A DNA stretch of 62,751 nucleotides, filler included, from Collodictyon triciliatum (Eukaryota), in assembly GCA_043381765.1 (NCBI GenBank). It is 46 parts of 46 records of this genome, joined end to end, with 100 filler letters (N's around TTAATTAATTAA, not from the genome) between each part and the next. Parts side by side here need not be neighbours in the genome. Positions count along the whole stretch, not along the records: positions 2,750 to 4,021 come from JBHJMP010011599.1; positions 4,122 to 5,393 come from JBHJMP010011600.1; positions 5,494 to 6,765 come from JBHJMP010011601.1; 43 more parts are not named here. The stretch is one strand, 5' to 3'. Below, piece after piece: positions 1-62,751 of the stretch (position 1 is the stretch's first letter; each line of letters starts with the position of its first letter). The notes beneath the pieces are model-generated. The model was not told the origin of the DNA, ran no database searches, and saw only the letters and a list, made by a program, of their open reading frames with translations. The position numbers and the translations under genes are program-made.

Positions 1-1143
1 ATTTATTCAAGAAATACGCAATCAGCAGTTGGGAAGGGATTCAGTTCGCTTCTAAAAAGATATGAGGAATCTCAAAAAGAGCATGAGAAGATGTTGATAA
101 GAATGGAGAGTTCAATGTCTAGAGGTGTTTATGACGACGTTGACATTAGGGTTGGAAAAATCACAAATAACCTGAGAAAGCTTGTTGATATTGATGTTCG
201 CATTGGGGATGAAGCTAAGATACTCCAGATTGTTAAGCCCGGAAAAGGTCGCGTGTGGGCTCAGAGAGAAATATCAAACTACAAAAATCTGATTAAAAGG
301 GTTGGTGTGCGTGGTTCTGGGCCTCTCCAATTTGATTGGCCTTGGGGAATAACAACACACCCTGTCACCGGAAATATTTACATCACAGATCACGGAAACC
401 ACAGAGTTCAAGTTTTAACACCCAACTTGGAGTTAGTGTCAATATTTGGTCGCCAGGGGAGCGGGAACGGAGACTTTTGTTATCCAACCGGAGTCGCCAT
501 ATTCGAGGATGGATTCATTGCAATATCAGACAGTGGAGGAGCAGGCCAAGGCCGTGTGCAGATTTTTGATAGCGAGCATAATTATGTTGGATATGTTCCA
601 AATGGCGGTGCATCGAAGACATCGTCGTCACCCAAAAGCTTTGATGGGTTCAATAGTCCACGAGGCTTGGCGATAGATTCACAGGGTAATCTGTATGTCT
701 GTAATCTCAATAAAAACAGAGTCGATAAGTTTAACAAAGGATTGGAGTATGTTCTCTCCTTTGCAAACTCTGGCGATGGGCAAATGAATCAACCTCACAA
801 TATTTGGTTGAATAGCAAAGACGAGATATGTGTTCATGGATATGCTGAAAAGTCCAAAGTCTTTAATACAAATGGAGAATACCTTAAAACGGTGAACGCA
901 ATTAAATACAGAGATTGGTCTAATGGTCAGGAAGGGCCTGATGGGACGATGTTTTTCGCTGACTGTGTCTCCCACAAGACTTTTGTATACTCATCAGACG
1001 AACACCTCATTTTGGAGATTGGTGGGCACGGAAGCGGTGATGGAAGATTTAACACCCCGATGGGTTTATGCTGTGGTCTTGATGGAAGATTATACGTGTT
1101 GGAGTGCGAAAACAGAAGAGTCCAGTGCTTTGGTGCTGAATGA
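1..1143 (+). CDS. NHL-repeat beta-propeller protein (TRIM-NHL-like C-terminus), 5' partial, intronless here
   Basis: Frame open from base 1; repeated NHL motifs FDWPWGIT..IYITDHGNHRVQV, FCYPTGVA, FNSPRGLAIDSQGNLYV, FNTPMGL..LYVLECENRRVQCF. Confidence 0.9.
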   Translation: MYSRNTQSAVGKGFSSLLKRYEESQKEHEKMLIRMESSMSRGVYDDVDIRVGKITNNLRKLVDIDVRIGDEAKILQIVKPGKGRVWAQREISNYKNLIKRVGVRGSGPLQFDWPWGITTHPVTGNIYITDHGNHRVQVLTPNLELVSIFGRQGSGNGDFCYPTGVAIFEDGFIAISDSGGAGQGRVQIFDSEHNYVGYVPNGGASKTSSSPKSFDGFNSPRGLAIDSQGNLYVCNLNKNRVDKFNKGLEYVLSFANSGDGQMNQPHNIWLNSKDEICVHGYAEKSKVFNTNGEYLKTVNAIKYRDWSNGQEGPDGTMFFADCVSHKTFVYSSDEHLILEIGGHGSGDGRFNTPMGLCCGLDGRLYVLECENRRVQCFGAE

Positions 1144-1177
1144 AACAACCATCTGAATCGAAGGGCTTTCTTTCGCT

Positions 1178-1275
1178 CACTCACTCACTCACTCACTCAC
1201 TCACTCACTCACTCACTCACTCACTCACTCACTCACTCACTCACTCACTCACTCACTCACTCACTCACTCACTCN
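1178..1275. repeat. (CTCA)n microsatellite; representative of many SSRs at contig ends
   Basis: Perfect tetranucleotide array. Others include (AAT)n 5494-5588, (AG)n 8047-8136, (TTGA-TTGT)n 12140-12246, (GTTTAT)n 15085-15199, (GTTT)n 16172-16353, (TATTC/TATTG)n 20086-20458, (TAG)n 36959-37080, (AGAAT)n 41071-41176, (CAA)n 57217-57312. Confidence 0.97.
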
Positions 1276-1538
1276 NNNNNNNNNNNNNNNNNNNNNNNNN
1301 NNNNNNNNNNNNNNNNNNTTAATTAATTAANNNNNNNNNNNNNNNNNNNNNNNNNNNNNNNNNNNNNNNNNNNNAAAACACACAAAACACACAAAACACA
1401 CAAAACACACAAAACACACAAAACACACAAAACACACAAAACACACAAAACACACAAAACACACAAAACACACAAAACACAGATGTAGCCATAACCTATT
1501 TTATTCACCCAAGACAATAAGACCTAAGGAAGGAAAAA

Positions 1539-2545
1539 ATGTCGTCGATTGACACTGGAAATACCGCCTGGGTTCTGGTACGAAAAGCAATCTCAAGAAT
1601 ATACGGCTCCCTTTCGTCGCATCGTTGAATAACAATAATGGCTCTTGCTCCAACTTGCTATAATTTTTTCGTGACATATCCGTCCAACGAGAAACCGAGA
1701 ATAACACTTATTTTTCCATAGGCTTCGACAGCACTTGTCATGATTATGGTAAGCAGGATGGGGTCAACGTCTTTTTTTTTATATGATGATTTGTTGTTCT
1801 AGCAATAATACAAGCCAACAAAAAAAGAAAATAAAAACTATTTCTTTTCAAATGCCGTGGTAAAAAAAAAAACAATGATTTCATAGACTCCAGGGGTCGG
1901 TTTTTACTATGCTGGTGTGGCAGGTAAAAAGAACGTCCTTTCTGTGCTGATGGGAAGTCTACTCTGTCTGGCCGTTGTTTCTGTTCAGGTAACGCCTCGT
2001 TTCTAAACACTTTTTTTCTTGTGTGCTCCAAAACAACAAAAATACAAATCAGAAGAGCAAAGCAACAATTAAAATACAGTAAACATTGAGGGTCTAAACA
2101 GTTCTACATTGTAATTTTTTTTAAAAAAATTAACATTTACTCACAGTGGTTTATATGGGGGTATTCTCTCTCATTTTCGACATCTGGTGGGGAATTCATC
2201 GGAGACTTGAGTGAGCGCTTGTCTATCTTCGCCTATAATTGACTTTCCAAGAATATACTTTCTGATAATTTGCGCCCCTTGTGTCATACTAGCCTTTTCT
2301 GTTCCACATAGACAACACAAAATACAAAATTAGATTATTCCATATTTACTTTGTAATATTAATAGCATAAATGGCTCTATCCTCTCCCTTTATTTGAGTT
2401 AAGCTTTCAGAAAATGTATTTGAACATGATTGTAACCTGGTTTCATTATATCACCAGAATGGGGTGGCCTTGACGGTGTTGCTGACGGTGACCCGCATCC
2501 TGCAGCTGCGTCAATCCCCAATGTCGTTTTCATGCTATTTCAATG
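1539..2545 (+). CDS. amt: Ammonium transporter (Amt/Mep family), N-terminal 5 exons, 3' partial
   Basis: GT-AG splicing gives MSSIDTGNTAWVL|ASTALVMIM|TPGVGFYYAGVAGKKNVLSVLMGSLLCLAVVSVQ|WFIWGYSLSFSTSGGEFIGDL|KWGGLDGV..SIPNVVFMLFQ, the canonical Amt N-terminus. Confidence 0.93.
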
Positions 2546-2749
2546 GTAAAAAGAAAAAGAAAAAGAAAAAGAAAAAGAAAAGAAAAAGAAAAAGAAAAAG
2601 AGAAAAGAGAAAAGAGAAAAGAAAAAGAAAAAGAAAAAGAAAAAGAAAANNNNNNNNNNNNNNNNNNNNNNNNNNNNNNNNNNNNNNNNNNNNTTAATTA
2701 ATTAANNNNNNNNNNNNNNNNNNNNNNNNNNNNNNNNNNNNNNNNNNNN

Positions 2750-2781
<32 letters not shown>

Positions 2782-2971
2782 TTTTTTTTTGTTTTTTAGA
2801 TTTATTTCTAGACTGAAGCCGGTTTGCCTTGGGTGCGCGGCGTGTCATCTGTTTTATCCTGCGAAAGAAAGAAATCAGCGTGGCTGCGATGGTAGCCGCT
2901 AGAAAACGGCTGGCCGATATCCTGCCTCTTGCTCCCATGCACTATTGTATGTCTTGTTCATCCCACCAGTT

Positions 2972-3810
2972 CTACAGGAACGCTTGCCTGCGGCTGGCAG
3001 ACTGAGTCGGGTTTTTGTGTCGGTGTGGCAGATATAAACAAACCTTTCCTTTTGCCTCCGTGTACGAAAAGAAGCAATAAAGGCCACCGCCCATCGTGCT
3101 TATTGTGTGGCCGATGAGTGACTCGATGCTCGTCAGTTGCGACTGGTTCAGAAAGGACAGCCCCAGAATCGTGGTTGCCGAGTTTTTTATCTGTACTAAA
3201 TATTGATTGCTTGATAAGCTGGTTACACCAGAGGGGCGCACCCGAGTTAAGAAGATATGAAATAGCGGAAGGATAAATACGAATACCAATTACACTGGTC
3301 GTCAACGGAGAGTTCAGCTTGGTGCAAAGGAATAATGTGTAGTTGAGAAAGAAGGCACAAGCACCAGAGAGCAGATACGTTGCCTGAAAGGTCAAAGGAA
3401 GTGAAGGAAAGAAAGTTCGGTTTGATGCCACAAAATATGAAACACATGCCTTTTGATTCCTTTTGCCTTGTGTGCGGTGGAGGATACATATGAATATTAT
3501 GTGTTCACGCTATTGAAAATATGCACAAATCAATATTAAATTATTAGAATGACAATTCATACGATAAACTCTTTGTCGCGGATGTGGGGGTGTTCATACA
3601 CTTTCAACCATTCTCCTGAGATTGTTGCACAAAGGATGACAAAGGGAATAGATATGATGTTGTTATAATGCATCAGCCCAAACGTGCCGAGTTTATTTTC
3701 TGATTTTTTAATTGATATAAGATTGAGCGACCCTGTGATGTTATTCATTAGCACGAGCATATAGCCCATCATGTCAAAGTTGGAGTCGCCCATTGCAGCA
3801 ACGAAGCCCC
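2972..3810 (-). CDS. Nucleotide-sugar transporter (SLC35D-like), last 3 exons
   Basis: GFVAAMGDSNFDMMGY..FGLMHYNNIISIP..|..LSGACAFFLNYTLFLCTKLNSPLTTSVIG|QIKN..TILG; NSPLTTSV-G-xKN is typical of SLC35D/TPT transporters; GT-AG introns. Confidence 0.88.
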
Positions 3811-4243
3811 CTGCAATATTAATCGGATAGAAGTATTAATCGTAATATATCACCGGCTTATTATGTAAAAAAAAAATATTATACAAAAATATGCGACAGA
3901 AGAAACTGTTGCGTAATATAAACAAGATTCATCGCATCGTTGATTATCGATTTTTGGTTTTTTTGGTTTTTTTGGTTTTTTTTTGGTTTTTTTTGGTTTT
4001 TTTTGGTTTTTTTTGGTTTTTNNNNNNNNNNNNNNNNNNNNNNNNNNNNNNNNNNNNNNNNNNNNTTAATTAATTAANNNNNNNNNNNNNNNNNNNNNNN
4101 NNNNNNNNNNNNNNNNNNNNNTAGGTTTTGTGTTTTTTTTTGTTTTTTTTTTTTTAACAGAGTTGACGGGGCAAGAGAGAACGATTCAGAACCAAGGTAA
4201 TTGAGGCCGTGGTTCCCTGACGTCAAAAATCTCCATCAACGTT

Positions 4244-4271
4244 TTTTTTTTTTCCTTTATTCGATTCAAAG
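4244..4271 (-). mobile_element. Ultra-short retroposed insert (LINE 3'-terminal 17-mer + GG + A tail) with 17-bp TSD
   Basis: Insert ttttttttttcctttattcgattcaaag flanked by aaatctccatcaacgtt (4227-4243) and aaatctccatcaatgtt (4272-4288), 16/17 identical; core matches the LINE end at 46139-46155. Confidence 0.85.
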
Positions 4272-4418
4272 AAATCTCCATCAATGTTAAATCCTGCCAG
4301 ATATTACAAAGATTTATTAAAACAAAATGGAAAGCTTTGTTTCACCCAGCGATCGCTAATATATTGAACCCTTATTCGCTAGCAATCTACTTTATGCACT
4401 AATAATCCGCAGTTCGAA

Positions 4419-4468
4419 AATATTGTTGGCACGGGCGCCAACAGCTAAGTCTGTCGTGAATAAAAAAA
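4419..4468 (+). mobile_element. ~50-nt retroposed insert with hairpin, AATAAA and A tail; ~15-bp TSD
   Basis: aatccgcagttcgaa (4404-4418) and aatccacagttcgaa (4469-4483) flank tgttggc-acgggc-gccaaca gctaagtctgtcgtgaataaaaaaaaa. Confidence 0.7.
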
Positions 4469-5493
4469 AATCCACAGTTCGAATATTTTAATTACTGATG
4501 TTTTCCGCCCTCACACCAATTTACTTAACAATTATATTTTCCATATATGCAATTCTAATATGTATATGATTTGAGATGAAGTGCATATTTTCTATATTTG
4601 GATATTCTTGAAAATGGGTCCGAATGAGGTATCATTTCCAAATGTAAACCAAAATCCGTCCCAGGTAGGTATGGTCTAGCAGATATTGGGGCGTTTGGGA
4701 AGGAGATTGCGAAGGCGTTTGCACAGATGAAGCATCAAAGTGTGAAAATCGTCAATGCAGCCTCATTAATCAATAATATATTACATGAATAAAGAAACGG
4801 GTATTTAATTAGTAAATAGAAGAAAATGTCCGCTCATATAGATTAATTTATTATATTTTCCATAATCATATAAAATTCAGCACATACAAAGCATGCGGAT
4901 CAATTCACTGAAATGCCTCTTCGCAAAAACCCAAGCGCCAAAGCCAACCCGTCACACACCAAACCTCTTCATTCTTTTATCTGACTCGAAGCGTCACGCA
5001 CAAAGCCCTACAAAGACCAATATCGCCTGCCAATGCCGCCAACCAAACTCTACCTAATTCCCATGTACGCAATTTGGAAGACTTTCTGTTGCAAGGCACC
5101 CAAACAGAAAGTAATAAACAGGCGGTGTGTTGTTTGTACCTTCATATTATACTCTCTCACCCGCCAGCCAGGATTCCCATTTATTTCTACTTTATTTAAA
5201 TCGACGCAAGTTTGGCGGATTTGGCCGTGGTTCTTTGACCTTTGGGTTTCTTGCAGCGCATTCTAAATCACATATTATTCGATATTTGTTTCTATGGGCC
5301 TGTAATAAGAGAATAATGAATTAATACAAATAGACTCCAATAAGAAAGTCGTCCCCTAAAAGGTTTGACCGGGTTGCACTAAATGGATTCCGCNNNNNNN
5401 NNNNNNNNNNNNNNNNNNNNNNNNNNNNNNNNNNNNNTTAATTAATTAANNNNNNNNNNNNNNNNNNNNNNNNNNNNNNNNNNNNNNNNNNNN

Positions 5494-5590
<97 letters not shown>

Positions 5591-5592
5591 AG

Positions 5593-6766
5593 GAAATGCT
5601 TACAAGGCTGCTAAAGCGCACGACAAGGCGTCTGAAGCCTTTGCTGGTGCTGCTACTTGCTATGAAAAGATGGATGAGTAAATAAAATATAAACCATATT
5701 ATTTTTTTTTAAAAAAAAACTGCATACAGTCATTTGATTGAGTTTGTGTTCACGATTTTTCCCCTTTATTCGATTCAAAGAGAGTTTGTGTTCACGATAA
5801 AATTTACTTGCATCAGTTACACAAAAATCTTCTGATTTTAAAATGAATTACAGACTTTTTCGAGCCGGTCGTTCTTTTGACCTTGCTGCTACGATGGCCA
5901 AAGAAACAAAGGATATGGATCGCACTGCAGAATATTATTCAAAAGCAAGTTATGCCTATAGAATGCATGGAAATTCAGACAAAGGTGCTGATATGATGTT
6001 CAAGGCTGCCAAGTTTGTCGATTATCAATATTTTTCAAACAAATTTATACCTTAATTATATTGCAGCAGTTTTTTATAGTTTCTTTCTGGGTGATAGAAC
6101 TCGAGTTATTTTGTAATCTAAATCAGGATAAAAGCACATTATTTTTGTGTATTGCGTGCTAAGAGTTTACACCTACATCATTTTTTAATTAGTAACTCTA
6201 TCTGATTTATTATTAATCTAAATGCTTTTCTTATGATTTTGACAGAGCCCTGGAAGAAGTCGATGAAAAAAGAGCGTTAGACAAGTATGTAGAAGCATGC
6301 GACCTATTCCAAACAGAAGGAAAGGACTTTTATTCAGGAGAGTGCTTCAGGAGCACAATAGCCTTTTGCTTGAAAATTAAGGCGTATGTATTAGAATACC
6401 TCTATTAATTTGCTCACAATTCAAAAATTTATCTAAACATGATTGTTTTTTTTCACCAGGTTTGACCAGGCAATTGCGATGATGGTTCGACAAATTGATG
6501 TTTTCCGACGAAATGACCAACGTTCCTACCTTAATAAGGTTTTTATAAGCATACTCTTTTGAAGGAAATACAAGGACAGGAAGAAGCGTTTTTTTTTTTT
6601 GATTGCTTTTCAAATATTAGATTAGAACTTTGCCTTACCTGGAATGCTTTTGTTTTGAGGAACTTAACATATCATGAATTGTATAGGCCATCCTGAGTAT
6701 CATCATCATCGATTTATATGGAGACGATTTTGTACGAGCTGAACTCGATTTCCGAAAATATTCAGN
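5593..6766 (+). CDS. NAPG: Gamma-SNAP (NSF attachment protein gamma), internal 5 exons
   Basis: Spliced product GNAYKAAKAHDKASEAF..CYEKMDELFRAGRSFDLAA..YSKASYAYRMHGNSDKGADMMFKAAKALEEVDEKRALDKYVEACDLF..FDQAI..AILSIIIIDLYGDDFVRAE; GT-AG introns with consistent phase. Confidence 0.85.
5757..5781 (-). mobile_element. Ultra-short retroposed insert (same 17-mer core) with perfect 17-bp TSD, inside a gamma-SNAP intron
   Basis: gagtttgtgttcacgat at 5740-5756 and 5782-5798 flank ttttcccctttattcgattcaaaga. Confidence 0.88.
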
Positions 6767-6867
6767 NNNNNNNNNNNNNNNNNNNNNNNNNNNNNNNNNN
6801 NNNNNNNNNTTAATTAATTAANNNNNNNNNNNNNNNNNNNNNNNNNNNNNNNNNNNNNNNNNNNNCA

Positions 6868-7071
6868 TATGGCAGCCCTGGGCGCGTGGATGTCTCCCAC
6901 ATCACAAAGAGCCTCATCGGCACGGACAAAGGTATCGAGTTCGAAGATCGGCAGAAGAAGGTGATGATTGGAGCAGCCGAGTTTTCACTCTACTTTGCGT
7001 CAATCTCTGCCAGCGTAACTAACCCAAACGCAGCTGGAGAAAATGCTGAGGTGAAGATATCAGATTGGTAG
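6868..7071 (+). CDS. C-terminal end of a class III adenylate/guanylate cyclase-like domain, 5' partial
   Basis: YGSPGRVDVSHITKSLI..IEFEDRQKKVMIGAAEFSLYF resembles the cyclase tail G.PGRIHxSxxTxxxL..FEFExRG.I.VKG.G.M.TYF, with KG replaced by IG. Confidence 0.6.
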   Translation, partial: YGSPGRVDVSHITKSLIGTDKGIEFEDRQKKVMIGAAEFSLYFASISASVTNPNAAGENAEVKISDW

Positions 7072-8041
7072 GATGGAGCAGCTCACCCACTTTTTGTTTC
7101 TTCAGCCTCATCCAGAGGGAAAACTCTAGAAAAAAAGGATGAGATGTCGTTCGAGAGCGAGATACATATTGCACAAAGTGGGGTTATGAACGCACAGTAG
7201 CTGCCGAACAGCCAAATAAAGATATTCACTACAGCACAGAAAATGTTAGATGAAGTGGTTGCGGAGAGGGGATGATATAAAGGATCGAAAGTCGATGTGG
7301 ATTGAGGTATTTATTGGCCATGACAGTGAATTTGATGTGGAAGGCAAAATTTTGTGGATTTTTTTTTGAGGGACATATATGAACGAGGTTGTAAAAAATG
7401 GAGAGCTAATCGAGTAATCTTTGGTCAAGACAATAATCGTGAAAAGCTACAGGATAAGCAAACAGATAGACAAGATACAGAAAATAAAGTTGTAAGAAAC
7501 GCACCAGTTCTTGTCTTGTTTTTTTTTTTAAAAAAAAATATTATGAATTGGAATGAAGGGAGAGAACAGGAACGAGAAAGAGAAAGAGAAAGGGTGATCA
7601 AGAGGTTACTGCTGTACAAACAAGGAGGTACAGATTACTCGGACTTTTGTAATGGATAAGTACATCAGAGCAAGAGGGAAAAGAAGAAAGGAGGAGAGGA
7701 AAAAAAGATAAAGAAAAAAGAAGGCAATATCATAATAGCAGAGAGGGAAGCACACATACCGGGCGAAAAGGGTACAACGTAGGAAATCTAGGACAAAGCA
7801 CATCGGGAAAAAAAAATCAGAAGGGAGAGCGCAAAAGAAAAAAAGAAGAGAAAAGAATAGAATGGAAAGAGGAGAAGGAGGAGGAGAATCAATCACTGGG
7901 GCCACTCGCCCTGGATGCACGGACGACATGTGAGCGCGGCAATAAAGATGACGAGGAATCCTTTGAGCGCCACAAACGCCATCTCCGAGCAGGTTTTCCT
8001 ATCAAGACACAAGAAACACAGGGATCAGCCAAAGCCCAGAC

Positions 8042-8136
<95 letters not shown>

Positions 8137-8312
8137 NNNNNNNNNNNNNNNNNNNNNNNNNNNNNNNNNNNNNNNNNNNNTTAATTAATTAANNNNNNNN
8201 NNNNNNNNNNNNNNNNNNNNNNNNNNNNNNNNNNNNACTAAGTGTATGCAAGTACAAAACAAAGTGCTCGAAACGAAGGGAAAAATAAAATGTCTGGCTG
8301 CACGAGACTTAC

Positions 8313-9506
8313 AGTTTTCGTATTCGGGCATAGTGCAGAGCCTTTGAGGATTGTGTGTGAAGCAGTCTCCGTCGTTCGATAAACAGAGAATTGGGCTTCG
8401 AATGTTCCCATAGCCAGACACAATTTGCACTATTTTCACAAGAGAAATTCAATTTTTCTCCTTCATGCATGCATAAAATTCTTCCGTATGAATTATAACA
8501 AAAATATCGGCTAGGTGTGTGCTTGCACAAAACAAAGTGCTCGAAACGAAGTGAGAGATGAACATAATTTCTGGTAACACGAGACTTACGGTTTTCGTAT
8601 TCCGGCATAGTGCAGAGCCTTTGCGGTTCTTGTGTGTGAAGCAGACTTCGTCATATTCCGGCATAGTGCAGAGCCTTTGCGGGTCTTGTGTGAAGCAAAC
8701 TTCGTCGTTTGATAAACAGGGAATCGGGCCTCGAATGTTCACATAGCCGGACACAATTTGCACTATTTTCACAAGAGAAATTCAATTTTTCTCCTTTATG
8801 GATGTGTACAATTCTTCCGTATGAATTATAAAAAAAAATCTACTAATTGTGTGCTTGCACAAAACAAAGTACTCGAATCAAAGCGAAACTAAAAATAGAA
8901 TTTCTGGTTGCACGGGACTTACGGTTTTTGTATTCCGGCATAGTACAGAGCCTTTGCAGTTCTTGTGTGAAGTAGACTTTGTCGCAGTCAGGCATAACGC
9001 ACAGCCTTTGCGGGTCTTGCGTGGAGCAGACTTCGTCGACGTTCGGCATAGTGGAGAGCCTTTGCGGGTCTTGTGTGAAGCAGACTTCGTCGACGTTCGG
9101 CATAGTGGAGATCCTTTGCAGTTCTTGTGTGAAGCAGACTTTGTCGCAGTCCGGCATAGTGGGGAGCCTTTGCGGGTCTTGTGTAGAGCAGACTGCGTCG
9201 ACGTTCGGCATAGTGCAGAGCCTTTGCGGGTCTTGTGTAGAGCAGACTGCGTCATATCCCGGCATAGTGGAGATCCTTTGCAGGTCTTGTGTGAAGCAGA
9301 CTTCGTCGACGTTCGGCATAGTGGGGAGCCTTTGCGGGTCTTGTGTGAAGCAGACTTCGTCGACGTTCGGCATAGTGGAGATTCTTTGCGGGTCTTGTGT
9401 GGAGCAGACTTCGTCGCAGTACGGCATAGTGGAGAGCCTTTGTGGTTATCGGCCCTCATGGGTCTTGCGCGTGAAGCGGACTTCATGTGTGTACTTGTGT
9501 GACCGT
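8313..9506 (-). CDS. Putative Cys-containing 18-aa repeat protein built from tandemly duplicated exon+intron units; one exon frameshifted
   Basis: Minus-strand GTAAGT donors after 8923, 8590 and 8313; AATAG acceptors before 8762 and 8429; all phase 1; repeat MPNVDEVCFTQDPQRLCT. Confidence 0.55.
8935..9485. repeat. 54-bp minisatellite, ~10 copies, nested in a ~280-330-bp higher-order repeat (8237-8930)
   Basis: Unit cggcatagtggagagcctttgcgggtcttgtgtgaagcagacttcgtcgacgtt repeated head-to-tail with point variants. Confidence 0.95.
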
Positions 9507-9743
9507 NNNNNNNNNNNNNNNNNNNNNNNNNNNNNNNNNNNNNNNNNNNNTTAATTAATTAANNNNNNNNNNNNNNNNNNNNNNNNNNNNNNNNNNNNNN
9601 NNNNNNGGGAAGAATGAGCCTATTTGGCTAGTTCGTCAGGTGCTACTATAAAGAGCTTTTGTTAGATTCCACTGAGAAAGCATTAAAATTACTCTATCCG
9701 TAACTTTGTATATCTGAAGGATATCTGAAATGATTAAAAAAAA

Positions 9744-9858
9744 TTTTGTTCCTTAATTCGATTCAAAGTGCAGCGCGGTTTTGCCATATAAAGAGACGAG
9801 ATAAGTGCGCGTGGTAGAAAGCAAACGCGAGTAGAAGACACCACCGTAGAAAGGCTAG
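9744..9858 (-). mobile_element. 5'-truncated (~110 nt) copy of the LINE 3' end
   Basis: Aligns with 46139-46248 (ttcgattcaaagtgcag..gccata.aaag..agcaaacgcgagtag..gaagacac.accgt.ga); degenerate 17-bp TSD at 9719-9735 and 9859-9875 (13/17). Confidence 0.8.
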
Positions 9859-11126
9859 GAATATCTATAATGTTTGTTTTAAAATATTTTCATGTTGTAA
9901 AATTCAATCACCTTTGTTTTTCGAACATCTATTCTTATAATTTATCCATCATCCAATCCTATATGTGCCCATGTGAGAGATAAAGAAAATTTTGTAATGA
10001 TAACAAAGAAGCAGAGTCTACTACTTTCTTAGAATTTATAATCAAAGAACTTATGTATTAGGTCATGTAAAGTGTATCATACTTAAATACGACTAATTGA
10101 AGTGTAATTTTGCGACTAACGGTGCCGCGTTGAAAGGATGACTATCTCCAGACTATTTGGAATGTATAATTGTTTGTTTAAGTTTCGAAAATATTGAGGT
10201 TTAATGTAGTAACTATTTCAACTATGAATATATGTATGTTTTTTTTGGAGTCTATCCGACAATTCAAGAGCATTATTCTTACGAATCAATTATCGCCTTT
10301 GTTGCAGGAGTCGTGCAGTATGTCAGCTGTTGCTCGTAATCTGCTGGATACTAAATGTGAATTGATCAATAAAAACGGTTTCTATAGTTTAAGAATTCAA
10401 TATAAAAAAAGTATGGGTAGTAAGTATCAAAACAGTAAATAGAGTAACCGCTTCTTCATCACGCAGATTTCTTCCTCTTCTTTGAGGTGGCAAATTTTCG
10501 AGTAGACAATTAATGTTGCGGATTATCTGAATATTATTATTTAAAAATTATGTCATCTCGTGTGTACAAAAAATTGATTCTTTGATAGAATTTGTTATTA
10601 TAAAGTTACATTATTAAATTTCTGGTGCCAAATGATCAGCTTCAGTCGCAGGGATGCAGTCATTACAGATGAACTTTTCCTCCCTTTTTGGCCATAGCTC
10701 AACCATTTTCTTGATATTTATTTATTCTATATATCTAGAATAAATAAATATCAGATTATTTCGTGCTTTATTGTTTTATGCGTTTTTTTACCTATTATTA
10801 TATCTAATTCAATATATGGATGACGAAATGAAAATATTGGACAAGTATTACAATGCACCCAAGCATACCAATTCAGNNNNNNNNNNNNNNNNNNNNNNNN
10901 NNNNNNNNNNNNNNNNNNNNTTAATTAATTAANNNNNNNNNNNNNNNNNNNNNNNNNNNNNNNNNNNNNNNNNNNNTTATTGTTATTATTATTGTTATTA
11001 TTATTGTTATTATTATTGTTATTATTATTGTTATTATTATTGTTATTGTTATTGTTATTGTTATTGTTATTGTTATTTAAACAAAATAGTGGCAACTCGA
11101 ATCGTGATGGATGCCTATGTGCCAAT

Positions 11127-11810
11127 CTACATGTACCATGAGCATAAGCAAGAATACTTACTAGCTCGGATCTGCTGGAATATGGGATCCGATATGCTAG
11201 AGATAATCCTACCGCCATAGGGGATAGACACGGCGGACTCTGCATCAAACTGGCCGGAAACGGGACGACTCGATGCGTTCCTGCCTCCAAGACTCGGACT
11301 TCGAGACCCAGTGTTGAAGGAAATGGCACGTTGTCGGGAACCTCTGGGTTGCCCAAGCCGCGGAGTCAGATGAATGTTGCTTTGCGAATATTCGGTATAT
11401 CGCCGAATCACAATGCCGAGTCGGTGGTCAGATTCCGATGTGATTTGAAAGAAGGCAACATCGATGTGGAATCCTCTCTGCTCCAGGAATCGCTCATTAC
11501 GAGCTATTAGAAGTGTAAGAACTGGGCCGATGGTTTCTTGAATATAAAGCCGGCGAATGACTCGAATATGCGCGTTGATTTCGTTGATAAAGAGTGCCCA
11601 TTGTCTCTGGTCACTGCAATACAAGAAATAAATGGGGATTTGTACGATTCATTGATTGTGAATTCAATTTGAGCCTCCATGCATTGAGGCAGGTAGTTGC
11701 TTACAAACCCAATTAAGTTGCCGATAGAGCACAAAAGTTTGTCTCGCGCATCCAAAAAGTATGGGGAATGATATCCTCCATCGCCGCCTGTGAGCGATTT
11801 TACATACACA
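11127..11810 (-). CDS. Fragment of a large membrane protein of the plant At5g11700-like family
   Basis: Spliced LTGGDGGYHSPYFLDARDKLLCSIGNLIG|DQRQWALFINEINAHIRVIRR..IGPVL..ERFLEQRGFHIDVAFFQITSESDHRLGIVI parallels the recalled motif FGGDGSYMxPFxL..W..LVAGLNAQLRLVRR..GxRVDLAWFQATA.GY.Q.G. Confidence 0.65.
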
Positions 11811-12445
11811 TGTGTTAAAATTTGCTATGGTAATCACGCTTTGAAGAACAAATTGGATGTGATTTTGAAAGAAAAAATTAGATGTGATTTTGAAAGAAAA
11901 AAAGAAAGAAGTCTCGTGGATATGCTCCAAAAAACCCACCAAATAGAAATACACATGGCAATCTTATATCGTCCAAGTTTTCCTCGGCATCAAAATCCAA
12001 CAAATCAATCCACTAGGAAGGAGGAATTTTTTTTAAACTACATCAACCAACTTCATGAAACAATCAAGAGGAGTAATTCTTTCACATTCAACTTCGCTGC
12101 GATAAGTTTTATTTTTAAAACTTAAGACATTATTGACTGATTGTTTGATTGTTTGATTGTTTGATTGTTTGATTGTTTGATTGTTTGATTGTTTGATTGT
12201 TTGATTGTTTGATTGTTTGATTGTTTGATTGTTTGATTGTTTGATTNNNNNNNNNNNNNNNNNNNNNNNNNNNNNNNNNNNNNNNNNNNNTTAATTAATT
12301 AANNNNNNNNNNNNNNNNNNNNNNNNNNNNNNNNNNNNNNNNNNNNAAAAGAAAAAAAAGAAAAAAAGAAAAAAGAAAGAAAAAAAGAAAAATCATATAT
12401 GATACAAACACAAACCATCCCACCCAGTGATAAAGTAAACTCTTG

Positions 12446-13318
12446 CATAATCCCGTGGCATAATCCCGTGTCATAATCCCGTGGCATAATCCCATACCAT
12501 AATTCCGTGGCATAATCCAGTATCATAATCCCGTGGCATAATCCCGTGGCATAATCCTGTGTAATAATCCAGTGTCTTAATCCCGTGTCATAATCCCGTG
12601 TCATAATCCCGTATCATAATCCCATAGTGCCATAATCCCGTGGCATAATCCCATAGCATAATCCCGTGGCTTAATCCCGTGCCATAATCCTGTGTCATAA
12701 TCCCGTGGCATAATCCCGTGGCATAATCCCGTATCATAATCCCATAGCATAATCCCGTATCATAACCCCGCGGCATAATCTCGTGTCATAATCCCGTGGC
12801 ATAATCCCATGCCATAATCCCGTGGCATAATCCCGTATCATATCTCGTAGTGTCATAATCTCGTGGCATAATCCCGTGGCATAATCCCATGCCATAACCC
12901 CGTAGCATAATCCAGTATCATAATCTCGTGCATAATCCCGTGGCTTAATCCCGTGCCATAATCCTGTGTCATAATCCCATATCATAATCCAGTATCATAA
13001 TCTCGTGCATAATCCCGTGACATAATCCCGTAGCAAAATCCTGTGTCATAATCCAGCGTCATAATCCTGTGTCATAATCCAGTATCATAATCCCGTGTCA
13101 TAATCAGGTATCATAATCCTGTATCTTAATCCTGTATCATAATCCCGTATCATAACCCGTGGCATAATCCCGTGTCATAATCCCGTGGCATAATCCCGTG
13201 GCATAATCCCGTGTATAATCCCGTATTATAATCCCGTGGCATAATCCCGTGGAATAATCCAGTATCATAATCCCGCAGTATAATCCTGTGCATAATCCCG
13301 TAGCATAATCCCGTAGCA
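12446..13318. repeat. Degenerate 11-13-bp satellite, consensus ATAATCCCGTGGC
   Basis: About 870 bp of head-to-tail units with a near-invariant ATAATCC core and variable 3' half (CGTGGC, CGTGTC, CGTATC, AGTATC, CATAGC). Confidence 0.93.
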
Positions 13319-14622
13319 TGTCTCATCAGGAGCTGCTACATGGACATATTTATAAAAAAAAGTTCAGTACATCTTAAACTCCATTTACTTTTTTTTTTTG
13401 ATCTTTTCACCTTCCACTTTTCTTTTTCGTTATTTTCTCTTTTTAATTTCCCTTCACGCAACTCATTTTGTCTTTTGAGTTTTGCAAGAGCCCTTTTTCT
13501 CTCCCTCGCTTCTTTTCCCGTTTATCGTACTCCTCATTTAACGGCCTCTTTTTTTTTTCATATTTTTTTTATTTAATTTAATTTTGGGAATCAGCATCGT
13601 CGTCACTCATTCTACNNNNNNNNNNNNNNNNNNNNNNNNNNNNNNNNNNNNNNNNNNNNTTAATTAATTAANNNNNNNNNNNNNNNNNNNNNNNNNNNNN
13701 NNNNNNNNNNNNNNNCCACGCGGGGGAGGCTGACGCTCCACGTTCAATGATCCAAAAGCTAGAGAAGGGTTGGCACCCCTTTTTTCGCGCGCGTGATGCG
13801 CGAAGCAGCTTGAAGCAGCAGCCAGCAACCAACCAACCAAGCAGCAGTGTTTTGTCTCGACTGCCTTCCTCAAGTCATCTTTCAAGACTCACTCACACAT
13901 GTGCGAGCACACACGAGACTCGAACAGCCTTCGACTTGCTTTCGGCTGAATAATGCAGTGTTTTTACAATGACACGCACGAAGCTTCTCAAGTAAGTCTT
14001 TTCTTTCCTTTGCTTCTTCATTATGTTTTTTATTTTTCTGTCTTCAGAATTCTCTTTTTTATTTTGTTACAAATCAGACACGCACGAAGCTTTCTCACGA
14101 GTCATTTATCCCACTTTGCCACTTTTCTTTAGAATTTTGGCAAAAATTCCGCTTCATTCTGCCGCCCAAGCGCGAAGCTTCTTGTAAGTCTTACGTTATC
14201 AAATCATAATTTGTCTTGTCTTATGTTTTTTTTTGATTTCGTCGAACTTTGCCAAACTTTTTTATTTTCCAGTTATTGTGTTTTTCATGTTATTTTCAAT
14301 TAAAGTCTTCCAAATCAACCTTTTTTTCTTGCCAGCCGTCTAGTTTTCGCCGCTATCTCCGCTATCCTTACTATCGACGCTCAAAACCCCATTGCACATC
14401 CGAATCTCTGCTATTTATTTCGCAGCCGATTCGTCCCTCTTCTCTTTCCTGCTTTTCTTCCTGCCGCAACCAATGTTCTGCAACCCGTCACCTTCTCCCA
14501 TTCCCAAGCAATACGACACCAAACAAATAAACACTGCACAACCTGCTCACACAAAACTCGACTCATTCGTCTCCGGTTTCCTCAGACAGCGTCACAACCA
14601 CTTTCCGTCCCCCTCCACCGCC

Positions 14623-14984
14623 ATGGCTGATCGCGCCGCCCGTCTCGAAGAGCTGCGAGAAATCGTCGGTGACAGCAGCATCGCGGAGCTCGAAAAGCAC
14701 ACAGCGCTGTATCTCGGCTCCAAAAATCTGACTTCTGTGCCGCCCGGTGTCTGGGATCTGCCAGGCTTGGTGAAGTTGTCGCTCTATGGAAATGAGCTTT
14801 CGTCGCTGCCGCCGGAAATATCGCGGTTGACGGGACTCGAACTGCTTGAAGTTCATGTAAACCAGCTTTCGTCGCTGCCGCCGGAAATATCGTGGTTGAC
14901 GGGACTCACGTTACTTAATGTTGGTGACAACTGGCTTTCGTCGCTGCCGCCGGAAATATCGCAGTTGACGGGACTCGAACTGCT
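14623..14984 (+). CDS. Leucine-rich repeat protein (23-aa typical LRRs), 3' partial
   Basis: ATG in CCGCCATGG context; MADRAARLEELREIVG..LYLGSKNLTSVPPGVWDLPGLVKLSLYGNELSSLPPEISRLTGLELLEVHVNQLSSLPPEIS..; 69-bp units. Confidence 0.92.
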
Positions 14985-15332
14985 NNNNNNNNNNNNNNNN
15001 NNNNNNNNNNNNNNNNNNNNNNNNNNNNTTAATTAATTAANNNNNNNNNNNNNNNNNNNNNNNNNNNNNNNNNNNNNNNNNNNNGTTTATGTTTATGTTT
15101 ATGTTTATGTTTATGTTTATGTTTATGTTTATGTTTATGTTTATGTTTATGTTTATGTTTATGTTTATGTTTATGTTTATGTTTATGTTTATGTTTATGT
15201 ATCTGTTCCGAGAGTATCTCTCCTTTTTTTACTTTTTCCATTTAGGTTTTACAGAATCTAATATATTAGATAATGAAAGATATGAAAATTTCACCCATTA
15301 AGTACATAAAAAAAAATAAACATATTTCTTAC

Positions 15333-16167
15333 TTCACCAGCACTTAGGGCTAGCTCAGGTATATCCTCAATCAGCTGTTCATAAGGTCTTATTTTAACAA
15401 GTGGTGTGAGATAAGCAGATACTCCAGGCTCAATCTTGGTATGGTCAACATAGAGGAAGGCATCTGTTTGTCTCACAACTAAGTAAGAGACAACAACAGG
15501 GTTACAAGTCACATCCCAGCCCCGGATGTTGAGAATCCCTAAGTTAAGGAATATTTGAAATTTATCGTGAAAAAGGGAAACCAAAAAGATAGTCCGTATT
15601 GGATTTCAATTAGATAAATATTATATGATATATATATGTATATTAGAAAAGAAAAGAAAAGAGAATGACCCATATGACTGCTGTTGGAAATTAAAAACTA
15701 TGCAAAGAAAGTAATATTGTTTTCTTATATAATAACGGATTCAAATTTGAGATAATTACATGCAATTTGGTCAAGTGCAGTCAGAACTGTCATTTTACAT
15801 CCTTCTTGCTGGAGCGCTAATCGTAGGCGATTGAGTTTACTTTCTGCTGACTCTCCGGCGTACTTGATATCGTGAACTTGGACCTAGTCGAGTGAAATAC
15901 GTGTTTATTTAAGAAATGCAAGGTGCTTACAAGAGGTTATTATTATAATATGTAACCCTCAATATAGCCAAAAAAAAAAGTATTTGCATGATTATGATGC
16001 AAATGTTTCTGAAAAAATCAAGTTAAACTCCAAGGTAAAATTAAAAACTTTAGAATTCGGATAGGGTGGCTGTTCCTTTCCCCAAACTAGGTCCACAAGG
16101 TTTGGCTGAGGAGACTTTAGGTATTTCCCTGACCCTTGAAGTTGCTGAGCAAGCAACAGGGCAAAGT
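15333..16167 (-). CDS. XPNPEP1: Xaa-Pro aminopeptidase (aminopeptidase P), internal 3 exons
   Basis: NLVDLVWGKEQPPYPNSK|VQVHDIKYAGESAESKLNRLR..LTALDQIA|WILNIRGWDVTCNPV..YL, matching the AMPP N-terminal (creatinase_N_2) signature. Confidence 0.88.
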
Positions 16168-16606
16168 CTAGTTGTTTGTTTGTTTGTTTGTTTGTTTGTT
16201 TGTTTGTTTGTTTGTTTGTTTGTTTGTTTGTTTGTTTGTCTGTTTGTTTGTTTGTTTGTTTGTTTGTTTGTTTGTTTGTTTGTTTGTTTGTTTGTTTGTT
16301 TGTTTGTTTGTTTGTTTGTTTGTTTGTTTGTTTGTTTGTTTGTTTGTTTGTTTNNNNNNNNNNNNNNNNNNNNNNNNNNNNNNNNNNNNNNNNNNNNTTA
16401 ATTAATTAANNNNNNNNNNNNNNNNNNNNNNNNNNNNNNNNNNNNNNNNNNNNTTTGTTTGTGGTGGGTGTGAGAGGGGAGGGTGATGGGGGGTTAGACT
16501 AGAATATTGAAGCAGCGAAAGTATTTTAATTAATTTATTTCAAAAGAGAAAAATGGCTTTGAATCTAATTGAATAAATGAAGGATTGTGGTGAAAGCGCT
16601 CATAAC

Positions 16607-17560
16607 CTGTTGCAGTAGTGGGTGCAGGGATGAGAATTTGTTTTCTACTCGCTGAAATCTGGACATTCGCAGGAAGAAAGGTGAAAATTTAATGATGAAA
16701 TTAATGCGTTCATGACAAATGATATGATGTTTTAATCTGCTTCTGGATTACTCTATCGGGCACTTCAATAGGATGATGCGCGGGTTCTGTAATTCATTCT
16801 TCATTTTTTTATGGGCAACATTTTTTGAACAGACTACTCCATCAATTAAGCGGCATTCGTTTATGTGACCCCCTGGGAGTTTCTTGACCTAATGATGGTT
16901 AGGACATGTAAAAGAGACAAACATTTGCTAAAAAAAAAAATAGTACATCTCAAACAAGAAAAAAAATATAAAACAAAGATACGAACAAACCAAAAAAAAA
17001 AAAANNNNNNNNNNNNNNNNNNNNNNNNNNNNNNNNNNNNNNNNNNNNNNNNNNNNNNNNNNNNNNNNNNNNNNNNNNNNNNNNNNNNNNNNNNNNNNNN
17101 NNNNAAAAAAAAAAAAAAAAAGGTTACAAGTAAGGCAATGGCAATAGCAATATTAATAGTCATTTGGTTAGGAATAAAAATATAGATAAGGGGATTGATA
17201 ATAGCAATGATGACGATAATAAAGAAGCCGATCTGGTAGTCACCAACCTTAACGTAGTCACGAATGTCTATGGAATCACCTCTTTGGTTATCATTTAAAA
17301 TTTTCGAGTTTGCTTCATGAGCAAGCGATACGATCTTGTCTATTGTATTGCACAATTTAATTAGGATATATATATTAAAATCGAAACCATGTATCATCAC
17401 CTTTGGGCGTGATAATCAACTTACTGGTCCATCCAGAGTCTAATCCCTTGGAAGCTATAAGGGCACCGACAATGGCATGTATGTTTCTGAATGAGGAATC
17501 ACGCATGGCACGAACATCTTCCGTATCTGAATTAAGTTTGAGAAAGTCAAATAGATCTCC
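16607..17560 (-). CDS. PIKFYVE: PIKfyve/Fab1 PI3P 5-kinase, CCT/Cpn60-like domain exons
   Basis: GDSIDIRDYVK|VKKLPGGHINECRLIDGVVCSKNVAHKKMKNELQNPRIILLKCPIE|..QRVENKFSSLHPLLQQ is the Fab1 TCP-1-like domain. Confidence 0.9.
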
Positions 17561-17632
17561 CTGAGCGAAGATGAATACAATAAATTATGTTTCTTTATTT
17601 GTTTCTGTTTTTTTTGTTTTTTGTTTTTTGTT

Positions 17633-17722
<90 letters not shown>

Positions 17723-17937
17723 NNNNNNNNNNNNNNNNNNNNNNNNNNNNNNNNNNNNNNNNNNNNTTAATTAATTAANNNNNNNNNNNNNNNNNNNNNN
17801 NNNNNNNNNNNNNNNNNNNNNNTTTCAATAATGCGTCATATTTGCGTATGACCGACTGATTGACGTGTTAACTGACCTTGTAGGTCGCTCACCATAAAGA
17901 AGAGCGCCGGGGGTATTATTCCCAGGTTCAACCTTCA

Positions 17938-19090
17938 ATGCGCATGAGCCTCTCGGCCTTTCTCTGCATCATAGGGCTCTCTTTTGTTGTTTTTCCTGCA
18001 CTTCAAACCAAAGTATACAGCAATATATGGAGTCGCACGATGGAAGTGGGTTTTGAAGGAAGTCTATGGCCTGGTGGAGGGCATTATAAATCCGTCGCCA
18101 TTCACAAAGACACATTCGCTTTTGGTGTGAGAGACGACATGCCACAACCTTCCAAAGACAACAGAGGTGTCTTCGTCTACAGGTTCACAGGAATTGAGTG
18201 GGTTTACGAGGCGAAGCTGGTCACATCATCCACACAGTTGAGGGCAAAGTGTGGAGCAAGTTTGAGTGTGTATGAAGACTGGATTCTGGTTGGCTGCCCC
18301 TATGAGGTGGTGGAAAGGCCAGCCAAAGGTGCCGCCTATCTGTTCCATAGACAAAATGAAAAATGGGTTGAAGTAAAGAAGCTGATGTCATCATTTTCAC
18401 CGTCTTATGAGTTGTTTTCAATTAATCAATCTATGTTCGGGGTGTTTGCGTCCATCGGAACCCACATGACATACACATTGGAACCGACATATCCTGGCTT
18501 TATTTGCAACTACATTTTTAAGAGCGGTGAGTGGGCACCCATAGGCTGTTTGACTCCGCTGCCAAATGAAAAAGATTGTCAATTCGGCCAGTCTGTTGAA
18601 ATTAGTCATTCTTGGATGGTAATTAGTGCCCCAGGATGCTTCGCCCAAGGGTCTGTCCATGTGTACACCTTTGAACAAAACTGGCAAAAAACCCAACGCC
18701 TGACAGGAGATTCCCATTCAGTTGTGTATAACTCCTTTGGATACTTTCTCTCCTTGTCAGAACCCTTTTTGGGAGTATCGGCACCCGAACAAAAGGTCTC
18801 AGAAAGTGACACAGGAGCTATTTATATGTATACTCTGGCATCAAAGGAGTGGATAGTGCATAGTTTGATTAGACCACATGAGCACCAATCGACTCTCGGG
18901 TCGGGATATATGATTTCTCTTTCAAGATTTTACCTTGATTTGTCCGACAATAGAGAGGTAGTTTGGTCATTCAGATTTAATGGTTCGGACTGGGTTGAGT
19001 CATCGAGCACTTATGGGAAGCAGACTGTGATGGACTCAAGTTCTCGCTTCAGGTTGATAAAGTACTACGACCCAGTAGTAGCTGAAGATA
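17938..19090 (+). CDS. Secreted or membrane FG-GAP (integrin-alpha-type beta-propeller) repeat protein, 3' partial, intronless here
   Basis: N-terminal signal peptide; repeats CGASLSVYEDWILVGCP..GAAYLF, FGQSVEISHSWMVISAPG..GSVHVY, FGYFLSLSEPFLGVSAP..GAIYMY. Confidence 0.85.
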
Positions 19091-19257
19091 NNNNNNNNNN
19101 NNNNNNNNNNNNNNNNNNNNNNNNNNNNNNNNNNTTAATTAATTAANNNNNNNNNNNNNNNNNNNNNNNNNNNNNNNNNNNNNNNNNNNNTTTTTGTTTT
19201 TTGTTTTTTGTTTTTTGTTTTTTTGTTTTTTGTTTTTTGTTTTTTGTTTTTTGTTTT

Positions 19258-19515
19258 TTTTCCGGCTTCAGAATATGGTGGGTCGGGTTGGGGGAAGAAG
19301 GAAAGAACGCCGGTTTAATGATATTTTTTTCTGGAGAATGTGCCTTTTTCTCTCTCTCTCTCTCAGTGTGCTTGTTTTTCAGCAAAGGAGACTTTTTCTT
19401 AATTATTGTGTTTTTTTTTTATTATTATTGTTCTCCTAAACTCTGTATCTCTCAGTGTGATCACCTACCCATTTACATTGTGTTGTATAGAATAGATCAA
19501 TCTTTGAGAAAATTT
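19258..19515. repeat. Dispersed ~255-bp non-coding repeat, copy 1
   Basis: Colinear with 50029-50256 (cggcttcagaat..gaagaaggaaagaacgcc..aatgatatt..tgatcacc..gaatagatcaa); both preceded by T tracts. Confidence 0.8.
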
Positions 19516-20623
19516 AGCCACCGAAAACAAATGAATAAATACAAAAACATACGGTTGAAAAATATAATATTTAGTTGACACAGATTCGTAAAGCATATGT
19601 TATATGGCAGAAATAATGTATTTTCCACAATTGTTCTTAATGAGCCTTTTGCTTCGCGATCGCCCACCTGCAATCACCAACCACACAAGCATCCAGGATT
19701 CTTCCCAACGAGCGATGAAACAGGTGGGCGAGCGGGAGAGTCGAAGCGCATTGTTCCGGAGGGGTTTTCTCTGCTTTTGCTTTCCAGAGGAAACCTGTTG
19801 CCAGCTCTCCTTTCCATATTGACCTTCACTACGCCCTCGATTTTGGAAGAAAGAAAAAAAAATGAAACAATCAAGTTATATATGACAAGAATTGGAAAAG
19901 CTATGATGCAACTACTCTGATTCGCTGCTGATAAGTTTTTAAAAAGGCTGTTTGATTCGTCGAGGCCGAGATTTTGTTGCTGATGAGTTACCGCGAGGCT
20001 GAAATCCCGCTCCTTTCGATTCCTGTCAGGAGCTACGAAAGCATCGCAACGTCAAGTGAATCCATTGAACTTGAAAAAAAACTATTATATTGTATTCTAT
20101 TTGATTCTATTTGATTCTATTTGATTCTATTTGATTCTATTTGATTCTATTTAATTCTATTTAATTCTATTTGATTCTATTTGATTCTATTTGATTCTAT
20201 TTGATTGCATTTGATTCTATTTGATTGTATTGTATTCTATTGTATTGTATTCTATTGTATTGTATTCTATTGTATTGTATTCTATTGTATTGTATTCTAT
20301 TGTATTCTATTGTATTCTATTGTATTCTATTGTATTCTATTGTATTCTATTGTATTCTATTGTATTCTATTGTATTCTATTGTATTCTATTGTATTCTAT
20401 TGTATTCTATTGTATTCTATTGTATTCTATTGTATTCTATTGTATTCTATTGTATTCTNNNNNNNNNNNNNNNNNNNNNNNNNNNNNNNNNNNNNNNNNN
20501 NNTTAATTAATTAANNNNNNNNNNNNNNNNNNNNNNNNNNNNNNNNNNNNNNNNNNNNCAAGCACATCACAGAAGTAACAAATGAAAACAAAAAAAAAAA
20601 AATAATCTGGGATATATTTGTAG

Positions 20624-20955
20624 CGGCCACAAGGTGTAACGACCCTTTATTCATCGACTTTATGAGCAAGTGTCTGCGTTGGGACCCCAGAGAGCGAATG
20701 ACACCAGACGAGGCCATTCAACACGAGTGGATTCTAGAGGTAGTTGCCTTTACCTCTGCATGCTATTCCAACTATATATTCTAGTTGTTGTTTTTTTCAC
20801 CAAGTCTGTCTACAAGCTATACATCCATGTTAATCATGATTCCCATTACCACTGCAGGGCCAAGATAACGTGCGCTCTAGTCGTAGCATGAAAACGACAA
20901 CGGGAGGAGGACTGTCATTGTAACTGCTTTTTTTTTATGTTTTTTTTTTTTCTTT

Positions 20956-20996
<41 letters not shown>

Positions 20997-21253
20997 TTAT
21001 TTGTTATTTGTTTTATTTCAGCTCAAAAAACTCGTAATGCTGTGATGAGACTGCCATACGAACCGCACATCCATTGCCTACTTCCATCAGAACGTCGACC
21101 CGGCAAGATGGACGAGGATTTAAAGTCAAAGGCAGTGCGCCCGAGGCTACCGCTTTGACTGCAACAACAGATGCTGCTGAAGGATTTCCAGACTCTAAGC
21201 CACACCTGCCACCTATTGACAAGTCTACAAAGAAAAAAGAATCGGGTTACTGA
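20624..21253 (+). CDS. DYRK-family (DYRK2-like) kinase, C-terminal exons
   Basis: CNDPLFIDFMSKCLRWDPRERMTPDEAIQHEWI (subdomain XI, DYRK2-like) then a low-complexity tail ending HLPPIDKSTKKKESGY*; last acceptor inferred at ~21090. Confidence 0.75.
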
Positions 21254-22214
21254 CCTTCTGCAACCCCACCCGCACTCAGTAGTCGTCAGCGGCTCTCCCT
21301 ATTTGTGGCTCGATGGTCGTTGACCCTCCAATCGCCATCTTGCTCCAGCACATTAACCATATCTCATACCAGAAAAAGCCTTTTGGTGAGAATAAAGCTA
21401 ATACTCCCCATCACCCGATGCCTTGTGGTTGGTAGTGTATTTGCCATGTATATTGTTAGTCAGGTCGTATAGTAGTCTGTTCTGTCCGTTTACTTATCTA
21501 CTCTTTGTTCTTTTTTTTTTTTCATATACTTTTATTCTAACCCACGGAGGGAAAATACGTGTTGTCTCGAGCAGAAAGTGGTTTGGCTTCTGCGCAGGAC
21601 TGAGCAACACAGGGGGACGCGCTCTCCAATTGCTTAGGCGAAGCTCCAGACGCGGACGTAATCAATCTGAAGGGCCGAGGACTCTCCACGCCAAGTGGGG
21701 TACCTATACTCCGATGCGAGCCAGTCAGTCATGTGAAGAGGAATCTGGAGGAAGGTGGGCCAGCAATAGTAATTGGACAAGAGGAGAAGGGCAAGAGAGA
21801 AAAGGGGATTCATACCATTGGGGCTCNNNNNNNNNNNNNNNNNNNNNNNNNNNNNNNNNNNNNNNNNNNNTTAATTAATTAANNNNNNNNNNNNNNNNNN
21901 NNNNNNNNNNNNNNNNNNNNNNNNNNAAGGCAGCGAACGTGCTGGAACGGCAGCTACAAAAGTTGGAGAAAAACACGTCGAAAAAGACTCGACAGCAAAA
22001 ACTCAAGTCCCTTTACTAATACTTTTCGGCTGTTTTGCGTATTGTGCCAGAATAAACAGAGGCATGTAGAAGAAATGTTGTGAATGCTTAACTAATGCCT
22101 CACGGGATGTGAGGCCATCGCAAAATATGTCTTTCGGGCAACCCCATAAATGGGACACTATTGTGGGTGGTGGAGAGAATATTGATATCTTTTTTTATTA
22201 GTAATTTTTTGTCT

Positions 22215-23178
22215 TCAGTCTCTTTTCCTTTGCCTTGATATCTGACGAACATTCTCAAGCTCTGATAGTGATGAATCAGGCGAACGGAGTGACTCAAGGG
22301 CTAAGGGAGTGGCGCGCGTGTTCTGGACCTCCGAGTTGGATGACGAGTGATTTCCGATGCTTTCATTTGTTTGCTTATCAGCATAAGTAACCACGACTTC
22401 GCTATGTTCACGCTTATAACTCTTAGAAGTGTCTTTGCTGGTGGTGATGAACCCTCCCACTTGTTGGTGATAAGGTCCAAAGACACCAGCGCCAGTGTCT
22501 TCGATTTGACCAGTGCTGTTGTCAATGTTTTGTTCACATGGGGCTTGAGTAAGGTTTGTTTGAGATCTTTTGGATTCCGATTGAAATGCAACTTTTTGAT
22601 GCTCTGTCGCATGGTTTTGCGATAATTTTGATGAATCATAATTGATTTCGTCGGTGGCCAGCTTTTCGCCAGGCCGTTGTATTACTTGGCAGGATGTTTC
22701 TGCTTCTATCTCATGTAGGTGTGGTGAAGCAGATGTCTTGATTTCATTATTTTCTCTTCGCTTCAAAAGATAGCTGCTTTCGTTTGCGTAATGTGTTTCT
22801 TTTAGTTTGTAATGGCCGAATGAAACTTGTTTGGGAATCAAAGGGCGCGCTGCCAATCGGAAACGGGTTTTAAAAAAAATTATAAAGGAATTCATAGTGG
22901 GTGACACAGTTAATACGCATTTTCCTTGGTTTAGAAAAATCAAAAGTATTTGTATTTGTATTTTATTATGTTAAGTGTATTTTACCTCTTGGTGAATTGT
23001 GCCTACTCACACTGATATGCTCATCCTCGTCTACAACCTCATCCATCGGGTTAGACTCGTTCACAAGGTGAATACCCAAGGATTTGAAGTCTTCAAAGTC
23101 TTCCATCATAAGTATCCCGCTTTCAATCAAAAATTCCTTCAATTTGTGAGATTGGTCCGCCACTGAGGCAGGAATCAT
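22215..23178 (-). CDS. Hypothetical low-complexity protein fragment, probably two exons
   Basis: 242-aa and 70-aa ORFs on the same strand separated by an AT-rich GT-starting segment; no family recognised. Confidence 0.4.
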
Positions 23179-23763
23179 TCTTAGAATTTTATTTNNNNNN
23201 NNNNNNNNNNNNNNNNNNNNNNNNNNNNNNNNNNNNNNTTAATTAATTAANNNNNNNNNNNNNNNNNNNNNNNNNNNNNNNNNNNNNNNNNNNNATCCAT
23301 ACTCCGGTTAAGCAAAGTCCACTGCCGGCTACGCATGGTCCCGAAACCAGGGGACGGTCAAGCGCCACTTCCGATAATACCAGACAAACAACGATGTATC
23401 GCTTTTTTGTCTGAGTCGCCCAGCAAGAAACGCAAGGAAAGTGACCCGTTGCCCCCTCAAAAGACTCATCCTGTGGAATGAAATAGGATGTAAATCTTGT
23501 CTGAGATAGACGGTTGAAAGGACTCGTCGGAATCGATTTGAGAAGTAGCTGCCATGTGCGTACTTTCATCGACCCGACAACCTTATCCGCTCTTCTGTCA
23601 GTATCGAATACAACCAGAAATCGCGTTGGAGCTGAATCACCTCGGGTAGAATATTCTGCGTGTGAAAACACTTTCTTTTTTTCTTTTTTCTTGTTTTCTT
23701 TTTTTCTTTTTTTTTTCTTTTTTTCTTTTTTTCTTTTTTTCTTTTTTTCTTTTTTTCTTTTTT

Positions 23764-23805
23764 TGATATCAATATATACTTAATATCAAGTATATATTGA
23801 TATCA
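23764..23805. repeat. Perfect 18-bp inverted repeat with 6-nt loop
   Basis: tgatatcaatatatactt-aatatc-aagtatatattgatatca. Confidence 0.95.
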
Positions 23806-34127: not shown

Positions 34128-36958
34128 NNNNNNNNNNNNNNNNNNNNNNNNNNNNNNNNNNNNNNNNNNNNTTAATTAATTAANNNNNNNNNNNNNNNNN
34201 NNNNNNNNNNNNNNNNNNNNNNNNNNNCCACGGACCATACGACCGGACAAAAAGCTGAAAGAAATCATGCAAGCCTTGTATACACATGCCGATGAATAGC
34301 CCAGCACACGGGTTAGTATATTTGTGTTTACATGGTGACTGCTACTTTGGGAAATGATTGTTTTCTTTACATAGACTGTGTGTATATTTTTGGAACAATA
34401 GTCCGACTCTCAGATGCGCGGTGGTGGGTCAGAATGAATTTAATCAAGGAATGAGCGAGAGAGATTGGTATATCTTACAGTATATCTATCACACAGCTAA
34501 TTATACAGACAATATCATATGGTGTATCTCTTGAATGAGAATCTCCAAGGCTTATGATACAAGTCATACAAAAATATGTGAAAAGAAATCCAATCCAACT
34601 TTGGAAAGGTAGAAGAGATGTTTGCTTCCGACCTTGTTGGTTTACTTGCACAAAACACGAAAGCATCATGATTCAATACCGCTGAAATGGGTGATTGTAC
34701 AAATACATATAAAGAGCAATAGCACATTCGAATACTTTGATTACTCACAGGTTGGACGAGATACGATTACATAATGAAGGTGTATATAGTCGGCGTTGTT
34801 AAGCGTGAAACAATAGAAGAAGAAAAGGACGAGGATAGAGGAATTAATGCCTGAATGAGAAAGCGGATGTCTGGAGGAAGATATCAGACAGATTAAACGT
34901 CATTATGGGGAGTCATATTCACCGTGCTAATACGTCCTATTGGTTGTAGCATGGTGGATTTTTATAAGACTTCGCATGGGTCTCAACTCAATGGCAATAG
35001 CTACATGGTCGAAAAGTAAATAGTATTTAGAGTAATTCGAGGATATAGGCGCGTTCTTGGTGGTATCCATCCTGTGACACACCTTTAGTATCTCTTTTAT
35101 TTGAAGAATGGAGGATTTAGTTTTCTATTTCAAGAAGCGAGATTCACAAATCACTCCAACAGAGTCTCAAACACGACTATCTCCTTTTCGACATAATTTT
35201 TAATGAGGCATCTCTACATTTTCATGTTGATTATTTTTTATCTGCTAAATAAATATTAGTATGAGGAATGAAGGGACTATGCAGCTTGATATGGAGGATT
35301 GGGGACCTTTTAAGAAGATTCTTTATGGACCAGTAGTTTGATGGTTAAGGAAATGATGCGCGCATGGAAGGAAGCAAGGGCGTCATTCGTTTCTATTTTT
35401 AAAGCCTCTGCGTTTATTCTCTGTTTTTGGTGTCTTTGGGGACTAAAAAACGAGTATGCCATTTCATGAAAAGAATATATTGAGAATAGCAGGNNNNNNN
35501 NNNNNNNNNNNNNNNNNNNNNNNNNNNNNNNNNNNNNTTAATTAATTAANNNNNNNNNNNNNNNNNNNNNNNNNNNNNNNNNNNNNNNNNNNNTTTCTTT
35601 TTGTCTTGTTTCCTTTTTGGAGGCGGATAGATGATTGCGGGAAGAAAAAAAAAACGAGGATGATTACCGGAGAAAGCAGATGAACAACCACGTTTCCGCA
35701 ATCCACCGCCATCCAATCGTCCGTGTCTTTGCCTATTGTTTTGCAGAAGTGTTAGTAAAAGGGAGTGAATTAGTGCATACGACACAAAGAACGAAAACCT
35801 TCCACTCTTATCCCTGCTGCCTCGCTGATAACTGCGCCTCGGTATATCAAAGGCTCATTCCGAGAGCGAAGCTTTGTGAAGGGCAGTTAGAAACACTCTG
35901 ACAAGGTATCATTTTGAAGAGGATGTGACCAATACGTTCTTTTGGTCCATTTACACACGTGAGAGTGAAATGAGGGAATTAATAATCTACAAACCATAGA
36001 GACAATTGAGTCCGACATGGCGCGGAGATGAGAGGTTGATAGCCCCGTAGCAAAAATCAGATAATCACAGTAGTCGCATCGGTCAGCAACATGGAATATC
36101 TGAAATTGGATATGAAAAAAAAATTATTATCAAATGCGATACTTAACCAATACCCCATGTATGCACATTCGGGTCTAGACTTCTTTGGGGGAGGGAAAGG
36201 AAGAATGAAAGAAAAGCATACGCGAATACTGTTTCCATTCTCTTGCGATATACAGTTCAACACCCGTGAAAGCATTGGCGGTCCAGCAAGTTCCACATAC
36301 CTAAATCGTCTCACAATGTCTCATTACCGATGATTAATGTATTAATTCATTAATTTTTATTATTATTTTTTTTTTACAAATATACCTTATTTCACTTAAA
36401 GAGTGTATCTTTTTTTAAGTAGACGCATTTCTTACAAGCATAAAATACATTTATCTCTATGATCGAATAAAGAATGAAAACGAAGATAGAGAGGAAGAAA
36501 AAAAATATCTCCTCTAAAGCTCCCACCAGGGCTTCTCTTTAACAGTCTGTCCGATGTTTCGAAGGGTGTTGTCCGGCAAAGTCCGCGTGCTTTTTTTCGC
36601 TCGCAGCTTCTTTTTCAGCTCCTCCAAGTCATTTGGCTCCTCCTGCTCCAATCACAAATGTTTCGAGCACCAAAAAGAGAAAAAGAAAAGAAAACAAGCG
36701 AGAGATGGTAAAATTAGATAGATTGTTATAATTATAATTTTATTATTATCATTATCATCATCATTAACATTATCATTATCATTATCATTATCATTATCAT
36801 TATCATTATCATTATCATTATCATTATCATTATCATTATCATTATCATTATCATTATCNNNNNNNNNNNNNNNNNNNNNNNNNNNNNNNNNNNNNNNNNN
36901 NNTTAATTAATTAANNNNNNNNNNNNNNNNNNNNNNNNNNNNNNNNNNNNNNNNNNNN

Positions 36959-37080
<122 letters not shown>

Positions 37081-37174
37081 ATATTCACGCATTCTGATAA
37101 AAAAAAAAAAAACACCTCAGAAATATCGGGATAACACCCAGAGCTCAATTGCCTTTCTTTTTTTTTTCTGTAAG

Positions 37175-37631
37175 GAACTTGGCTTCGATGAGTTGGCTGA
37201 AGTTGTGGAGCCTGTTTACCATCTGACAATCCCGGAAAGCCATGTCCAAAAATTAGAGGAGAATCTTCATAAGGTATTATCAAATACATATAACTAAAGA
37301 TGGCTAATTTTTTTGACGATAAGTACCGGCCTCTGATTTGTTGAATTTTAATTTCAAACAATTGGTTCTATAGGTAATGCGCAAAAGAGCTTCCGAATTA
37401 ATTGACAACCAGTGTATCCGACTCCCACAACTGGGCCCGCTTCTGGAAGGGGCTGTGTCCTTTTACTTTGCCATTCCCGGCATGTATGGTGGATTCAACG
37501 TAAATATTGTGGGCGAGGGAACTGATGCTTATGTCGAAGCCTCTAGTTGGTGCCGTGTTGTAGAGGGCTCTGAACAAACCCACAAAGTCACTGCAGAGGG
37601 CTTCACCCTTGTGGCAGGGTATGACGAATGA
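37175..37631 (+). CDS. C-terminal domain of a family usually fused to ankyrin repeats (PGMYGGF..SWCRVV motif), last 2 exons
   Basis: ELAEVVEPVYHL..LEENLHK|VMRKRASELI..IRLPQLGPLLE..FAIPGMYGGF..SSWCRVVEGSEQTHKVTAEGFTLV; family recalled from actinobacterial and fungal proteins. Confidence 0.65.
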
Positions 37632-38474
37632 AGCGAATCCAGGACGCATTCTCAGTCTCGTAGCTTCGATTAAACTGAAACGCTAGGGAAGGTGAGAGAA
37701 AAAAAAAGGTGCAATATTGCATTTGCCTCACCGCTGCCACGGATTTGTTCCTTTGTGCGAGGACAGCAAGGAAGGAACCACCCAGCGAGCGGCGTGTCTT
37801 GGTTTGACCGAAATGCTCCTCAAAACGCCGGCCCAACAGGCGAACATGCAGGCTGAATGCTGTTCCAGAAATGGAGAAATCCCTTTCGATTCCCGGCGCG
37901 CTACGTTCGGAAAACCTGGTCTCAGGGTAATTCGATTCGGGCAGTTTCTTGCTCGCTATCACGATCAAGAACACAACCAATCGAAGCAGGCTTCCACGGC
38001 CGAGGTGATCGCCCAGACAGGGCTTGTCGTAAGAACCAGAGGCCCTTCTAACACCACAGAAAAAGTTTAGGAGCTGAAAATAGACAGACGGGATAAAAGC
38101 TTGAGGCGTTTTTCTGTTCTTTTTGTTTTTCCCTTTTCTTTTCTCTATTCTTTTCTCTATTCTTTTCTCTATTCTTTTCTCTATTCTTTTCTCTATTCTT
38201 TTCTCTATTCTTTTCTCTATTCTTTTCTCTATTCTNNNNNNNNNNNNNNNNNNNNNNNNNNNNNNNNNNNNNNNNNNNNTTAATTAATTAANNNNNNNNN
38301 NNNNNNNNNNNNNNNNNNNNNNNNNNNNNNNNNNNAACGCCGCACAATCTTCCGTGAATAAAAAAGAAAAAGAAAAAGAAAAAGAAAAAGAAAAAGAAAA
38401 AGAAAAAGAAAAGAGAAATGAAAAAGAAAAAAGAGAAAGAGAAAATGATAAAAGATTAAGAAAAAGAACCGTAC

Positions 38475-38723
38475 GTCGAGCGGCGAGGCAAAGTTGACGT
38501 AGTTGAGAGCCTCTTCGTCTGTTTGTGTGGGTGTCAGAGAAAGACTGAACCCTGGGTTGGTCAGCGAGAAGAAGCGGCGCAGGGAGTTGAGATAGTTGCC
38601 AATGATTGGACTGCCCACGCCCACCAGAGGCAGGGTCTCGTTGGACGAGCGGCCCAAAGGCTGCGCCTGCGCCAAGGACACAAGCAGCAGCAAGGCAAGA
38701 CACACGGCCAAAGGATGCTTCAT
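38475..38723 (-). CDS. First exon of a signal-peptide protein, possibly a PstS-like solute-binding ectodomain
   Basis: MKHPLAVCLALLLLVSLAQA signal peptide, then LVGVGSPIIGNYLNSLRRFF..SLSLTPT..EAL..D; GT donor at 38474. Confidence 0.55.
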
Positions 38724-39700
38724 TCGGGGTTCGCAGATGGGTCAAAGGCTTTTCTGCAGTTGCTCTCTTGGCTGGGCCTCTGTTATCTTCTCTTTCCTCC
38801 GGATGGGGCGCTCTGGCAAGGCCGTGCAGACGGGGGCTGATCTATTTCCATATGTAGACGGAAGATGACTTGTTACCGTACAACTTGCAAAGGAAAATCC
38901 GTGGGGCTGCGTGGCGCGCGAGGCTTGTGGCTCTGTAGGCTGTGGGCTGGGAATCCGGTGCGGCTTTGTTCCCAAGCGCAGTTCGGCAGGTTTTGCGGGG
39001 TTTCTGTTGTTCCCTGTCTGCACAAGGGCGCTTGCTTGGCCATTGGGGACGCGACATGCCCATATGAGGCAAAGCCACAAAGCCGTTGAGGCTGCGTTTC
39101 CTTGGGCTGGCAATATGAATTTCCCATTCAGGGTCAAGGGCGAGGGTCGTGAACGAATTCTTGCCTGATGTGGAGTGATCGGGTCTTGATCGCGCGGCTT
39201 GAGGGGACCGTTCCGGTGATGATTCCCAACCGCATTGCGGCAGGTTTTAGAGGCAGGTGCCTGATGCAAGCACACTGACATACGCGAGGCTTTTGCCGTC
39301 GCTGGTGTGTCTTGTGTGAGTTGCTTTGTTGTAAACGATGGTTGTTTGCCTGCGATCAATTTGTCGCATTGCAGTTTTTTTTTTTTTGTCATAGCTCAAC
39401 TTACATACTCCTGTTTTCAGGTCCCCTCTAAAGAAAAATAGCAACAGCTACCGACCAAGCCTTATTACTTTCCCGTCGAATACCTCGCACGATGCACTTG
39501 GCTGGTTGGAATCCTCCGAGCCACGCTTCAAGGGCGCTGTGTCTTTGGCTTCTGATTGGCCTCATGGCTGCTGCTGTGAAAGGTATTTGTTAGTGCCTTA
39601 NNNNNNNNNNNNNNNNNNNNNNNNNNNNNNNNNNNNNNNNNNNNTTAATTAATTAANNNNNNNNNNNNNNNNNNNNNNNNNNNNNNNNNNNNNNNNNNNN

Positions 39701-40832
39701 TTTAGAAATATACGCTCCTGCTTGCTCGGACTGTCTTTAGTGTGTGAAGTTCCAAGCTTGGATTCGACTTGTGCTGTTTGCTCTTGCTCCTTGGTTCTCG
39801 GTGCGATGGGCTGGGGCAGCGTAAACGGACTATCTTTGGTGGGCGCTGATTCTTGTATTGCCTTCGATTTGGAGTATGCTTTTGAATAAGTAACGAAGAC
39901 TGCCTTGAGGCCTCCTATGTTAGCCATATTCACGTCATTCTAAATGGGTAGTTTAAGGAGGTATTTCTTTCGGGGTTTGGAGATGCGCTGCTCTTGGGTC
40001 TTGTGATGTGCGGGCTTGTCCGGTGTTGGCGGTGGAGGGCTCGAATGAGGATTCTGAAGAGGAACCGAGATTTCCTTCCATGTCATCGTCGCTGTCACTG
40101 TATGCGCGTATCTGCTGTGAGTCTTGCGGGCTCAGTTGTTGCTTGGCCTTGGCTTCCTTGACTCCGTTGCTGCTTGTCTGCTTGGCAGGTGTATTCATTT
40201 ACGGAGCTTTTACTTGCCGTTCGTTCTTCGCGGCTGGCGGACGCTCTTTGAGGATGCGCTTTGGACACTTCTTACCCATGACCGTAAACTTTGCAGGGAG
40301 CTGGTTCTTGTGACAAAGATGCTTCACCACGGCCGTGTCTGTGAAGAAGCCTTTGTCCTTTTTGATCTCCGCGTGGGTCGGTCTGAACGGCTTCAGCTCC
40401 TCACGAAGGAGTTGCGGCCGCACGTCCAGCGGTAGTTGGTAGAGCATCACTGAGGTCTCTGTTGGTTTACTTCTGCTGAAGCTGATCGTAATATCGCTCA
40501 AACTTACCTGCTTCAGCTCCAGAAGCTTTCGGGCGTTTTCTGCAGTGCACAAGGCGATCAGGCAAAGGCCTCGTTGTCCGGTAAGCGCAATTGGATGGAC
40601 TCTTCCCAAAGTTTGTTCGCTTTCAAGAAGGAGGCGAGCGCATCAGTGAGCCTGCGGTCTTGTTCCTGTTGTAAAATACCTGCACGACCCCGTGCAAAAA
40701 TACTGTCCGATCAGACAGACTTGCAGGCGGCTTCCTTGCACGAGTTTTCCTAGACTTACGTGCAACTCGGGGTTTTTCCGCACCAGTGTTGGAAGCAGAA
40801 GAACTGGCTGCAACTCGTGAAGTGTGCGTCAA
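39701..40832 (-). mobile_element. Decayed non-LTR retrotransposon ORF1-like region (RRM-like segments plus S/T/P/Q-rich tail)
   Basis: Intronless ORFs broken by stops and frameshifts; RTVFLHGV and TSVMLYQLPLDVRPQLLREELKPF are RRM-like; a close paralogue lies at 62342-62751. Confidence 0.6.
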
Positions 40833-41219
40833 AAGAGCTTGATGGACTGATTTGCTGGTAGTTGGAATAGTTGTATATATAAACTTACGACTTCTTCATT
40901 CCCTCTCTTCACCATCCAATACCACATTCGGTTTCGTGAATGATTTATTTATCTACTATCTTCGCNNNNNNNNNNNNNNNNNNNNNNNNNNNNNNNNNNN
41001 NNNNNNNNNTTAATTAATTAANNNNNNNNNNNNNNNNNNNNNNNNNNNNNNNNNNNNNNNNNNNNAGAAAAGAATAGAATAGAATAGAATAGAATAGAAT
41101 AGAATAGAATAGAATAGAATAGAATAGAATAGAATAGAATAGAATAGAATAGAATAGAATAGAATAGAATAGAATAGGAAAACGAAAAAGAATAGGAAAA
41201 CGAAAAAGAATAATCTAAC

Positions 41220-42149
41220 TTTAAGTTCCACTGTAAACTTGGCGAGGGTTCCAGAAGTGATCCGCTCAGGAAGGCTGCTGGTGGGCAAGCATAAAGGATG
41301 ATGCAAATCGGCAGGGATGACATCAAAATAGAACGGACTGTTTTTGATCTCTTGGCCATCACACAGTATCTTCATGGTATATTTGCCACTAGTAGCGAGT
41401 TTAATTATCTTTTATATAAAAAAACAGAAAAAAATAATGACATAGAGAAATCGAATCGAAGTAAATTAATAGTTGGTTGAGAGAGAAATAGATCGGTGCA
41501 ACCTTAGAGAGGTGCTATAATTATGAGTGTATCGGCCGTCTTTCTCGTATATAAATGCTATTTCTAGATAAAGAATTTAAAATATGCTAGTAAGATACAG
41601 GTTCAGCTTCATTTATGTATCGTTTTTATTTATTTTCATTACGATTATTATTAATGTCTTCGATTTTAAATGGCGAAATGAAAAAGTAGTGGCTAAGGTT
41701 GTCATTAATATCTTAAAATCGAATAAAGGGAAAGATATTTGTATAAATATGAGCCAAAGTATAGGTAGCATGTATTTATATGAAAATTTACCTTCTGAAC
41801 GTGACTCGCTCTCAATATTTGCTACCAGACTTGAATCACCAGAATGTACTTCATTTTCACAGCCATCACAAATCTTGGATAAGTTATAAATGTAAGATAT
41901 GCATATGCTTTACAAGACGCACTGACATAAGGATGGAATAGTGATATATTCGTAAATAATCACATGAACGAACGGATGTAAAAACAAGTATATCTTATTC
42001 GGATAGAAAGAAAAAATGAGATTGATTTGGCAATTATCCAGTAAGGAAAATGCAAAGAATTACCAGAGCTGTTATTGCCTTCACTTCACCAGCGACCAGA
42101 GTTTTTGGAAATCCTCCAATGACATACGAGTTAGATGCCCTTACGTCAC
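41220..42149 (-). CDS. Filamin/ABP280 Ig-repeat protein, internal exons
   Basis: SNSYVIGGFPKTLVAGE..|..KDGRYTHNY..|SGKYTMKILCDGQEIKNSPFYFDVIP..SGTLAKFTVELK; G.Y.....G..I..SPF is the filamin repeat signature. Confidence 0.82.
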
Positions 42150-42200
42150 CTAATATAAGAGAAAAAAAAGGTGGATCGATTAATCAACCCAGTGCTTTTA

Positions 42201-42294
<94 letters not shown>

Positions 42295-42430
42295 TCGCTT
42301 GAGATATGAACAATTATTTATTAAATACGANNNNNNNNNNNNNNNNNNNNNNNNNNNNNNNNNNNNNNNNNNNNTTAATTAATTAANNNNNNNNNNNNNN
42401 NNNNNNNNNNNNNNNNNNNNNNNNNNNNNN

Positions 42431-43016
42431 CCAATAGGGAGCTATGGATAGGCACACGCGCGGCAAAAGCTGGCAAAGTCTCCCAACAATGCACAATTTG
42501 CAGCAACGGTGATGAATCCATTGAGCACACATTTGTGCAATGTCCCTTCGCTCAAAACCTGCGCAAAACAGCCGGCGAGATTCTCCGACTGACACTTAAG
42601 ACGGCTGCGGCTGTTGGCCTAATCCAGGCGATATTTGGGCCTCTGCAACAGCTGCGTCCAGATGCAAAAACATTCTGGGCAGTGGCTTGGCCATTTGCTA
42701 TGGACTGTGTGGATAGCGCGCATATACTCACGCAAAGCAAGACTCAACAACCAGCCACCCATTCCTGATAATAGGCTGATGACATCATACAAATCTCTGT
42801 CCTCAATAGCTTTCTTCGCCACCTGCGCGTTCTCTACTGCTCAGAACCTGTGAAAAGAGACACGTGGAAAGAAGCTGAGAAAGATATTAAACCTCGCCTT
42901 GTCTCATGCAATCACAAGACCCAGGCTACAGGCCAAACCGCAGGATGCAATTCCTGATTACCGACTACCTCTCCGCCACACGACCACCAAGTAGCGTCCA
43001 TGCAAACGGTGGCTAG
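42431..43016 (+). mobile_element. L1/Tx1-like retrotransposon ORF2 C-terminus (zf-RVT CCHC), frameshifted
   Basis: CTICSNGDESIEHTFVQCPFAQNL from 42490, then in another frame LLWTVWIAR, ending KPQD/QFLITDYL. Confidence 0.8.
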
Positions 43017-46000
43017 AGAATCAAAGCAAAAAACGCACCATCATCTCCCTTATAATTAAATTTCAATATAATCATAATCTACTTCACTTCCATTATATTG
43101 TTATTCAGGTTAGGCTGAGAAGCAGCTATTGAAATCAGTTGCATTATCACTTCCACATTAGTTTTGATGAACTAATCCAACGAAAAATCTGGAAGAAATT
43201 CTATTTCTGGAAGGATGAATTGATCTTGGGAAGAAAATGCCATAATCTGGACTTGGCAGACTTTCAGTTCTGCAGAACATTCCTGTCGGCTTTGTGTTCT
43301 TCGTGCGGAGGCTGAAGAGATTTTTGAATGCCCTATGCAGTGCTTTTCGTAAAGAATAAACGCAATATTTCCTCCCAACGCGCCTTCTTTCTTTATTTTC
43401 ATATCGTCCTTTGTAAAAATTTTCCTCTTTCCTTTTTCTTTTTCTTTTTCTTTTTCTTTTTTCTTTTTCTTTTTTCTTTTTCTCTTTTTCTTTTTCTTTT
43501 TCTTTTTCTTTTTCTTTTTCTTTTTCTTTTTCTTTTTCTTTTTCTTTTTCTTTTTCTTTTTCTTTTTCTTTTTCTTTTTCTTTTTCTTTTTCTTTTCTTT
43601 TCTTTTTCTTTTTTATAATTACTATGTAGGCTTACCCGAACCACAGATTCTTGGATAATAGAGCCAGAACGATGGATCCAACAGACACTCTGCTANNNNN
43701 NNNNNNNNNNNNNNNNNNNNNNNNNNNNNNNNNNNNNNNTTAATTAATTAANNNNNNNNNNNNNNNNNNNNNNNNNNNNNNNNNNNNNNNNNNNNTTTGT
43801 GCTTACCTCGAAGGCGGACGTAGCAGCCGGCTCCGTACAGGTTCTGCTCCTGGGCTCTCTTTGATCGGCGGATCGGTGTGGCCGAGGGGCCTTGGTCGAG
43901 TTGTGTCCTCGATTCTTGTGCGTTCGAGTGTGTTTGTCTCAAGCTTGTGCTTTCGATGCCACACTCGAGTCCGGCTCCATGAGTTGTTCCCGACGAGACC
44001 GAAGAGATCGATGGTTGAATTAAACCAGACGAGATCGAAGAGCTACGCGATGGATTCTTTGAACGATGCATTTAAACAGAGCATCGCAACAAATGGTGAA
44101 ACGAGGTTACTCAGGAAATAGGTTTTAGTGGGTCAGCATGGTTCATATACATATATTTATCACGGGCTAAAGGCATTCAATCAAATAACTATGCATAAAA
44201 ATCAAATACAGCACTATATCAAAATTCAATGTTCTTTTTTAAATTAAATTAGCGACTTTCGCACCTTGCGTCTACTGGTTGCGCATTCATTGCCTGATTT
44301 AAATCAGCTGCGTCACTTGGACTTTGTCGGAAGTCAGGCCTCGATTGAATCCAAGTCAGGGCCTTTGGTAGTTACAGCTTTTAAGGATTGTATGTAGAAG
44401 CTCGACCCAAAATAGATATATATTTAGATGAGTCGTGAATTTTGTTTCTATACTACAACGACCTGCACATGAATCCAAAACGCGTTCGTACTTTCAACCA
44501 AGGCGCAACAACTAGGGCGGGCTGTAGAATCATAATAAAACACTTTCTTTAAACAAAATAAAAAGGAAAAAAATCAAAGAGCCACATTGACCTCAACGAG
44601 TGTGTGAGATCAGTAACTTACAAAAAAAGAGATTCTTAACAGTGATCGAAAAGTTATTGTTTTTTCAGAATATCCAATAATATCATATATTCCTTTTGAA
44701 AACTAAAAAAATGCAATATTATAGCATAAACCTTTGCTTTGTGTCAGGTTTTGTAAGCCACTATAATGGGTTGATAAAGTTACTCGAAAGGTGGTGCGCG
44801 TCACTTAACCTCGCATCAAATATCAGCCTTTTTAAAAAAAATAGATTCAAATAAAACGGTATCCATCTTCGGCGATGTGTTTGATCAATAAACTATTGAA
44901 GAAAAGAAAGAAAAGAAGGAAGAAGTAACAAGCTAGCAAACTAGACTTTGGATTCCAATAGCGATATGTGCCTGCAGTGCTTTCAAGAGCAACAATCAGC
45001 AGTGAAATGTATCAAAGTGCTTTGATTTACTGGTTTTTTTTAGATCACGGACTGCATTCNNNNNNNNNNNNNNNNNNNNNNNNNNNNNNNNNNNNNNNNN
45101 NNNTTAATTAATTAANNNNNNNNNNNNNNNNNNNNNNNNNNNNNNNNNNNNNNNNNNNNTTTTGTTTTTTTTTTTTTGTTTTTTTTTTTTTGTTTTTTGT
45201 TTTTTGTTTTTTTTTGTTTTTTTGATCGAGACTCTCTGGGAGGTATGTAGTCTGTGACGAACGCGACATGGAGAATAGAACGGCGCAATGATGTTGGTTG
45301 CCACGTCAAGACTGCAGGTTGATTGTGATGGGTTTTATGTCAATTACACATGTATGTATTCATCCCAAACCTGGAAGAGGGGCGAACTACATGAATTCAA
45401 TTTTTTTAGTTCTACGTCTTCAATAGCCAGCCTCCTAGTATTTATCACAAGCAAGGCACAAGGAATCGCGCAGGGGTTTAAGAAAGCTCTTCGTTTGCAG
45501 TCTCAGCTACTTGTCTGGTTGCTCTGAACGATGCATCCGTATTTCCTCTGCTACTACATCAAAATATGTGCACATGCAATTTATCAGTCATGTCTATAAT
45601 ACGCCTGATGTCCGAGTTTTTTTTTGGTGCTATCGACCCGAGAGATGGTATGGGGAGCACCGCTATTTTCGCGTGGCGTTTCTTGAATTGGCCTCTCCTT
45701 AGGGTCTTACTCTTACTCATGTTCTTATTTACTTTCTTTGTTTCTTTTTTTCCTTGCATTAGTACCGTCAATTAAATTATGTGTATGATTTTGCATTATT
45801 TTTTCAACCTTGAGCAGCTAAGCAGTTCTCAAAGCCAAGTTCTAGGCTTCAGGGTGTAATTACAGTCAGGTACATCGTGGCATAGGATGACAAGTGTGGT
45901 ATATACTTGATGTTGTTTTTTGGGTGTTGTGCGTAGCATCTAGATGTTTGTGGGTATGCCGTTCTCCTTCGTCACTTCTTGTGGAGCTTGGTGGGTTTAG

Positions 46001-46131
46001 AGTACACGCTCCAGCTAGTTGGGGATAGTTAATTTGGGACTTACAAAAATTGCAATTTGGTATATTCTTAAGTTTATGGTTTCATTTCTAAGGCTGAATC
46101 ATGTGAATTCTTCCTTCACCAAACTGGTTAG

Positions 46132-46422
46132 TTTTTTTCTTTATTCGATTCAAAGTGCAGTGAGGTAATGCCATACAAAGGGGCGGGATGGGAGCGCATA
46201 GTACAGAGCAAACGCGAGTAGGGGAAGACACTACCGTGGAGAGTCTAGCACTGGAAAGAAATCAGTGATAGCGAGCTGGTCAGGTGGGCGTCCCAACTGG
46301 TTGATTGGTTGCATGGACAGCAGGGGTTGGATATGCTGTGGGAGATATCGCACGACACATTCCCACATCTCTCTTCGCTTGCGGTCAGAGTAGCGAAGAA
46401 TGCGAGCGTGTTTCAGCATGCT
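46132..46422 (-). mobile_element. 3' end of a non-LTR retrotransposon: ORF end (..GRPPDQLAITDFFPVLDSPR*), ~90-nt 3'UTR, AATAAA and A tail
   Basis: ORF stops at 46231; UTR ends ctttgaatcgaataaag-aaaaaaa; truncated TSD-flanked copies at 9744, 5757 and 4244. No RT domain lies in this contig. Confidence 0.75.
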
Positions 46423-48169
46423 NNNNNNNNNNNNNNNNNNNNNNNNNNNNNNNNNNNNNNNNNNNNTTAATTAATTAANNNNNNNNNNNNNNNNNNNNNN
46501 NNNNNNNNNNNNNNNNNNNNNNGAGCCGGGCAAAGAGACCTCCGAGGCTCGCTTCCATTCTCCGACCTGCAGGTTTGGTGGGCGGCTCCAAAGGCCTTCC
46601 GGGCTCCTCTGGCTTGAGTGAACTGTGAGCCGCTCGACCTTGGTCATGGAGAACTGGAGTTTGAAAAGAAGAGCGCGTTGACTCCTTCGCGTTCGGTGCG
46701 ATGCTTTGTGTCTGGAAGGTTTGCTATACGCGTTGCTCGTTCGGGTATTCGGTGGCCATTTGCCGGGGTTTGGCGTTGGGTCTTTCCTGCGTTTGACTGG
46801 CTGATTCTTTTTCCACTCTTACATGTGGCTGCAGAGTTCAGCTGGAGGTTGCAACGGTGGGAGTTATCATGATGTGTTTATGTGCGAGCCAAACTATGAA
46901 ACATTTTATACATCTTATAAAAAATATGATATTGATATGATATTATGTTATCGTGGGCATATCATTGAGAAATTAATAACCATTTACAAATACTAATAAT
47001 ATATTCCAGAAATGATTCAACGACATTTAAAATTGTCATATTTCATTGAAAATATTTTTCCAAATATGACGGAATATAATTAATCTCCCGTGAACTTCGA
47101 CTGATTCGTGAAGGTTTTTTTGGAAAGGTTCGGAATGATTGCAGAAATTCTCCATAAAAATATTCCACATTTATACTTTTTCTCTTCTGAAATCTCAACA
47201 ATTATCCAAATTAATCACTATAATTCCCAAACAGGCCATTCAGCAAATGTGGAAGAACCAATACAAGTATTTTCACGGAATCCTCGGCTCTTTGGGAATG
47301 ATAATGCAGGCAGGACAAACTCAAGCAATGCGACAGACATCGCCATCATAGTTTGAAGAATCAATTCAGAGACAAAATTGAACCGAACCATTGTATCCAA
47401 CGAAATACCCATAAAAGTCGATCCCGCCGCTTCATTCCCTTCGTTTTCCTGTCTCTTTTCGCCTTTGACTGCGCGCTTCCTGATGGTTTGTTGGACATTG
47501 TCCAGGGATCACGGTGAAGAGCGAATGATGGAGGCTTTTGTTTGGAAAGTGCTTGTCTATGTGAGTCTGTTTTGCGCCAAGAGCATGAGTTATTGTAACC
47601 TGCATGGGGCTGCTTATTTGTTTATTCGTTTAATTCTTTATTCGTTTATTTGTTTATTTGTTTATTTCTTACGAGACATCAGAAATGGAGTTTGTGAAGC
47701 CAAAGGCAATTTTCTCGTCTATTTTTTTTTTTAAAACTTCATTTCCGACTCTTTTAAGTTTCTGCATTTCGATCAGTGTTTGTGGGNNNNNNNNNNNNNN
47801 NNNNNNNNNNNNNNNNNNNNNNNNNNNNNNTTAATTAATTAANNNNNNNNNNNNNNNNNNNNNNNNNNNNNNNNNNNNNNNNNNNNTTTTTTTTTTTTTT
47901 TCAATCGCATCGGTCGAAAAATTCTAACGAAGGTTCTTTATTCATGCCCAACACCTATCCACTCCAAAATGAAAGAAAGTACATCGAAAAACTCATCAAG
48001 TTAAAAAAAAAAGCTCATCTCGTGGAACCTTATATGTAAAATCACCAACATTCCCAGAGTATATTACCTATCAGACTAATTTTTTTTCGGAATTATAAGG
48101 ACCATGATATTCAAGCAGTATGACTCATAGTTGGATTTCATTTATCCTTAATAGAAACTCTTCTATCTT

Positions 48170-48230
<61 letters not shown>

Positions 48231-48954
48231 TTAAGTCATAGAGGTTGAACATACATCATTCTTCAAGTAATACCTTCCTTTTGCGCTGAAGGATATCACA
48301 TCAACGAAGAAAGGTGTATTCAAGGTGCTGCGGAAAAGAGTGCTTGTGGTTTTAATTCCTGGAGCCCGTTATGATTTTTTCGTTCGCTTTTCGAGAATAC
48401 CATTCATATATATTAAGCTTGATATACACTTATCTAAATGGGATTCAGTGTATGTAGGTTTGTCGTCGCTTCATTAGAATATTTGGAACGATGCGAATAA
48501 ACTGTGCTTCAGTCAATCATTACGACCTCCTAATAATCGCTCTTTTGGCAAAGTTGCGATTCAGTAACCAACGTCTGCTGAAGCCTGATTATTATAATTT
48601 TCTCATTCTACTCATCCGATCAACTCCTGCAAGATGAGAGTTTTGACATAAGCAAAAAGGCTTTGTAAATCATTTAAAAATATTTTACCTATTCCTGATG
48701 CACCGAACTCTACTTTCAAACTTTCTTATGATTTCGAATGTTTTCCATTTCATATGTATCCCAACTCCTTTTTTTTAAAACCCCCGCTACATTTTGTGGT
48801 AGATGTCGATTGTTGATTATATATTCGAATTGATTATTTTTAAAAAAAAAATTGTCTTTAATATATTGTAATCCTGTGGACATGAGCCATCAAAATATTA
48901 TTTCGTGGTGTTGCAGTGGGATTATAGAGAACAGCTTCGCTTATTAAATGGAGC

Positions 48955-49140
48955 TCAACACAAAAATTCTTCGTATATGTCATGGAAACTTGGACGCTTT
49001 GCAGTGTCCGCATCCCAACAGCGTTTCATCACATCTACAATCTTCGGGTCAGCATTCTTTGGAGGTGTTGGGCGCATGCCGTTAACCACTTCGAAGCCGA
49101 TTTTCACGGGGTCGACATCGGCGTAAGGGCGTTGTCGCGA
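48955..49140 (-). CDS. TKL kinase, C-terminal end
   Basis: SRQRPYADVDPVKIGFEVVNGMRPTPPKNADPKIVDVMKRCWDADTAKRPSFHDIYEEFLC*. Confidence 0.88.
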   Translation of the reverse strand, partial: SRQRPYADVDPVKIGFEVVNGMRPTPPKNADPKIVDVMKRCWDADTAKRPSFHDIYEEFLC

Positions 49141-50028
49141 NNNNNNNNNNNNNNNNNNNNNNNNNNNNNNNNNNNNNNNNNNNNTTAATTAATTAANNNN
49201 NNNNNNNNNNNNNNNNNNNNNNNNNNNNNNNNNNNNNNNNGCAACGTCTTGTTTGCAATTTTTGAATTTTTGGATTAATGTTACAAAATTAAAAATAAAA
49301 TTTAAATTGATTACGGGAATAGAATGAGATTATGAGGTCTTATTTAATCTTGTTATAAATTCTAATCGTACTATTATATTATTCAGGTTGCTTCTTGGGT
49401 TCATCAAAGCTCCTGGTTTCGTCAACCCATATTTAATTCGATGGTTGTCTGTGCAATAAACTGCTGTAAATGGGTACACTTTCGTTGTACAAAAAGTGTT
49501 GTGCCTTGAAAGGGATAAAACCAAGTTCGTCACAACCTTTATAATAAAGTTAATCCATTTACTGGCTGAATGAGACCGAAGAGAAAGGAAAAGGATAAAA
49601 AGAAAAAGAAAAAGAAAAAGAAAAAGAAGAAATGAAAAAAGAGACGGATGAATGAATCAGACCAACTAATGATGAGCACTACAATCATAATTATCTAGCT
49701 CCCGTGGGTCGATGGCTAAAGCTCGATTAGTCTTTTCCTCCTTGGTTATTATTATCATTATTTGTTGTTGTTTCAAAGAGCTCGCTCCGTCTTATTAGTA
49801 GTTTGTTGTACTCACGGGTCGGTGGCAGCTGGCGTCTTGATCATGGGTGTGTCTCGGTGCATAACCTGTGTTGCAAGGATGTGGCAAAGTGATCTTTTCG
49901 CTCTCTGGGTTGGCTGCGTCGGCCTTCACGGTTTGCGTACGATCAGTAGGTGTTCCATGGGGCGCATGGTCTCCTCTGGCGGTCTCGTCCTTCTCGGGGA
50001 ACCTCTTTCCGATCGCTTGTTTTTTTTT

Positions 50029-50256
50029 TTTCGGCTTCAGAATGAGGTGGATTGAGAGAAGAAGGAAAGAACGCCAGTGTAATGATATTATTTTCCGGGG
50101 GATGTGTCCTTTATCTCTCTCGGTCTTGATTGTTTCTCAGCGAAAGACTCTTTCTTATTTATTGTTTTTTTTATTGTTCTTATCAACTCTCTTTCTCTGC
50201 GCGATCACCAGATTTATTCGCATTGTGAGGGTTGAATAGATCAACAATAAAAATTT
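50029..50256. repeat. Dispersed ~255-bp non-coding repeat, copy 2
   Basis: Colinear with 19258-19515. Confidence 0.8.
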
Positions 50257-50749
50257 CTATATACGCAAACGAAGATACAAACACTTCTACAAACTCATAA
50301 ACTGATTTTGTATATTTATTTATATACCATAAAAGCATGGAACATTAAAATAGGACATTTAATGTACAGTATTATAAATTCCAAGTTTGCATATACAGAA
50401 AAGTCCTCAATTTCGCCGAAGCTCTTCCAACCTACCATTTTCAAAAAAACAAAAAAACAAAAAAACAAAAAAACAAAAAAACAAAAAAACAAAAAAACAA
50501 AANNNNNNNNNNNNNNNNNNNNNNNNNNNNNNNNNNNNNNNNNNNNTTAATTAATTAANNNNNNNNNNNNNNNNNNNNNNNNNNNNNNNNNNNNNNNNNN
50601 NNTTGCGTAAACTTAAAAGTCCACATGTTTGTTTGTTTGTTTGTTTGTTTGTTTGTTTGTTTGTTTGTTTGTTTGTTTGTTTGTTTGTTTGTTTGTTTGT
50701 TTGTTTGTTTGTTTGTTTGTTTGTTTGTTTGTTTGTTTGAATGGATTAG

Positions 50750-51514
50750 CCGAGGTTCTTGGGAGCGTCTATGCCGTTTTATCAAAGAGAAGAGGCCGAG
50801 TGACTCGCGAAGAGATGAAGGAAGGCACAAACGTTTTTGTTATCGACGCCATACTTCCCGCTGTAGAGAGCTTTGGTTTTGTAGAAGGTGATAATGCCCT
50901 TTTTTTCCTTTCCCTCCTTTTGACTTTTGACTTTTTGACTTTTTGACTTTTTGACTTTTTGACTTTTTGACTTTTTGACTTTTTGACTTTTTGGTTCTGA
51001 ATTGTCTGACCGTTTTATTTTCTTATATTCGTTTTTGTATTTACTCGATTTATAATAACATTTGATACATGTGTCTTGTACATAAGAAATGAGGAAAAGA
51101 ACATCAGGGGCAGCCAACGCGCAAATGACCTTGGGTGACTGGAGCATCATCGAGCAAGACCCATTCCACATCCCGACCAAAGAAGAATTGGAAGAGTTTG
51201 GCCAACTTGGAGAGGCAACTCCAAATATCGCAAGAAAGTACATGAACGAAGTGCGGCGCAGAAAGGCATGTATATTAGGCTGAAGAATGCGACTTTGAAT
51301 CTTGTCTGCCGGGATGACCCAAACGAGCACTTTGCCAATCTTTTGCCATTTAATCTGCGCAGCATGATAGTTCAGACCCATCCATGAATGATGGAATCAA
51401 TGAATATATTCTTGCCATATCGAATCCTCATCAGTAATTGCATAGGGTTTGCCAGTGGAGGAGAAGCTCGTCGAGAAGGCGGACAAGCAGCGAACCTTGG
51501 GCAAGAACAAATAA
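50750..51514 (+). CDS. EFL1: Elongation factor-like GTPase 1 (Ria1/EFL1), last 3 exons
   Basis: [93 protein letters not shown]. Confidence 0.93.
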
Positions 51515-51773
51515 AGCACAAACCCCAACGAAAGACAAGAACGGGAATAGATGAAAACAATCTGATTTCCTATAAAGGCATGAGTAAATTGTGGTCAACA
51601 TGCGATACTTTTGTCACCGAACTAGTCGCAAAACAAGAGAACGTTTGCAGAATCCACCGCCCTGGCGCATTGTTTTTGGTTTATTTTCCTTCAACGATCG
51701 AGTCGCGCTCAGCTGGAGGACTCGGACACCTTCACAAGACTCACAGCAACGGAGCTAAACATAAGATTGAAAG

Positions 51774-51864
<91 letters not shown>

Positions 51865-51964
51865 NNNNNNNNNNNNNNNNNNNNNNNNNNNNNNNNNNNN
51901 NNNNNNNNTTAATTAATTAANNNNNNNNNNNNNNNNNNNNNNNNNNNNNNNNNNNNNNNNNNNN

Positions 51965-53226
51965 ATTGTGGACGAAGTAAGTTACTCATTTTACCACTTG
52001 TCCGTAATTTACCTGTTAACTTAATGGATAGGACACAGCGCCCCGGTTCTTTTAGTTGCGTATGGTCTCAAGAATGTTATTTGTTGACTTTTTCTGCTGA
52101 TAGAACGGTTCGGCTCTGGAGCAGTGGAAATCCTAACACATTTGTCATTTTTCGATACGTTGCCAAAAACACAGAGGATGATGCAAGGGTATTGGAATTC
52201 TCTGTCTTTTCTTTTAAAAACATAATTCTCATGTTCATATACATAAACGGACTCTCCAAGTACGGCCATAAATATAACTATTTATATTTTTTTTAATTAT
52301 CAATATTTTTTTAAACTTTTTAAAAAAATTAAATGAAAGAGAATCCAGAGTTTTCAGGCCCAATTCGGCAATCAAAGTTCTATTAAATGAATAAATGTGT
52401 TCTGCTTAGTTGTGGCAATAAGTTGATTGGGTACAAATAAGTGATTGAGGAAACCCCTAAAGACCACCTCCTTCGGTAATGGCGAAAGAAAGCTTTGCAA
52501 TCTTAAATGGGACCTTTCAGAGGATGTTTTTGCTCTAATATCCTTGTATGTATAACACCCCCTCAAATCGATGAAATAAATGTAATAAAAAAAATATAAA
52601 AACGGGTTCCGGAATAAAAATATGTATATATCAGCTGTGAAATTATCATCAGAGGCCCAAAGTATTACCGACTCTGCATGCATAAATCCTTTTTTATCTC
52701 GTAAGGAAATTTCCATTTAGGTCACTTTCGCTGAAAAAAAAAACTTATTTATTATTCCCTATACTTGTATGGCATTGTATGACATGATTAATCATATTAT
52801 TTTTACATTCATATTTTTTAACTAATCGATTGTTTTTTTTTCTACGTCAAGATATTGTCATTTGTTCATCATCAGATGGGAGTCTTACCGTATTCGATAT
52901 GCCATAAAATTGATAGCACGGAAAATACCTGACGCACATGCTAGCCCCATACATAGGTTTCCATATCATTATATTTTTGCAAACTCGTAGAACGTCCTAT
53001 GTCTCGACAATCATATAATACGCATGATTTCTAATATTCGGCCATCACGGGTTCCTTGTTTCTTTTCTGCCTTCTTTTATCTATCATCATTATTGTAAAA
53101 AAAAAATAACTGTAGCGTTGATTATTGCTTTAATCTCCAGTGTTAGAATGTGTGAAAGCTCTCTATATGTATCACATCCACCGGAGTCTTATGAACTCTT
53201 TTTTAACTGCGGCCACAGATAATCAT
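51965..53226 (+). pseudogene. WDR27-like WD40 gene, intron-containing pseudogene
   Basis: GHSAPV/SCVWSQ..SADRTVRLWS|..QSKFY*MNKCVLLSCGN..YK*VI..|..INPFLS|HIVI..VFDM/..IPDAHASPIH|..YELF/; two in-frame TAA and at least three frameshifts. Confidence 0.72.
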
Positions 53227-54262
53227 NNNNNNNNNNNNNNNNNNNNNNNNNNNNNNNNNNNNNNNNNNNNTTAATTAATTAANNNNNNNNNNNNNNNNNN
53301 NNNNNNNNNNNNNNNNNNNNNNNNNNCAAAAAAAAGACAAAAAAAAGACAAAAAAAAGACAAAAAAAGACAAAAAAAAAGACAAAAAAAGACAAAAAAAG
53401 ACAAAAAAGATAAAAAAAGATAAAAAAAGATAAAAAAAGATAAAAAAAGATAAAAAAGACAAAAAGATGTTAAAATAGTAGAGGTGTTGCCGTTTGCTTG
53501 ATCGTCAGAAAACCTGATTGACAACGTGTCCAGCGGCTGATGCAAAGTGTGCGACGCTACTCGTGGAGGCGGGTTTTCCCCAAGCATAGTGCTGCACAGC
53601 TCCGCTCAGTTGGACGATTCGCTTCATTTCTTTCAGTCAGGTGACAGGCGCTGCGTTATGTTTGCGGTCAGCAAAGCTCTTACTTCGCCGACTATTTGTT
53701 TCACCGAGGCAGGCTGCAGGGATTCTGGTTTCCGTACTCCCACCAACAGGCAGCCTTTTCTTTTTCTTACACACACATATATTCTTTTTTTTTTTTTTGT
53801 TCATTTAGTATTAGACATGTTATTTTGTCCAACGATGCTCCATGCTCGCTTGAAGCAGGTTTTTCCGAGTAGGGTCGTATGTAACATGCAGGCCGCAGCC
53901 ACATTCGGCAGGTGACGTTTGTGGATCGAGGCGGAATGTGGTGTTCGATTCCCATCGCACCGATGCAGAAGATGACGTTTGTTGCCGGCTTCGAGAAAGC
54001 TTGGCTGCAAGTGCATGAAGCTGCTTTGTGGGAAAATGGCCCAGTGGAGAGGTGGAGGGTTGGGGTGGGTTGCTTTCAGTTCCAGGTTGGCGCGAGGGTA
54101 GTATATTCTTGTTTTTTCGAGGTGAGTTGATTGGTTGTCTTTGCCGGGTTGGATGACAAGCGATTCTTCGCCAGAACAAGCTTTTGCCATAGACTTCTAA
54201 CCATGATGCGTTGCAGCGGCATCATTTAAAGGTCTTGGTTCGATGTGCTGATATATTGAACC

Positions 54263-54364
<102 letters not shown>

Positions 54365-54940
54365 GAAGACGGATGGGAATAGTAAAATACCATGGTGTTG
54401 CTTCATCACGCCAGCGCGTATGTTTGTGTCATCTCAAGAGCCAGTGGTCTAGGGCATTTTGCTTGGCTACTTCGAGGTTGAACAGGTTCTATGCGCTTCA
54501 TTCCACGCAATATGTCCACCTGCATAGCACTGATGAAGAGTGCACAGATACCAAAAGAGCCGCGCTGGTAGATTGCGACGCTGTGTCANNNNNNNNNNNN
54601 NNNNNNNNNNNNNNNNNNNNNNNNNNNNNNNNTTAATTAATTAANNNNNNNNNNNNNNNNNNNNNNNNNNNNNNNNNNNNNNNNNNNNTTTTTTCTTTTT
54701 TCTTTTTTCTTTTTTCTTTTTTCTTTTTTCTTTTTTCTTTTTTCTTTTTTCTTTTTTTTTACTCAACATGATCACATGAATTTACGTCATCGGCGTTTAT
54801 TTTACCCCACTTTAAACATAGAAATCGCTTCATATTTTTAATACATGTATATGCATTTTAACGCAAAAAAAAAAAAGAAGCCTTGAACCATGTGAACATT
54901 GGCATTAATGTCTATATGTTATATTATTGACCTTTTCCAG

Positions 54941-55800
54941 ACTGTGGCGCGGGTGTTGGTCGAACAACAAAGTATTTTTTGCTGAAGCATTTTCGAAAAG
55001 TCGACTTAGTGGAGCAAAGTGCTGAATTTCTCGCAAAAGCAAAAGAATCGATGGGGGCAGAGCCACGTGTTGAGAACTACTTTTGCTGTGGGCTCCAGGT
55101 TTCTAATAGATTCCACGCACTCCGTCGATGATTATCTCGCCAGGCTTGTTTGCTTATTAGTCAATGCCATCGCTTTTCTTTTGGTAGGATTTTACGCCTG
55201 CCCCTAAAAGATACGACGTTATCTGGATTCAATGGGTTCTACTTTATCTGACGGATGGTTCTTTTTTTTCTCTTTTCTTTTCTACTTTTTTTTCTCTCTC
55301 TCGTTCTTGGTTGACTATTTGCCTACTGAGTTTTTATTCTATTTTAAAAGAAAAATAACGAGGTGGCAATTATTAGCCATGGACATGTTCTTGCATTTAT
55401 TCAATTACATTCCAATGCATCATTATGACGACCGATTGCATTTTGAAACACAGATGATTTGATTGCATTTTTGAAGCGCTGCAAAAACGGACTCACTCCT
55501 GGCGGAATGATTTTTGTCAAGGAAAACGTTACAAAAGACGATGGCTTTATCCTTGACAAAGAGGATAACAGTGTCACAAGGTTTTTACTTATATCCTTTT
55601 CAATGGCCTCTACGGCTCCACGCCTCTATCATTTTTTTTTGTGAATTCGATATGCCTGTAACTAACCACATCCCGATGTCAGATCTGATTTGCATTACCA
55701 ATCGCTCTTCCAAAAAGCTGGGTATACTGTGGTTCGCAGTCAACAGCAACTGCGTTTTCCGCGCGAGCTTTTTCCAGTCTACATGTACGCACTCGGCTAA
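54941..55800 (+). CDS. NTMT1: Alpha-N-terminal protein methyltransferase (NTM1/Tae1), last 4 exons
   Basis: DCGAGVGRTTKYFLL..VDLVE..CGLQ|DFTP..YDVIWIQWVLLYLTD|DDLIAFLKRCK..LTPGGMIFVKEN..DKEDNSVTR|S..FPRELFPVYMYALG*. Confidence 0.95.
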
Positions 55801-55918
55801 TCACACATAACATAGCAATAAAGAAAGTTGGAGCAAGTTGGCAGAGTAATTCGGCAGGAATGAACTAATATTACAGACCAATTAAATAAAGAGAGAAAAG
55901 CTCCATTATAAGTGGAGC

Positions 55919-55950
<32 letters not shown>

Positions 55951-56242
55951 NNNNNNNNNNNNNNNNNNNNNNNNNNNNNNNNNNNNNNNNNNNNTTAATT
56001 AATTAANNNNNNNNNNNNNNNNNNNNNNNNNNNNNNNNNNNNNNNNNNNNTTTTTTTCTTTTTTTTTTTTTTTTTTTTCTTTCTTTCCTTCTTTTTTTTT
56101 TTTTTTTTTTGAACTGTCACCAGAGCGACATTATGGTTTAAAATACAATCAACCAATCAAGCGAACGAATTAGTGCTCCGATTGCATAACATTCCACTGA
56201 AGTTTTCTCGTTGCGCCAATAATATTTTCTCCTTCTTTCCAG

Positions 56243-56436
56243 GTATCATCATCGCCGTCACGCTGACATTACAGTTCAATCTCTTCACCGAACTGCCATT
56301 CCGTTTCAGTTTCCCAACAGCACTGTTTAGCTCTGTGGTGGTCACGTCATACGCAGTGGCCATTCTCGGGTCCTATATCCCAGCAACTTCTCTCCGTGAA
56401 AAGCAAATCGCCCTCGTTCTGAGGGGAGTGGAGTAA
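56243..56436 (+). CDS. FtsX-like (ABC3) permease family protein, terminal exon
   Basis: GIIIAVTLTLQFNLFTELPFRFSFP..AILGSYIPA..IALVLRG* after a pyrimidine-rich AG acceptor; resembles the protist FtsX-domain C-terminus. Confidence 0.7.
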
Positions 56437-57216
56437 TACACAAGCATAATGAAAAGATAATCCGAATAAAAGCGAGAGAACTGACCAGACGCTTTCGATA
56501 GACTATATTCTCGTTTTGTCACCGCTTTTTTTTTTAAAAGAAAAAAAGAGAAAGAGAGGAATGCGTTTGGTTCCTTCATTTTACACTTGCAGAGTATTAT
56601 GTCACAGCACAAATCCCACATCTGGTGTAGCCTCGTTATTACGTTGGCTTCCATGAGCCGGACGAGGCTTGTTCGTCACAGATTAGTATAAATTTGTTGC
56701 ATATTTCGTTAAACAAACATCAAAAATAATAATAAACCTGGCGGCTAATGCTCTCTGGATTGAATCAAACCTGGCAATTCTTTCATGATTATTATTTTTA
56801 AAAAAGGAGGGGTTCTTCGATGCAAATATGTGATAACGTACAATAAAAATAACACAAGATGAGACAAACGACTAGATATGAGTGTTTTTATTTTTCTTCC
56901 TCGCAATTTCTCTCTGCACAGAGACTATGAATCAACAGTTTCCCTTGCAAACAGAAATAAAGACGGAGATTCTTTGAGAATGAGAGACCTTAGTCTATCT
57001 AAAGGAGACAAAGAGGTGCGCTGTATTGCTGATTTGTTATGTAAAGCAGCACTCTGGGCGATACGGTCATGCGTTTTTGGTGAGAATGAAAAGAGTGTCG
57101 GAGCCCAGTGGGATATCTGCTTCGGAGGGTCGGGCAAAGACTCTCTCGAATCCAAAACAGTGGGTATACTTTCTTGAGTCTTTGGCTTTCCTGTCTCTGG
57201 AGAAACAAAAAACAAT

Positions 57217-57312
<96 letters not shown>

Positions 57313-59463
57313 NNNNNNNNNNNNNNNNNNNNNNNNNNNNNNNNNNNNNNNNNNNNTTAATTAATTAANNNNNNNNNNNNNNNNNNNNNNNNNNNNNNNN
57401 NNNNNNNNNNNNGCATTTTTAAAATTTATTTGGGCACTGTCGTCATTAAATTCAAATGGTGATTAACTACGTAAAAGTATATAATTCATAACTGTAGGGG
57501 AAATCCAAAAAAAATAATGATATTAGAAATTCAAAAATCATAATTTGAGTGGCCAGTAGATGTATAATGTACAGTTCTTTTATAAGGCTTAAAGAAAAAA
57601 TGCCGACTGTTTTTAATTCATCTAGTTGAGAATATAATCCATCGGAAAAGAAATAAATCGGTACGACTTCAAGCATAAATATATTATAGTGATTATAATA
57701 ATTCCTCATTTCAATGAAAAATGAATGAAAATGATTTTACATATAGTCTTTTAAGCACTTTCGGATATGTTTAAAGAAAAATAGTTCAGGTCTACAGATC
57801 GACTGCGGAATGAGATATTAAATATATATTAAATATTTTTGAGATACTATCAGCGTTCTTAGTAAAGGATATTTGAACAATAGTGCCAAGTACTAAAGCA
57901 AGTGTTTTGGCAACCATAGTCCAAAACAGATACCAAAGAAAATAAATCAAGATTCAGTCACTTCGGTGTATTTTTTTTTTTTTTTTGCAAGCCTGCAAGG
58001 GAGCTAATTCATGGACTGCATTTTTTGTACTGCAGATCTACTATGAATACATATAAAATGTTGAAATGTATTATTTTTGCATTAAATATGCAACTGATGT
58101 AATTCCATCTGTCCAGAAATTTTTTTTTGATATCTGAACAGAGGCTGAGGCGATCACCAACCCTTTAGTATTACAATTCATACGTTAAAAAAGGTGAAGG
58201 CATCAAAGCTATCGCTTTCTTCTAGTTTTCGGGTGGTTTGCCTGAGAGTAAAATATATTGTATTCTGCATTCTACCAACTGCTCTTGGCAGTGTCACCTC
58301 TGCCTCATTTTTCTTTTGAAGTTTGGATCGTGTAGAAAGAGAATTATGAATATCCTGTTATTTCGTGAATTGAATTCGATTGCATTAGGCAAGACTTTGT
58401 GGTGGGAATAGAACCACTCAGCAAGGTGGGTAGGAGATAGTTCATTAACATTTGTAGTATTATTGCGCGCCAGCATTCTCCCTTTCTCCTTCACCTCCCA
58501 ATTTTTCTATCCTGAGTTTCTATTTTAAATATTTTATTGTTTATAATTATGTTTGTGTTTGTCATCCTTTGTGTTGTTTGTTGTTTGTTGTTTGTTGTTT
58601 GTTGTTTGTTGTTTGTTGTTTGTTGTTTGTTGTTTGTTGTTTGTTGTTTGTTGTTTGTTGTTTGTTGTTTGTTNNNNNNNNNNNNNNNNNNNNNNNNNNN
58701 NNNNNNNNNNNNNNNNNTTAATTAATTAANNNNNNNNNNNNNNNNNNNNNNNNNNNNNNNNNNNNNNNNNNNNCGCACGCGCACATCCCACACCCGGGCG
58801 GCCCCCCAACTCGGCCAGGAAGCGCGCCTCCACCCTAACCCGAGTCCTATATTTAATATTGTTTTCTGTATGTCGTAAATTAATTTATTTTCTTAGGAAT
58901 GATTGATTTAATAATTGATTAGTGATTTTCCTATAAGCATCAAATCAAAATCTACTTATAACTGATAAAAAATGACCTTGCTAGAAATATAACCGAAGAC
59001 TAATGAATTTTTATCAGTTTTATCCTAATTTGTGAGTTGATATCGATTTATTTTGAGATGATAACTATTTTGCATTTTTAATATATGTGAATTGACTGAA
59101 TAAGTCACTATACCATCAAATAAAATAGTCATGTTTATCAATGGATATGAATAAGAGTATTTTATGGAGACTTATTTATGAAATTTATTGAAGTTATGTG
59201 TAGATAATCTATCTATGTATTTTTGAATCAATCAATGATAATTGAGTAGAGTGATTCAATATTACATTTTTAAGTAAATATGTTGATTGGGTATTACACC
59301 ACTTTATAAAATTTTGTGTAAATCTTTAAACACTCATCGCATTAATTTAGGAGATTGAACTCAAAGTCGTTTGCGGATCTGTTGCTGTTGGGTGAGTTAC
59401 AAATTATTTGTTTTAATTTTATTGACTTCAAATTACATAGAATTTTAATTAATATATTTTTAG

Positions 59464-60033
59464 GATTGATACTTCACTGCCAATTGCGCCTTGTTGAAGG
59501 GCAAGATGATTCGATACGCATATTGAATGGTCACTATGGTGTTGTTTACAGTGTTGCCGTTACTCCTGATGGTTCAAAAGTTGTTTCTGGAAGCGTTAAT
59601 GGAACAATCAAAATCTGGGTACTTTGTGTCGCTGGTCAGTTTTACGATTCAGTTTCAAAGTTTTGTCAACTATGCCCTTCTGGAAGCTATAGTGCTGCAG
59701 GTGCCCTCTCTTGTTCTTTATGTCCTGCTGGCACATACAATCCATCTACTGGTCAAGCAACATGTCTTTCATGCGCTGCTGGAACATACAACCAATTAAC
59801 TGGACAAGCAAGTTGCCTATCGTGCCCTTCAGGTACTTACAGTAACAAAACAAGTAGCATTAATTGCCATGAATGTGAAATGGGAACTTATAATGATGAT
59901 GTAAGCCAAACGCAATGCAAAACTTGCTCAGACGGAACATTCAATCCTGATTTTGCTTCAATTAGTATCTCTTCTTGCATTAAATGTCCAAAAGGAACTT
60001 ACGTTACTCAATCAAAAGAAAAATGCGATTCAT
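59464..60033 (+). CDS. WD40 repeat joined to Cys-rich GCC2/GCC3 (ephrin-receptor-like) repeats, partial
   Basis: LNGHYGVVYSVAVTPDGSKVVSGSVNGTIKIW followed by CPSGSYS..C..CPAGTYNPSTGQATC..CAAGTYN.. repeats. Confidence 0.85.
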
Positions 60034-60488
60034 NNNNNNNNNNNNNNNNNNNNNNNNNNNNNNNNNNNNNNNNNNNNTTAATTAATTAANNNNNNNNNNN
60101 NNNNNNNNNNNNNNNNNNNNNNNNNNNNNNNNNAAACCAATAAAAACCAATAAAAACGAATAAAAACCAATAAAAACCAATAAAAACCAATAAAAACCAA
60201 TAAAAACCAATAAAAACAATAAAAACAATAAAAACAATAAAAACAATAAAAACAATAAAAACAATAAAAACAATAAAATCAATAAAATCAATAAAATCAA
60301 TAAAATCAATAAAATCAATAAAATCAATAAAATCAATAAAATCAATAAAATCAATAAAATCAATAAAATCAATAAAATCAATAAAATCAATAAAAAGAAA
60401 AGCATATACCAGAGGACAAACAGAATGCATACTAAGAGAACAATATATTCGAATACAACAATTTCCGTAGTGTGATGTTAACACAGAC

Positions 60489-61179
60489 ATTGTGAAAGTG
60501 CGCAGATAGGTAGTCTACTGCAGCCCTTCCTCCGTGGCCATCGTATATTGCTGCAAAAAAGTTTGCTGGGCTGTGGTTGAATCCATCGATAAAGGTATGT
60601 GCATCCTACGGAAAAAAAAAAGAAGATATAATTGGACGGCATGAGGCGTGATGATTAATCAAAAAAAGGAATCAAAGTAGAAAAGCAGAAAGGAAAAAAA
60701 AGAAGGGAAAAAAAAGAAGAGAAAAAAAAGAAAAAAAAAGAAAAAAAAGAAGAGAAAAAAAGAAGAGAAAAAAGAAAAAGAAAAAATAGGAAAAAGAAAA
60801 AGAGAAAAAAGAAGAGAAAAAGAGAAAAAGATCAAAAAAGAGAAAAAAGAAAAAGAGAAAAAGGAAAAAGGAAAAGAGAAAGAAGAAGAGAAAGAAGAAG
60901 AGAAAAAGAGAAAAAGAGAAAAAGAGAAAAAGAGAAAAAGAGAAAAAAGAAAAAAGGAAAAGAAAAAAAGAAAAAAGGAAAAGAAAAAATAGCAAGTCGT
61001 CAGCCTTGTTCGATGTTTTTCTTTTTTCTTCAGGGGGCTTCTTCATTCCCTCCTAGTTTTTTTTTGGCAAGCCTTTCTGCTCTGCTGGTAAATACCTCCA
61101 TCGTCCTGCGATAGCGTGCATTCTGGTCTTGTGCAATGCCAACGTCCCTCACAGAAGTGTACGAAGGTCGCTTTGACAT
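60489..61179 (-). CDS. Protein phosphatase 2C (Ptc1-like), first 2 exons
   Basis: MSKRPSYTSVRDVGIAQDQNARYRRTME|DAHTFIDGF..FAAIYDGHGGRAAVDY; RxxMEDAH and DGHGG motifs. Confidence 0.92.
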
Positions 61180-62341
61180 GGCAAACAAGCGGTTCCTCGG
61201 AGGTTATCTAACGCAAAAGGTGCTTTCAGTCCCCTATCAAGACACGTGGTTCACTTTGTACGCTTCTTACTGCCTGCGTTTTAGTTGCGTATACACAAGC
61301 ATACACTTGCGATAAGCAGATCCTGTGCCGAGCAAAGAAAAAGAAATAGAACAAGAAAAATGAAAAAAAAACAAAAAAAAAAACTACAAAAANNNNNNNN
61401 NNNNNNNNNNNNNNNNNNNNNNNNNNNNNNNNNNNNTTAATTAATTAANNNNNNNNNNNNNNNNNNNNNNNNNNNNNNNNNNNNNNNNNNNNTGACCGCC
61501 GTCTGTGGAGACAAGGCGGAACTCGAGTCTTTGGGACATTGCTCTTAAACAAAGGTGGGAATCGGTTGCAAACCACCTCGCAAAGATAAATAGATAAATA
61601 AATAGATAAATGAATAAATAAATAAATAGATAAATAAATAGATAAATAAATAAAGAATAAATAAAATGGGAAAGATATAAAGGTACATGAACTGAGAATC
61701 AACAGAAGGGTATTACGACTAAAAAAAATATTTTTTTTGTGAGTGCAAAGGAAGCAGGTTGAAATGAAAGAAAGAGGAGTACAGGAAGTTGTCTTCCGTA
61801 TGGGCAAAGCATAGGGGTTCAAGTAGAGAAAAAAGAGAATAAAAGAAGTGCCGCACGGTAGATCGAGGTTTCGCCTCGTGTTTACAATCTGTCAAGTCTA
61901 CGATCGTAGGTGGTTGCGATTTGTGTGGACAAGAAAGCGACGTGGACATTCATGTTTATTGGCTTCGCGGAATGAACGATGAATACCATTCATTACGCTC
62001 TCTTCGCTGATTTTTGGGTGTTGGGATTGTGTTTCATCACCGAATAAAGCTCTTTCCCGCCTGGATGGAATATCTTTTACCAAAGTTCCTCAATCAAAAC
62101 CCTCTGGTTTCCGGCTGCGTGGGCGGATGGGTTGTATAATCTCGTTTGAGCAGTGGCCAAAGTCCCCGGTTTTTTTCTTTTCAACAATCGCTCGTGGGTG
62201 TGGATTCTTTTCCTCTTTTTGTGTGATTCATAGATTATAAAATAAGAATGGGAAAATAAAGCATCACAGTACTTGTATAGTGGGATTTAAGATGAGTCCA
62301 TTTAACATCTTATAATATATGGGAAAACAATAAACTAAACT

Positions 62342-62751
62342 AGAATACACCCACCAAGCAGGCAAGCAGCAACGGGGTCAAGGAAGCCAAGGCCAGGCAA
62401 CAACAGAGTCCACAAGACTCACAGCAGATACGTGCATACAGCGACAGCGACGATGACATGGAAGGAAAGGAAATCTCGGTTCCTCTTCGGAATCCTCGCG
62501 CTCGAGCCACCCACCGCCACCAAACGCCGGACAAGCCTGCACATCGCAAGACCCAAGAGCAGCGCATCTCCAAACCCCGAAAGAAACACCCCCTTAAACT
62601 ACCCATTCAGACTGACGTGAATATGGTTAACATAGGAGGCAACAAGGCAGTCTTCGTTACTTATCCGAAAGGATACTCCAAATCGAAGGCAACACAAGAA
62701 CCAGCGCCCACCAAAGATAGTCCGTTTGCCCTGCCCCAGCCCGTCGCACCG
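62342..62751 (+). mobile_element. Second, truncated copy of the ORF1-like element at 39701-40832
   Basis: Colinear with the reverse complement of ~39798-40198 with small indels; abrupt start after AT-rich sequence. Confidence 0.75.

Follow-up and report, generated by a model that had tools for sequence, protein, structure and literature searches.

Two very short inserts with the structure of retroposons lie on the minus strand of the Collodictyon triciliatum DNA analysed here, a stretch of 62,751 nt that we refer to as the window. Each consists of the same 17 nt from the extreme 3' end of a LINE (the 17-mer, CTTTGAATCGAATAAAG), a short run of G and an A tail, and each is enclosed by direct repeats that we interpret as target-site duplications (TSDs). 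The features are as follows.

4227 to 4243, minus: TSD of micro-insert 1, tail side, 16/17 identical to 4272-4288; its last two T possibly belong to the tail
4244 to 4271, minus: micro-insert 1, 28 nt, made up of the 17-mer (4255-4271), one extra G (4254) and A10-12; located by the exact 17-mer and the direct repeats
4272 to 4288, minus: TSD of micro-insert 1, 5' side, a direct repeat whose last base is the T preceding the 17-mer
5740 to 5756, minus: TSD of micro-insert 2, tail side, 17/17 identical to 5782-5798
5757 to 5781, minus: micro-insert 2, 25 nt, made up of an extra T (5781; A on the plus strand), the 17-mer (5764-5780), GGG and AAAA; located by scan and direct repeats
5782 to 5798, minus: TSD of micro-insert 2, 5' side, a direct repeat

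The window is built from 46 contigs, all unplaced and about 1.26 kb long, that are sorted by falling length and joined by linkers of the form N44-TTAATTAATTAA-N44, and the two inserts therefore reside on separate contigs (insert 1 on 4122-5393, insert 2 on 5494-6765). Small unplaced contigs are a biased sample, and any extrapolation to a genome-wide copy number rests on them. Contigs from four lake or freshwater metagenome runs match parts of 4122-5393 with 0 to 6 differing letters per 150-206 nt, which implies that the organism or a near relative is present in such samples. The sequencing runs listed for this sequence were freshwater, lake-water and subsurface metagenomes, in which its share is small. 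Open frames elsewhere in the window gave Pfam matches to LRR, FG-GAP, WD40 with ephrin-receptor-like repeats, and B-box; a word-based homologue search with a 402-aa ORF of the window found nothing, and a search of the window for Rfam families returned 0 matches.

Short retroposons and their parent LINE

Read on the element sense strand, micro-insert 1 has the order AACATTGATGGAGATTT, 17-mer, G, A(10-12), AACGTTGATGGAGATTT, and micro-insert 2 the order ATCGTGAACACAAACTC, T, 17-mer, GGG, AAAA, ATCGTGAACACAAACTC. The A10-12 and A4 tails abut the 16/17 and 17/17 repeats, respectively. The last bases of the flanks preceding the TSDs are TTT and TTTT, and the TSDs themselves start with A, so that both empty sites read ...TTT|A.... 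No microhomology was found at the 5' junction of either insert. Micro-insert 2 is antisense within an intron of a gamma-SNAP-like gene, the flanking exons of which were recognised. Among the metagenome contigs matched to 4122-5393, none bridged 4244-4271 as an empty or filled allele of micro-insert 1. The first-pass annotation had proposed two inserts of this composition between such repeats, with TT|A empty sites and one common base at which both leave LINE homology, and had attributed them to L1-type retroposition of a LINE tip; scanning and alignment reproduced each of these observations, and the tails, duplications and T|A sites bear out the attribution.

Both strands of the window were scanned for the 17-mer, which contains AATAAA. 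At up to two mismatches there were five matches, compared with 0.03 expected from 100 shuffles of the window, and the same five were returned at up to three mismatches (0.63 expected).

4255 to 4271, 5764 to 5780 and 46139 to 46155, minus: exact 17-mer (window scan)
9752 to 9768, minus: 17-mer with 1 mismatch (window scan)
41712 to 41728, plus: 17-mer with 2 mismatches (window scan)

A 13-nt match at 36462-36474 has neither a tail nor a duplication and was treated as chance. The pattern of the 17-mer followed by RRRAA was also used to scan other collections. It gave three loci in metagenomes, of which only that on contig L002 is the LINE; three matches in prokaryote genomes, all bacterial and all attributable to chance; and 0 matches in viral sequences. 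No new micro copy emerged from any of these three scans.

The third exact match identifies the source of the 17-mer, and a second, older copy of the same element is present in the window.

46234 to 46422, minus: LINE ORF2 end, last 63 codons, in a copy that runs off the contig end; from translation, with 44% identity to the C-terminus of a 253-aa protein, P0003 (E 8e-13)
46139 to 46230, minus: LINE 3' UTR, 92 nt, the last 17 nt of which (46139-46155) are the 17-mer; from sequence comparison and translation
46132 to 46138, minus: A7 tail of this long LINE copy, from the sequence
9745 to 9858, minus: a further, older copy of this LINE, truncated at its 5' end to about 110 nt and comprising the 3' UTR and a few codons; about 79% identity over 117 nt

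Translation of 46234-46422 gives 63 residues without an internal stop, followed by TAG. P0003 shares 62% identity with the zf-RVT-bearing end of the ORF in L002, a contig that is about 95% identical to the window copy over the tail and carries zf-RVT upstream of it (1.5e-7). The parent was seen as its ORF2 C-terminus, and a word-based homologue search for this ORF end among longer proteins found nothing. Domain scans of four distant relatives, full-length proteins of 1226-1275 aa with 25-38% identity in the C-terminal region, showed Exo_endo_phos and RVT_1 in all four and zf-RVT in three of them as well, which is the layout of L1-type ORF2 proteins. On these sequence comparisons, the parent is an L1-like LINE. 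The earlier claim that the 17-mer is the exact 3' tip of the LINE at 46132-46422 thus holds, with 17/17 identity to the tip and an ORF2 end and 92-nt UTR upstream. The copy of about 110 nt, which reads GCA before the 17-mer, is likewise real, and the decayed TSD once assigned to it amounts to a plausible match read by eye.

As a control for chance, the whole window was scanned for 14-mers lying after a run of A and repeated upstream with at most one mismatch. The scan returned 15 rows, compared with one row in total from ten shuffled windows. Twelve of the 15 fall inside two internally repetitive contigs (8237-9506 and 12347-13615), and the remaining three are micro-inserts 1 and 2 and a new insert. 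By the same scan, the window contains no TSD-flanked copy of the LINE with a length of 18-100 nt.

4404 to 4418, plus: TSD of the third micro-retroposon, 5' side, 14/15 identical to 4469-4483
4419 to 4468, plus: third micro-retroposon, 50 nt, consisting of a 43-nt unrelated tail ending GTGAATAAA and A7; from the A-run/14-mer scan
4469 to 4483, plus: TSD of the third micro-retroposon, 3' side; from the scan and a metagenome contig

A parent for the third insert was found neither in the window nor in prokaryote genomes or viral contigs. A metagenome contig (run X2, record 3) matches 4469-4674, and the 19 loose letters that precede 4469 in it match 4385-4403 alone (17/19). This contig joins 4403 to 4469 and hence represents an empty site with a single copy of the 15-mer, direct evidence that very short tails have been retroposed recently in this lineage. 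The third insert happens to share its contig (4122-5393) with micro-insert 1.

L1-type TSDs are roughly 7-20 bp long and begin at a T-rich|A nick. The nick sites of the three inserts read GGATTT|AAC, ATTTT|ATC and CTAAT|AAT, and their TSDs measure 17, 17 and 15 bp. We regard it as nearly certain that the micro-inserts arose by real retroposition.

The 5' boundary of the micro copies

The boundary shared by micro-inserts 1 and 2 recurs in two further copies, which extends the original observation of a common 5' end beyond the pair on which it was based. The first is in the window.

41711 to 41735, plus: probable old micro copy, made up of T, the 17-mer (2 mismatches), GG and AAAG, with non-LINE sequence 5' of it; from the scan

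Judged by its sequence, the 17-mer match at 41712-41728 within this feature is probably an old micro copy, and a decayed TSD around 41711-41735 is possible. The second comes from the lake-metagenome run X3, in which two contigs match 4242-4271/2, a stretch consisting of the tail, G and 17-mer. One of them (record 5) runs on into the LINE UTR and is an L002-like variant. In the other (record 4), LINE homology ends on exactly the base at which it ends in inserts 1 and 2, and the next 86 letters occur nowhere in the window; as far as its letters indicate, it is a fourth micro copy, at a locus outside the window. Record 4 was selected solely by its tail and 17-mer, so that any greater length would have been possible. 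With k=31 in the graph from which the X3 contigs were built, and a shared stretch of 30 nt, the flanks of record 4 may stem from different loci; even with mismatched flanks, however, the boundary junction itself must derive from reads. The loose letters of this record would also fit a TSD of about 15 bp, but none is claimed, as two records are blended in the consensus and the contig could be a chimera across the shared 30 nt.

The same 5' base thus ends 4/4 micro copies (copies 1 and 2, 41712 and X3 record 4), whereas 4/4 longer copies (those at 9.7k and 46k, L002 and X3 record 5) continue as ...CA|CTTTG. The base at position -1 of the 17-mer separates the two groups as well, being T in all four micro copies and A in all four long ones. 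In micro-insert 2 this T belongs to neither the TSD nor the LINE. In copy 1 it is ambiguous, as it fits the target too, and copy 2 alone provides a clear extra base. The sample of micro copies is n=4 and two of them are weak, one being decayed (2 mismatches) and the other known from 30 loose letters in a contig of a de Bruijn graph. The number of extra G varies from 1 to 3 and the tail from 4 to 12 A, yet the 5' base of the copies is constant, and it follows that the boundary is set by sequence rather than by distance from the primer. A boundary common to all four micro copies also makes coincidence unlikely. We consider it highly probable that the 5' limit is non-random and defines a discrete product class.

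A structural cause for this limit had been suggested, namely a hard reverse transcriptase stop at a 3' stem-loop, for which the self-complementary CTTT/AAAG ends of the 17-mer were a candidate. Folding gave no support to either idea. The last 169-171 nt of the LINE, folded for two copies, gave z values of 0.53 and -0.68 against shuffles, and the folds differed between the copies, with no significant or conserved stem-loop at the boundary in these two tails. The micro unit folds with -0.5 to -1.3 kcal/mol, which is inside the shuffle range and leaves the pairing of its ends thermodynamically negligible. A stem-loop was accordingly rejected as the cause of the 5' stop.

Proposed reverse transcription of a shortened LINE RNA and its alternatives

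We propose that the micro-inserts result from L1-type target-primed reverse transcription of the LINE tip, with a non-random 5' limit that reflects run-off of the enzyme on an already shortened LINE RNA; to this reading as a whole we assign a probability of about 0.5. The machinery would be that of an L1-like LINE, with an apurinic-type endonuclease, a reverse transcriptase and zf-RVT. The target would be nicked by the endonuclease at a T-rich|A position, leaving a T-rich end that primes synthesis on the LINE RNA's poly(A) tail. Copying would then cover the A tail, the short G run and no more than the final 17 nt of the 92-nt 3' UTR, the template being a LINE RNA reduced to its 3' tip, for example a remnant of 5'-to-3' decay or of cleavage that was shielded by tail-bound ORF2 protein. 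On reaching the 5' end of this RNA the reverse transcriptase would run off and add one untemplated A to the cDNA, which would appear as the T before the 17-mer. The cDNA end would be joined to upstream target DNA without microhomology, and a second nick 15-17 bp away would generate the TSD.

Several observations favour run-off. The base at -1 differs consistently between micro and long copies, the T of copy 2 lies outside both TSD and LINE, both young junctions lack microhomology, and a second tail family has also given a short (50-nt) insert, for which the empty allele is seen. Moreover, non-LTR reverse transcriptases are known to add untemplated nucleotides at template ends, an activity reported as required for template jumping (PMC8857657). 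The single extra base in copy 2 could equally come from end joining. Taken by itself, run-off on a short LINE RNA has, in our estimate, slightly less than an even chance of being the mechanism. A stronger version, in which retrotransposition regularly uses as template a discrete 3'-terminal remnant of LINE RNA (the 17 nt, a short G run and the A tail, together about 25-31 nt) and copies it over its full length with the addition of one untemplated base, is put forward tentatively and is on the unlikely side.

The main rival to run-off is a sequence-specific stop of the reverse transcriptase. Reverse transcription of a full-length LINE RNA would abort at a sequence-defined pause 17 nt into the UTR, for example where the enzyme has to move off the site at which it binds the RNA 3' end, and host end joining would seal the short cDNA. 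Such a pause would account for the same fixed boundary and for its constancy in the face of 1-3 extra G and 4-12 A, and possible truncation hotspots have been described for SVA (PMC10681720). It remains a rather doubtful explanation, however, as the folded LINE tails and micro unit contain no stable or conserved structure at or near the boundary, as intermediate lengths are rare (no TSD-flanked copy of 18-100 nt in the window), and as the untemplated T of copy 2 is not what a pause partway along a template would, on its own, lead one to expect.

Another alternative is a self-standing micro-element. The 18-nt unit of T and 17-mer, with its tail, would exist as a small RNA of its own and be mobilised in trans by the LINE, the RNA coming either from a variant source copy or from a processing product of small-RNA size (25-31 nt). 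The insert lengths of 25 and 28 nt agree with this, as does the division between T in four of four micro copies and A in four of four long ones. No source copy with T at -1 before the 17-mer within LINE sequence was seen, however, a 25-nt unit is too small for a promoter, and no Rfam family is present in the window, and we regard such an element as improbable.

Ordinary random 5' truncation, with the boundary shared by coincidence, draws what plausibility it has from a small sample in which two of four copies are weak (one decayed, one a contig fragment). For three further copies of seven to end on the base of the first, p is about 35 x (1/92)^3, or about 5e-5, by our own rough estimate with ends spread evenly over just the 92-nt UTR; no other short length occurs among the TSD-flanked inserts, and we judge this explanation very improbable. 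Finally, the small size and unplaced status of the contigs might suggest no retroposition at all but filler DNA from double-strand-break repair that copied the LINE tail, or an assembly artefact, and this is scarcely credible given that three independent inserts each have an A tail, a 15-17-bp TSD and a T|A site, that the same junction k-mers recur in an independent metagenome run, and that an empty allele was seen for the sister insert (4419-4468).

Relation to known retroposons and implications

The truncation points of classic L1-type insertions are scattered, and the inserts usually measure hundreds of bases. The micro-inserts share with such 5'-truncated, 'dead on arrival' insertions the A tail, 15-17-bp TSDs, the T-rich|A site and an L1-like ORF2 end in the parent, but they differ in retaining only 17 nt of the element and in ending on one and the same base in 4/4 short copies. 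The process is ordinary L1-type retroposition; what is unusual is the 17-nt size and the single dominant end point. Like SINEs that carry the 3' tail of a partner LINE, the micro-inserts mobilise a LINE-derived 3' end and tail (17/17 identity to the tip). Unlike SINEs, at 25-28 nt they are without a promoter-bearing head (tRNA, 7SL or 5S) and have no room for one; on this ground, and with 0 Rfam matches, they are not SINEs. By comparison, Platy-1, termed the 'shortest primate SINE', is about 100 bp long (PMC4864456).

Non-uniform 5' ends of retro-copies are also a feature of SVA, although the account of SVA truncation in PMC10681720 speaks merely of 'potential hotspots' in long elements, whereas the micro-inserts have one dominant point 17 nt from the tail. 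The end-to-end template jumping of Bombyx R2 would account for one extra base at the template-5'-end junction (PMC8857657), but jumping is described in that source for the R2 enzyme in vitro, while the added base in the L1-like element is inferred from one clear case. A literature search of main texts, subscription journals excepted, gave no description of LINE tails retroposed as discrete units of at most 30 nt, and the 16-nt string occurred in none of the papers covered, which is weak evidence that such a class is unpublished.

These data suggest that retrotransposition yields a discrete by-product that is easy to overlook. If the boundary holds genome-wide, the micro-inserts would represent a second discrete type of scar left by L1-type retrotransposition, far below repeat-masker size, and LINE activity and insertion load would consequently be under-counted. 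The fixed 5' end would then also provide a handle on what the LINE reverse transcriptase grips on its RNA and on how the 5' junction forms, the candidates being run-off with untemplated addition and an internal stop. Were remnant RNAs indeed regular templates, the inserts would constitute the smallest known class of retroposon, invisible to repeat annotation, with AATAAA signals and A runs scattered through introns genome-wide, and the 5' end of the remnant would mark the footprint that the ORF2 protein leaves on the RNA encoding it. Each scar brings with it a polyadenylation hexamer and a run of A, raw material from which new 3' ends and microsatellites could arise, and one scar is already intronic.

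Short inserts and their sites

The 25-nt LINE-tip insert at 5757-5781 (-) lies antisense to a gamma-SNAP-like gene, inside the short intron that separates the first two exons seen. A third micro-retroposon carries a 43-nt tail of other sequence than the 17-mer inserts, and its empty site is found in a contig of metagenome run X2 (record 3), in which position 4403 is joined to 4469.

4404-4483, +, third micro-retroposon with its repeats: 43-nt tail ending GTGAATAAA, then an A run; 15-bp flanking repeats
5592-6765, +, gamma-SNAP-like gene, exons (GNAYKAAKAHDKASEAF..., LFRAGRSFDLAATMAKE...)
L002 205-1157, -, ORF2 end of the metagenome LINE copy, in two frames

Variation among LINE copies

The ORF2 end in metagenome contig L002 is divided between two frames, one of 202 aa that ends at 549 and another of 133 aa that spans 205-606. 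The related protein P0003 reads through where the frame changes, and the L002 copy therefore has a frameshift. The number of G residues between AATAAA and the A tail differs among LINE copies, from 1 to 4, as compared at window positions 46138-46139, 9751-9752, 4254, 5761-5763 and 41729-41730 and in L002; this variation could stem from slippage, from untemplated addition or from the use of more than one source copy.

Pattern matches outside the LINE

The 22-nt pattern (17-mer plus RRRAA) was matched exactly in five other bacterial or metagenome contigs (L001, L003-L006). Their flanks are unrelated; the matches are chance occurrences in AT-rich Bacteroidota-type DNA.

Make-up and repeats of the window

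The window (1-62751) comprises 46 contigs of 1254-1277 bp each, sorted by falling size and joined by linkers of N44-TTAATTAATTAA-N44. Because these contigs form an unplaced bin, copy densities in the window cannot be extrapolated to the genome. Contig 8237-9506 consists of coding-like tandem repeats of 54-nt (also 108-nt) units with several frames open, which gave rise to false duplication-like rows in repeat scans, and has weak Pfam matches to B-box and EGF-like domains. A 13-nt unit (CATAATCCCGTGG and variants) forms a long array at 12347-13615. Further simple arrays occupy 20100-20370 and 5494-5590: repeats of 10- and 15-nt units (ATTCTATTTG, TATTGTATTC...), and an uninterrupted (ATA)n stretch with which a contig begins.
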